A stretch of 47,638 nt of DNA from an uncultured Pseudomonadota bacterium (GTDB lineage: Bacteria; Pseudomonadota; Alphaproteobacteria; RF32; CAG-239). The DNA lies in contig CASFLC010000082.1 of NCBI GenBank assembly GCA_949295475.1, positions 1 to 47,638 of the forward strand, in the 5' to 3' direction. The notes under the pieces were generated by a model, which searched no databases, was not told where the DNA came from, and saw only the letters and a program-made list of their open reading frames with translations. How positions within the stretch are numbered: position 1 is the stretch's first letter; each line of letters begins with the position of its first letter. Shown here in pieces: positions 1 through 47,638 of the stretch. Made by a program: the position numbers and the translations under genes.

Positions 1-239
1 AACGCAAAGTTTTCGGGAGTTTCCTCAGGCGGAGTCGCCGAACAGGAACGAACGACAATGGAAAAACTTCCGAATTTGACTTCACCGTTAACGGGAACGT
101 CTATTTCGCTGACTTTTCCCGTAATCTTATCCATAGCCTGCATATGCGCGGTATTAAACTCGACATTGGCAGACAGAGCCGGAAGAGGTGCCAGCAACGT
201 GCACAGCGCCGTCGTTACCGCCAAACTATTTATTTTCAT
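1..239 (-). CDS. DUF2155-like secreted protein, N-terminal part; the gene runs off the left edge
   Basis: There is a minus-strand ATG at about 239 that overlaps the stop of the upstream MCE gene. My translation is MKINSLAVTTALCTLLAPLPALSANVEFNTAHMQAMDKITGKVSEIDVPVNGEVKFGSFSIVVRSCSATPPEETPENFA. It shows a signal peptide and the DKITG...C..PPEE pattern I associate with DUF2155, which neighbours mlaD in Alphaproteobacteria. It is truncated, so it is absent from the ORF track. Confidence 0.55.
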   Translation of the reverse strand, partial: MKINSLAVTTALCTLLAPLPALSANVEFNTAHMQAMDKITGKVSEIDVPVNGEVKFGSFSIVVRSCSATPPEETPENFA

Positions 240-693
240 TTGAGCCATCATCCGTCACCATAAAGATAATTTCGCCGACCATGTCTTCCAAAGTTTTAAA
301 ATCTTTGGTATTCGGCATTGTATCACCGTCAGCCAGAAGTTCTTTGGAATGCCCCGGCTCGATTTTAATAAATTTATCACCGACCAGACCGTCTCCGACA
401 ATGGAAACGACGCTGTCTTTGGGCAGCTTGACGTCTGAAGAAATACTCATTCTGACATCGGCGGTATAATCGACCGGATCCAAATTCTGACCGATAACCG
501 TACCGACCTTAATGCCGTTGATGCGAACGTCGGAACCGACCGTCAACCCGCCGACCTTTAAGAACCTGGCGGTAACGGTATATCCTTTGACAACCTGCAA
601 ATCCGAAGCGTTATACGCAAAATAAGCAAAAAAAGCGGCTACGGCGATAACGACAATCCCCATAATTGTTTCAACTGGTCTCTTATTCATCAA
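226..693 (-). CDS. mlaD: MCE/MlaD-family lipid-transport periplasmic protein (single N-terminal TM anchor plus MCE domain)
   Basis: 155-aa ORF. It has an N-terminal TM segment (IMGIVVIAVAAFFAYFAY) and then an MCE-domain pattern: GLTVGSDVRINGIKVGTV, a DV.LP.DS..SI segment, and GLVGDKFIKIEPG. Confidence 0.8.
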   Translation of the reverse strand: MMNKRPVETIMGIVVIAVAAFFAYFAYNASDLQVVKGYTVTARFLKVGGLTVGSDVRINGIKVGTVIGQNLDPVDYTADVRMSISSDVKLPKDSVVSIVGDGLVGDKFIKIEPGHSKELLADGDTMPNTKDFKTLEDMVGEIIFMVTDDGSNENK

Positions 694-714
694 TAATCTC
701 CTAAAGTTTCTTGT

Positions 715-1233
715 TTATTGCGCAGGCTCGTTCTCTGCCTGAATATTCTTTTTTCGATTGGCCTTGCCGATTCCGACGATACGGTCCAGCAGTTCTTCAA
801 GCACCATGGCATCCTGAGTGTAAGCAAATTCGCCGCCTTTGGGCAGCATGTCCATTGAGCCGCCCGGCTCAATTTCAATATATTTCGGTCCCATCAGACC
901 GGAACTGACAATGGACGCGCTGCTGTCGTCGGGCAATTCAATGCCGTCTTTGATTTCCAACGTCAAAATAGCTTTAAAATCTTTATCCAACTGCGCGTCA
1001 ACGACTTTTCCGACGTCGACGCCGGCCAGTCTGACGACATCCCCGACCAACAGGCCGTCGGTACGGTTAAAACGGGCGTTCAAAGGATAATAACTGCCTC
1101 CGTCAACATGAGAAACGCTTTTCCGGGCCGTTATAAAAAAGAAAACGACAAGAACTATCGCCAAAGCCACCCACAGGCCGACTTTCAGATATTTTTCCTC
1201 GTCTCTGGTATAAACATCCTGTATCATGTCCAC
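715..1233 (-). CDS. Second MCE/MlaD-family protein, a tandem paralog
   Basis: 172-aa ORF with the same architecture: TM segment (VGLWVALAIVLVVFFFI), GLLVGDVVRLAGVDVGKV, LPDDSSASIVSSGLMGPKYIEIEPG. It sits 21 nt upstream of the first MCE gene. Confidence 0.75.
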   Translation of the reverse strand: MDMIQDVYTRDEEKYLKVGLWVALAIVLVVFFFITARKSVSHVDGGSYYPLNARFNRTDGLLVGDVVRLAGVDVGKVVDAQLDKDFKAILTLEIKDGIELPDDSSASIVSSGLMGPKYIEIEPGGSMDMLPKGGEFAYTQDAMVLEELLDRIVGIGKANRKKNIQAENEPAQ

Positions 1234-1364
1234 TCCAATCTGCTAACTGAATTTATTATATAAATAATGTAAAATAAATATTTTGTCACCAATGATTTTG
1301 AAAAATGAAAATAATTGTTAAAATTTAAAATTTATTTGATAAACTGTAAATCAGGTTAAATTAA

Positions 1365-2108
1365 GTGGATAATTTTATGCTTTTGGTTCAAAATCTGTCA
1401 AAATCGTTCGGAAACATCAGAGCCGTGGACAATGTCAGCTTCTGCCTCAACAACGGTGAAGTAACGGCTCTTTTGGGACCGAACGGCGCCGGAAAAACGA
1501 CCCTGATGCGGTTGATAACAGGGTTTTACGGTGCGGATTCCGGGGATATCCGCATTGACGGCTGCGATATCAACACCGCCAGAACCAATGCGCTGTCTAA
1601 ATTGTCCTACGTTCCCGAAACCGGCGCGTTGTATAATGACATGACCGTTTACGAATACCTCAAATTTATGGCCGGCCTCCGCAACATGGACGAGCAGGGA
1701 TTTGTTGATAACCTGGTTTATTTGTCCCGGCAGTTGGAGCTATCCGGCGTAATCAATCAAAGATGCGAAACGCTTTCAAAAGGGTTTAAACGACGGACGG
1801 CTTTGGCCGGAGCGTTAATTCATCGGCCGAAGCTGTTGATTCTTGACGAACCGACCGAAGGACTAGATCCTAATCAAAAATTTTCAATCCGCCGTTTTAT
1901 CCGCGAGTACGGGCGGCGCAATACGGTAATTATTTCAACCCATATTATGGAAGAAGTCGAAGCCATGGCCGACCGGGTCATCCTGCTCAATCACGGAAAG
2001 CTGGTTCGCGACACGTCGCCGCAGGAATTAAAATTGCTGACCCCGGATCATAATATTGAAACGGCATTTCGTTCGGTTACGGAAGAGGGAAGCGGAGCGG
2101 CGCAATGA
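1365..2108 (+). CDS. ABC transporter ATP-binding protein (GldA-like, ABC-2 type)
   Basis: Walker A GPNGAGKTT, signature LSKGFKRR, Walker B LLILDEPT. The track start at 1365 is a GTG; the ATG at 1377 (MLLVQNLSKSFG) is the more likely start. It overlaps the downstream permease by 4 nt. Confidence 0.9.
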   Translation: MDNFMLLVQNLSKSFGNIRAVDNVSFCLNNGEVTALLGPNGAGKTTLMRLITGFYGADSGDIRIDGCDINTARTNALSKLSYVPETGALYNDMTVYEYLKFMAGLRNMDEQGFVDNLVYLSRQLELSGVINQRCETLSKGFKRRTALAGALIHRPKLLILDEPTEGLDPNQKFSIRRFIREYGRRNTVIISTHIMEEVEAMADRVILLNHGKLVRDTSPQELKLLTPDHNIETAFRSVTEEGSGAAQ

Positions 2109-2836
2109 CAAGAAACGTTTTTAATATTTTCTGCAAAGAATTCGGTTCTTATTTCAGAAGCGGGATGGCGTATTTTATGCTGATGATATACGCGGTTTTA
2201 TCCATGGTTGCCGCTTTTTTCGGCGGATATTACTTTCAGCTGTCCAATTACAACCTGTTCTCGTTCTTTTATTTTCAGCCGGAGGTTTTTACCTTGCTCA
2301 TTCCGGCGCTGACCATGAAACTGTGGGCGGATGAAAGACGGTACGGCACTTTGGAATTGCTGCTGAGCCAGCCTTTGGGATATACCGAACTTGTTGCCGG
2401 AAAATTTTTGGCCGCCTGGGGCTTTTGCCTGCTGATGCTTCTGGCAAGCGTGCCCTTATGGATGACGACGGCTCAATATATGACTTTGGACAATCAGAAT
2501 ATCTTGTTCAGTTATTTTTCCTGCCTGCTCGCCGCGGGAGCCTTGTGCGCGGTCGGCTGCACCGTATCGTCTTTCAGTGCCAACCCGGTCACGGCGTATA
2601 TAGCGGCACTGGCCGTTTGCCTGCTCTTAAAAGTCGTTAATTTTGATTTTATCTTAAAATCGGCGGCATCCGGCAGCGATTTGTTTATCAGAATTTCACA
2701 CTCTTTAAATTTTGATTCTCACTTTGCGTCTATGATATCCGGACAAATCAACGCCGGAAGCATTGCTTATTTCATCATACTGACACTGCTGGGGCTGTGG
2801 CTGAATGTTGTCAGCATCGGTTACAAAAGGAGTTAG
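2105..2836 (+). CDS. ABC-2 family permease (GldF-like)
   Basis: 243-aa polytopic hydrophobic ORF whose start overlaps the stop of the ATPase gene. The ABC-GldF-GldG gene order is conserved here. Confidence 0.85.
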   Translation: MTRNVFNIFCKEFGSYFRSGMAYFMLMIYAVLSMVAAFFGGYYFQLSNYNLFSFFYFQPEVFTLLIPALTMKLWADERRYGTLELLLSQPLGYTELVAGKFLAAWGFCLLMLLASVPLWMTTAQYMTLDNQNILFSYFSCLLAAGALCAVGCTVSSFSANPVTAYIAALAVCLLLKVVNFDFILKSAASGSDLFIRISHSLNFDSHFASMISGQINAGSIAYFIILTLLGLWLNVVSIGYKRS

Positions 2837-2840
2837 CCTG

Positions 2841-4739
2841 ATGAAAAAGCTTCTTTTTAACAAAAATACCGTTTTGGCGCTGTTCTGTATCATGCTTGTC
2901 ATAAGTTTTGTTTCCCTGACTGTCGGCTCAACGCTGCTCGGCGGCGGATATCCTGTGGATGTAACCTCGGACAAAAGGTTTACCCTGTCGCAACCGACGC
3001 TGAATCTGTTAAAAGACAACCGTTCGGACATTTTTATCCGGTTCTATGTTTCCGAAGGGCTTGAAAATGATTATCCTTCCGTAGGACAATATGCGCGTTA
3101 CGTTTCTGGTTTTCTGGAGCAATATAAATTGCACGCCGATAATCGTATCAGTCTGGAAATTGTAAGCGTCCGTCCGTACGAGCGTTCGGAAACCGATGCC
3201 AAAAAGCAAGGCATCAGGGGCTTTTTGGATGCTTCGGGACAGCACAATCTGTACTTCGGAGCCGTTTTCAGCAACGAGTCCGGAGACGTCTACGCCATTC
3301 CGTATTTTGAACCGGGACGGCAAAGCTATCTGGAGCACGACATAACCCGTCTGCTGAGCAAATTAAGCCGACCGTACATGCCCAAAAACATCGGGATAAT
3401 ATCGCCGTCGCTGGATATCAGCCGGCATGGCGACCGCCTGGATTACAATGCCGACTGGCCGATTGTCCGCATGCTGCGGCAGGATTACACCGTAGATACG
3501 CTGCCGGCCGGCAATGTATCTATTCCCATGAAATATGACGCTCTTCTGGTGGTCAACCCGTTAAGCCTGACCAATTTGGGCTTATATGCACTTGACCAGT
3601 ACCTGTTGCGCGGCGGCAAAGTCATTTTGTTTTTGGATCCGTTCTGGGAGAGCTATTTAAGCATAAAAAAATACATAACCAATCCTGAAACACCTTTCCC
3701 GCAGTTTTTGGCCAATTACGGAGTAGGGTACACGCCGTGGAAAATTGCCGGCGACGTGTCGCAAAGCCGCAATACGCTCATCGGCAGCGAGTCGGACGCC
3801 AAAATGCTTGATTACCCGATTTGGCTGGATTTGCAGCCGGGATCTATAAATCCGCAACATCCCGTCACCGGCGGAATAAACAACATTCGCCTGAACTCTT
3901 CCGGATATTTTGACACCGGCGCGGTAACCAGTGCGGACATTACGCCGCTGCTGACGACCTCGCCGCAGGGTGGCACCATCAGTGCCGACATTGCCCAATA
4001 TTCTTCCAAATCGACCGTGCGCGAAAACTACAAAACCGACAATCAAAGCTACCGTCTGGCCGTTTTGCTGGAAGGGCGTTTTCCTTCGTTTTACAAAAAA
4101 AGCCCGCTGGAAGGCACTTCCTATGCCTATCGTATTCCGCCATATCTTTCCGTTTCGGTTAAAGAAGGCAAACTGCTGCTGATCGGCGATGCCGACATTT
4201 TGCATTCCGGCACCTGGAACGGCGCGGATGATTTCAAAGGCGCCACTCCTTATGATTTTGTGCCTGTTAACGGGAACGCCGAATTTATTGAAAAAGCCGT
4301 TGACTTCATGAGCGGCAATACCTCTCTGATTTCCCTGCCGGGAAAAAGATTTCTTAATTCAGGGCACGGTATGGAAGAACTGATTGCCGAAAAAATAACG
4401 GCCGAATATCAGGCGGAATTGTCTTCATACGAAAACGGCATGCAGAAAGCGCGGCTGGAACAGGAAATGCTCAAACGCCGGATTGCCGATAAAGAGCTTT
4501 TCCCGTCCGTTGCCGTTATTAAACAAATGGAAAGATTGCAGCGGGACTATTTGAGTGCGCAGGAACGACTGAAAGCTCTGCAATATAAAATCAGCGAGCA
4601 GATAAAGCACGAAAAATACGCAATTATGCTTCTAAACGCCGTAGTTTGGCCCGGATTGCTTACGCTGTTTCTTTTTTTGGTCACCGTCGCCTTCCGCAAA
4701 CAGGAAGCCGGACGGGCCGCGGAGTATACGCATGAATAA
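2841..4739 (+). CDS. GldG-like ABC-transporter auxiliary protein
   Basis: N-terminal and C-terminal TM anchors flank a large extracytoplasmic domain. It occupies the position after the ABC-2 permease. I prefer the ATG at 2841, which is preceded by AAAGGAG at about 2826-2832; the track start at 2805 lies inside the permease gene. Confidence 0.8.
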   Translation: MKKLLFNKNTVLALFCIMLVISFVSLTVGSTLLGGGYPVDVTSDKRFTLSQPTLNLLKDNRSDIFIRFYVSEGLENDYPSVGQYARYVSGFLEQYKLHADNRISLEIVSVRPYERSETDAKKQGIRGFLDASGQHNLYFGAVFSNESGDVYAIPYFEPGRQSYLEHDITRLLSKLSRPYMPKNIGIISPSLDISRHGDRLDYNADWPIVRMLRQDYTVDTLPAGNVSIPMKYDALLVVNPLSLTNLGLYALDQYLLRGGKVILFLDPFWESYLSIKKYITNPETPFPQFLANYGVGYTPWKIAGDVSQSRNTLIGSESDAKMLDYPIWLDLQPGSINPQHPVTGGINNIRLNSSGYFDTGAVTSADITPLLTTSPQGGTISADIAQYSSKSTVRENYKTDNQSYRLAVLLEGRFPSFYKKSPLEGTSYAYRIPPYLSVSVKEGKLLLIGDADILHSGTWNGADDFKGATPYDFVPVNGNAEFIEKAVDFMSGNTSLISLPGKRFLNSGHGMEELIAEKITAEYQAELSSYENGMQKARLEQEMLKRRIADKELFPSVAVIKQMERLQRDYLSAQERLKALQYKISEQIKHEKYAIMLLNAVVWPGLLTLFLFLVTVAFRKQEAGRAAEYTHE

Positions 4740-5718
4740 AAATATTCTGAAATACGGTTTGTTTTTAATGCTTTTTTCACTGGCCTTTGCCGGTCTGGCA
4801 ATAACCGTAAGCAATTTTTATCACCCGCAGCAGAACCGGGGGCGTCTGGTTTTTCCCAATACGGTGGAAGAGGGACTTGACTTAAACAAAATCATCATCA
4901 CAGGGGCAGAGGGCCGTATCAGTCTGCGCCTTGAAAGCAACTACTGGGTTGTCGGAGAAGCCGATTTTTATTATGCCGGCCTGGAGCGTTTGAATGATTT
5001 GTTTAACAATCTGAACAACGCCGCTTATTATCATCAGCAGCCCTTCTCGGAAATAGCCCTTCTGGAAGACCGTTTGGCCGATCCCGGAAAAAACCGGAAT
5101 AAAGAAGAAGCCGGCGTTTTGGTGGAAACTTTCAGCAACGAAAAGCCTCTGGAAAAAATAATTATCGGCAAAAGCGTGTCGTCCGGTGCATACAGTTTTG
5201 CCCGTCCGGCCGAAAAAGATGAAATCTGGCTGATTGACGGGCGGTATGATCTGCCGCAGGAGCCTTCCGCCTGGCTGATGCAGCCTATACTGAACTATCC
5301 TCCTGAAATAACAGAAAAAATCTTTTTGCAAGATGCTAAGGGAAAACAAAATGCTTCCCGGCAAACGCGTTATATGCCTTTTGTCAACCATGAAAAAAAC
5401 ATTGTAAAACCGGATGTTCTCCTTGAAAAGCTGGACTTTTTAATTGCCAACGACGTTTTGTCCGCCCAAAATTTCGACGAAAGCTTATATCCGAAACGCC
5501 GGACGATTAAATTGACCGCTTTTAACGGACTGGTAACGACTGTCGACTTGTTTCACAACGACAAAGAATTCTGGATTTATATAAAATTATCAACCACAAA
5601 CCTTCCAACCGCAACAGTCAATGCTTATATTAAGGATAATTCTTTCCTGTATGAGGGCTGGTTCTTCAAAATTCCCGTTTCTGCAGGAAGAACTTTGGCA
5701 AATTATCAATTGATTTAA
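4732..5718 (+). CDS. DUF4340-like membrane-anchored protein
   Basis: 328-aa ORF with an N-terminal TM segment (LFLMLFSLAFAGLAITV). Its start overlaps the GldG-like stop by 8 nt. DUF4340 proteins habitually follow GldG homologs. The family call rests on context plus general resemblance. Confidence 0.6.
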   Translation: MNKNILKYGLFLMLFSLAFAGLAITVSNFYHPQQNRGRLVFPNTVEEGLDLNKIIITGAEGRISLRLESNYWVVGEADFYYAGLERLNDLFNNLNNAAYYHQQPFSEIALLEDRLADPGKNRNKEEAGVLVETFSNEKPLEKIIIGKSVSSGAYSFARPAEKDEIWLIDGRYDLPQEPSAWLMQPILNYPPEITEKIFLQDAKGKQNASRQTRYMPFVNHEKNIVKPDVLLEKLDFLIANDVLSAQNFDESLYPKRRTIKLTAFNGLVTTVDLFHNDKEFWIYIKLSTTNLPTATVNAYIKDNSFLYEGWFFKIPVSAGRTLANYQLI

Positions 5719-5731
5719 ATAAAGCGGATTT

Positions 5732-7144
5732 ATGACCCAGACAGAAAAATTGTTGCAAGCGCTGCTGAACTGTTCTGCCGACGCTTTTATGGCGGCAGAA
5801 GCCGGTGGACGCGTTGTTTACGCATCGTCCGGAGCGGAAAAATTGTTTCGGACAAACCGTCCGGCCGAAAGAAATCTGCTAAATCTCTTTGAAGAAGAAA
5901 GTGCGGAAACTTTGTTCAAAACCATACGCAATGTTTTGTTTCAAAATTATCCTAAAATCATGGAATTAAAAATCAAAAACCGCATTTATAATGTTTCCGT
6001 AACCCCGTTTGATGATAAAATTTTGCTCTGTTTTCAAGACATCAGCCCGGAAAAGGATTTGCTTTGCCGGCTGTCCCGAAACGCCGGTCGGACGGAATTT
6101 GCCGAGCACATCGCCAAACTGGGATACTGGGAACTTGACATAAAGAACAAAACTTTCTTCTGGTCGGCGGAAATGTTTCGCATTTTTGACGCAAATCCAC
6201 AAAACGTTTCATCAAAGCATAATCTAATTCGGGAGCGTGTCTTTCCGGAGGATCTGCCGCTTTACAAAAAGCAACTTGCCCTGCTGTTGAAAAAAAAGCG
6301 TCCGGTTGAAGGGCAAATTCGTTTAAAGCGCCGGGGCGGCGTCATGTACTGCCTGTTCAAAGCAGCGTTACGATATGAGGGACAAAAAGAAATTATCGCC
6401 GGAACTTTTCAGGATATCAGCACTTGGATAGAAATTCAGCATGCGTTGGAAAAAGCCAGGCGCCATGCCGAAGATTTGAGCTTGGAAAAATCCTCTTTTC
6501 TTGCCCGGGCCAGCCATGATTTAAGACAGCCGATGCAAACCTTAAACATGTTTATCGCGGCATTGGATATGGAAAAAATGCCTCGAACACAAAAAAATAT
6601 TCTGTCCAAAATAGAACAATCGGCTGCCGGTCTCAAAGCATTGCTGGACAACCTGCTGGATATTTCAAAACTAGATGCCGGCGGCGTGGATTATCGTCCC
6701 AAAACTTTTGATTTGTCCGAACTTCTCGAAAAAATATGCCAGGAATATCACTTTTTGCTGAAAGAACGCCGTCTGACGCTCAACTGCAGTTTTTCCGCAG
6801 GCATAATCATCAGATCCGACCCGTTGCTGATAGAACGGGTAATTCGCAATTTGCTGAGCAATGCGCTGAAATTTGCGTCGTCTCGCATTAAACTGAGTTG
6901 CCGCCGGCATCATAACCGGATAACCCTGAGAGTAATTGATGACGGGATTGGTATATCTTCGGAAGATATGCCCTATATATTCGATGAATTTTATCAGAGT
7001 CGCGATATTTCCTCCAACCGGAGAGAAGGAACGGGACTGGGACTTAATATTGTCAAAAAAATTTCCGGACTTCTTAACGGAAAAATAAGTGTGCGCTCGA
7101 CACCCGGAAAATACACGGTCTTTAGCTTCACCTTCAAATATTAA
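5732..7144 (+). CDS. Cytoplasmic PAS-domain sensor histidine kinase with no adjacent response regulator
   Basis: H-box ASHDLRQPMQTL, N-box NLLSNALKF, G-boxes DDGIGI and GTGLGL. There are two PAS-like segments upstream and no TM segment. Confidence 0.85.
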   Translation: MTQTEKLLQALLNCSADAFMAAEAGGRVVYASSGAEKLFRTNRPAERNLLNLFEEESAETLFKTIRNVLFQNYPKIMELKIKNRIYNVSVTPFDDKILLCFQDISPEKDLLCRLSRNAGRTEFAEHIAKLGYWELDIKNKTFFWSAEMFRIFDANPQNVSSKHNLIRERVFPEDLPLYKKQLALLLKKKRPVEGQIRLKRRGGVMYCLFKAALRYEGQKEIIAGTFQDISTWIEIQHALEKARRHAEDLSLEKSSFLARASHDLRQPMQTLNMFIAALDMEKMPRTQKNILSKIEQSAAGLKALLDNLLDISKLDAGGVDYRPKTFDLSELLEKICQEYHFLLKERRLTLNCSFSAGIIIRSDPLLIERVIRNLLSNALKFASSRIKLSCRRHHNRITLRVIDDGIGISSEDMPYIFDEFYQSRDISSNRREGTGLGLNIVKKISGLLNGKISVRSTPGKYTVFSFTFKY

Positions 7145-7202
7145 GCAATCCGCGGAATATAATATTTCAAGATACAAAATTCCGTTTTTATAAAAAAAAG
7201 TG

Positions 7203-7231
7203 TTGCAAAAAAAATCAACTGAGTCTATATT
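7203..7231 (+). promoter_or_regulatory. Candidate sigma70 promoter for tRNA-Lys
   Basis: TTGCAA, a 17-nt spacer, then TATATT, ending about 36 nt upstream of the tRNA 5' end. Confidence 0.35.
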
Positions 7232-7267
7232 CCGCTTGTTGCCGCAATAAAGGCGGCGGATTCACAT

Positions 7268-7344
7268 GGGTGCGTAGCTCAGTTGGCTAGAGCAACTGAC
7301 TCTTAATCAGTGGGTCCAGGGTTCGAATCCCTGCGCGCCTACCA
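7268..7344 (+). tRNA. tRNA-Lys (anticodon CUU), with CCA encoded
   Basis: I folded the cloverleaf by hand. Acceptor GGGTGCG/CGCGCCT, D arm GCTC-AGTTGGCTA-GAGC, anticodon arm ACTGA-CTCTTAA-TCAGT (loop C-U-CUU-A-A), T arm CAGGG-TTCGAAT-CCCTG, then A-CCA. Confidence 0.9.
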
Positions 7345-7352
7345 GTAAATTT

Positions 7353-7390
7353 AAGGATTTAGATGAATAATCTAAATCCTTTCTTTTTTC
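7353..7390 (+). terminator. Rho-independent terminator after tRNA-Lys
   Basis: Perfect 11-bp stem AAGGATTTAGA / TCTAAATCCTT with a 7-nt loop, followed by a T-rich run. Confidence 0.6.
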
Positions 7391-7428
7391 AGATAGCATG
7401 TGTTCTGCTTTTATTTTAGGAGAGATGG

Positions 7429-7920
7429 ATGAATAATATCAGAAAAGCTAATATTGATGATGCTTTAATCATCACAGAAATTAGCATTGACACATGGAAA
7501 AAAGCTTATGAGGGGCTGTTGCCGCAGGAATTATTAGCAAACAGAAAAGTTGATGAAACCAGAATCAACTGCTGGAAAGAGAATATATTAAACACAGATT
7601 ATACCGTTTTAGTTTATGAAGACAAACAAGTTTGCGGCTATTTGTGGGGTGGAAAAAAAAGAGACGATATAGATATACCCTATGAAATATACGCTATATA
7701 TGTCACCCCGGAATATCAAAGAGCCGGTATCGGACAAGCCCTCATAAAGGAATATAAAAAACAGATAAACAATCAACCTTTTTATTTATATATGTTAAAA
7801 GGCAATGTTGCTGCTTCTGCTTTTTACAAAAAAATGGGCGGAAAAGAAAACACATGTTACAATAGAAAACTTTCGATTGGCAAATATAATATTGAAGAGG
7901 AAATTTATATTTTTGAGTAA
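7429..7920 (+). CDS. GNAT-family N-acetyltransferase on an AT-rich cassette
   Basis: 163-aa ORF with GNAT motif A (YQRAGIGQALI) and a characteristic beta-strand pattern (VLVYEDKQVCGYLW). It is visibly more AT-rich than its neighbours. Confidence 0.85.
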   Translation: MNNIRKANIDDALIITEISIDTWKKAYEGLLPQELLANRKVDETRINCWKENILNTDYTVLVYEDKQVCGYLWGGKKRDDIDIPYEIYAIYVTPEYQRAGIGQALIKEYKKQINNQPFYLYMLKGNVAASAFYKKMGGKENTCYNRKLSIGKYNIEEEIYIFE

Positions 7921-8014
7921 CGATAATATGATAAAAGACGTAAAAAAAGATGAAATTATTTATTATCAATACCTTAATTATTTTATATCTTTCCGCAATG
8001 CACTACCGTTATCT

Positions 8015-8047
8015 CCGGGACGGATTTATTCTGTACCCGGTTTTTTA
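8015..8047 (+). terminator. Candidate terminator closing the GNAT cassette
   Basis: CCGGGAC ... GT(A)CCCGG stem with one bulge, followed by TTTTTT. Confidence 0.4.
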
Positions 8048-8090
8048 TTGGCCGAAAGGGATTTTCTTCCCAACAGGTTTCAGGAAAAGA

Positions 8091-8119
8091 TTGCCAAATA
8101 TTTTTAATCGGGCTATAAA
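8091..8119 (+). promoter_or_regulatory. Candidate sigma70 promoter for the 8164 gene
   Basis: TTGCCA, a 17-nt spacer, then TATAAA. A second TATAAT-like box lies at about 8126. Confidence 0.3.
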
Positions 8120-8163
8120 TAACACTATAATTTTTATCACCAACAACTAACGGAGAAAGCCTT

Positions 8164-8937
8164 ATGAAGAAAAAATACATATTTCTCGGCGCCTTGGTGA
8201 TTATCATCGGCGCTGCTTATTATCTGACACCGTCTTTGGAAAGCATTGTCAAAACTCTGGTGAACAAATACGGCTCCGAAATTACCGGAACCGAAGTAAA
8301 ACTGGAGGGATTCAATCTTTCTCTGACCAACGGGGAAGGCTCCATCAGCGGACTTACCGTTGCCAATCCCAAAAACTACAAAAGCCCGTACATCATCAGT
8401 CTGGGCGGCGTCAGCGTCAAAGTAGACCTGAAGAGTCTAACGACCGATACGATTATCATCAATGAAATCAAGGTCGACAAACCGGTCATTACTTACGAAA
8501 TGCTCTCGCTGACGCAAAACAACATCAAACAGCTGCTGGATAACATTAATAAAAATACGGCTTCTGCCGAGAAAAGCGAAGCCGATGCGGCCAAAGCCGA
8601 AACAAACGACAAGGCTGCCGGCAAAAAGGTTGTTATCAAACTGGTCAGCATCAACGAAGGCGAGTTGCAGGCCGTAACGCCGCTGCAAAGCGAAAAATCG
8701 TCTCTGGACGTCAAATTGCCGTCCATTCAGCTGAAAGATATCGGCGCTGATAAAAAAGAAGGTGAAAGCATTGCCGGATCAATTTCAAAAATTTTGAGCA
8801 AAATTTTGAACACCGCCTCGCAAACAGTCGTCAAAAGCGGCCTTGGCGATTTGAAAAACGTCGCACAGGAAAGCATGGACAGTGTTGTCGGCGGAGTTAA
8901 AGACAAGGTAAAAAATCTGGGAATATTCGGAAAATAG
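8164..8937 (+). CDS. Membrane-anchored hypothetical protein with an AsmA/DUF748-like N-terminal fold pattern
   Basis: 257-aa ORF. It has an N-terminal TM segment and repeated beta-strand modules (VKLEGFNLSLTNGEGSISGLTVANP, VSVKVDLKSL, INEIKVDKPVITYE). A strong terminator follows. The functional family is only a resemblance. Confidence 0.6.
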   Translation: MKKKYIFLGALVIIIGAAYYLTPSLESIVKTLVNKYGSEITGTEVKLEGFNLSLTNGEGSISGLTVANPKNYKSPYIISLGGVSVKVDLKSLTTDTIIINEIKVDKPVITYEMLSLTQNNIKQLLDNINKNTASAEKSEADAAKAETNDKAAGKKVVIKLVSINEGELQAVTPLQSEKSSLDVKLPSIQLKDIGADKKEGESIAGSISKILSKILNTASQTVVKSGLGDLKNVAQESMDSVVGGVKDKVKNLGIFGK

Positions 8938-8950
8938 ATTTTTCAATCTG

Positions 8951-8984
8951 AAAATAAAAAGGGCGCAAGCCCTTTTTATTTTGC
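8951..8984. terminator. Bidirectional rho-independent terminator
   Basis: AAAAAGGGC-GCAA-GCCCTTTTT: a GC stem flanked by an A-run and a T-run, placed between convergent genes. Confidence 0.7.
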
Positions 8985-8996
8985 CGGAAACAACGT

Positions 8997-10580
8997 TTAA
9001 TTCAAATAATCGGCCACAATTCCGGGCGTCAGCAGTTGCGGCAAAATCTTATATTCGGAAGAACCATCGTAATAGATGTACAAAGGAATGCTGTTGCGTC
9101 CATAACTCTCCAAAGCCGCGGCAATAACATCGCTGCGGTTTGTCCAGTCCGCCTTAAACAGACGGATATTTTTTTCTTTGACGGCCTGTTCAAAAGCCTC
9201 CGAATGCAGGGCGACCTGTTTGTTGACAAGACAGGTCAGGCACCATTTTGCCGTAAAGTCAATAAACACCGGCTGCTTTTGACGAACCAGCTGCTCAACC
9301 TTAACGGCATCATAGGCCTCCCATTGAAGCATGCCGGCAGATTTTCCCGCCTTCAGATGAAGTTGTCCGTACAAAAGCCAGCCCAGCCAGACACAGGTCA
9401 GCAAAACCGGAACGGCAAAAATTTTCTTAAGCAGCCTCATCCATTTTCCGGGCCGGGGAAGAACCTTGTGCAAAACCTGCGGAAACCACCCTGCCAAAGC
9501 GAAGGGCAGGGCATAGCCCAACCCCAGAGCCAGAAAAACCGGATAATAAACATAAACCGGCGACGCCAGAGCAAAACCAACCGCCACTCCCATAAAAGGC
9601 GCCGTGCAGGGACTGGCAATCAGCACTGCAAAAAAGCCGGTTACAAAAGCATTAACTCTTTGCCGTTTAAAACTCAAGGTGCCGAGCCGGTTAAACCAAC
9701 CGGCAGGAAACTGAATCACATCAAGCAGCATCAAGCCGATAATCAGAAAAACCGCCATCATAAATCCGACAAAAGAAGGCGATTGCAACTGAAATCCCCA
9801 GCCGATTTGTTCGCCTTTAAGCCGCAAAAACAGCAGCAGTGTCGCCGCCAAACCGAAACAAATGACAATCCCGGCTGCATAACACAAAGCCTCAATACGG
9901 CTTTCCCTCAGATTGTTTCGCTGTTGAACCAGTGCAATAGCTTTTAAGGTCAAAATCGGAAAAATACATGGCATGAAATTTAAGATTATTCCGCCGGCAA
10001 AAGCCATCAAAACAGCCAAACATAATGAAATATCAAGATTACGGCGCTCAGCAAAGGCATGCGCGGACGTCTGCCGGATTTTCTCCCATTCAGCCAGAGG
10101 CCTCAAATCAAATGAGGTAGCCGGAAGCCGCAGTTCAAATTCGACGCTTTCCGGAATACATTCGTCTTTGCAGGCCAGCCACGAAACCCTGACCCGGACA
10201 GTCTCGCTTTCCGAAAAGGAAACCGGGATAATTTCAGCCGCATAATAGGCATCTTTTCCGTAACCGTATTGAACGATTCCGTCAGTTTCAAATTTCTGAA
10301 ACCGGCTCCACTTCGGTTCGGACAATGTCCAACCCGGCGGCAGAGACCACTCAAGCTCGGTAGGCAAGCCGATGTCACCCGGATTCTGGGCAAAGATATG
10401 CCAGCCGTCATGCATGACGAATTGTATCAGCACGCCGAGATTCTGATTCGGATTAATCTGATTTTGGCTGGTGTAGAGGGTAACCGAAACCTTATCCGTC
10501 GATTTCCGAACGGCAGCTACCGCAGCGGTGCTCCACAATAAGACAGCCGCCAACAGCAGTGCCGTTCTGAAAAGTTTCAT
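8997..10580 (-). CDS. dsbD: DsbD/ScsB-family thiol:disulfide reductase (periplasmic N-domain, CcdA-like TM core, C-terminal thioredoxin)
   Basis: Signal peptide, TM-core motifs MPCIFPIL and ASPCTAPF, and a C-terminal thioredoxin CxxC (AKWCLTC). Confidence 0.85.
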   Translation of the reverse strand: MKLFRTALLLAAVLLWSTAAVAAVRKSTDKVSVTLYTSQNQINPNQNLGVLIQFVMHDGWHIFAQNPGDIGLPTELEWSLPPGWTLSEPKWSRFQKFETDGIVQYGYGKDAYYAAEIIPVSFSESETVRVRVSWLACKDECIPESVEFELRLPATSFDLRPLAEWEKIRQTSAHAFAERRNLDISLCLAVLMAFAGGIILNFMPCIFPILTLKAIALVQQRNNLRESRIEALCYAAGIVICFGLAATLLLFLRLKGEQIGWGFQLQSPSFVGFMMAVFLIIGLMLLDVIQFPAGWFNRLGTLSFKRQRVNAFVTGFFAVLIASPCTAPFMGVAVGFALASPVYVYYPVFLALGLGYALPFALAGWFPQVLHKVLPRPGKWMRLLKKIFAVPVLLTCVWLGWLLYGQLHLKAGKSAGMLQWEAYDAVKVEQLVRQKQPVFIDFTAKWCLTCLVNKQVALHSEAFEQAVKEKNIRLFKADWTNRSDVIAAALESYGRNSIPLYIYYDGSSEYKILPQLLTPGIVADYLN

Positions 10581-11299
10581 TATTTGCGGCCTTTCGGGGC
10601 AATCACAAAATTATAATAAGCGGTCGAAACAATCATCACTGCCTTAATCAGACACCAGCATCCCAGAATAATGGCAATCGGCATAAACCATCCCGGAACA
10701 ATGCACAAAATGACCAGAGCCGTCAATGTCTCGCAGCCTTGGGCCAATCCGCCGAGATAAAAAGGCGACTGTTCCAAATCAGGCGTTTTTTGCTGTTTGT
10801 TTTTATAGTCAATGACGGCATAAGCCAGCATGGCGCTGGCAGAAGCGGAAAATCCGAACAGCAGAAAACTCGCCGCGACGGCGTTTTGTGCCGGATAAGC
10901 CAGGGCAAAACCGAAAATTACGCCGGCGTAAAAGGCATAATCCAACGCCGCATCTAAAAAAACGCCAAAATCGGTAATCTTTCCCGCATGTCGAGCCACG
11001 GCACCGTCAATCGCGTCGCACAAACGGTTGATTAAAATCAGCAACAAAGCTGTCAAATACATCTCCATGGCCAAAAAATTAATGGCCAGCATACCGATTA
11101 GAAAGCCGAAGATGGAAACGGCATTGGCCGGAATTCCCCATTCGTACAATTTTTTGCCCGACAAATTTACAAAACGTCCGGCATCGTTCCTCATGCGGGC
11201 AACGGCTGCCCGGGTTCGGCTGTTATTAACTTTTGCTGCAAATTTATTTAGGGTTGCTTTTACATCCTTTAACATAATATAATCCTTTCCGTAAAACAT
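10580..11299 (-). CDS. CDP-alcohol phosphatidyltransferase family protein
   Basis: Signature D-x2-DG-x2-AR-x8-G-x3-D-x3-D, seen as DAIDGAVARHAGKITDFGVFLDAALD, in a polytopic protein. The likely start is the internal ATG (MLKDV) at about 11278. Its stop overlaps the dsbD-like ATG by 1 nt (TAATG). Confidence 0.85.
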   Translation of the reverse strand: MFYGKDYIMLKDVKATLNKFAAKVNNSRTRAAVARMRNDAGRFVNLSGKKLYEWGIPANAVSIFGFLIGMLAINFLAMEMYLTALLLILINRLCDAIDGAVARHAGKITDFGVFLDAALDYAFYAGVIFGFALAYPAQNAVAASFLLFGFSASASAMLAYAVIDYKNKQQKTPDLEQSPFYLGGLAQGCETLTALVILCIVPGWFMPIAIILGCWCLIKAVMIVSTAYYNFVIAPKGRK

Positions 11300-11373
11300 C
11301 TGTCGCCATGTTAAAACAAAAATTTCCTAAAGTAAAAAACAAGTGTCGGCATTGTGCAAAAGATAGGATAAAT

Positions 11374-12387
11374 ATGCGTATTTTCAAACTGATTTCAATA
11401 TTGTTGGTTTTAGGCGTTGCCGGCATTTATGTTTACGAAAACAAATCCGGGTCGCAGACTTTTGAAGGAAACATTTTCGGAACAAGCTATCGCATAAAAG
11501 TAAAAATGCCAAAAAAAGATTCGTCACTCTCTGACAAAATCAAAACCGCTTTAAATCGGGTAAATACCCGGATGTCCGTTTTTGAGAGAGAATCGGAAAT
11601 CAGCAAAATCAACCGTGCCGGAACCGAAACGGTTGTCCTGTCTCCTGAAATGTCGTATCTTCTGTATCATGCCGGAGAAGTCTTCCGGAAAAGCGGCGGC
11701 GCATTTGATCCGACGGTCGGCAAACTGGTCAGCCTCTGGGGATTCGGACCGGAACCCCCGCAACGGATACCTGACGCGGAAGAAATCGGCGAGGCTTTGA
11801 AATATGCCGGCTTTGACAAATTGATGTTCAACAAGGACTACACCAAGCTCCGCAAAAAATTTCCTCAAACGGAACTGAACTTGTCCGCCATAGCCAAAGG
11901 GTACGCCGTGGATGAAGTGGCCCGCCTGCTGGAAGAAAACGGATATAAAGATTACATGATTGAAATAGGCGGAGAAATCAAAACTGCCGGAACCAAAGAC
12001 GATAGGGGGAACTTGTGGAACATCGGTTTGGCCGTTCCCGAAAAAAACAGCCGGAATAACCTGATGGTATTGGAACTGACCGATGTCGGCATTGCCACTT
12101 CGGGCGATTATCGCAATTTTTTTCAAAAAGACGGCAAGAAATATGCGCATACCATTTCGCCGCAGACCGGCCGGCCGGCGGAAAATGATTTGGCCTCGGC
12201 AACGGTTTTTCATGACAGTTGCATGCTGGCAGATGCTTATGCCACTGCAATTATGGCTTTGGGAGGGCAAAAAGGGATGCTTTTTGCCGAGGAACAAAAC
12301 CTTCCCGTTATTTTGATTGTCAGAGGAGCAAACGGACACATGGATATAAAGTGGTCATCGGCAGCCCGGAAGTTAATCGGAGAATAA
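11374..12387 (+). CDS. apbE: FAD:protein FMN transferase ApbE
   Basis: ApbE hallmarks AIAKGYAVD, IATSGDYRNFF, HTISPQTGRP and ADAYATA. I prefer the ATG at 11374 (MRIFKLISILLVLGVAG signal anchor) to the track start at 11308. Confidence 0.9.
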   Translation: MRIFKLISILLVLGVAGIYVYENKSGSQTFEGNIFGTSYRIKVKMPKKDSSLSDKIKTALNRVNTRMSVFERESEISKINRAGTETVVLSPEMSYLLYHAGEVFRKSGGAFDPTVGKLVSLWGFGPEPPQRIPDAEEIGEALKYAGFDKLMFNKDYTKLRKKFPQTELNLSAIAKGYAVDEVARLLEENGYKDYMIEIGGEIKTAGTKDDRGNLWNIGLAVPEKNSRNNLMVLELTDVGIATSGDYRNFFQKDGKKYAHTISPQTGRPAENDLASATVFHDSCMLADAYATAIMALGGQKGMLFAEEQNLPVILIVRGANGHMDIKWSSAARKLIGE

Positions 12388-12388
12388 G

Positions 12389-12802
12389 ATGAAGCAAATA
12401 CAGCATCGCGGCAGGATAATTTCCGCCAGCCAAACCAAAATAACCGCAGAAATAATCGGCCAGCCCGCCTGTCTGGGATGTGCGGCCCGAACCGTTTGCG
12501 GCCTGAAGGAAGGGAAAATAAAAACGGTGGAAGCGGTTGTTCCGAATGCCGGAGATTTTAAACCGGGCGAAGAAGTCCTTATTGGCATCAGCCCGGCTGC
12601 CGGTTTAACGGCGGCGCTTTGGGGCTATTTTTTGCCGCTGCTGCTGATGCTGTCCGTCCTTATTTGCAGCCTGCTGTCCGATGTTTCAGAACTAATCTCG
12701 GGCATATCTGCCATAATTATCTTGATTCCTTATTATTTCGGGCTATTCTTGATGAGAAAACGGTTCAAACAAAAATTTGCATTTACCGTTTCCAAAATTT
12801 AA
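12389..12802 (+). CDS. RseC/MucC-family (SoxR-reducing system) small membrane protein
   Basis: 137 aa. It has an N-terminal CxxC-containing soluble part (PACLGCAARTVCG) and two C-terminal TM helices, and it lies directly upstream of rnfB as in Bacteroidota-type rnf loci. Confidence 0.7.
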   Translation: MKQIQHRGRIISASQTKITAEIIGQPACLGCAARTVCGLKEGKIKTVEAVVPNAGDFKPGEEVLIGISPAAGLTAALWGYFLPLLLMLSVLICSLLSDVSELISGISAIIILIPYYFGLFLMRKRFKQKFAFTVSKI

Positions 12803-12821
12803 CCCCTCAACGGATTGCGCC

Positions 12822-13670
12822 ATGGAAAACATTATATTGCTGAGTATTTTGGTCTTAGGCGGCATCGCGCTGATTGCCTCGGTGATTTTATACTTTGTTT
12901 CGCAAAAATGTGCTGTAGAAGAAGATACCCGCGTTGCCGAAATCGAAAATCTTCTGCCCCAGGCCAATTGCGGCGCCTGCGGAAAAGCCGGCTGCCACGA
13001 CTTTGCTGTTGCCTGCGCCGCGGCCGATGCAAAAACATTTTCAAACCTGTTCTGTCCGGTAGGAGGCGCGAGTGTAATGGGAAAGATTGCGGCGCTGCTC
13101 GGATACCAAACAACCGCCAAAGAGCCGACCCTGGCGGTTCTGCGCTGCAACGGAACATGCCAAAACGCGCCGGCCAAAATTATCTATGACGGCATCGACA
13201 GCTGCCGGATTGCCGCCGGTATTTCCAGTGGACAAAGCGGCTGCCCGAACGGCTGCCTGCGGTTGGGCGATTGCGTAAAAGTCTGCAAATTCGGCGCATT
13301 GAGCATCAATCCTCAAACGGGAATCCCCGTTGTGGATGAAGAGAAATGCACTTCCTGCGGGGCTTGCGTCAAAACATGTCCACGCGGTTTGTTTGAGATA
13401 CGTCCCAGGGGCCGCGACGGTAACCGGGTGTATGTCGCCTGCCGCAATACCCAGAAAGGCGCCCTTGCACGCAAAAACTGCGCTGTCGCCTGCATCGGCT
13501 GCATGAAGTGTACCAAAATCAATCCGGAAATCACGGTTGCGGATAATCTTTCATACATTCCGGCTGGCGTTTCTGCCGACCAATACGGCGAAGCGCTGGT
13601 CAAAGCCTGTCCGACCGGCGCCATTGTCTGCACCGGAAAACAAACGCCGGAGGAAAAAGCCCATGACTAA
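12822..13670 (+). CDS. rnfB: Rnf complex subunit B (Fe-S)
   Basis: N-terminal TM anchor, a CGACG..GC cluster motif, and several ferredoxin-type motifs such as CTSCGACVKTCP. The ATG at 12822 (MENIILLSILV) is preferred over the track start at 12777. Confidence 0.9.
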   Translation: MENIILLSILVLGGIALIASVILYFVSQKCAVEEDTRVAEIENLLPQANCGACGKAGCHDFAVACAAADAKTFSNLFCPVGGASVMGKIAALLGYQTTAKEPTLAVLRCNGTCQNAPAKIIYDGIDSCRIAAGISSGQSGCPNGCLRLGDCVKVCKFGALSINPQTGIPVVDEEKCTSCGACVKTCPRGLFEIRPRGRDGNRVYVACRNTQKGALARKNCAVACIGCMKCTKINPEITVADNLSYIPAGVSADQYGEALVKACPTGAIVCTGKQTPEEKAHD

Positions 13671-14985
13671 ACTGAAAACTTTTCGCATCGGCGGTATTCA
13701 TCCCAATAAATACAAAATCACCACGGATTCACCGATAATAGACGCCGGGCTGCCGGATATCGTGACAATTCCGGTCAAACAACACATCGGCGCCCCCGCC
13801 AAAATCTTGGTGCAAAAGGGCGATAAGGTCAAAGTCGGAACCCTACTGGCCGACGCCGATGGGATTGTTTCGTCAGACGTTCACTCTTCCGTTTCCGGAG
13901 AAATTTTAAAAATAGAAGAAACCGAAGGCGAATTCGGATATCTCGAAAAAATGATAACAATCAAAGTCGAAGGAGATGATTGGGCCCCCTCCATTAACCG
14001 CAGTGACGATATCATCAGGGAGATTCCTTTTTCAGCGGAAGAAATCATAGCCAAAATCAGAGAGGCCGGCATTGTCGGCATGGGCGGAGCAGGTTATCCG
14101 ACGCCGATAAAAACAACGATTCCCGAAAATAGAAAAATTGACTTTCTGATAATCAACGGTATTGAATGCGAACCGTTTTTGACGGCCGACGACCGATTGA
14201 TGGTTGAAAAAGCCGAACAGATTGTCATCGGCGCCAAAATCCTCAATAAAGCCTTGGGAATCCAAAATGCGATAATAGCTGTTGACGAAAACAAACCGCA
14301 TGCCGTTGAAATATTAAGCCGCCTCAGCAAAAGCTACATCGGCGTTAATGTCCAGGTTTGTGCCACAAAATATCCCCAGGGCGGCGAAAAGCAGCTCATC
14401 AACGCCGTGACCGGCCGAGAGGTCCCTTCCGGGAAACTGCCCGCCGACGCCGGCTGCATCGTACAAAACGTCGGTACCGTCAACGCCGTATATGAAGCCG
14501 TTCTCAAAAACAAACCCTTGTTTGAACGGATTGTCACCGTCAGCGGCGACGCCTGTCTGCATCCGGCAAATTTTCGCGTCAGAGTAGGGACGCCGGCTTC
14601 GTTTTTAATTGAAAAATGCGGCGGCTTAACCGAAAATACGGCGCAAGTCATTTTCGGCGGGCCGATGATGGGAACCTCTGCATTTAATATCAATGCGCCG
14701 GTAACCAAGCTGACTTCCGGCATTTTGCTGCTGTCCGACAAACTGGCACACAAAGCGCCGGCCGGAGACTGCATCCGCTGTGCAAAATGCGTAGAAGTCT
14801 GTCCGGTAGGACTCCAGCCTTTCATGATAGGCCGTTTGGTCCGCGCCGGCATGCTCGAAGAAACCCGAGAATTTCATCCGCTGGACTGTATTGAATGCGG
14901 CTGTTGCGCATTTACCTGTCCGGCACACCTGCCTTTGCTGGATTATTGCAAACTGGCAAAAGCCGAACTGAAAAGGAAAAAATAG
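13663..14985 (+). CDS. rnfC: Rnf complex subunit C
   Basis: GMGGAGYPT nucleotide-binding motif and two C-terminal 4Fe-4S motifs (CIRCAKCVEVCP and CIECGCCAFTCP). The ATG at 13663 overlaps the rnfB stop; the track start at 13537 lies inside rnfB. Confidence 0.9.
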   Translation: MTKLKTFRIGGIHPNKYKITTDSPIIDAGLPDIVTIPVKQHIGAPAKILVQKGDKVKVGTLLADADGIVSSDVHSSVSGEILKIEETEGEFGYLEKMITIKVEGDDWAPSINRSDDIIREIPFSAEEIIAKIREAGIVGMGGAGYPTPIKTTIPENRKIDFLIINGIECEPFLTADDRLMVEKAEQIVIGAKILNKALGIQNAIIAVDENKPHAVEILSRLSKSYIGVNVQVCATKYPQGGEKQLINAVTGREVPSGKLPADAGCIVQNVGTVNAVYEAVLKNKPLFERIVTVSGDACLHPANFRVRVGTPASFLIEKCGGLTENTAQVIFGGPMMGTSAFNINAPVTKLTSGILLLSDKLAHKAPAGDCIRCAKCVEVCPVGLQPFMIGRLVRAGMLEETREFHPLDCIECGCCAFTCPAHLPLLDYCKLAKAELKRKK

Positions 14986-14990
14986 AACTG

Positions 14991-15986
14991 ATGCTTAAAA
15001 TTTCGACTGCTCCTCACTTAACAACCAACCGGGATACCCGTGCCTTAATGACGGATGTGATTATTGCACTGATACCGGCCGCATTGGTTGCCGTTCTGTT
15101 TTTTGGACTGGCAGCGCTGAAAGTTATCTTAACGGCGGTTGCCGGCTGCGTTTTGTTTGAATATCTGGCCGGCCGCTATTGGTTCAAAACCGGCAACACC
15201 ACCCGCGACGGTTCCGCCGTCATCACCGGTCTGCTCTTGGCGTTTAATTTGCCGAGTTCCATGCCTGTTTTGATGATTCTTTGCGGCTGCTTTATGGCCA
15301 TAGTGGTTGCCAAACTCTGTTACGGCGGTTTGGGCAAAAACATTTTTAACCCGGCGTTAGTTGGACGCGTTTTCTTGTTTATCTCGTTTCCGGTGCAAAT
15401 GACAACCTGGCCCAAGCCGGAATTTTTAAATCTGTGGAGTTTTGATGCACAAACCGGCGCCACCACGCTGGGCATTCTGAAACATCTGGACGCTTCGACA
15501 TCGGCCACGGCTCTGGTTCAGGGAACCTCCGCGGAAAGCATCCCGGCTTACTGGCAAATGTTTGTCGGTTATACCGGCGGCTGTCTGGGCGAAGTTTCTG
15601 CACTGGCTTTGCTCATCGGATTCGTTTACATGTTGTGGCGCAAAGTCATCACCTGGCACATTCCGTTTTATTACATGGCTACGGTTTTCGTCATTACCGC
15701 CGTTATGTGGCTTCTGACCAAAGATGTCCGCTACGAACCGCTGACCCATTTGCTGTCCGGAGGTCTGATTCTCGGAGCTGTTTTCATGGCAACCGACTAC
15801 ACCACGTCACCGATGACCAAAAACGCACAGATTCTCTATGCCGTCGGCTGCGGCGTGCTGACGATTGTCATCCGCCTCTGGAGCGCTTATCCGGAAGGCG
15901 TTTCTTTTGCCATTTTAATCATGAACGCTTTGGTGCCGCTGATGGATAAATATGCCAAACCTCGTTTTTACGGAAGCCGGAGATAA
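14991..15986 (+). CDS. rnfD: Rnf complex subunit D
   Basis: Polytopic NqrB/RnfD-like protein with an FMN-attachment-type motif (DAQTGATTLG). The ATG at 14991 (MLKISTAPHL) is preferred over the track start at 14895. Confidence 0.9.
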   Translation: MLKISTAPHLTTNRDTRALMTDVIIALIPAALVAVLFFGLAALKVILTAVAGCVLFEYLAGRYWFKTGNTTRDGSAVITGLLLAFNLPSSMPVLMILCGCFMAIVVAKLCYGGLGKNIFNPALVGRVFLFISFPVQMTTWPKPEFLNLWSFDAQTGATTLGILKHLDASTSATALVQGTSAESIPAYWQMFVGYTGGCLGEVSALALLIGFVYMLWRKVITWHIPFYYMATVFVITAVMWLLTKDVRYEPLTHLLSGGLILGAVFMATDYTTSPMTKNAQILYAVGCGVLTIVIRLWSAYPEGVSFAILIMNALVPLMDKYAKPRFYGSRR

Positions 15987-15989
15987 GCC

Positions 15990-16565
15990 ATGGATAAAGC
16001 AAAATTTTTCAAAATGGCTCTGACGCTGGTAACCATCGCCATTTTATCGGCCTTTGTTCTGGCATGGGTTAACGGCCTGACCAAAGAACCAATACAAAAA
16101 GCCAAAGACGCCCGTGAACTTCAGGCTATTGCGGAAGTCGTCGGCGAGTTTGACAACAATCCTTTTGCCGAAAAGATGACGATTTACACACCGGACAAAA
16201 AAGCCAAGCTGACATTCTATCCTGCCCGCAAAAACGGAAAAATCACCTCTTTTGCCGTAAAAACCTTCAGCAACAACGGATTTGGCGGCCGGCTGGAGCT
16301 GATTGCCGGATTTTACATCAACGGAGCCGTCAAAAACTTCAAAGTAACGGATCACAAAGAAACGCCGGGACTGGGAACCAAAGTCAGCGAAGACGCTTTC
16401 CGCAGTCAGTTTGACGGCTTTAACCCCAAACGCCGGATTTTCAAAGTTCGGCAGGACGGCGGTGAAATTGATGCCGTCACGGCGGCAACAATCAGTTCCC
16501 GGGCGGTCGTAGATGCCATCCAGCGCGCCATTGACGCTTATAACCATTTTAAAACAGGAAAATAA
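15990..16565 (+). CDS. rnfG: Rnf complex subunit G (FMN-binding)
   Basis: N-terminal anchor, FMN_bind-like domain, and [10 protein letters not shown] at the position of the flavinylated threonine motif. Confidence 0.9.
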
Positions 16566-16567
16566 CC

Positions 16568-17164
16568 ATGGATAAAACCAGCTTAGAAAACCTGACCCGC
16601 GGCCTTATCCGCGAAAATCCGACTTTCGTTATGTTGCTCGGTATGTGCCCAACGCTGGGCGTTACCACTTCGGCTGCTAACGGTCTGGGCATGGGACTAG
16701 CCACATTATTTGTCCTGATGCTTTCCAATATGGCCATTTCACTGGTCAAAAACCTGATTCCGGACATGGTGCGCATTCCGAGTTTTATCGTAATCATTGC
16801 CGCATTTGTCACGGTCGTGGATATGTTAATGGCCGCCTATCTGCCGGGGCTGCACGCCGCTTTGGGAATATTTATTCCGCTGATTGTTGTTAACTGTATT
16901 ATTCTCGGCCGGGCGGAAGCTTTTGCTTCCAAGCACAATGTCTGGCAATCGCTGCTGGACGCTGTCGGCATGGGAGTAGGCTTTAGCTGTGCGCTGACGT
17001 TACTTGGTTCGGTGCGCGAAATTTTAGGGTCGGGATCTTTGTTCGGACACAGCTTTGTCGGGGAAGGGGCGGACACCATGCTGCTGTTCATCATGCCGCC
17101 GGGAGCTTTTCTTGCTCTGGCCGGATTGATAATTACCGTTAACCGCCTGCGGGGAGTTAAATAG
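16568..17164 (+). CDS. rnfE: Rnf complex subunit E
   Basis: 198-aa six-TM protein with RnfE/NqrD patterns ([36 protein letters not shown]). Confidence 0.9.
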
Positions 17165-17166
17165 TC

Positions 17167-17742
17167 ATGGCATATTTGATGATTTTTGTAACGGCAATTT
17201 TTGTAAACAACATTGTTTTGTCGCAGTTCTTGGGAATTTGTCCTTTTCTCGGCGTTTCAAAAAAAATATCGACGGCAGCCGGCATGGGAATTGCGGTCAT
17301 GTTTGTCATTACGTTGTCCACCATTGTAACATACCTGATTTATTACAGCTTTTTACAGCCGTACAATCTGTCTTTTATGATTACCGTCACCTTTATTCTG
17401 GTCATTGCCTCGCTGGTACAGATGGTGGAAATCATTCTGAAAAAAACATCGCCGGCCCTTTATCAGGCTTTGGGTATCTTTCTGCCTCTGATAACCACCA
17501 ACTGTGCGGTACTGGGAATTGCCATTCTGACCATTCAGAAAAACTACAACCTTTTAGCGGCGGTCTGCTATGCGCTGGCCAGTTCCATGGGATTTACACT
17601 GGCTATTATTATCTTTGCCGGAATAAGAGAACGGCTGAATACCACCAATATTCCGGCCGCGTTAAAAGGAACACCGATAGCTCTGATTACCGCCGGACTG
17701 CTTTCCATGGCCTTTATGGGCTTTGCCGGCATCAGTCATTAA
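17167..17742 (+). CDS. rnfA: Rnf complex subunit A
   Basis: 191-aa six-TM protein with RnfA/NqrE patterns (NNIVLSQFLGICPFLGVS, LPLITTNCAVLG). Confidence 0.9.
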   Translation: MAYLMIFVTAIFVNNIVLSQFLGICPFLGVSKKISTAAGMGIAVMFVITLSTIVTYLIYYSFLQPYNLSFMITVTFILVIASLVQMVEIILKKTSPALYQALGIFLPLITTNCAVLGIAILTIQKNYNLLAAVCYALASSMGFTLAIIIFAGIRERLNTTNIPAALKGTPIALITAGLLSMAFMGFAGISH

Positions 17743-17780
17743 AAAAAATAAGGCTTGGATTTTTCCAAGCCTTATTTGAT
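17743..17780. terminator. Bidirectional rho-independent terminator after rnfA
   Basis: A-run, then AAGGCTTGGA-TTTT-TCCAAGCCTT, then a T-rich tail, between convergent genes. Confidence 0.7.
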
Positions 17781-17789
17781 AAAATTCAT

Positions 17790-18164
17790 TCATAATTTTG
17801 CCAGTTCCGCAGAATTTAAAATTTTGACGGCGTCAAATTCCACGGCCGGAAATATTTCAAACCCGTCTTTCAGAGGGGCTTTGATAAAAACTTGCCGCCC
17901 TTGGGAGGCTGCATGCAGCACCATCTGATGTTTTACCAAATCATCAGATGTCGCCCGAAGCGCATCTTCCAGGGTCAAAACCTTGATGTTCCACCCCAGC
18001 AAAGTTCTCCACCAGGCCTTTTGCCCGGGGATTTGCACATACTCCACCATGTAGGAAAAACCTTCATCCATGGCTTTTTTTAACACTTGGCGAGCCGAAA
18101 GGCTGTAATCCATTTTGATACAGCAATACTCCCCGTAACCATAAACAAAACCTTTTTGCTTCAT
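17790..18164 (-). CDS. Hypothetical protein, no family recognised
   Basis: 124-aa ORF between two good terminator and intergenic boundaries. It has ordinary composition, and I recognise no motif. Confidence 0.5.
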   Translation of the reverse strand: MKQKGFVYGYGEYCCIKMDYSLSARQVLKKAMDEGFSYMVEYVQIPGQKAWWRTLLGWNIKVLTLEDALRATSDDLVKHQMVLHAASQGRQVFIKAPLKDGFEIFPAVEFDAVKILNSAELAKL

Positions 18165-18235
18165 AGTCGTAAATTTAAAATAATTTATAATTTATATTTT
18201 CTGATGTGACGACAATACACTTTTGACATATTTTG

Positions 18236-18880
18236 TCAATATTTTTTTAAACAATCCAAAATATTTCGGATAACATCTTCAAACATATCATAAGTCAAAA
18301 TACCTGTATTGATGTTATAACGGGACGTGTGATAGGAGTCTATCAACAGCAGATGATGCCGATTCAGAAGATGCACCGCATTATGGGCAAACTTAAAAGA
18401 GGCTTTTTTATATCCAAGCACGCCGAGCACGGCATTATGAGCCACGCTGCCGAGCGTCAGAATAACCTTCAAATTCGGCATGGCGCAGATTTCTTCAATC
18501 AAATATCCGCCGCAGTTTTTAACCTCATCTCCGGTAACTTTGTTTTGCGGAGGAACACAGCGTACCGAATTGGTCACTCGCACATTCAGCAGTTCAAAAC
18601 CGTCATCTTTGCGCTTGCCGTAATTTCCTCTGGCCAAACCGTATTTTTTCAGAATTGGATACAACACATCTCCGGCATAGTCGTTGGTAAAGGGACGGGC
18701 GGTCTGATTGGCGCCGTTCAGCCCGGGAGCCAGCCCCACAATCAGTACCTCGGCCTCCAACGACCCGAAAGGAGGAACCGGCCCGTTATAATAAGAAGGA
18801 TATTTCAGCTCGTTGCCGCGGCGAAACTCCAACAGCCGAGGACAGCGATCACAGCTTTTATCGGGACAAATAAATGTCAT
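18236..18880 (-). CDS. Uracil-DNA glycosylase superfamily protein (family 4/5-like, UdgB-type motifs)
   Basis: N-terminal Cys cluster (CPDKSCDRCPRL), motif A GLAPGLNGANQTARPFT, and motif B HTSRYN. Confidence 0.85.
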   Translation of the reverse strand: MTFICPDKSCDRCPRLLEFRRGNELKYPSYYNGPVPPFGSLEAEVLIVGLAPGLNGANQTARPFTNDYAGDVLYPILKKYGLARGNYGKRKDDGFELLNVRVTNSVRCVPPQNKVTGDEVKNCGGYLIEEICAMPNLKVILTLGSVAHNAVLGVLGYKKASFKFAHNAVHLLNRHHLLLIDSYHTSRYNINTGILTYDMFEDVIRNILDCLKKY

Positions 18881-19143
18881 AATTTTTACTCCGCTAATAA
18901 AATTTATTTCAATTTACTTGTTTATCATAAAAAAAAGATTAACTTCACAAAGGTCGAAAAAGATGAGAAAAAACAACGAACAGAATAAATAATAAGAAAA
19001 ACATTATATTTTAATTGCAATTATTTTTTATTGATGCTATTGTTTTTTCGGTTGCAAGAATTAAATAGAGCTTACAACCCTCCTGGACTATAAATATGGA
19101 CTATCCTTTGTGAAAACTTATTTATAAATGGAGTTTATACAAC

Positions 19144-19713
19144 ATGAATAAAGCTTTATTGTTTGCAAGCGCCGCTTGCGTTTTAACCCTCTCATCTACG
19201 GCAAACGCCCAGCAAATGTTCGGTAATGACATTGAACCGTATATCGGTTTGGATTATGTCTATTCCCGCGCCGACTTCAAAAGCGGAGCCGATTTGAAAA
19301 AAGATTACAATTCCGGTTCCGTCAACGTTGGTACCCGCTTGGGAAAATACGCCGGTCTGGAAGCTTATTACCAGTTGTCCGGCAGCCGCAGCACCCGTCT
19401 GGCAGACGATGTAAAAGCCAAAAGCAAATTCCATTCTTACGGATTGGATATTTTCGGTTATCTGCCTCTCGGCTGCGAAGACAAAGTTGACCTTCTGGCC
19501 TCTGTCGGTGCCGGAAACTATAACATTAAGGTTAAAAACATTCCGGAAGGCAAATACGACAAAGACCACATGGGTTACCGCTTCGGCGTAGGTGCTCAGT
19601 ATAACTTCAATGAACACGTTTCTGCCCGTGCGATGTATCGTTATACTTATTTGGATACCAAATATCTGGATAACATGAACGAATTTACCGCCGGTCTCAG
19701 ATATACATTCTAA
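19144..19713 (+). CDS. Small outer-membrane beta-barrel protein (OmpA-beta-barrel/OmpW-like)
   Basis: Signal peptide ending ANA-QQ, alternating amphipathic strands rich in Y/G, and a C-terminal aromatic residue (GLRYTF). Confidence 0.75.
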   Translation: MNKALLFASAACVLTLSSTANAQQMFGNDIEPYIGLDYVYSRADFKSGADLKKDYNSGSVNVGTRLGKYAGLEAYYQLSGSRSTRLADDVKAKSKFHSYGLDIFGYLPLGCEDKVDLLASVGAGNYNIKVKNIPEGKYDKDHMGYRFGVGAQYNFNEHVSARAMYRYTYLDTKYLDNMNEFTAGLRYTF

Positions 19714-19733
19714 ACCGAGCGTATAAAATTCCT

Positions 19734-19772
19734 AAAAAAAGCGTTCCTGCCGACAAATCAGGGACGCTTTTT
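19734..19772. terminator. Bidirectional terminator
   Basis: AAAAAAAGCGTTCCTG ... CAGGGACGCTTTTT hairpin between convergent genes. Confidence 0.65.
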
Positions 19773-21596
19773 CTAAAGAGAAATCTTTTCTGCCCGGTAA
19801 ATCAGTCCGTCGACCGGCTCTCCTCCTTCCGAACGCAAAACCAAAGCCTCCCGTTTTTCAATTCGGTACCCTTCCTCTTCCAGCACCCGCCTGACATAAT
19901 CCGGATGATGGCGGTAACGGCCGTTTGGCGCCATCTCAAAATCGTTTTTATCCGTTGTTTCTATCGAAAAAATCAAAATTGCGCCTTTAGCGGCGCGGAC
20001 AATCGGTCTGATATCTCCCACATACCCGAAAACATCGGCAGCAATTACCATACCGAAAGCTTCGTTGTGTTTTAAAAAGGCGAGGGCATCTTCTTTGACA
20101 AGCTTGTCATAAACGCCTTTTTTTGCGGCCTCGTCAAGCATTTTCTGAGAAACGTCTACTCCGACGAGATAACGCCCAGGGCCTTTAACAGCTTCACCAG
20201 CCAACCCCGTACCACACCCCAGATCCACAACGGAAACTTGATCATCTCCAGCAATTCTTCCCACAGCCAGCGGAACTGCATAGCCAAGAGTCTTGACCAC
20301 CAGTTCGTAATGATCAGCAAAATGGTCAAAAAGCCTTTCAGCATAAACTTGATTAACCTCACTGTTTTCTCCTTCAAAAGCGTCTGCGGTATGAACGGCA
20401 AAGACATTATCCGGCATCAGACGGCGCCAGTTCTGAGCAATTTTCAGGGCTTCCTCGCGATTTTGGGCGGCAAACAAAACAAGCGTTTCCGCCATATTGA
20501 CCGAAGCTTCTTCCAAATCCGGCTTTAAGGTCAAAGCATTCATCAATAGCCCCATGGCTTGTTCGTAATCTCCGATGTCTTTAAGTATGGCCGCCAGATT
20601 ATTGCTGACTTCTGCCGATTTTGGGTTGGCAATCACCGCCTGGCGGTATTCCTCCAGCGCCTCGGTTGTCCGTCTCTGGCGATAAAGCATCTCGGCGTAA
20701 TTGTTGTGCGCTTCAAAATTATGTTCGTCCAGTTCTATAATTCTTTTATATTTTCGTTCTGCTGCTTCAAAATCTTCCGTCCGGACGTCAATAGCCGCCG
20801 CACCGGACAACGCAGCTATATTGCGAGGATTAAGCAACAGTGCTTTTTCAAAATAAACCCTAGCATTGTCGTCTTTGCCGTCAATCAAAGACAGCTGCCC
20901 CAAAATAACTCTCACTTCATCGGAAGCCGGCGCAAGCTCTTTTGCCCGGCTGGCGGCAATCCAAGCCTGGGAATAACTGCACTGAGCCAAATACAAACGG
21001 CTCAGATAATAAAATCCCCAGACGCCTTCAGGAAATTTTCGAACAACGTTTTCAAGCTCCGCAATAGCCTTAGGCGGATTTTCGGCGCTGTAACTGTCCG
21101 CCAGATTAGCCGCGGCCTCGGCAAATTCCGGATTAAGTCTCAAAGCTTTCTCCCAATCCCGACGAGCCGCTTCGGTTTGACCGAGCCGGAGGCGGAGTTG
21201 GGCCGTCTCATTATAGACCTCCGGCATTTCCGGGCGTAAAGAAATAACCTTTGAAAAATACTGCAGCGCCTCATGCGGCTTGTCGTCAAGCTTGAGTGAA
21301 AATGCCAGATTGTAATAAAAAGCCGGATTGTCGGGATTAGCCTTTATGGCGCGTGCAAACAACTCGCACGCTTCCTGCTGCACGCCCTTGGCTTGTGCCA
21401 CCAATCCGAGAAGATTCAACACGTCAGGCTGTTCCGGAGCCGTTTCAAGTATCTGACGGTAAATCTGTTCGGCTTCCTCAAGCTGACCGGCTTCGTGCAG
21501 CTGCAAGGCTTTATTAAATAAAATATCATAAGACATTTTTTTTACTTCTCCGACATCAATGCGGCTTATTGTATATCTTTTTCCGTTAAAATCCAC
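19773..21596 (-). CDS. TPR-repeat protein fused to a C-terminal class I SAM-dependent methyltransferase
   Basis: Many TPR units in the N-terminal ~400 aa and SAM motif I VVDLGCGTG in the C-terminal domain. The track start is a GTG. The internal ATG at residue 21 (MSYDILFNKAL, about 21536) is the likely true start. Confidence 0.85.
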   Translation of the reverse strand: MDFNGKRYTISRIDVGEVKKMSYDILFNKALQLHEAGQLEEAEQIYRQILETAPEQPDVLNLLGLVAQAKGVQQEACELFARAIKANPDNPAFYYNLAFSLKLDDKPHEALQYFSKVISLRPEMPEVYNETAQLRLRLGQTEAARRDWEKALRLNPEFAEAAANLADSYSAENPPKAIAELENVVRKFPEGVWGFYYLSRLYLAQCSYSQAWIAASRAKELAPASDEVRVILGQLSLIDGKDDNARVYFEKALLLNPRNIAALSGAAAIDVRTEDFEAAERKYKRIIELDEHNFEAHNNYAEMLYRQRRTTEALEEYRQAVIANPKSAEVSNNLAAILKDIGDYEQAMGLLMNALTLKPDLEEASVNMAETLVLFAAQNREEALKIAQNWRRLMPDNVFAVHTADAFEGENSEVNQVYAERLFDHFADHYELVVKTLGYAVPLAVGRIAGDDQVSVVDLGCGTGLAGEAVKGPGRYLVGVDVSQKMLDEAAKKGVYDKLVKEDALAFLKHNEAFGMVIAADVFGYVGDIRPIVRAAKGAILIFSIETTDKNDFEMAPNGRYRHHPDYVRRVLEEEGYRIEKREALVLRSEGGEPVDGLIYRAEKISL

Positions 21597-21615
21597 TAAA
21601 TTATCAAAAAAAAGC

Positions 21616-21644
21616 TTGATTTTTCAAATCGGATGAGCTAAATT
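21616..21644 (+). promoter_or_regulatory. Candidate sigma70 promoter of rpsD
   Basis: TTGATT, a 17-nt spacer, then TAAATT. This leaves a leader of about 100 nt. Confidence 0.4.
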
Positions 21645-21747
21645 GCCCTCACTTCCGGGAATGAAGGCAGATTCAACTGCCTCGTTTGACGGCAACAAGT
21701 CAAAACTACCGGGACAATAATGCAAATAAAATTAAAGGAAATTTATA

Positions 21748-22359
21748 ATGAAAAGTATCGTTACCGCAAAAAAGAAAAAAGAACGCCAGTTGGGTACCAT
21801 CTGGGGCGCTCCCAACAGTTCTTACAGCAAAAGAGAATACGCGCCGGGTCAGCACGGCCAGCGCCGTAAAAAGCCGACCGATTACGGCATTCAGCTTTCT
21901 GCCAAACAGAAAATGAAGACCTATTACGGCAATGTTTCGGAAAAACAGTTCTACAAATACTATGTGGAAGCCATCAGAAGACGCGGCGACGCGGCCGAAA
22001 ACCTTGTCGGCTTGTTGGAATCCCGTCTGGACAATTTGGTTTACAAATCCAAATTCGCTTCAACTATTTTTGCGGCCCGCCAGTTTGTTAACCACGGCCA
22101 CATTACCGTCAACGGCAAAAAAGTCAATATTCCGTCTTACATGGTTAAAGTCGGTGATGTAATTGAAGTCCGCGAAAAATCAAAGCAGTTGGCCATTGTT
22201 CAGGCCGCTGTGGAATCTTCCTCCCGCGAATTGCCGGGATATCTGGAAGTAGACAACAAAAAGCTGTCGGCCAAATACACCTTCGTTCCCAAATACGACG
22301 ATGTTCCTTATGCATCCGTTATGGAACCGAATTTGGTTATCGAGTTCTACTCTCGTTAA
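21748..22359 (+). CDS. rpsD: 30S ribosomal protein S4 (long alphaproteobacterial form)
   Basis: 203 aa. The match to S4 runs end to end, for example [37 protein letters not shown] and [12 protein letters not shown]. Confidence 0.97.
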
Positions 22360-22381
22360 TAAAAAGACGCTGTTTGATGAA

Positions 22382-22416
22382 AATCCTCAGAAGTTATGCA
22401 ACTCTGAGGATTTTTT
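22382..22416 (+). terminator. Rho-independent terminator after rpsD
   Basis: AATCCTCAGA ... TCTGAGGATT stem followed by TTTTT. Confidence 0.7.
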
Positions 22417-22478
22417 CTTTAAAATTAAATAAGAATATGCTTAGATGAGCATACGATGAAACAGAAGAAGGCAAAACA

Positions 22479-24428
22479 ATGGAAGATGTAATTATTGACG
22501 ATCGGCGCCAAATTTCTGCCAAAGAGAACAAAAACAGAAGAGAAATGAACCGCAACCGCGGCAACAAACGTCGTTTTGGCGGCTATCTTGTCGACCTGAT
22601 TGTCAAGACGCTGTTGACGGCGGCATTCATCGCCATAGACTTCACCTTGTTTGCCGAGGCCGGAAGCTACAGCCTGTTTACCGAAATACAGACGCTGACT
22701 CCCGAAGCCGTAAACATTTACGGCGGTATTTTAGCTCTCTCTTTCATCCTGATACTGCTGTGTTCATTCTCCGTATTTTTGGAAAACCTGATTGTCACGG
22801 CAGCTTTTGTTTTCTTAACGGCATCAGTCATAAACCAGTTTGCCCTGTTTGACAAAGGGTCTTTGCTGGCCGGATATTTTGGCAGCGTTGCAAGCGGTGA
22901 ATTTCTGACCCTTTTGAATACACGCTCGCACGTTATCATCACGACGGTTGCGGCAATCATCTTTTTTATTGCGCTCAGCCGGTTTCGGCGTTCTTCCCAG
23001 TTTTATCTGCTGTGCCTGATGCTTTTTATATGCGGCGGTCTTGTTTCCGAAGCCTATTTCAACCCGGTTGTCAAACATTTCAACATTGTTTACGAAGCAC
23101 CGAACGACAGCGGAAAAAAAGACGGCAAAAATTTTGTTTTTATCGGCCTGCCGTCCTTAACGTCCTACAATAATCTTCGTGACTTAAAAATTGCCGCAGA
23201 TCCGCGGACACACAACACAACTTATAACAACACTATTCAAAAAGCGCTGGAAAACATGCTCGGCTTTTACAGCGCCAACAACTTTGCCTTTTTCACGGAT
23301 GCCTATGTGTCTTCCGACAATCCGTTTTTAAACCTGATTGACATTTACAATCCCCAAAATCCTCAGGCCAAACCACAGGAATACACGCTGGATTCCGTGC
23401 TGCTGCACAGTTATTGGAATTTTGATCGGATTAATACGGAACCGACCCTTTACCTGAAAGAAAACAAAATTTTTGAAACGTTCAAAAAAAGCAGCTTCAA
23501 AATTAATGTTTACCAAAGCCGCGGGGTAGAAAGCTGCTATGTAAACAACGGACTTAACGTCAATAAATGCGTCCTTAAGGAAAATCTGCCCATCAGCCTT
23601 TCGGACACCGCTTATTCCACGCTTAATAAAACCCTTCTCCTGTTGCATCAGTGGATGGAAAGCGCCGCCGTCTTAAACAACTTTAACCTGTTTTACGAAG
23701 GCGTCCGCTTTGTGGACGGCAGCGGTCTGGGCGGCGTCAGTTTCTCCACCAAAGACTTTTACGTCTTAAATTCTCCCAAAGCCTTCGACGTTTTGGCTCA
23801 GGATATAGCATCCGGAGAAGGGAATAACGCCTATTTTGCCGTCATTGACCTGCCGTCAAATCTGTATGCCTATGATGAAATGTGTAAAATGAAAGATCCT
23901 GCGCAATGGCTGAGCGCTTCAAACAATCCAGATTTCCGCAACAATAACCTGCAAAATAAAAAAGAAGCCTATGCGGAACAGGTAACCTGCCTTTACGGAC
24001 TGCTTGAAAAATTCATGCAGAAATTAACCATGGAAGGCGTTCTTAACAATACGGTTATCGTCATTCAGGGATTAAGCAATCCGGAATTTATCGTCAGAAA
24101 TCACAAACCGGATGATTTTCAGATGAAATTCAAACGAACCAATCAGGTAAATCTGGCCATTTTTGACCCGTTGAAAAAAACGCCCAAAATAAATAACGCT
24201 GTCTGCGCGGCTCCGTCAATCCTGAAAAGCTACCTGTTCAAACGGTATCCCTGCACAGAATTTGAAGGGTTAAATCTTGATGACAACATGAAACGCCGGA
24301 TTGAACAAAAAAGCTTAAAAGAAAAAATTACTGAAGACCTGATTGACCGCAGCATTGTTCAATTCAAAAAATGGTACGGCAGCTGGGCTTCCTACAACAT
24401 GGTTGACAACATCTGGGAAACCCCGTAA
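22479..24428 (+). CDS. Polytopic membrane protein with a large extracytoplasmic domain of uncertain function; weak sulfatase/phosphotransferase-like layout
   Basis: 649-aa ORF. It has a basic N-terminus, about 5 TM helices, and then a soluble domain of roughly 440 aa. A motif FVFIGLPSLTSY sits where alkaline-phosphatase-superfamily transferases carry their nucleophile segment, but the match is degenerate. Confidence 0.7.
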   Translation: MEDVIIDDRRQISAKENKNRREMNRNRGNKRRFGGYLVDLIVKTLLTAAFIAIDFTLFAEAGSYSLFTEIQTLTPEAVNIYGGILALSFILILLCSFSVFLENLIVTAAFVFLTASVINQFALFDKGSLLAGYFGSVASGEFLTLLNTRSHVIITTVAAIIFFIALSRFRRSSQFYLLCLMLFICGGLVSEAYFNPVVKHFNIVYEAPNDSGKKDGKNFVFIGLPSLTSYNNLRDLKIAADPRTHNTTYNNTIQKALENMLGFYSANNFAFFTDAYVSSDNPFLNLIDIYNPQNPQAKPQEYTLDSVLLHSYWNFDRINTEPTLYLKENKIFETFKKSSFKINVYQSRGVESCYVNNGLNVNKCVLKENLPISLSDTAYSTLNKTLLLLHQWMESAAVLNNFNLFYEGVRFVDGSGLGGVSFSTKDFYVLNSPKAFDVLAQDIASGEGNNAYFAVIDLPSNLYAYDEMCKMKDPAQWLSASNNPDFRNNNLQNKKEAYAEQVTCLYGLLEKFMQKLTMEGVLNNTVIVIQGLSNPEFIVRNHKPDDFQMKFKRTNQVNLAIFDPLKKTPKINNAVCAAPSILKSYLFKRYPCTEFEGLNLDDNMKRRIEQKSLKEKITEDLIDRSIVQFKKWYGSWASYNMVDNIWETP

Positions 24429-24536
24429 GAAAAAACGGCCAAACAGACTGAAGACAAAAAGGTAGAAAAAGCGCCCCAAACCCAAGAAGTTAAAGCCGAA
24501 GGAAAAGAAACGGCGCAAAAACCTTTAGCTGAAGCA

Positions 24537-24836
24537 ATGGAAGAAACCAAAGAACAGAACGCCGCTTCTGAAGAAAAGGCTGCCGAAAAAGATAAATCCC
24601 AGTCGACAGAAAGCAAAGAAGAACAAAAACAACCTCAGGTAAAAATCCAAACGACGGTAACCGATAAGGAAAATCCCGAAGAAGTTATCCCGCCGTTTTT
24701 AGAAGAAGAACCGGAACCTCCTGCGGCTAAAAAAACCGAAACCAAGCAGCCGATAAATCCCAAAGACATTCCGGCCATGAAAAAAGCTGCAGCCCGTGCC
24801 AAAGCAGCTCAGGCAGCCAAAGCGGCAAAGGAATAA
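24537..24836 (+). CDS. Lys/Glu/Ala/Pro-rich low-complexity protein, or a read-through/extension of the preceding gene
   Basis: 99-aa ORF in the same frame as 22479-24428. The 36 codons between that gene's TAA and this ATG are open and have the same K/E-rich composition, with no start codon. Confidence 0.4.
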   Translation: MEETKEQNAASEEKAAEKDKSQSTESKEEQKQPQVKIQTTVTDKENPEEVIPPFLEEEPEPPAAKKTETKQPINPKDIPAMKKAAARAKAAQAAKAAKE

Positions 24837-24839
24837 ATC

Positions 24840-25877
24840 TTGCCCGGCGTGCAAAAATACCTGTCCCGTCCGGCACAAAGGCGTCTTCGGGCATTCTGCG
24901 CCAACCGGCGGGCTTTCTGGTCGCTGATAATATTTGTTTCCGTCTTTTGCCTGACTTTGCTGGCCGAACTCATCGCCAACGACCAGCCGCTGCTGGTCAA
25001 ATATAAAGACAAATTCTATTTTCCGGTCTTCAAAACTTATACGGAACAGGAATTCGGCGGAGATTTTCCGACCCCTGCCGATTATCGCGACAGTTTTATT
25101 GCGGACAATATCAATCGCAACGGATACATGATTTTTCCGCCTCTGCCTTATTCTTTCAATACTGTTGATTATGATTTGGAAACGCCGACGCCGTCTGCTC
25201 CCGCCAAAAATCATTTGCTCGGAACCGATGACGAGGGCAGGGACATTTTGTCCAGAATTATATATGGCCTTCGCATTTCCGTCATATTTGCTTTTTTACT
25301 TACGGCGCTTTCCTCGGCTTTGGGAATTATTGCCGGTGCCGTTCAAGGATATTTCGGCGGAAAAACTGACATCATCATGCAGCGTTTTCTGGAAATCTGG
25401 GAAGCTCTGCCGCAATTGTTTGTCCTGATTATCATTGCCAGTATTTTTGTTCCGAGTTTCTGGACGCTGTTAATCATCATGCTTTGCTTCAACTGGATGA
25501 GCCTGGTCGGAGTCGTGCGGGCGGAATTTCTCCGTACGCGCAACTTTGATTTTGTAAAAGCCGCCAAAGCGCTGGGCGTCGGCAACGGCAGAATAATTTT
25601 CCGTCATATTCTGCCAAACGCCGTCATTGCCACAATCACTTATATCCCGTTTCTGCTTTCGGAAGCCATCGTCGCCCTGACCGCGCTTGATTTTCTGGGA
25701 CTGGGTTTATCACACGATTACCCCTCGCTCGGAGATTTGGTCCGGCAGGGAAAAGACAATCTTCAGGCGCCTTGGATAGGCATTTCCATCTTTATCGTTT
25801 TGTCGGGACTTCTGACTCTGCTGATTTTTATCGGAGAAGGTATCCGTGACGCCTTTGACACAAGGAAAGCGGAATGA
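24840..25877 (+). CDS. yejE: Peptide/microcin-C-type ABC transporter permease YejE
   Basis: Full-length resemblance to YejE, for example ELIANDQPLLVKY, LLGTDDEGRDILSRIIYG, MSLVGVVRAEFLRTRNFDFVKAAKALG and GEGIRDAFD. It uses a TTG start 3 nt after the preceding stop. Confidence 0.9.
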   Translation: MPGVQKYLSRPAQRRLRAFCANRRAFWSLIIFVSVFCLTLLAELIANDQPLLVKYKDKFYFPVFKTYTEQEFGGDFPTPADYRDSFIADNINRNGYMIFPPLPYSFNTVDYDLETPTPSAPAKNHLLGTDDEGRDILSRIIYGLRISVIFAFLLTALSSALGIIAGAVQGYFGGKTDIIMQRFLEIWEALPQLFVLIIIASIFVPSFWTLLIIMLCFNWMSLVGVVRAEFLRTRNFDFVKAAKALGVGNGRIIFRHILPNAVIATITYIPFLLSEAIVALTALDFLGLGLSHDYPSLGDLVRQGKDNLQAPWIGISIFIVLSGLLTLLIFIGEGIRDAFDTRKAE

Positions 25878-27454
25878 CAGGAATTTTGGAAGTAAAAAAT
25901 CTGTCCGTTTTCTTCAAACGCAAAGAAAAACCTTTTGCAGCCGTTGACAATGTGTCGTTTGAGCTGAAAAAAGGAGAAATCCTCGGCATCGTCGGAGAAT
26001 CAGGTTCCGGAAAATCTTTAACCGCCCTCTCAATTCTGGGACTGTTGCCGCCCCGGGCTTCTGTTGCTCCGGAAGCTTCCGTCCGTTTTGAAGGCAGGGA
26101 ATTGCTGAAAAATCCGGAAATAAGAAAATATCGCGGCAATCGCTTTGGTTTCATTTTTCAAGAACCGATGTCCTCATTGAACCCATTGCATACGATAGAA
26201 CAACAAATCTCAGAAACAATCATGCTCCATCAGGGGCTCGGCACTGCACAGGCCCGCCGTCAAACATTGCGGCTGTTGACGTTAACCGGCATCAAAAACG
26301 CCCGCGGCCGCCTGAAATCTTATCCGCATGAACTTTCCGGCGGCCAACGTCAACGCGTCATGATTGCCATGGCCATTGCCAATCGCCCGGATATTCTGAT
26401 TGCAGACGAACCGACAACCGCCCTTGATGTGACAATTCAGGCGCAAATTATTGATTTGTTGTTAAAATTGCGCAACGAAATGAACATGTCGATTATCTTT
26501 ATCAGTCACGATTTGCATTTAATCCGAAAAATTGCGGACAATATTATTGTGATGAAATCAGGCGGAATCGTAGAAAAAGGAACTGCCGAAAATATATTTG
26601 CTTCGCCGCAAAATACTTACACTAAAGAATTAATAAATTCTTTTAACGTGATGAAAAATAAAAATAAAATATACGAAAACACCATCCTCAAGGTTGACCG
26701 GGCCAATGTTGTTTTCCCGTTAAAACGAAATTTTTTCGGAAAAATAACGGAAACACTGACCGCCGTAAATCAAATTTCCTTCTCCCTAAGACAAGGCGAA
26801 AACCTTGGGATTGTCGGTGAATCCGGTTCCGGAAAAACAACCTTAGGGATGGTCCTGAGTCAACTTCAGCCTCACCGGGGACAAATCTTTTTCAATGGAC
26901 ATCCCGTTGATGTGCTTGATAAAAAAAGCAATCTGTCTTTCCGGCGACGCGTGCAAATAATTTTTCAAGATCCTTACAACAGCCTCAATCCTCGCATGAC
27001 GATTGAACAAATTGTCGGAGAGGGATTGACGATTCATTTTCCGAACATGCCTAAAGATGAGAAAAAACAAAGGATTATAAACACTCTTTCAGAAGTGGAA
27101 CTGTCTCGGGAAGATATGTACAAATATCCGCATGAATTTTCCGGCGGACAAAGACAGCGGATAGCCATCGCCCGCTCTCTGATTCTTGAACCGGAACTGC
27201 TTATCCTTGACGAACCGACCTCTGCGCTCGACGTAACGATTCAGAGTAAAATACTAAAACTTTTGCAACAAATTCAATATAATAGAAAACTTTCTTACAT
27301 TATCATTTCTCATGACATGAAAGCCATTCGCGCCCTTGCCGACAAAATTGCCGTCATGAGGGAAGGGCGGATTATTGAACTTAATGACGCCGAAACGATT
27401 TTTAAAAATCCGCAGCACGAATATACCAGAACCCTGATTGCCGCGTCATTATAA
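25874..27454 (+). CDS. yejF: Double-cassette ABC ATPase YejF
   Basis: Two complete ABC modules (GESGSGKS twice, LSGGQRQR twice, Walker B ADEPT and LDEPT). It overlaps yejE by 4 nt. Confidence 0.9.
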   Translation: MTGILEVKNLSVFFKRKEKPFAAVDNVSFELKKGEILGIVGESGSGKSLTALSILGLLPPRASVAPEASVRFEGRELLKNPEIRKYRGNRFGFIFQEPMSSLNPLHTIEQQISETIMLHQGLGTAQARRQTLRLLTLTGIKNARGRLKSYPHELSGGQRQRVMIAMAIANRPDILIADEPTTALDVTIQAQIIDLLLKLRNEMNMSIIFISHDLHLIRKIADNIIVMKSGGIVEKGTAENIFASPQNTYTKELINSFNVMKNKNKIYENTILKVDRANVVFPLKRNFFGKITETLTAVNQISFSLRQGENLGIVGESGSGKTTLGMVLSQLQPHRGQIFFNGHPVDVLDKKSNLSFRRRVQIIFQDPYNSLNPRMTIEQIVGEGLTIHFPNMPKDEKKQRIINTLSEVELSREDMYKYPHEFSGGQRQRIAIARSLILEPELLILDEPTSALDVTIQSKILKLLQQIQYNRKLSYIIISHDMKAIRALADKIAVMREGRIIELNDAETIFKNPQHEYTRTLIAASL

Positions 27455-27471
27455 AAGAAAGAAATTTCAAA

Positions 27472-28029
27472 ATGTTAGAAAGAGAAACACTAAAAAATCT
27501 GATAACTGTTCTGGGTCGCCTCAAAGACCTTAAACGCAGCGGCTGGATAAAACGCAATGTAACCTTGCCCGAAAGCGACGCCGACCACATGTTTTCCACG
27601 GCATTTCTGACATTCATGCTGACGCCTGATACGCTCAATCGTGCACATTGCCTGGAATTAGCACTGACTCACGATCTGGCGGAAATTTACGCCGGAGATG
27701 CCGTTCCCGGAGAAAAATCAGCCGTTCAAAAACACCGGGAAGAGTGGAATGCAATCAAAAAAATTTCCCAAGAACTTGATAAAACAGAATTAATCGAGTT
27801 GTTTGAAGAGTTTGAAAACTGTTTAAGCCGCGAAGCCGCCTTTGTTCGCTGTCTGGACAAGGCAGACACGGTTTTCACGGCGGCATATTACGACAACAAT
27901 AATCGTTCCCCGGAAAAGTTATGGGCGGAATTTTCCGCGAACGCCATAAACAGCCTCAAAAAGATAAACTCGCCTTATGCAGAGGAAGTTGCAGAGCTTA
28001 TAAAAGAATCAGGACAAATTTACGGTTGA
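27472..28029 (+). CDS. HD-domain phosphohydrolase (YfbR-like 5'-nucleotidase family)
   Basis: RSGW...ESDADH...HDLAE...D metal-ligand pattern in a 185-aa protein. Confidence 0.8.
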   Translation: MLERETLKNLITVLGRLKDLKRSGWIKRNVTLPESDADHMFSTAFLTFMLTPDTLNRAHCLELALTHDLAEIYAGDAVPGEKSAVQKHREEWNAIKKISQELDKTELIELFEEFENCLSREAAFVRCLDKADTVFTAAYYDNNNRSPEKLWAEFSANAINSLKKINSPYAEEVAELIKESGQIYG

Positions 28030-28104
28030 AAAACAGCTCGTTCAAATTGCCGGAAAACATATAAAATGTTATAAAATTAAGGAATAACATCAGAGGAGAC
28101 GCCA

Positions 28105-28455
28105 ATGTCAAAATTCAATACTTATCTGTTTGTCATCGGAGCGGCTTTGGTCGCGATTGCGCTGGGATATATCATTCCGGTCACGGCAATCAAATCCGTC
28201 TGCGCATCATGTCTTAATTATGCGCAATATAACAGCATTGCCGTCACGGCAGCCGTATGCGCCTTTTTGTTTTACGGACGCAAAAATTATGTTCTGTTGA
28301 TTGTCGCGGCTGCTGTCGTTACAGCGCTTGTCACACAATATCTCATCGCCGGACACGGGGCGGGGCTTTTTACACTGGCCATGAGAACGCTGGCTTTTCT
28401 GGTTATCGTGTATCTAATGAACTTTATCAAAGAAATTTTCAACCGCATTTTCTGA
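28105..28455 (+). CDS. Small integral membrane protein, hypothetical
   Basis: 116 aa with about 4 hydrophobic helices. GAGGAG lies about 8 nt upstream of the ATG. Confidence 0.55.
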   Translation: MSKFNTYLFVIGAALVAIALGYIIPVTAIKSVCASCLNYAQYNSIAVTAAVCAFLFYGRKNYVLLIVAAAVVTALVTQYLIAGHGAGLFTLAMRTLAFLVIVYLMNFIKEIFNRIF

Positions 28456-28490
28456 TAAAAAGGCGCTTTAAAGAGCTCCGACGGAACGCA

Positions 28491-28521
28491 TAAAAAACGC
28501 GTATACAATAAGCATACGCGT
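28491..28521 (-). terminator. Minus-strand rho-independent terminator
   Basis: Perfect 8-bp stem ACGCGTAT/ATACGCGT. On the minus strand it is followed by TTTTTT, and it lies about 260 nt downstream of the DUF4236 stop. Confidence 0.5.
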
Positions 28522-28780
28522 CATGGAATTGTAGATACAAAAGCAAAAAAAAACACTTCGGACAATGTAAATCGTCCAAATTTCTGAGAACGGTCCACAA
28601 AAGGGGAACCCGTTGTTTTTACATGTTTTTCCCTCATGCTTTTGTCGCATAATGTTTATTATGGATAGCATACGAAAACCGGAAAACAAACCGCAAACAA
28701 ACATTCCGAACCATTACCGTCATTTTTGGCCTCTCAGAACGAGCAAAATATTTTTATGCGTAATTTTATCCGTCAGCGCG

Positions 28781-29044
28781 TTATAGATTGACCGTTATAA
28801 TTCCGCGGTTCAAAGCAAAATAAATGCCGTACCCAAGTCCGAAAACAATTATCAAAACCAACCATATTTTAAAAGACACGGTCTTGCGATAATACAAACC
28901 GTTTCTGCCGGCGTGCACATAATTACCTCGAGGGCCGCTGCCAAATCTCAGTCCTTTGCCTCCGACGGACACACCGATGCCGGATTTGGAAACATTTAAT
29001 CTGAACGGTCCGAAACTAAATCCTTTCTTTAAATAAAATCCCAT
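28781..29044 (-). CDS. DUF4236-domain protein with a C-terminal TM helix
   Basis: MGFYLKKGFSFGPFRLNVSKSGIGVSVGGKGLRFG matches my memory of the DUF4236 N-terminal signature. The start is probably the internal ATG; the track start is 29068. Confidence 0.7.
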   Translation of the reverse strand: MGFYLKKGFSFGPFRLNVSKSGIGVSVGGKGLRFGSGPRGNYVHAGRNGLYYRKTVSFKIWLVLIIVFGLGYGIYFALNRGIITVNL

Positions 29045-29071
29045 ATCAATCCTCATATACGGCATCAAATA

Positions 29072-30013
29072 TCAAACAAGTTCTTTTCGAAATTCTTTTT
29101 TTAACACTTTATTCAACAATTTGCTGGTATGGCCGCTGTCAGGAACAATCACGAGCCTGGAGTGCGGCAACCCTTTGTGAACCAGATACGCGCCGCGCGG
29201 CGGACAAACGAAATCGAGTCTGTTATGAACGATAATGGTCGGAATTCCGGAAATTTTATGCAAATTATCAAGAATTTCACCATCTTTCAGCATAAAATTT
29301 TGGGCCGCATAATTAATATAAACCTTCTGTGAAGCCAATTCTTCTTCACTTAAAGCAGCCAGCGTGTTCCACCGTGGCGACAAAGAACTGCGCACCCTCT
29401 CCCACCAGCCATAAGTGTTGGCGGCCGTAAGCTGCTGCGCCGTATCGTCCGAATTAATCAGATCGGCATAATAGCCGGCCAATCCGTTCCCGCGTTTAGC
29501 CACCCGCCTCATCTCCTCTAAAAATTCAGGATAGAACAACCCGGCGCCGTCATCTTCCCAGGACAATGCCGCGCCGTCAGCCAAAAAAATCTGAGATAAC
29601 AAAAGTTTGTCAACACGATTTGGATATTTCTCCGCATACAGCAAAGCCAGCGTTGCCCCCCATGAACCGCCGCGCAATATAATATTTTCATTTATTTTCA
29701 AATAATTAAGCAAACGGTTAATATCGTTTAGCAGTGCCTGTGTCGTGTTGTTTTTCATTTCGCCCAACGGCTGTGACCGCTTGCAGCCCCGCTGATCAAA
29801 CATAATAACCCGATAACGCCGCAAATCGGCAAAAGAGGCGTGTTTTGGCTTACAGCTGCCTCCGGGGCCGCCATGCAAAACCACAATCGGCTTTCCTTTC
29901 GGATTTCCGAATTCCATAAAAAACACCTTATGGCCCTCGTCTTCTGGCAAATAACCCTGATTAAAAGGCCTGGGTTCAAACAGTTTGCTCAACCACATAT
30001 TCCCGCTCCTCAA
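29072..30013 (-). CDS. pip: Proline iminopeptidase (alpha/beta hydrolase, S33)
   Basis: HGGPGG oxyanion segment, GGSWG nucleophile elbow, and a C-terminal SGH catalytic His region. Confidence 0.85.
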   Translation of the reverse strand: MRSGNMWLSKLFEPRPFNQGYLPEDEGHKVFFMEFGNPKGKPIVVLHGGPGGSCKPKHASFADLRRYRVIMFDQRGCKRSQPLGEMKNNTTQALLNDINRLLNYLKINENIILRGGSWGATLALLYAEKYPNRVDKLLLSQIFLADGAALSWEDDGAGLFYPEFLEEMRRVAKRGNGLAGYYADLINSDDTAQQLTAANTYGWWERVRSSLSPRWNTLAALSEEELASQKVYINYAAQNFMLKDGEILDNLHKISGIPTIIVHNRLDFVCPPRGAYLVHKGLPHSRLVIVPDSGHTSKLLNKVLKKEFRKELV

Positions 30014-30083
30014 ATTAAAGTTTGCAATTCTCCCGCTTTTATTTTATACATAAATCAGCTTCAGGCAAACAGACAGGAACAAT

Positions 30084-30746
30084 ATGTGTATAAATATCGG
30101 ATATGCTTCGGAAATTTATGAAATTGATCCGCGGGACATTGCCGTCCTGCCGGACTGTGCGCCGGAATTGTCCGCCCGCGTCAAACATCCCGAAGCCGTT
30201 ACCGTCCTTTTGGGAAACCGCGACCGAAACCGGCCTGATACGCTGGTTTGCGGCCGGGAGCTGGTTGAACGGGCACTAAGCGACGGAACGGCATACATTC
30301 CCGTTCGTTTCTGCTTTATCAGCAATATTCCGGCCTGGAACCTGATACCGCTTTTTATAAAAAAATTTCGCTACAAATATAAATATTTTAACACCAATAT
30401 TTATCACCTCAGCGCCAAAAGACTGCGGCAGCAGGGATTGGAACGCGGCGTCCGCACGGCTGAAAACGCCTACGCCATCACCAACAAACGGTGGGCCATT
30501 CCCGAAGAAGAACGCCGAAAAAAATATCAAAATCTGGTTAATTCCATGAAAAACGGTTTTGATGACAACTATCCTCTGTCAATCATGCTCTGCCGGCGTG
30601 CCGGCCTCAAAGACAGCTTGGATAACGGCCATCACCGCATGGGCATCTGCCTGGATTTAGGCATCGACCGCATTTGTGTAAACTTTATTGCCGCGGGCAA
30701 AGCCCCAAGCATTTTAACAAGCATTTACAAAATATTGAAGAAGTAA
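30084..30746 (+). CDS. Hypothetical protein with a ParB/sulfiredoxin-like domain (DNGHHR motif)
   Basis: 220-aa ORF. The C-terminal part YQNLVNSMKNGFDDNYPLSIML...LDNGHHRMGICLDLGIDRICV resembles the ParB/Srx fold. The N-terminal lobe looks like a degenerate copy. Confidence 0.5.
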   Translation: MCINIGYASEIYEIDPRDIAVLPDCAPELSARVKHPEAVTVLLGNRDRNRPDTLVCGRELVERALSDGTAYIPVRFCFISNIPAWNLIPLFIKKFRYKYKYFNTNIYHLSAKRLRQQGLERGVRTAENAYAITNKRWAIPEEERRKKYQNLVNSMKNGFDDNYPLSIMLCRRAGLKDSLDNGHHRMGICLDLGIDRICVNFIAAGKAPSILTSIYKILKK

Positions 30747-30747
30747 A

Positions 30748-31695
30748 TTAATCTTTTAAATCAATATAAGCCATCGGAGACTTTTCAGCCTTAACGGTAA
30801 TCCGCGGAAGCTGATAATCATCGTCGGACAAATAACAGCACGTCTCCCTGACGGCAACGCCGGATTTATAAAAACGCCGCACCAAACCGTCAACTCGAGG
30901 ACAATAACTGCCGTAAGCATAGCTGAAATGCTCCACCGCCTGCCCCAAAATACCTTCCAAAACCCGCTTGCTCTCGGCAAACTCCTTTTTCAGGTTTGAC
31001 TTCAACCGGATTTTATACAGCGGATAATGCGATTTGCCGTGAGATCCGATAGTGCACAGCGGCGACGTGTTCATCTCCCGGAGTTCCTCCGGAGAACAGA
31101 CATATTTCTTAAAATACGCGTCAAACGGCAGACTGTCGTCACGCAGATACTTTGACAGCAAATGTCTGCCGGACACCCAGGGCAAAAAGAGTTTAGTTCG
31201 TTTGTACCTTTTCCACAAATCGTTAAAACAAAGAGATTTTTCCGCCTCGTCCCGCGCGGGATACTTCTTGCCGCCGAAAGCCAGATTCTGATGATGATAA
31301 ATATAATCCATCGCCAGCTGGCCTCCGTCGATTTCCGGACGGCGACAGCGGTCAAAACCATACAAAATAAAATCCGAAGCGACATAAAAGACAAACGGAA
31401 CCTTATGTTTTTCAAAAACCGGCCAGGCATATTGATAAATATCCCGATAACCGTCGTCAATCGTAACCACGATATCTTTGGCAAAAGCTTTCCCGGCCTG
31501 TTTGTTGGACAGAAATTCATCAATGGAAACAAAGCGAAATCCGGCAGCCTTGGCTTCCAGAATACAACGCTCCAGATATTCGGGAGTAATCCGTGTTGAT
31601 TTGTCAAAACGCTGAAACTCAATTTCCGGACGATTTGGAGCCACCCGGTGCAGCATCCATAATTTTCCGCAGCAATTTTCGATTTGTTTTTCCAT
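30748..31695 (-). CDS. Polysaccharide deacetylase (NodB homology, CE4) family protein
   Basis: VVTIDDGYRDIY motif 1 and a GSHGKSH-type His motif; 315 aa. Confidence 0.8.
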   Translation of the reverse strand: MEKQIENCCGKLWMLHRVAPNRPEIEFQRFDKSTRITPEYLERCILEAKAAGFRFVSIDEFLSNKQAGKAFAKDIVVTIDDGYRDIYQYAWPVFEKHKVPFVFYVASDFILYGFDRCRRPEIDGGQLAMDYIYHHQNLAFGGKKYPARDEAEKSLCFNDLWKRYKRTKLFLPWVSGRHLLSKYLRDDSLPFDAYFKKYVCSPEELREMNTSPLCTIGSHGKSHYPLYKIRLKSNLKKEFAESKRVLEGILGQAVEHFSYAYGSYCPRVDGLVRRFYKSGVAVRETCCYLSDDDYQLPRITVKAEKSPMAYIDLKD

Positions 31696-31777
31696 TATTT
31701 GTCAACCTGTACTATACAAAGATAGAAACAAGTCTAACACTTTGGAAAGAAATGTAAATCAGAAACGCACCGGCGGT

Positions 31778-32662
31778 TCACAACTTGTTATGTATTTTCT
31801 GCGGCAGAATAACATGCTTGTAATAATAAGCGCAGGCGTCCGTAATCTGTATAATCCGCCGCACTTCCGTATCTTTGGGCTTCAAGATTTCATAAAAAGC
31901 AATAAATTCTGGTCGTTTTCTCAACTCAAAATACTTGTCGACGTCAACGCCCATGTTCTGATTGCCGATATTGTGCCTACTGTCGGCCGCCATAAACCAC
32001 GCCGGAAAATCAAGCAAATGATTCGGACCAACCAAATACTCAAAAGGCGCGGAAGAATACATGCTGATGTGCAGGCCGTGAGCCGGACGAAACGTCACTT
32101 CCGGCCCGGGCATTTTCAACCCTTTGCGCTGAATAATTTGGTAAAGCAGATCTTCGTCGTTGCATTTGCCGAGATTGATTCCCCGCAAAGACGGCAGCGG
32201 ATACATTTTGTCATAAGCGATAAAATGCAGACCGGTCAACCGCTTGCGCCCTTGTCTGACCACGTTGCTGAAATCGAGACGATGTTTTTCAATGTTGTCC
32301 AGATGTTGAGAAGCGACTTCTTCCGTAATCAGGATATCCGCATCGCCGATATAAACGTAATCCGCCTTCAGTTTCGGCTGAGTAACAAACCGCACGCTGT
32401 TGGGCACGATTTTTTGTTTGCCGTGCCAAGTCAGCCGTTCAAAAGCCGCCGGCCTGAAAAGCACCCTTCCCGGAAAATATTTATCATAAAAATCAAAAAC
32501 ATGCCGGTATTTGCGATGAAAGCGGCGATAATTTTCCACACCTATTTCCACTTTGCTGCCGGGATTCGTCATCAGCACAAACAACGGATAAATCATTCCG
32601 AAACCCCAGAACTTTGTGTTGACGCAGGTATAAAACAAAACGCTTTTTTGCTTGTCAGACAT
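31778..32662 (-). CDS. Unclassified putative glycan-modifying enzyme, paralog A (GDAD acidic motif)
   Basis: 294-aa ORF, paralogous along its length to 35306-36175. Its central 120 aa are almost identical to that gene. I do not recognise the family. Confidence 0.7.
   Translation of the reverse strand: MSDKQKSVLFYTCVNTKFWGFGMIYPLFVLMTNPGSKVEIGVENYRRFHRKYRHVFDFYDKYFPGRVLFRPAAFERLTWHGKQKIVPNSVRFVTQPKLKADYVYIGDADILITEEVASQHLDNIEKHRLDFSNVVRQGRKRLTGLHFIAYDKMYPLPSLRGINLGKCNDEDLLYQIIQRKGLKMPGPEVTFRPAHGLHISMYSSAPFEYLVGPNHLLDFPAWFMAADSRHNIGNQNMGVDVDKYFELRKRPEFIAFYEILKPKDTEVRRIIQITDACAYYYKHVILPQKIHNKL
32055..32414 (-). repeat. Left arm of the ~360-nt near-identical inverted repeat, inside paralog A
   Basis: The reverse complement matches 35553-35911, with uninterrupted identical runs of about 74, 47 and 64 nt as counted by eye. 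Confidence 0.8.
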
Positions 32663-33458
32663 TTCTATTCAGCCATTTTTTCAAATAAAATTTTACAACC
32701 AACGGAAACAGCTTAAAATTGCGGGCAATTGCATTCAGTGAAAAATGCGCCTGAAACAATTCGCCATACGCATCGTCCTTAAACGCCTCGCATTTCCTAT
32801 ACCTTTTTCCGTACTGATTCGGCGGCCGATGTCCTCTGATGCCCTTTTGAACCGCAACGACGGAAAAAACCGCCTGATCGTGGCGATGATCCACAAAATA
32901 AGGATAATTCGGTTTTCCCTGAGTATTGTCCATGTCCGTCAGGATTCGCTCATCCTCGCAAAACTTCAGCCATTCTTCAAGAAAACCGACGGCCTCCGGC
33001 GTTTTTTGCCACACCGACATCATTGCCGCAAAATCAAAAGACTTATATATCTCCGGTTTGTCGGCATTCATTAAAACCAAGGCATCTCTTTTGCACCAAC
33101 ATTCAATGGTTTGCGGCAAATTTCGAAACAGCAAAATCCCCTTCTCCCTGGCGCAGAGATCATACAAAACGTCAAAATTCTGCCGGGCCAGCATCTTGGA
33201 GTCGCTGTAAATCAGAAAATCGCCTTTTTTAAGTTTTTTTAGCTCTTCCAAAATAATATAAGGTTTCCACAGCCAGTAACCGGCACCGCGCTGTTGCGTC
33301 AGTATTTTCCGATTCGCTTTAAAAAACGGAGTCTTTCGGAGTTTGTCATCATTCCAGAAAATAACTTTGTCAACACTTCCGGTCGCCAGAGCCGATGTTG
33401 CCAGAATATTCATGGAAACCTCATACCCATGGTTCCCGAATGTCAGCAAATACCTCAT
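32655..33458 (-). CDS. Putative glycosyltransferase, family not recognised
   Basis: 267-aa ORF with RGAGYWLWKPYII and YSDS segments. Its stop overlaps the start of paralog A by 8 nt. Confidence 0.6.
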   Translation of the reverse strand: MRYLLTFGNHGYEVSMNILATSALATGSVDKVIFWNDDKLRKTPFFKANRKILTQQRGAGYWLWKPYIILEELKKLKKGDFLIYSDSKMLARQNFDVLYDLCAREKGILLFRNLPQTIECWCKRDALVLMNADKPEIYKSFDFAAMMSVWQKTPEAVGFLEEWLKFCEDERILTDMDNTQGKPNYPYFVDHRHDQAVFSVVAVQKGIRGHRPPNQYGKRYRKCEAFKDDAYGELFQAHFSLNAIARNFKLFPLVVKFYLKKWLNRNV

Positions 33459-33569
33459 TTATTCCTCTAAAAATAAGATTTAGCTCTCGGTGAGATACTA
33501 CCTTAAGATGTGAAATTTGACAACAAGTTTTTGGCCCTTGTGGACAAAGCGTAACGTAAATTTTATTTG

Positions 33570-34250
33570 CTAAAGAGACTGATTTCTGAAATAAGCGATG
33601 CCGTCGTCATCTTCCCAGCGAATGCCTTTTTTCAGGACCTTTGCCGGATTTCCCCCGATTGCCGTAAATTTTTCATCAAAAGCTTTGGTAACGACCGCTT
33701 TTTTTCCGACAATGGTTTCATCGGCCAGCCGGACACTTTTCAAAATGCTCACCCCCTGCCCCAGCCAGCAATGATTACCGATTTTGATATTTTTCGGAAA
33801 ATTGGTGATTTTTCCGCTTTCAAGGTCAAAAATCGGATGCCCGTCGGAATTATGGATTTCCACATCTTCGGAAAACAGGCATCGGTCGCCGATTTCTATT
33901 GACGTATGCGAATTTAAAACGCTGGCCTTCAGGTTACGCAACCCGCACCCCGAACCGCAGACAAAAGCGCTGTCAACGGCCGGCTCCGGGTGTTTCAAAA
34001 CGCCGATTCTCAAATTAACGTCCGTCAAAGATGAACCGGCGCCGATTTCCACTTTGCAACCTTCTCCGTGCATCTTCACCACAAACTTTTTACCGATTTT
34101 GACACCCTTGCCGAGCACAACTTGATTATTGTTGCCGCGGATTTTAATCCTGATTTTGCCGAAACCGATACGTCCGGGTAGCAAAATCTGATTGTTGCGT
34201 CCTTTAACCGAAATAAAAAACAACCTGTTCAACCAGTCGAAAAACATCAA
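33570..34250 (-). CDS. Left-handed beta-helix (hexapeptide-repeat) O-acetyltransferase
   Basis: Repeated [LIV]-G-x4 hexapeptides and a C-terminal IGNHCWLGQGVSIL...IGGNPAKV. The probable ATG at about 34247 has AAGGAG upstream. Confidence 0.85.
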   Translation of the reverse strand: MMFFDWLNRLFFISVKGRNNQILLPGRIGFGKIRIKIRGNNNQVVLGKGVKIGKKFVVKMHGEGCKVEIGAGSSLTDVNLRIGVLKHPEPAVDSAFVCGSGCGLRNLKASVLNSHTSIEIGDRCLFSEDVEIHNSDGHPIFDLESGKITNFPKNIKIGNHCWLGQGVSILKSVRLADETIVGKKAVVTKAFDEKFTAIGGNPAKVLKKGIRWEDDDGIAYFRNQSL

Positions 34251-34350
34251 TTTAACTCCTTTCCCGAACCAAATGTTATATCAGTCCTGACAGATAAACA
34301 ATCATATTTTTCAAGTGATTGACAAAGCAGTTAATAAACACAATTAAACA

Positions 34351-34379
34351 TTGATAAAGCATCTGCGGCCGTCTATATT
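34351..34379 (+). promoter_or_regulatory. Candidate sigma70 promoter of the rightward glycan operon
   Basis: TTGATA, a 17-nt spacer, then TATATT. The TTG used as the ORF-track start at 34351 is the -35 box. Confidence 0.4.
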
Positions 34380-34410
34380 CAAAATGTCATCACATACGGA
34401 GTTTTCAACA

Positions 34411-35304
34411 ATGCAGCCAAACAGCGGACAACGAAATTTTTATTACTATTTTATGCAGGGTTTAAGCCGGATAACGCCGTCCAGATATTGGCGCAAAGAA
34501 TTCCATTATCTGTCATATCTCGGCTCTTTTGCCAACCTGCTTCAAAACGTCTCAATCCGCCGCAATTACAAAAAAATAATCAAAGACTACCGCGCCCAAA
34601 AAGCCGGACGGCAAGCCTCTCTGGTCGTTTACTCCTGTATTACGGGCGGTTATGACCTGCCTATTAAACTAAAATACCTGAATCCCGAATATGATTACGT
34701 CATGTTTGTAGAAAATCCCGAAGACTTTAATCCGGAAGATTATCCTTGGGAATTCCGCAAGCTTCCTTACACTGCCGCAGACAACGTTCGCAACGCCCGC
34801 TATTCCAAAATTATGTATTATGAAGCCCTTCCGGGCTATAAGGAATATTTGTGGATTGACAGCAACATTGACGTTCTCAGCAGCCTGTTGTACGAAGATG
34901 TCGAAAAATTGCGCAAATCAGGCGCGGAATTTGCAATTTCACGACACCCTCACCGCGATTGCATTTACGAAGAAGCCGAAATTTGCATCAAAATGCAGAA
35001 AGACAAACCGGACATCATCAAAGAACAGTGCCGTTTTTTGAAAGAAGAAGGCTATCCCGAACATTTCGGCCTTTTTGAAAACAACGTTATCTATCGCAAA
35101 GACACGCCGAACAACCGCAAAGTCTCGCAAACCTGGTGGGAAATGCTCAATCGTTTCTCCCGCCGCGACCAGTTGAGTCTTATGTATGCCGTCTGGAAAA
35201 ACAAAACACCCAAACCGCTGCCCATGAACCGGTGCAGCTATCGCAACCTTATCGGCGATACGCTGGTTCGCAAACATTTCCAAAAACGTGTAAAGGCCTT
35301 CTAA
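34411..35304 (+). CDS. DUF616-family putative glycosyltransferase
   Basis: VVYSCITGGYD and RDQLSLMYAVWK match DUF616 hallmarks. The ATG at 34411 has GGAG about 9 nt upstream. The track start at 34351 and the ATG at 34384 fall in or next to the promoter. Confidence 0.75.
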   Translation: MQPNSGQRNFYYYFMQGLSRITPSRYWRKEFHYLSYLGSFANLLQNVSIRRNYKKIIKDYRAQKAGRQASLVVYSCITGGYDLPIKLKYLNPEYDYVMFVENPEDFNPEDYPWEFRKLPYTAADNVRNARYSKIMYYEALPGYKEYLWIDSNIDVLSSLLYEDVEKLRKSGAEFAISRHPHRDCIYEEAEICIKMQKDKPDIIKEQCRFLKEEGYPEHFGLFENNVIYRKDTPNNRKVSQTWWEMLNRFSRRDQLSLMYAVWKNKTPKPLPMNRCSYRNLIGDTLVRKHFQKRVKAF

Positions 35305-35305
35305 G

Positions 35306-36175
35306 ATGACTGCTTCACCCTCAATTCTCTTTTATACCTGCGTCAACGAAAAATTTTGGGCCTTCGGATTGTTGTACCCGATTTTTGTGTTAAACAGCAA
35401 TCCCGGCGCCAAGGTAGAAATAGGCGTGGAAAATCACTTGCGTTTCACGCACAAATTCAAGCACATCATTTCGTTTTATGAAAAGGAATATCCCGGCCGC
35501 GTCCGCTTTTCCGCGGTTTCGTTTACTCAAAGAAAATTGTTCGGCAGCCGGAAAATCGTGCCCAACAGCGTGCGGTTTGTTACTCAGCCGAAACTGAAGG
35601 CGGATTACGTTTATATCGGCGATGCCGATGTTCTGATTACGGAAGAGGTCGCGCCGCAGCATCTGGACAACATCAAAAAACATCGCCTCGATTTCAGCAA
35701 CGTGGTCAGACAAGGGCGCAAGCGGTTGACCGGCCTGCATTTTATTGCTTATGACAAAATGTATCCGCTGCCGTCTTTGCACGGCATCGATTTAAGCAAA
35801 TGCAACGACGAAGATCTGCTTTACCAAATTATTCAGCGCAAAGGGTTGAAAATGCCCGGACCGGAAGCCACGTTCCGCCCCATTCACGGTCTGCACATCA
35901 GCATGTATTCCTCAACACCCTTCGAAACAATGACGACCAAAGACAAAATTGTTGACTTTCCCTGCTGGTTTCCGTCTTTGCAAAGCAACCACAATATCAG
36001 CCGCGTCGACTGCGTCAAGGAAATCAACAAATACTATCAAATCCGCTATTCGGAACCGGTCAAAAAATTCTTTTCCGTTCTTAAACCCAAAAACACAGAA
36101 ATCCGCCGGATTATTCAGATTACGGATGCTTGCGCCTACTATTATCTCAATGTCGTTTCGCAGCCGGCCGGATAG
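35306..36175 (+). CDS. Unclassified putative glycan-modifying enzyme, paralog B
   Basis: 289-aa ORF, paralogous to 31778-32662. It starts 2 nt after the DUF616 stop. Confidence 0.7.
   Translation: MTASPSILFYTCVNEKFWAFGLLYPIFVLNSNPGAKVEIGVENHLRFTHKFKHIISFYEKEYPGRVRFSAVSFTQRKLFGSRKIVPNSVRFVTQPKLKADYVYIGDADVLITEEVAPQHLDNIKKHRLDFSNVVRQGRKRLTGLHFIAYDKMYPLPSLHGIDLSKCNDEDLLYQIIQRKGLKMPGPEATFRPIHGLHISMYSSTPFETMTTKDKIVDFPCWFPSLQSNHNISRVDCVKEINKYYQIRYSEPVKKFFSVLKPKNTEIRRIIQITDACAYYYLNVVSQPAG
35553..35911 (+). repeat. Right arm of the ~360-nt inverted repeat, inside paralog B
   Basis: See the left arm. The gene ends outside the arm have clearly diverged at the DNA level. Confidence 0.8.
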
Positions 36176-36261
36176 TTTTTAACCGACGGATTATTAACGT
36201 TTTACTTTTTGTCAATCTATGCTAAACTGATTTCAACAATCACAAGCCATAAGAGTGACAA

Positions 36262-37281
36262 ATGAGCAAAACACAACTTAAAAGTCATAAGAAGACTTCT
36301 TCTCATACCGCCCAAAAACGGCAAACAGCCAGAGCCAAAGCCCCGACAAACAATTTATTCTCCAAATTTGACCTGACCATTGCCGTCCTTTCCTGGCGCC
36401 AGCCCAAAACCCTGCGCAATACACTGAACAGCTACCGCCGCAACGGTTTGCTGGATATGGTTCGGCAAAAGCTGATTTTCTTTAATCAGGTAACCTCCGA
36501 AGACTTGAAAATCGCGGAAGAATACGGTTTTGAGGTTATTGCGAACAAAAACAACATCGGTATTGGACTGCCCTACCAACAGCTTCTTCAACGTGCGACG
36601 TCAAAATACTTCATGTTTCTGGAAAACGATTTTATGCTGATTGAAGACGCTCAAACGACGGCTCAGCGCTTGCAGCAGGCGGTCGACCTTTTGGAAAACG
36701 GCGTGGATGCCGTCCGTTTCCGCCATCGTTATCATTACGGCGATCCCAGCAATTATCTTCGCAATGTCTGGAGCGGCAAACTGGATAAAAACATTCCTAC
36801 CCTGGAATGGATTTCTCTCTACGCGGATCCGTCGCTTTTAACGGATGTTATCCAAAAACAAGAACTCCCCGGACAAGACGTGTTTATCACCACCTCTCAA
36901 TACGGACATTATACCAACAACCCCTGCATGTATAAAAGAGAATTCATCTCAAAACTTATCCTGCCGGTCAAATTCAACAATCATGACGTTATTGAAAACA
37001 ATATCTGTGAGCTTTGGGACAAGGGAAATTTTTGCGTTGCCGCCGGAACCGGCCTCTTTAAGCATAACCCGCTGGAATTCAGCGGTTCCGCCTTCTCAGA
37101 AAACAAACGTATCAAAACACCGATAAAAAACTGGACGCATTACATTATCCGCCTCGGCATGCGGCGTAACGTCTTCAACTGCTTTCTGCTGCAGTTTTTG
37201 CCGATGATTTTCAAAATCAACCTCAACATCGCCGACAAATTTATGATTAACTTCTCTTTGGGACGTTACGAAAGCGTTTAA
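36262..37281 (+). CDS. GT-A-fold (GT2-like) putative glycosyltransferase
   Basis: LTIAVLSWRQPKTL strand-1 pattern and an acidic ENDF motif at the DxD position; 339 aa. Confidence 0.6.
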   Translation: MSKTQLKSHKKTSSHTAQKRQTARAKAPTNNLFSKFDLTIAVLSWRQPKTLRNTLNSYRRNGLLDMVRQKLIFFNQVTSEDLKIAEEYGFEVIANKNNIGIGLPYQQLLQRATSKYFMFLENDFMLIEDAQTTAQRLQQAVDLLENGVDAVRFRHRYHYGDPSNYLRNVWSGKLDKNIPTLEWISLYADPSLLTDVIQKQELPGQDVFITTSQYGHYTNNPCMYKREFISKLILPVKFNNHDVIENNICELWDKGNFCVAAGTGLFKHNPLEFSGSAFSENKRIKTPIKNWTHYIIRLGMRRNVFNCFLLQFLPMIFKINLNIADKFMINFSLGRYESV

Positions 37282-37296
37282 GCAAAAAGGAATGCC

Positions 37297-38265
37297 ATGT
37301 TTACATTATATTCAAAAAAGAAAAACGATGATGAAAGAGAAATAACCGTTCTGGGCTTCAAATTCAAATATAAAACCGATAAATATCAAAAACGAAAACC
37401 GCTGGAATACTATAAAAACCAGCCGCTTGAAGAGAAAATCAAAAAAATTTCCGCCCAATTTAAGAAAAAAGTCGGTTATCGCCTGAATTTGGAAAATCCT
37501 CAATCATTCAACGAGAAAATTCAGTGGCTCAAACTGTATTACCACAACCCGCTCATGACCATAGCAGCCGACAAATACCAAGCCAAGGACTATGTTGCTC
37601 AAAAAATCGGAAAAGAATATATTATTCCGACCTTGTTTGCCTGGGACAACGTTGACGACATAGATTTTGACAAACTCCCGCAACAATTTGTGCTGAAGCT
37701 AAACAGCGGCTGCGGCAAAAACATCATCTGCACCGATAAAAACAGTTTGGATATTGAAAGAACCAAAGAAAAGTTGAACAATTGGCTCAAGGCGGCAAAT
37801 CATTATTGCTACTCTTACGAATGGGCCTATGCGGACATCAAGCCCAAAATCATTTGCGAAAAATACATAGATTCCCTCACCGGAGATTTACTTGATTACA
37901 AATTTTTCTGCTACAGCGGACGCGTTGAAAATATGTACGTCGCCAGCAACCGCAGCAGGCATCTCAATATGAATTTTTATGACCGCTATTTCAATGAACT
38001 ACCGTTTATTCGCAAATGCCCCAAAAATCCCAAGCATTTTGTAAAACCAGAAAAATACGAAAAGATGATTGAATTGGCAGAAACGTTGGCGCAGGATTTT
38101 CCTTTTGTCCGGGTTGATTTCTACAATGTAGGACAACAAATTTATTTTGGTGAGTTAACATTTTATCCCTCAAATGGCATGGATCCATTTACGCCTCGAG
38201 AGTATGACTACACCTTCGGCAAACTGATAAAGCTGCCGGAACCGATGAATCCCGAAAAGGCTTAA
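37297..38265 (+). CDS. TupA-like ATP-grasp amidoligase
   Basis: NPQSFNEKIQWLKLYY, FVLKLNSGCG, DYKFFCYSG and VRVDFY...YFGELTFYP match the TupA-like ATP-grasp family pattern. Confidence 0.8.
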   Translation: MFTLYSKKKNDDEREITVLGFKFKYKTDKYQKRKPLEYYKNQPLEEKIKKISAQFKKKVGYRLNLENPQSFNEKIQWLKLYYHNPLMTIAADKYQAKDYVAQKIGKEYIIPTLFAWDNVDDIDFDKLPQQFVLKLNSGCGKNIICTDKNSLDIERTKEKLNNWLKAANHYCYSYEWAYADIKPKIICEKYIDSLTGDLLDYKFFCYSGRVENMYVASNRSRHLNMNFYDRYFNELPFIRKCPKNPKHFVKPEKYEKMIELAETLAQDFPFVRVDFYNVGQQIYFGELTFYPSNGMDPFTPREYDYTFGKLIKLPEPMNPEKA

Positions 38266-39167
38266 CGCTTCAAAGAGGCCTTAAACTTTCCCATAAATAT
38301 CTTAACCTTATCAAAAAAATTTAATCTTAACTTTTCAGATTCCATGATAAGGTTTTGATATTTATCTCTATTTTCCGTGATGTATTTGGGAAAATCAGCA
38401 TCAATAGCAACCGCTCTGAAATGTTTTCCGCGTCCGAAAAGATCATCGCCGTTTTTGACTCTGGCTTCTATTTTTGCCAAATCAGTAAACTCGTCTTTAT
38501 GAAATTCGGTATGTGAAATAGATAAAATCTTCTGCTGAATTGCTTTGGCTCCGCCCAAATAACTGAAATGCCAGCCACCGTTATGCACCCAAGGCCCTTT
38601 TTTGTAATAACGGATTTTGATCGGGGTCGTCGCCGTACAATATTCTGCCGGAAGCTTGCTGTTCATTTTAACCTTAACCCCGTCAAGTCCATGTGCAAAA
38701 TCTTTGAATTTCAACATTCTGGTTCCCTTAAACCAAACAGGTTCCTCAACACACAGATAGTTAAGGTAATAATAATAAAAGTTATTTTGAAAACACTTGA
38801 TACCCGGCTTGTCTTTATATTTCAAAATTTTCTCCGGCCGGGGAATCTCGTCCAAATCCGAAATCATAATCACATCGTCCGGCTGAGCCTCTGACAATCC
38901 TTTGGCTATATAGTTTTTTTGAATAAACTCAATAATCCACGGATTATCAATGGCTGAAAAATCTTCATCGCAGACCACATGAACAATTTTATCGGCAAAC
39001 GGAGCAAAACGTTCTTTGTTTTCTTCAAAATACAAAGGCTTGGATTGTCCTGTAAAAGTAGAAGTCGCCTCAACCAGCACAAACTTGTCAACAACCGGAT
39101 TTAAGACGTTAAGTCTGATTTCCAACAAATCCAGTTCGTTAAAAAAAGGAAAACAATCATATATCAT
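38262..39167 (-). CDS. Glycosyltransferase family 17-like protein
   Basis: MIYDCFPFFNELDLLEIRLNVL...VLVEA is the GT17 N-terminal signature. The internal ATG at 39167 is preferred; the track start is 39224. Confidence 0.8.
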   Translation of the reverse strand: MIYDCFPFFNELDLLEIRLNVLNPVVDKFVLVEATSTFTGQSKPLYFEENKERFAPFADKIVHVVCDEDFSAIDNPWIIEFIQKNYIAKGLSEAQPDDVIMISDLDEIPRPEKILKYKDKPGIKCFQNNFYYYYLNYLCVEEPVWFKGTRMLKFKDFAHGLDGVKVKMNSKLPAEYCTATTPIKIRYYKKGPWVHNGGWHFSYLGGAKAIQQKILSISHTEFHKDEFTDLAKIEARVKNGDDLFGRGKHFRAVAIDADFPKYITENRDKYQNLIMESEKLRLNFFDKVKIFMGKFKASLKR

Positions 39168-39252
39168 TTTCAGCCTCTCCCAAAAAATATGCCTAAAGCA
39201 TACCGCAGGCCTCAAAAATGACAACCGCTATCCGCAATCTATACCAAGATTT

Positions 39253-39786
39253 TTATTTATCTGAACGAGGATGACAGCCGCAATAATCCTGAGCATAGAG
39301 CTGCAAATCTTTGATTAAAGCCTGACGCCGTTCCTGCATTCCGCCTTTACGCCCCTCCACAAGCTCATAAGGAACACCGGTTTCCAAAGACGCCTGCTCG
39401 GCCGCAGCATTAACCTGCTCCAGATTTTTATAACGGGAAACGCCCAAAACCGAAGCCACGGCATCAAACCCCTGCTCTTTTGCATACTCCATGGCTCTCT
39501 TGAGTCGCATACAAAAGCAAACCGAACAGCGTTTTCCCCGCTCCGGCTCGTTTTCCAGTCCTTTTGTCAGGCTTTGCCAGCGTTCATTGTCATATTCCAG
39601 TTCAACAAAAGGAACGTTATATAAGCGGCAAACCTTCAAATTCTCGTCTCGCCGCTTTTCGTACTCCGCCTCCGGCCGGATATTCGGGTTATAAAACAAA
39701 ACCGCAAAATCCGCCTTTTCCTCGGCAAGCTTTTCAATTACCGCGACGGAACACGGCGCGCAGCAGGACAATAAAAGCAGTTTCAT
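39253..39786 (-). CDS. queH: Epoxyqueuosine reductase QueH (DUF208)
   Basis: LLLSCCAPCS, FYNPNI.P..EY, RC..C and a C-terminal YCGC. Confidence 0.85.
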   Translation of the reverse strand: MKLLLLSCCAPCSVAVIEKLAEEKADFAVLFYNPNIRPEAEYEKRRDENLKVCRLYNVPFVELEYDNERWQSLTKGLENEPERGKRCSVCFCMRLKRAMEYAKEQGFDAVASVLGVSRYKNLEQVNAAAEQASLETGVPYELVEGRKGGMQERRQALIKDLQLYAQDYCGCHPRSDK

Positions 39787-40079
39787 TCAATTTTCCTCAG
39801 TTTTGAAAAGCGATTATAACCCAAATCCGGCTAAAATCCAGATTTTTTTTAAACAATGATTAATCTTGAAAATTTTTTCATATAAAAAACAAACGCTGAC
39901 ACAGCTTTTTTACATAAAATATTATAACAAATTGAAAATTAAAATAAAAAAACAAAAAAATTCAATCACTACGAACAACGGCATCACCTAAATTTTTATA
40001 GAAACAGATTGTCAGACGAACCATATTTTATGAAATCCGGTTACTGGAAAAAAACGATATAAAGGATTATAAAAAAAAC

Positions 40080-40424
40080 ATGAACAAAAACATGCAGAAA
40101 TATTTGGGATTGAGGGTTAAAATCCTGCGTGAAAAAGCGCACCTGACACAGGAAGAACTCTCCGTCGCATGTGACGTCAGCTGGCGGACAATTTCCAATC
40201 TGGAACGCGGCCGGGTAATGCCCGAACTTGCGTTGATTCTCAAAATTTCAGCCTATTTCAAAATTCCGCTTGAAGATTTGCTGAACGTCAGCATCGCCGA
40301 ACACAAAAGCCTGTTCAGAATAGAAAAAGAACTTATTGTCATCGAAAAAATCAAATCGGTCAACGATTCCACGCTCAATTACATTTCAGAACAAATCGAC
40401 CTGATTCTCAAACATTTTCAATGA
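40080..40424 (+). CDS. XRE-family helix-turn-helix transcriptional regulator
   Basis: LRVKILREKAHLTQEELSVACDVSWRTISNLERG is a canonical HTH_3 segment; 114 aa. Confidence 0.85.
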   Translation: MNKNMQKYLGLRVKILREKAHLTQEELSVACDVSWRTISNLERGRVMPELALILKISAYFKIPLEDLLNVSIAEHKSLFRIEKELIVIEKIKSVNDSTLNYISEQIDLILKHFQ

Positions 40425-40594
40425 ATTATCCTGTCAGATTCATTTTTGAACTGTTCAAACGCGACATCGGCAAAAAAATAGGTGTCGCGCATTTTTAATT
40501 TTTGCAGTTTTTCAATCAGCCGCTCAAAATCGGCCCGCACTTGAGCAAAAGAAAGCTCTTTTTTCTCTTTTATCCCTGCAGATTCTTTAAACAT
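40418..40594 (-). CDS. Candidate 58-aa small protein, below the ORF-track cutoff
   Basis: My translation is MFKESAGIKEKKELSFAQVRADFERLIEKLQKLKMRDTYFFADVAFEQFKNESDRIIH. GGAG lies about 7 nt upstream of the ATG. Its 3' end overlaps the XRE gene end by 7 nt. Confidence 0.35.
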   Translation of the reverse strand: MFKESAGIKEKKELSFAQVRADFERLIEKLQKLKMRDTYFFADVAFEQFKNESDRIIH

Positions 40595-40707
40595 TTACGT
40601 TCTCCGCCAACTTTTATATGTACAAATAAATTTTACAGATGTAATATATTTCATGTTTAGGTAACAATAACACACCTTATTTCATAAATAAGACCTATAA
40701 AACAGGG

Positions 40708-41592
40708 ATGGTAATGACAATCAAAAAAGACACCGAACTGGCTGAAAAGATATTCATTTTTACGGAAATAGCCAAATGCGGCAAAATAAAATCGGCAGCC
40801 CAGAGAAACGGCATTAAAGAATCAAACCTGTCCCGTTCCCTGAAAGAAACCGAAGAACATTTTCAGTGCAAACTTTTCAACCGGACGCACGGCGGCGTCC
40901 AGCTGACGGAAAAAGGACGCGCTTTTTACAACATAGCCTGTGCATTGGAAGACTCTCTGCATCAGATAAAAACTTTTGCCAACAATATATGCGATATTTC
41001 CGGAGACATTAACGTCTGGAGCAGCGAAGGCGTCGGCACGGACTTCTTTTCCCTTTATCTGGAAGATTTTTACAAAGAATATCCGAAAGTTCATCTAAAC
41101 ATACATTGCTCGCTGGAAAGTCCCAACCACATTAACGACATTGATTTGGGAATAGTCTATCAAAAACCGATGTTCAGCGATGCCGTCGTCATCTCACACG
41201 GCAACATCGTTTTTAAACCCTGCGCCTCTGCCGATTACGTCAAAAAATACGGCGCGCCGAAAAACCTTGACGACCTGATACGCAACCACAGCATTTGCAC
41301 CCGTGACAACTTTCGCCTCTGGCCCGAATGGAACAACATCATTTCAAACGCGGCCAATCTGAAAGCCACCACCAATTCGTCATCCATGCTTTTGTGTATG
41401 GTCAAGCAGGGCATCGGAATATCTCTGCTGCCGACATTCATTGCTGCAAAAGATGCCGATTTAATCTCTTTGCCAAAATTAAACCTCACCGTTCGTCACC
41501 CGTTATGGATAATCAGCCACAAAGACTCCAAAGATATCCCCAAAGTCAGATGCCTGATTAACTACATGATTGAAGCTTCCAAAAACTTATAG
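40708..41592 (+). CDS. LysR-family transcriptional regulator (full length)
   Basis: N-terminal winged HTH (KIKSAAQRNGIKESNLSRSLKETEEHFQCKLFNRTHGGVQLTEKG) plus an effector domain of about 200 aa. Confidence 0.85.
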   Translation: MVMTIKKDTELAEKIFIFTEIAKCGKIKSAAQRNGIKESNLSRSLKETEEHFQCKLFNRTHGGVQLTEKGRAFYNIACALEDSLHQIKTFANNICDISGDINVWSSEGVGTDFFSLYLEDFYKEYPKVHLNIHCSLESPNHINDIDLGIVYQKPMFSDAVVISHGNIVFKPCASADYVKKYGAPKNLDDLIRNHSICTRDNFRLWPEWNNIISNAANLKATTNSSSMLLCMVKQGIGISLLPTFIAAKDADLISLPKLNLTVRHPLWIISHKDSKDIPKVRCLINYMIEASKNL

Positions 41593-42122
41593 AGTTTAAC
41601 GGCCTCCTCTTTGGTGCCGTCATATATAAAATAGACGTCTTGTTTAATCGCCGAACCAATGGTGTGTTTGACGACGGCTTTGCTGCCCGTATCTTCGGGT
41701 TTATCCCGAACGACGGCCAAATCGGCTGTTTCGGGACTGTCTGCCGCCTCCACCAGACATAACTCGTTTTCTTTCAAAAAATCATCCAAACGATCGACTT
41801 CAAACTCGCCGTCTATGTAGACTCTGACAATCTTAATCTCATCCTCCCGTCGGGATAACACACTCTCAAACAAGCGCAATTTTTCCTCTACCCTGAGCGT
41901 CATGTTATAAATCTGCTTACCTGCGGTTGTCGGACGGACGCCGTCTCTTGAGCGATGCAGCAACTGCACATGCAACTCTTCTTCCAAATCCTTCAGCATT
42001 TTACTCAGATTCGAAATCTTAATACCATTCTTTTGGGCCGTAAGCGTAATTTGCCCATTGCGAATGGTTTCCTGAAAATACAGGAGGCTTCTCATCAATA
42101 AAACTTTCTTTTTCACACTCAT
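41562..42122 (-). CDS. Short LysR-like regulator (HTH plus a truncated effector region)
   Basis: Its HTH is paralogous to the neighbouring LysR (ITLTAQKNGIKISNLSKMLKDLEEELHVQLLHRSRDGVRPTTAG), but only about 100 aa follow it. Confidence 0.65.
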   Translation of the reverse strand: MSVKKKVLLMRSLLYFQETIRNGQITLTAQKNGIKISNLSKMLKDLEEELHVQLLHRSRDGVRPTTAGKQIYNMTLRVEEKLRLFESVLSRREDEIKIVRVYIDGEFEVDRLDDFLKENELCLVEAADSPETADLAVVRDKPEDTGSKAVVKHTIGSAIKQDVYFIYDGTKEEAVKLYKFLEASIM

Positions 42123-42218
42123 TTCAACGATTCACTATCAAAAGTGTCTAATATTATAAACCTGTATTATCAAAGTAGTACCTTCAAAAGCGTTAAAGGT
42201 CAATATTATTATTTTCTT

Positions 42219-43331
42219 ATGGAACAAAAAATTGAAATAGACATCATCCGCAACTTAGACGATCTCCGGGCATCTTTTGCTCTGAGACATCAAGAATTTG
42301 TTGAAAAACAAGGCGTAAAAGAAAATCTTGAGTTTGATGGAAATGATTTTAGCGGCACCCATATCATTGCCAAAAAAGACAATCAGATTGCCGCGGTAAT
42401 GCGTCTGCGTTATTTTAGCGACTTTGTCCGACTGGAACGATTCTGCAAAAATCCGGATTTGCGAATTCCCGGATTGATAGACCATGTTTTGGAACATGCC
42501 AGAAACTTCATCTCACACAAAGGATACGCCCAAACCCACTGTTTTTGCAAAGAGGGACTTTACCGTCATTGGCTGGACAAAGGCCACGATGCCCTGCCCG
42601 ACGCGGCTCTTTTAGATTTGGGAGGCATCAAGCTGTATCCTGTTTCTTTGAGGATTTCTCCGGTGGAAAACCCTGTCAAGCTTTCGTCGGCAGCAGAAGT
42701 CATTGCCGCTCCGGAAGGACGAAACCGCATGGGTGAACTTTTTGCGGAAGGACAATTTCTGCCCGCTGTTGCGCCGGCAAGACAATCCGGATATGAAGTT
42801 TCCATTGTCAGAACACTGTCTGAAATGGAAAATTTGCTTGATTTTCAACAAAAACACAGTCCCAAACTGTTGCAAGACGGCAACAATCTGACGGCAACGC
42901 ATCTTGTTTGCTTTCGTCGAAACGAAATCGCGGCTTCGCTCCGCATAAGATACTTCCGGGACTTTGTCAAACTGGAAAACTTTTGTGCCGCCGCCGGCCA
43001 GGCCGTCGAACCGGCCGCTGCGGCCCTTTATGCCTATGCGGCGGGATTTCTGTCGGACAAAGGATACCGGCACACGCTGGCTTATTCGTCTCAAATACGA
43101 ATGCCCGAAGGGCTGAGCCCTCTGTCCTTGGCCCAACCGCTTACCTGTAACGACAGGACCGGCTTCCCCTTCAGTCTGAATTTATCTCCGCATAACCGCG
43201 TCAGCATCAAGTCGCACCCGGATATTCTCATTGCGGCGGAAGGGAAATGGCAGCTGCCCAAAGAACCGGAACAAACGCGCGATACCCGGGCAATTATTAT
43301 CAACCGCCACAAAGAACATTATTCCAAATAA
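42219..43331 (+). CDS. Internally duplicated GNAT-like acyltransferase (two tandem modules of about 185 aa)
   Basis: Module 1 reads ...LRHQEFVEKQGV...FDGNDFSGTHIIAKKDNQIAAVMRLRYFSDFVRLERFC. Module 2 reads ...THLVCFRRNEIAASLRIRYFRDFVKLENFC. The ATG at 42219 is preferred to the GTG at 42144. Confidence 0.7.
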   Translation: MEQKIEIDIIRNLDDLRASFALRHQEFVEKQGVKENLEFDGNDFSGTHIIAKKDNQIAAVMRLRYFSDFVRLERFCKNPDLRIPGLIDHVLEHARNFISHKGYAQTHCFCKEGLYRHWLDKGHDALPDAALLDLGGIKLYPVSLRISPVENPVKLSSAAEVIAAPEGRNRMGELFAEGQFLPAVAPARQSGYEVSIVRTLSEMENLLDFQQKHSPKLLQDGNNLTATHLVCFRRNEIAASLRIRYFRDFVKLENFCAAAGQAVEPAAAALYAYAAGFLSDKGYRHTLAYSSQIRMPEGLSPLSLAQPLTCNDRTGFPFSLNLSPHNRVSIKSHPDILIAAEGKWQLPKEPEQTRDTRAIIINRHKEHYSK

Positions 43332-43376
43332 ATATTTAAGTCTTATAATGGCTTTAAAATTTATTGGAAAATAAAA

Positions 43377-44099
43377 ATGGAAAACACGCGTCTCTACAAA
43401 AACATCGTCATTTTGACCGGCGCCGGAATTTCGGCTGAATCGGGATTATCGACTTTCCGCAGCGCCAACGGACTGTGGAACAATCATCGGGTTGAAGACG
43501 TCGCAACGGTCGAAGCCTTTGAACGCAACCCGGAATTTGTTCATGATTTTTACAACACTCTCAAACCTGAAATTCTCAAAGCGGCTCCCAACCCGGCGCA
43601 TCTGGCATTGACCAAACTGCAAAAAGAATATCCGGCAGAGGTTTCCGTCATCACCCAGAATGTCGATACGCTGCACGAAAAAGCCGGCACACAAAACATT
43701 TACCACATCCACGGGCAAATCAATCAGGCGGTCTGCCTCAATTGCGGACACGTTCTGGAAAGCTGGAGCGACGTAACAACGGAAACGGCCTGCCCTTCCT
43801 GCGGGATTGCCGGCATGATGAAACCCAACATCGTTTTCTTTGGAGAAAACCTGTTGTATATGGACAAAGTGGAATACCTTCTGCGCCATTGTGACCTATT
43901 TTTGTCTGTCGGCACTTCGGGCGTTGTCTATCCTGCGGCCGGTTTTGTGCAAACCGTCAAATATTACGGCGCGGACGCCGTTGAATTTACGCTGGAACCA
44001 ACCGCTAACAATTATTTGTTTGACCGGCATATTTACGGTCCGGCCGGTAAAACGCTGCCTCAGTTTGTCGATGAGTTGATTTCGAGCCTGCGGAAATAA
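43377..44099 (+). CDS. cobB: NAD-dependent protein deacylase (sirtuin, CobB)
   Basis: GAGISAESGLSTFR, QNVDTLH, catalytic HG, and a CLNCG...CPSCG zinc ribbon; 240 aa. Confidence 0.9.
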   Translation: MENTRLYKNIVILTGAGISAESGLSTFRSANGLWNNHRVEDVATVEAFERNPEFVHDFYNTLKPEILKAAPNPAHLALTKLQKEYPAEVSVITQNVDTLHEKAGTQNIYHIHGQINQAVCLNCGHVLESWSDVTTETACPSCGIAGMMKPNIVFFGENLLYMDKVEYLLRHCDLFLSVGTSGVVYPAAGFVQTVKYYGADAVEFTLEPTANNYLFDRHIYGPAGKTLPQFVDELISSLRK

Positions 44100-44863
44100 T
44101 CCCTGTCTTTTCGCCACGGATCGGCGTTTAACGGCGGTTTATAACCGGTTTCCATCGTCACCCTGGCTTTCTCGTCAATAAAACGATTAATTATGGTTTC
44201 CAAATCAAAGTCTCCTTCGCCGAAATGAAGATGCACATCATCAATGCCCTGCAGCCTCCCGTCGCACAAGTGATACATATCCGGCTCCAAAAGTCTGAAA
44301 TCATCTAAAATATCGACAGGTTTTCTTTTGTAATAATTAGCCGCACACACGGCATGAGAAAAATCCATACAAAACTTACAGCCCGTTTCCGCTTTTATCC
44401 GCTCAATCTGTTCGGGAAAAACGCCGTGTTGAAATTTTTTTGAAACCATACAAAACGCCGCCATATTTTCTACGGCGATTCTCGTATCGTTAAAAAGCCG
44501 AAATTGCCTTATGGTCTCGTCAATATTCTGAGGCAGCGTCCCGCAGCCGGCATGAACAATAATAATATCCGCCTGCAACGCATCGGCAAAACGTTGAGAA
44601 TCTCCGATATCCTTTAAATTATTCTTCAATGCGCCGCTGTCTCCGCAATCAAACCCATAGGCACTGTGCGAATTGTGAATAACAACCGGACAGCCGCGCA
44701 CCCCCTCCCTGACAGCCTCAAACGTATCCTCGTATGTATTTGGGAAAACAAACAACTCGACATACTCAAACTCTTTTCTTCTGATGGCTTCTGCAACATC
44801 ATCAAAAAAAGCCTTGTACTTCAAAACGTCTCTTGTCCACAACTTAACGCCGAGTTTACGCAT
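44060..44863 (-). CDS. Xylose-isomerase-like TIM-barrel (AP endonuclease 2 fold) protein
   Basis: 267-aa ORF with alternating beta/alpha segments and metal-ligand-like residues (VIHNSH, IIIVHAG, DFSH, HLHFGEGD). The family call is approximate. It overlaps the cobB 3' end by 40 nt. Confidence 0.6.
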   Translation of the reverse strand: MRKLGVKLWTRDVLKYKAFFDDVAEAIRRKEFEYVELFVFPNTYEDTFEAVREGVRGCPVVIHNSHSAYGFDCGDSGALKNNLKDIGDSQRFADALQADIIIVHAGCGTLPQNIDETIRQFRLFNDTRIAVENMAAFCMVSKKFQHGVFPEQIERIKAETGCKFCMDFSHAVCAANYYKRKPVDILDDFRLLEPDMYHLCDGRLQGIDDVHLHFGEGDFDLETIINRFIDEKARVTMETGYKPPLNADPWRKDRDYFRRLEINSSTN

Positions 44864-44965
44864 ATTCGTCCTTTCTTTTTTTTTGCAATTTACACCCCGC
44901 TGATAAATGACGCAAGCAAAATAAAAGGACTGCGCAAGACAGCCCTTTTAATAAAAAGACGGAAA

Positions 44966-45415
44966 TTAATCGTCAAATCCGTGCCGGTCTTTATGATGCG
45001 GCGGCGGAGGAGGCATATCGTCAGGACCGCCTCTCCGATCCCAGTGCGGTCCTTTGCGGCGATGAGGCGGACGCGGACGGTCTTTCTTCATCTGCTCGAA
45101 CTTATCTTTCTGTTCCGGCGTTAAGAGTTGTTCAAAGGCCTCCATATTTTCCTTGCGCAATTCATCCATTTTGGTACGCAGTTCCTTCATCTGTTCAAAC
45201 AAAGGTTTCATTTTCTCCCGACTGTCCGTTCTCAGTTTTTCGGCCTGAGCTTTTTGTTCGTCGCTCAAACCCAAATCATCGGCCAGACGCTGCTCCGGCG
45301 GTGCAATTCTTTCTTTTTGCGGCGGCGGCATATCTTCCGGCTTCTCCGCAGCCTGAACTGTCCATGCTGTCAGCATAAATACCGATGCACATAATAAAAT
45401 CAATGTCTTTTTCAT
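44966..45415 (-). CDS. Periplasmic LTXXQ-motif (Spy/CpxP/ZraP-like) protein with a Pro/His-rich tail
   Basis: Signal peptide, LSDEQKAQ and LTPEQKDKF motifs, and a C-terminal tail RPRPPHRRKGPHWDRRGGPDDMPPPPPHHKDRHGFDD. Confidence 0.75.
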   Translation of the reverse strand: MKKTLILLCASVFMLTAWTVQAAEKPEDMPPPQKERIAPPEQRLADDLGLSDEQKAQAEKLRTDSREKMKPLFEQMKELRTKMDELRKENMEAFEQLLTPEQKDKFEQMKKDRPRPPHRRKGPHWDRRGGPDDMPPPPPHHKDRHGFDD

Positions 45416-45416
45416 T

Positions 45417-45911
45417 TTATTCTCCTTTTAGATTTTGCAGCTTTTCACTCAAAATTTTACGAGCGTTAAACAAACGGGACTTAATGGTTCCTTCTGGCAC
45501 CCCGATTTTGCGGGAAATCTGCTCATAAGACATGTCCTCAAACTCATAAAGTTCAATAACTTGCCTCAGTTTTCTGGGCAGTTCGTCTACAGCCTTCAAA
45601 ATCAGCTTTTGCCGCAGCTTGCTGTCCACAATTTGTTCCTGTTCGCTCTCACAGGGCAGATTATCCAACACTTCTTCATCATTCAGCTGCAGCGTTTCGG
45701 CCTTAAATTGTCTGGACCGGAAATAATCCCGACAGACATTGGCTGTCAACGCGCTTATCCACTGCTTAAATTTACCTTCTTCATGATAATTTTCAAGATT
45801 ACGCCAGGTTTTGATATACACTTCCTGCTCAATATCTTCATTATCGCTTCCGGTCAGCCTGCGGATAATAGCCCTGATACGCTGCCTGTTTTCCAAAATT
45901 ATCTGTTTCAT
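45417..45911 (-). CDS. ECF-subfamily RNA polymerase sigma-70 factor
   Basis: Region 2 (DIEQEVYIKTWRNL...FKQWISALTANVCRDYFR) and region 4 HTH (SYEQISRKIGVPEGTIKSRLFNARK). Confidence 0.9.
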   Translation of the reverse strand: MKQIILENRQRIRAIIRRLTGSDNEDIEQEVYIKTWRNLENYHEEGKFKQWISALTANVCRDYFRSRQFKAETLQLNDEEVLDNLPCESEQEQIVDSKLRQKLILKAVDELPRKLRQVIELYEFEDMSYEQISRKIGVPEGTIKSRLFNARKILSEKLQNLKGE

Positions 45912-46178
45912 TTACACAACCATTAAAAAGCCCATGTCATCTGTCGGCAGTCCCATCTGTTCAATCACCGAGGTATTGTCGGCAACTGTTGAATCCGTCA
46001 AAGCAAAGGCATCATACCAATTATAGGCAGGCACCGGTTCGCTCCTCGGATAAAAAGACTGCAGCATCACCGCGCAGACCAGCATGGCCAGAGCAGCTTT
46101 AATTCTCCGGCGGCGGGTTTTGCGGGCAAAATACAGAGGTTTGGCCTCTTTTAACAGTTCTGAAATATCGTCCCTCAT
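45912..46178 (-). CDS. Small single-pass membrane protein, first gene of the ECF operon (possible non-canonical anti-sigma)
   Basis: 88 aa. It has a charged N-terminus, an RRRR stop-transfer and a TM helix (AALAMLVCAVMLQSF). AAGGAG lies about 9 nt upstream, and its stop abuts the sigma ATG. Confidence 0.55.
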   Translation of the reverse strand: MRDDISELLKEAKPLYFARKTRRRRIKAALAMLVCAVMLQSFYPRSEPVPAYNWYDAFALTDSTVADNTSVIEQMGLPTDDMGFLMVV

Positions 46179-46204
46179 TATTTTTCACTCCTTACAATCA
46201 GTAA

Positions 46205-46229
46205 AACGAAAACGCTCTGCCGAAAGTTC
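46205..46229 (-). promoter_or_regulatory. Candidate ECF-type promoter (GAAC-N17-CGT)
   Basis: The minus strand reads TGAACTTTCGGCAGAGCGTTTTCGTTTT, about 25 nt upstream of the operon's first ATG. Confidence 0.35.
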
Positions 46230-46246
46230 AATTTTTTTCAGAAAAA

Positions 46247-47638
46247 TTAAAAGCCGCCGTTTTTGTACAAATTTCCTTTGCGGCAGGAACCGACATCCTG
46301 CCTGAGACAAGCTTTTTGCCAAATATGCGCCGCCTGCTCCGGCGTATATTTTTTATAAAGAATATCCACACGATAAAAATCCGCAGAAACCTCGGCCGCT
46401 TCTGCTGCCGCACAAAAGGGTTCCCGGCCAAACAGCATCGTAAAGCAATCCCGGGACAAAACGTCGTAAACTCTGCTTCCCTGCTTCAATTCCAGCCACT
46501 TTTCGCCGCGCGGACAATCCCTACAGGCATTGGAGCGAATACAAACCGCACTGCGAAACAACGGCACGTCTTCATAAACCGGCAAAACCACGGGCAGCGG
46601 AGATTTCTGCGCCAGCTTCTGCCAGTTGGACAAACCGTCTTCCACGGACAACGTCACCCGGGAGGCCCCGAGTTCGGCTGCCGTTTGTGCTGCCTGAGTA
46701 TTAAAGACATACAGGGGATAATCAAAGCTCAAGTCGATTCCCTTTTCCGGCAAAACGGACAATCCCCAATAATTGGCTATTTCCCATTTGCGATACCCCT
46801 GAGCCAGCAGACGATTGATGAGCTTTTCCCAAACTTCCGCTTTACGGCTGACCGCCGGCAAAGCCAGCCGAAGTTTGTGATGCGGCAGCCCCTTTAAACG
46901 CTTCTCGTCAAAATTCTCGTCTAAAAGGACAATAATTTCCTCGCAGTCTTCAAAATTTATCAGCGTCATACTTTCCGGGCGATCGGTTTTTAACAGCATT
47001 TTTCCGCCGCCGTGCATTCTGTGCTCAGTTTCCGGCAAACAGCGCGAAACATTACCGTCGCCGGATGCCGCATATAACTCCCGCCGCAAATGATTAAGAA
47101 CCGAAACCGGCACAAAAAGGCCGTCCGGATTAGAAACCTCAATTCGTCCCGGTTTTTTATCCGTATTGCCGCATTTTTCAAAAGCCGTCCGCACGGCCGT
47201 TTCAACTTTTTGAGGATTTTCCGCCGCGGTAAAACTGCCCTGAACAGATACTTTGATGCCGTCCCCCTGCGCCGTGACGGCACTGGCGCCGATATCAACC
47301 TTAATGTCAACCGTCCGGCGCTGTTTAAAAGCCCCGGGTTTTGGGCGTTCATAACGATATTCGCCTTTGACAGCACCGGAAGAAGCCAGATAGACCATCT
47401 GCCCTTTCTGTAAGGCCGGCATTTGCGGAGGAAGCTTGATTTCCGCCGTTTCTCCCGCGCGAACTTCAAAAACGTTCCGCCCGTTGGCTCTTAGAATCTG
47501 CGCCGAAAAACCAAACGGTTTTTCCTGCCCGGCAATATCCAACTGAATACCGTCATAACGTGCAACGGCATGTCCGGTCTTAAAACGCAGCCAACCTTTG
47601 TCGGTGCTTTCGACTTTTCCGATAACCAACCCGCGGTG
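46247..47638 (-). CDS. U32-family peptidase-like protein, C-terminal ~460 aa; the 5' end lies beyond the right edge
   Basis: The frame stays open to the window end (HRGLVIGKVE...). It has a beta-barrel segment, a second U32-like barrel (ASRVTLSVED) and a Cys-rich C-terminus. The track 'M' is a TTG inside the gene. Confidence 0.7.
   Translation of the reverse strand, partial: HRGLVIGKVESTDKGWLRFKTGHAVARYDGIQLDIAGQEKPFGFSAQILRANGRNVFEVRAGETAEIKLPPQMPALQKGQMVYLASSGAVKGEYRYERPKPGAFKQRRTVDIKVDIGASAVTAQGDGIKVSVQGSFTAAENPQKVETAVRTAFEKCGNTDKKPGRIEVSNPDGLFVPVSVLNHLRRELYAASGDGNVSRCLPETEHRMHGGGKMLLKTDRPESMTLINFEDCEEIIVLLDENFDEKRLKGLPHHKLRLALPAVSRKAEVWEKLINRLLAQGYRKWEIANYWGLSVLPEKGIDLSFDYPLYVFNTQAAQTAAELGASRVTLSVEDGLSNWQKLAQKSPLPVVLPVYEDVPLFRSAVCIRSNACRDCPRGEKWLELKQGSRVYDVLSRDCFTMLFGREPFCAAAEAAEVSADFYRVDILYKKYTPEQAAHIWQKACLRQDVGSCRKGNLYKNGGF

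Follow-up and report, generated by a model that had tools for sequence, protein, structure and literature searches.

In Salmonella enterica, tufA and tufB are inverted paralogs that evolve in concert through recA-dependent gene conversion. Up to 50% of the recombination events between them are inversions, and these are costly because operons are rewired (PMC6735719, PMC5485169). The locus described here has a similar layout. It carries two genes, paralog A and paralog B, as inverted paralogs on one chromosome, and as with tuf the exchange between them is non-reciprocal and falls in contiguous tracts (PMC5485169, PMC6735719). In tuf, the same recombination may also resolve as an inversion, and the inverted form is disfavoured since flanking operons are rewired; the same would be expected here. 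The scale is different. The tuf genes are near-identical over all of their 1185 nt and are separated by 761 kb, whereas here homogenisation is limited to the central 384 nt of paralogs that are saturated elsewhere, and the distance is 3.1 kb. Also, the tuf copies are redundant, while A and B encode distinct enzymes, so an inversion here would make chimeric proteins.

An earlier note on this DNA proposed either a switch or gene conversion, and held both to be unusual for a surface-glycan locus. This was overstated, as concerted inverted paralogs with occasional inversion are textbook for tufA/tufB (PMC6735719, PMC5485169).

Other systems share other features. In the pneumococcal type I R-M hsdS genes (the Spn556II / SpnD39III cod locus), the inverted repeats also lie inside paralog coding regions. 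The repeats IR2 and IR3 measure 298 bp and 85 bp, and inversions at these long repeats persisted in psrA and recA mutants (PMC4948785). Like a flip between A and B, hsdS inversion swaps 3' coding modules and yields hybrid alleles. In pneumococcus, however, both orientations are proven within clones by PCR and sequencing, where here there are two short metagenome contigs only. The hsdS locus also has a dedicated tyrosine recombinase, PsrA, and essentially identical repeats. Here no recombinase is nearby and the arms are 82-91% identical.

In the sap locus of Campylobacter fetus, a promoter-bearing segment lies between oppositely oriented homologous genes and the shared region forms the arm, as here. 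Inversion of sap is reportedly recA-dependent. The sap homology is a conserved, near-identical 5' end, and whole variable bodies are swapped at high frequency, whereas the present homology is mid-gene and imperfect. Chimeric sapAB genes show that recombination between types takes place (PMC4943207).

Finally, site-specific and intragenic invertons (Hin, Fim, Bacteroides CPS promoters, the PhaVa survey) likewise have inverted repeats on either side of a stretch of DNA in surface-structure loci, and flipping that stretch changes expression or recodes a protein (bioRxiv 10.1101/2023.03.11.532203). Those systems rely on a dedicated invertase and on repeats of ~10-30 bp, whereas the present locus has 384 nt of coding homology with variable crossovers, and no invertase nearby.

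Genes of the locus and their protein family

The window, which is the whole stretch of DNA analysed, is 47,638 nt long. Paralog A (31778..32662, minus strand) is an ORF of 294 aa and an A-type family member. Paralog B (35306..36175, plus strand) is a B-type ORF of 289 aa in the same family. As reported before, they are paralogous and point outward. Directly upstream of A is a 267-aa gene without family assignment (32655..33458, minus strand), the stop of which overlaps the start of A by 8 nt. Beyond it are a left-handed beta-helix (hexapeptide) O-acetyltransferase gene (33570..34250, minus strand; PF00132 and WbbJ/WcaF-like NCBIfam matches) and a divergent AT-rich intergenic region (34251..34350). 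On the other side of that region is a TOD1/MUCI70 glycosyltransferase-like gene (34351..35304, plus strand; PF04765), and B starts 2 nt past its stop. The pairing of TOD1 with a following B-type gene is conserved across many distant taxa. Since the genes downstream are tightly coupled, two outward-reading promoters probably lie in 34251..34350; a consensus promoter scan of that region gave nothing above chance.

Downstream of A is a polysaccharide deacetylase gene (30748..31695, minus strand; PF01522). Downstream of B are a 339-aa GT2-like gene (36262-37281, plus strand; PF00535, a weak match) and a TupA-like ATP-grasp gene (37297-38265, plus strand; PF14305). This is the gene content given in the earlier note, whose DUF616 gene is the PF04765 TOD1/MUCI70 gene. 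The absence of a nearby site-specific recombinase, also remarked on there, holds for the ORFs within about 12 kb of the locus.

A and B are predicted to belong to an unannotated GT-A-fold, GT8-like glycosyltransferase family. Paralog A matches no Pfam or NCBIfam model, GT8 included, and the family has no sequence relative in the PDB. The AlphaFold2 model of A (pLDDT 90.8) has GT8, glycogenin, LgtC and GlyE as its top Foldseek PDB matches, with a Foldseek probability of 1.0. Like the retaining GT8-type enzymes (glycogenin, LgtC, GlyE), A and B have a GT-A fold, predicted in this case, with a DxD motif; its residues D107 and D109 are invariant. They differ from GT8 in having no Pfam, NCBIfam or PDB sequence match, and the TM-scores to the PDB matches are only 0.32-0.42, at 9-16% sequence identity. 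At 50% identity the family comprises about 1067 clusters, and it seems not to have been described so far. Many members align to the profile only over positions ~7-205, so the C-terminal part acts like a variable module of its own.

The inverted repeat and the mosaic divergence of A and B

A repeat search of the window finds the main repeat, I1, inside both genes. Its left arm (32040..32423, minus strand) covers codons ~81-208 of A, a stretch that includes those for the DxD motif and the HGLH catalytic core. Its right arm (35542..35925, plus strand) covers codons ~80-207 of B. The arms are 384 nt long, 90% complementary and 3118 nt apart. They take in the inverted repeat of 32055-32414 and 35553-35911 that was previously called near-identical, for which "90% identical" is the more accurate wording. 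The exact runs of 74, 47 and 64 nt, then counted by eye, were reproduced exactly, and there are two more of 34 and 20 nt. Between the arms lies a segment of 3118 nt (32424..35541) with the 5' parts of A and B and, between these, the 267-aa, acetyltransferase and TOD1/MUCI70 genes and the divergent intergenic region.

The identity of A and B, which had been put forward as a check, is not uniform along the genes. In a codon alignment the N-terminal parts are 0.61 identical at the nucleotide level, the centres 0.91 (0.908) and the C-terminal parts 0.54. The centre has 33 mismatches in 357 nt and the flanks have 218 in 510 (Fisher p = 3e-29); overall amino-acid identity is 68%. Synonymous sites follow the same pattern: the flanks are saturated, with pS values of 0.66 and 0.76, compared with 0.24 in the centre (dS 0.29). 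The outer thirds, at 54-61% identity, have thus diverged as the earlier note said. Because the mosaic is synonymous, protein-level constraint cannot account for the central similarity.

A secondary repeat, I2 (31821..31882, minus strand, with its partner at 36083-36144), is weaker, at 62 nt and 81%. This is the coding sequence of the conserved C-terminal RRIIQITDACAYYY block, for which the earlier note pointed out many synonymous differences. Its level of similarity fits protein-level constraint only; third-position identity in the C-terminal segment is ~0.45.

In sister strains the central dS between A and B is 0.45-0.70, and flank pS across pairs is 0.66-0.79. In the sister clade the arms are 0.82-0.88 identical, and the longest exact runs are just 35-62 nt. 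Drift of this kind is as expected if conversion is sporadic, and not what a maintained recombination site would be likely to give.

Exchange between the two gene centres

The comparison set consists of about 25 related contigs, from MAGs of uncultured gut Alphaproteobacteria. Genomes with a single copy provide a baseline: between A-type L008 and B-type L079, central identity is 0.67-0.72 and third-position identity 0.52-0.68. In the window, the central identity of A and B (0.908) exceeds that of A (0.886) or B (0.864) to its own ortholog in the sister clade. Central dS is likewise lower between the paralogs (0.29) than between orthologs (0.43-0.58). The flanks of A and B have the pattern of normal orthologs.

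Four-taxon informative sites give a similar picture. In the centre 14 sites group by orthology and 10 by genome (10/24), against 155 and 1 in the flanks (1/156; p = 2.6e-9 for centre versus flanks). The by-genome sites come from comparing the window with contig L001.

Individual tracts can also be seen. The B genes of L001 and L007 have flanks that are 100% identical, and their 20 differing sites all fall in alignment nt 480-525, a stretch of 46 nt. At 19 of these 20 sites the L007 gene agrees with the A copy from the same genome. The L001- and L007-type haplotypes recur in independent assemblies (P0036 on 6 contigs, P0043 on 7), which speaks against an assembly artefact. The window's B gene has alleles of the window's A gene at alignment nt 400-424 and 497-525, and B-native alleles at 479-495. 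One example in the right arm is QGRKRL in place of the B-native PNKNRL. Conversion tracts differ in extent between lineages. Central A-B identity is 0.82 versus 0.88 between strains that are otherwise 99-100% identical.

On these sequence comparisons, recurrent gene conversion between the centres of A and B is well supported. The strain differences show that conversion took place several times after the strains split. They also show the right arm, in B, to be the recipient of most inferred tracts; judged from few outgroups, net transfer was mostly from A to B.

The inverted repeat is therefore probably best read as the footprint of recurrent intrachromosomal conversion in anciently diverged glycosyltransferase paralogs, with inversions as a rare by-product and no programmed switch. 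In this species group an A-type and a B-type gene may be placed head-to-head, at a distance of 3.1 kb, simply by chance. When one copy suffers a break or gap, RecA-type homologous recombination would mend it, with the other copy as template. The centre would be the sole part identical enough to pair, and still able to do so because protein constraint holds it similar. As only the centre has that identity, heteroduplex tracts would begin and end inside it, and could not extend to the N- and C-terminal thirds, which have diverged. Every event would renew the long identical runs and so favour the next. Crossover resolution of the same intermediates would occasionally invert the 3.1-kb segment, giving in-frame A-5'/B-3' and B-5'/A-3' hybrid enzymes and swapped downstream genes. 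Such inverted forms would stay at low frequency or be purged by selection, which is different from programmed phase variation. Gene conversion is a known kind of process; here it would be limited to the central catalytic part of old paralogs.

Segment orientation and competing explanations

The two halves of the earlier proposal fared differently. Conversion is backed by the own-paralog tracts, the central discordance and the dS of 0.29. Inversion does not go beyond a hint in two contigs, L003 and L060, and the 3.1-kb inversion as a "switch" is unproven. A comparison of orientation in related MAGs, as the note had suggested, gives no inverted contig among those that span both genes: all seven (the window, L001, L002, L007, L061, L062 and L065) have the reference orientation. 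They come from several samples and assemblers, and each canonical junction is spanned by about 12 contigs.

It is conceivable, if unlikely, that the segment is a real and reversible inverton that flips by homologous recombination, with no dedicated recombinase, and gives alternative surface glycans in the population. A flip would then move the promoter-bearing segment, swap the C-terminal (probably acceptor-side) modules of the glycosyltransferases and change which downstream genes are read. The segment does contain the 5' parts of both genes and presumably the promoters, and the C-terminal part acts as a separate variable module in the family. L003 (ERZ28613950, sample SAMEA6814567) and L060 (ERZ16268218), from different studies, each have one predicted inversion junction, in which the 267-aa gene is followed by an A-5'/B-3' hybrid and then by the 339-aa gene. 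Over 2113 nt, L060 matches a recombinant of the L062 haplotype without a single mismatch, and it crosses over in an identical tract of 32 nt. L003 recombines the L007-type haplotype, with 1 mismatch in 705 nt on the A side, 0 in 853 nt on the B side and its crossover inside a 46-nt tract. The hybrid proteins, P0002 and P0035, are full-length, in-frame ORFs. There is precedent in the pneumococcal intragenic repeats, which invert without PsrA or RecA and give hybrid alleles (PMC4948785). If these junctions were real and common, inversion would be more than a rare by-product. But just one of the two junctions that an inversion should leave is seen, and no reciprocal B-5'/A-3' hybrid was found among all family clusters of a ~15-billion-protein collection. 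At 1.6 and 2.1 kb, the hybrid contigs are short. The chimera-like contig L080, which belongs to the assembly series of L060, fuses B to unrelated DNA within the identical tract where L003 crosses over, so assembler misjoins do occur in this tract. The tracts of 32-46 nt are also shorter than the larger k-mers common in de Bruijn assemblers, which makes low-coverage chimeras plausible. In addition, arms that are 10-18% diverged are poor RecA substrates under active mismatch repair (PMC5485169).

The remaining explanations fit less well than recurrent conversion. A single old event, in which the common ancestor underwent a partial duplication or exchanged a domain and the copies then diverged in the ordinary way, is quite improbable. 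The two clades share about the same left boundary (alignment nt ~250), and both have at least 82% central identity, possibly set by an ancestral event. Yet strain-specific tracts and by-genome sites contradict it: the 0.82 versus 0.88 in nearly identical strains, the 20 differences within 46 nt that match the co-resident paralog, and the 10 sites between window and L001. A serine or tyrosine invertase encoded elsewhere, acting on a core site within the arms, is a very remote prospect. Invertases can act in trans, the window covers only 47.6 kb of the genome, and intragenic invertons are known (bioRxiv 10.1101/2023.03.11.532203). Against this, no recombinase lies within about 12 kb, the arms are long coding homology instead of short specific sites, and the hybrid crossovers are at two places (alignment nt 259-290 and 512-557), not at one fixed core. 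Least credible of all is that assembly of the MAG contig collapsed the two copies or mixed their consensus, although the exact B protein of the window is on one contig only, the window itself. The two-copy architecture is there in all seven contigs with both genes, and the window's B gene retains B-native patches common to sister-clade B genes. The window's A copy, with the 4.4 kb around it, is reproduced at 99.93% in an independent sample.

Two outward-pointing paralogs with a shared core

The two paralogous genes described in the earlier note are present as open reading frames pointing away from each other. Gene A lies at 31778-32662 on the minus strand and encodes 294 aa. Gene B lies at 35306-36175 on the plus strand and encodes 289 aa. 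A repeat search also recovers the inverted repeat that had been seen inside them. Its two arms (I1), at 32040-32423 and 35542-35925, are 384 nt long, 90% complementary and spaced 3118 nt apart. The exact runs of 74, 47 and 64 nt that had been counted by eye match to the base, and further exact runs of 34 and 20 nt exist between the arms. The arms had been called near-identical; the similarity is there, but '90% identical' fits better. The same search finds a shorter inverted repeat (I2; 62 nt, 81%) that covers the conserved C-terminal RRIIQITDACAYYY block.

In a codon alignment of A and B, nucleotide identity is 0.61 over codons 1-80, 0.91 over codons 81-199 and 0.54 over the C-terminal part. 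Comparing identity per segment, as the earlier note had proposed, therefore yields a central block of 0.91 against flanks of 0.54-0.61. Mismatches number 33/357 in the centre versus 218/510 in the flanks (Fisher p = 3e-29). The same contrast is found at synonymous sites, where pS is 0.24 (dS 0.29) in the centre, and 0.66 and 0.76 in the flanks, which are saturated. Because this mosaic persists at synonymous sites, amino-acid constraint alone is ruled out as its cause. The repeat is real and not an assembly collapse, since an independent sample and other contigs reproduce the locus. The independent sample does so for window 30995-35402 at 99.93%.

Neither A nor B, the two family members covered by the scan, matches a family in Pfam (also at E <= 5) or NCBIfam, PF01501 (GT8) included. 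A PDB profile search with the paralog family gave no sequence relative. The fold-level assignment comes only from structure prediction and Foldseek. An AlphaFold2 model made with 26 homologs (pLDDT 90.8, pTM 0.90) has 31 Foldseek matches in the PDB at E <= 1e-3. The top ones are the GT8-type 3tzt, glycogenin, LgtC and GlyE, and the remaining ones are other GT-A glycosyltransferases. The match probabilities are ~1.0, yet TM-scores are a modest 0.32-0.42. On this basis, A and B are predicted to be GT8-like glycosyltransferases with a Rossmann-like GT-A fold.

D107 and D109, part of YIGDADI and forming the DxD motif for metal and nucleotide-sugar binding, are invariant in 26 diverse members. H146 and H198 are likewise invariant across the A/B family alignment. 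All four residues are inside the repeat arm, which means that the arm encodes the predicted catalytic and donor-binding core. Since many members match only profile positions ~7-205, the last ~90 residues, at the C-terminus, behave like a module that varies. Some members are fused into proteins of 500-1250 aa.

In an exhaustive profile search with a cut-off of E <= 1e-3, the A/B family (the window paralogs; P0045-P0193) comprises 1067 clusters at 50% identity, of which 329 reach E <= 1e-30. The A/B proteins define a family of around 1000 clusters with a predicted GT-A fold, and A and B themselves match no curated model.

Identity within and between genomes

Many metagenome contigs from a sister clade are available, with locus DNA ~89% identical to the window. 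In the flanks of A and B the identities are 0.54-0.61 between paralogs and 0.87-0.92 between orthologs, which is the ordinary orthology signal. In the centre, A and B of the window are 0.908 identical to each other. This is more than A shares with its counterpart on contig L001 (0.886), or B with its own (0.864). Four-taxon informative sites split 14:10 between orthology and genome in the centre versus 155:1 in the flanks (p = 2.6e-9). Put differently, grouping by genome is found at 10/24 central sites versus 1/156 flank sites. The baseline is provided by A-type and B-type genes that do not share a genome (L008-L079 and cross comparisons), with a central identity of 0.67-0.72 and a central third-position identity of 0.52-0.68.

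Tracts from the co-resident paralog recur. The B copies of contigs L001 and L007 show no difference in either flank (100% identity), and their 20 differing sites all fall in alignment nt 480-525; a crude bound on the chance of such clustering is ~5e-22. At 19/20 of these sites, the B copy of L007 agrees with the A copy of the same genome. Each of the two haplotypes turns up in independent assemblies, on 6 and 7 contigs. The B copy of the window has alleles of the window's A at alignment nt 400-424 (QGRKRL, not the B-native PNKNRL) and 497-525, and retains B-native alleles at 479-495. The extents of the tracts differ between the window lineage and others. Exactly at the B arm, identity falls to 0.94-0.96 between strains that are otherwise 99-100% identical along the locus.

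Taken together, the tracts, the by-genome sites, the baseline and the drop at the B arm show that A and B have undergone several independent conversion events after the strains split, with A as the donor in most cases. At the level of sequence comparison, this supports concerted evolution of the A and B centre through intragenomic gene conversion. The earlier note had wavered between gene conversion and an invertible switch. The tracts and by-genome sites bear out the former; the latter is unproven, with one junction type on two short contigs.

One copy is probably repaired by a RecA-type route with the other paralog as template. Tracts would then stay within the arm, since pairing takes a degree of identity that the constrained catalytic core alone retains. 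Occasional crossover resolution would invert the 3.1-kb segment between the arms, leading to in-frame chimeric enzymes. It would also swap the deacetylase with the GT2 and ATP-grasp genes between the divergent transcription units. Such inversions would be rare or counter-selected.

A and B are a clean natural case of segment-restricted concerted evolution, with conversion confined to the predicted catalytic core and tracts resolvable between strains 99-100% identical elsewhere. Inverted co-residence suffices to homogenise the core of an enzyme, and the ends, predicted to bear specificity, stay distinct. This is relevant for glycosyltransferase phylogenies and for MAG-based strain typing, as the arm stands out as a local hot spot at which strains seem to diverge.

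Local recombination has left a second patch, in the 5' region of the 267-aa gene that precedes A (L061 coordinates ~5063-5661, window ~32900-33500). Here the haplotype of L062, L064 and L060 is only 86-96% identical to others over ~600 nt, in strains that are otherwise 99-100% identical. Several contigs begin just upstream of this gene.

Hybrid contigs and the question of inversion

The family clusters include one hybrid protein cluster, the two members of which (P0002 and P0035) have an A-type N-terminus and a B-type C-terminus. The hybrid contigs are L003 (1604 nt, assembly ERZ28613950) and L060 (2113 nt, assembly ERZ16268218). Both have the order 267-aa gene, hybrid, 339-aa gene, the last being the GT2-like gene found downstream of B. 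Inversion across the arms predicts two junctions, and this order matches one of them exactly.

Both contigs can be described as recombinants of known haplotypes. L060 recombines the L062 haplotype without a single mismatch, and the identical tract that contains its crossover measures 32 nt (alignment nt 259-290). For L003, an L007-type recombinant, the crossover lies within a 46-nt tract at alignment nt 512-557; its A side has 1 mismatch in 705 nt and its B side 0 in 853 nt. Of the canonical contigs listed, none comes from either hybrid assembly (ERZ28613950, ERZ16268218). SAMEA6814568, the BioSample number of which is adjacent to that of the L003 sample (SAMEA6814567), has a canonical B junction. 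In this sample, both the 3' part of B and the 339-aa gene match the B side of L003 at 100%.

Two other origins for the hybrids were rejected. Long conversion tracts do not account for them, as the downstream gene changes too: the 339-aa gene follows the hybrid. An architecture like that of the more distant relative L008 does not either, as the hybrids end in B-type sequence that is identical or almost so to haplotypes of sister strains.

In principle, the 3.1-kb segment could be a reversible intragenic inverton that operates without a dedicated recombinase and is functionally used as a glycan switch. Inverted homologous arms bracket it, and the two hybrids carry one of its junctions. However, both hybrid contigs are short, and the orientation is stable wherever both genes can be seen. 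Gene order and orientation are the same in 7/7 contigs spanning both genes (window, L001, L002, L007, L061, L062, L065), none of them inverted; the check on related genomes suggested in the earlier note thus comes out canonical throughout. Each canonical junction is spanned by about a dozen contigs. The reciprocal hybrid, with a B-type 5' and an A-type 3' part, is absent from the 30 family clusters or members in a collection of ~15 billion proteins; a candidate, P0014, was rejected, being B joined to unrelated DNA. Drift in the sister clade has lowered the identity of the arms to 0.82-0.88, and their longest exact runs measure 35-62 nt, which is not as expected of a maintained recombination site. 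Finally, contig L080 breaks inside the same A/B-identical tract as the L003 crossover, so misassembly at identity tracts is demonstrably possible. All in all, a functional switch appears unlikely. That the hybrid contigs reflect real inversions is somewhat easier to believe, if still doubtful.

A site-specific inverton or shufflon would come with a dedicated serine or tyrosine recombinase. The earlier note had seen no recombinase nearby, and a Pfam scan of ORFs plus the gene tables of orthologous loci agree: none is encoded within ~12 kb of the locus. There is also no fixed short core, as the crossover sites of L003 and L060 differ, which argues against site-specific recombination. The differing sites fit either homologous recombination or assembler misjoins.

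Contig L080 itself (1-956, ERZ16268269) runs from the 3' end of TOD1 through ~533 nt at the start of B and then into 181 nt of unrelated sequence, which has an open frame of 63 codons on the opposite strand. It is from the same assembly series as L060, and looks like an assembly chimera.

If the hybrids are real, one crossover would swap the variable C-terminal modules of two predicted GT8-like glycosyltransferases around a shared core. Two divergent operons would also trade their downstream genes, the deacetylase on one side and the GT2 plus ATP-grasp pair on the other. The result would be a domain-shuffling glycan switch in an uncultured alphaproteobacterium of the gut, and gene conversion would keep its recombination arms alive.

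A real inversion would also resemble the sap inversion of Campylobacter fetus, which is reportedly recA-dependent. Chimeras of sapAB have been noted (PMC4943207). It would likewise work as in pneumococcal hsdS, where intragenic repeats of 298 bp and 85 bp invert independently of PsrA and RecA and give hybrid alleles (PMC4948785). The site-specific invertons surveyed with PhaVa (bioRxiv 10.1101/2023.03.11.532203) differ from the A/B locus, which is without a nearby invertase or fixed core. The concerted evolution proposed here would work like that of the Salmonella tuf genes, which proceeds by recA-dependent conversion; up to 50% of recombination events there invert, which is costly through operon rewiring (PMC6735719, PMC5485169). 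Unlike in tufA/tufB, exchange between A and B is limited to the central segment of two saturated, functionally distinct paralogs.

Promoter invertons are known in gut bacteria. If the A/B inversion is real, it would add recombinase-free, domain-swapping variation of surface glycans to these.

Neighbouring genes and relatives

The neighbour genes listed in the earlier note agree with the Pfam scan. The segment between the arms holds a hexapeptide O-acetyltransferase and a PF04765 TOD1/MUCI70 gene, previously called DUF616. A polysaccharide deacetylase is found downstream of A, and a weakly matching GT2 plus a TupA-like ATP-grasp gene downstream of B. Both 5' gene ends and the divergent intergenic region also lie within the segment. 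A starts in overlap with the stop of the 267-aa gene, and B starts 2 nt past the TOD1 stop; because of this coupling, A and B are probably transcribed from inside the segment. A consensus promoter scan of 30000-39500 gave counts not above shuffled expectation, and a terminator scan found none in the gap between A and the deacetylase or between B and the 339-aa gene. We infer both the operon structure and the placement of promoters inside the segment.

The more distant relatives L008 and L079 have a single copy of the A/B type. On L008 (5651-12520) the order is 267-aa gene > A-type > 339-aa gene > deacetylase. On L079 (7042-14646) it is 339-aa gene < TOD1, followed by B-type > deacetylase. The pair of TOD1/MUCI70 followed by a B-type gene is conserved in many distant taxa (L010, L012-L016, L019, L030, L032-L035), including Gastranaerophilaceae and other Alphaproteobacteria MAGs, which suggests a functional two-enzyme module. 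Given the single copies in distant relatives and the wide spread of this pair, A-type and B-type are old lineages, and it is only in the species group of the window that they share a genome, head-to-head.

From the conserved GT17 gene up to the deacetylase/220-aa genes, the cassettes of related species (L008, L079) differ widely. This region is a variable glycan-gene island.

The 267-aa gene (window 32655-33458) and the 220-aa gene beyond the deacetylase (30084-30746) have no Pfam or NCBIfam assignment, and their synteny is conserved across the species group. A and B are shadowed by long antisense ORFs, at 31742-32716 (plus strand, 324 aa) and 35390-35782 (minus strand, 130 aa). These mirror each other owing to the repeat, and most likely neither is a gene. 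In one sample, the hexapeptide acetyltransferase gene on contig L064 (1252-1930) is broken into two ORFs, one of 190 aa and one of 50 aa, by either a frameshift or a sequencing error.
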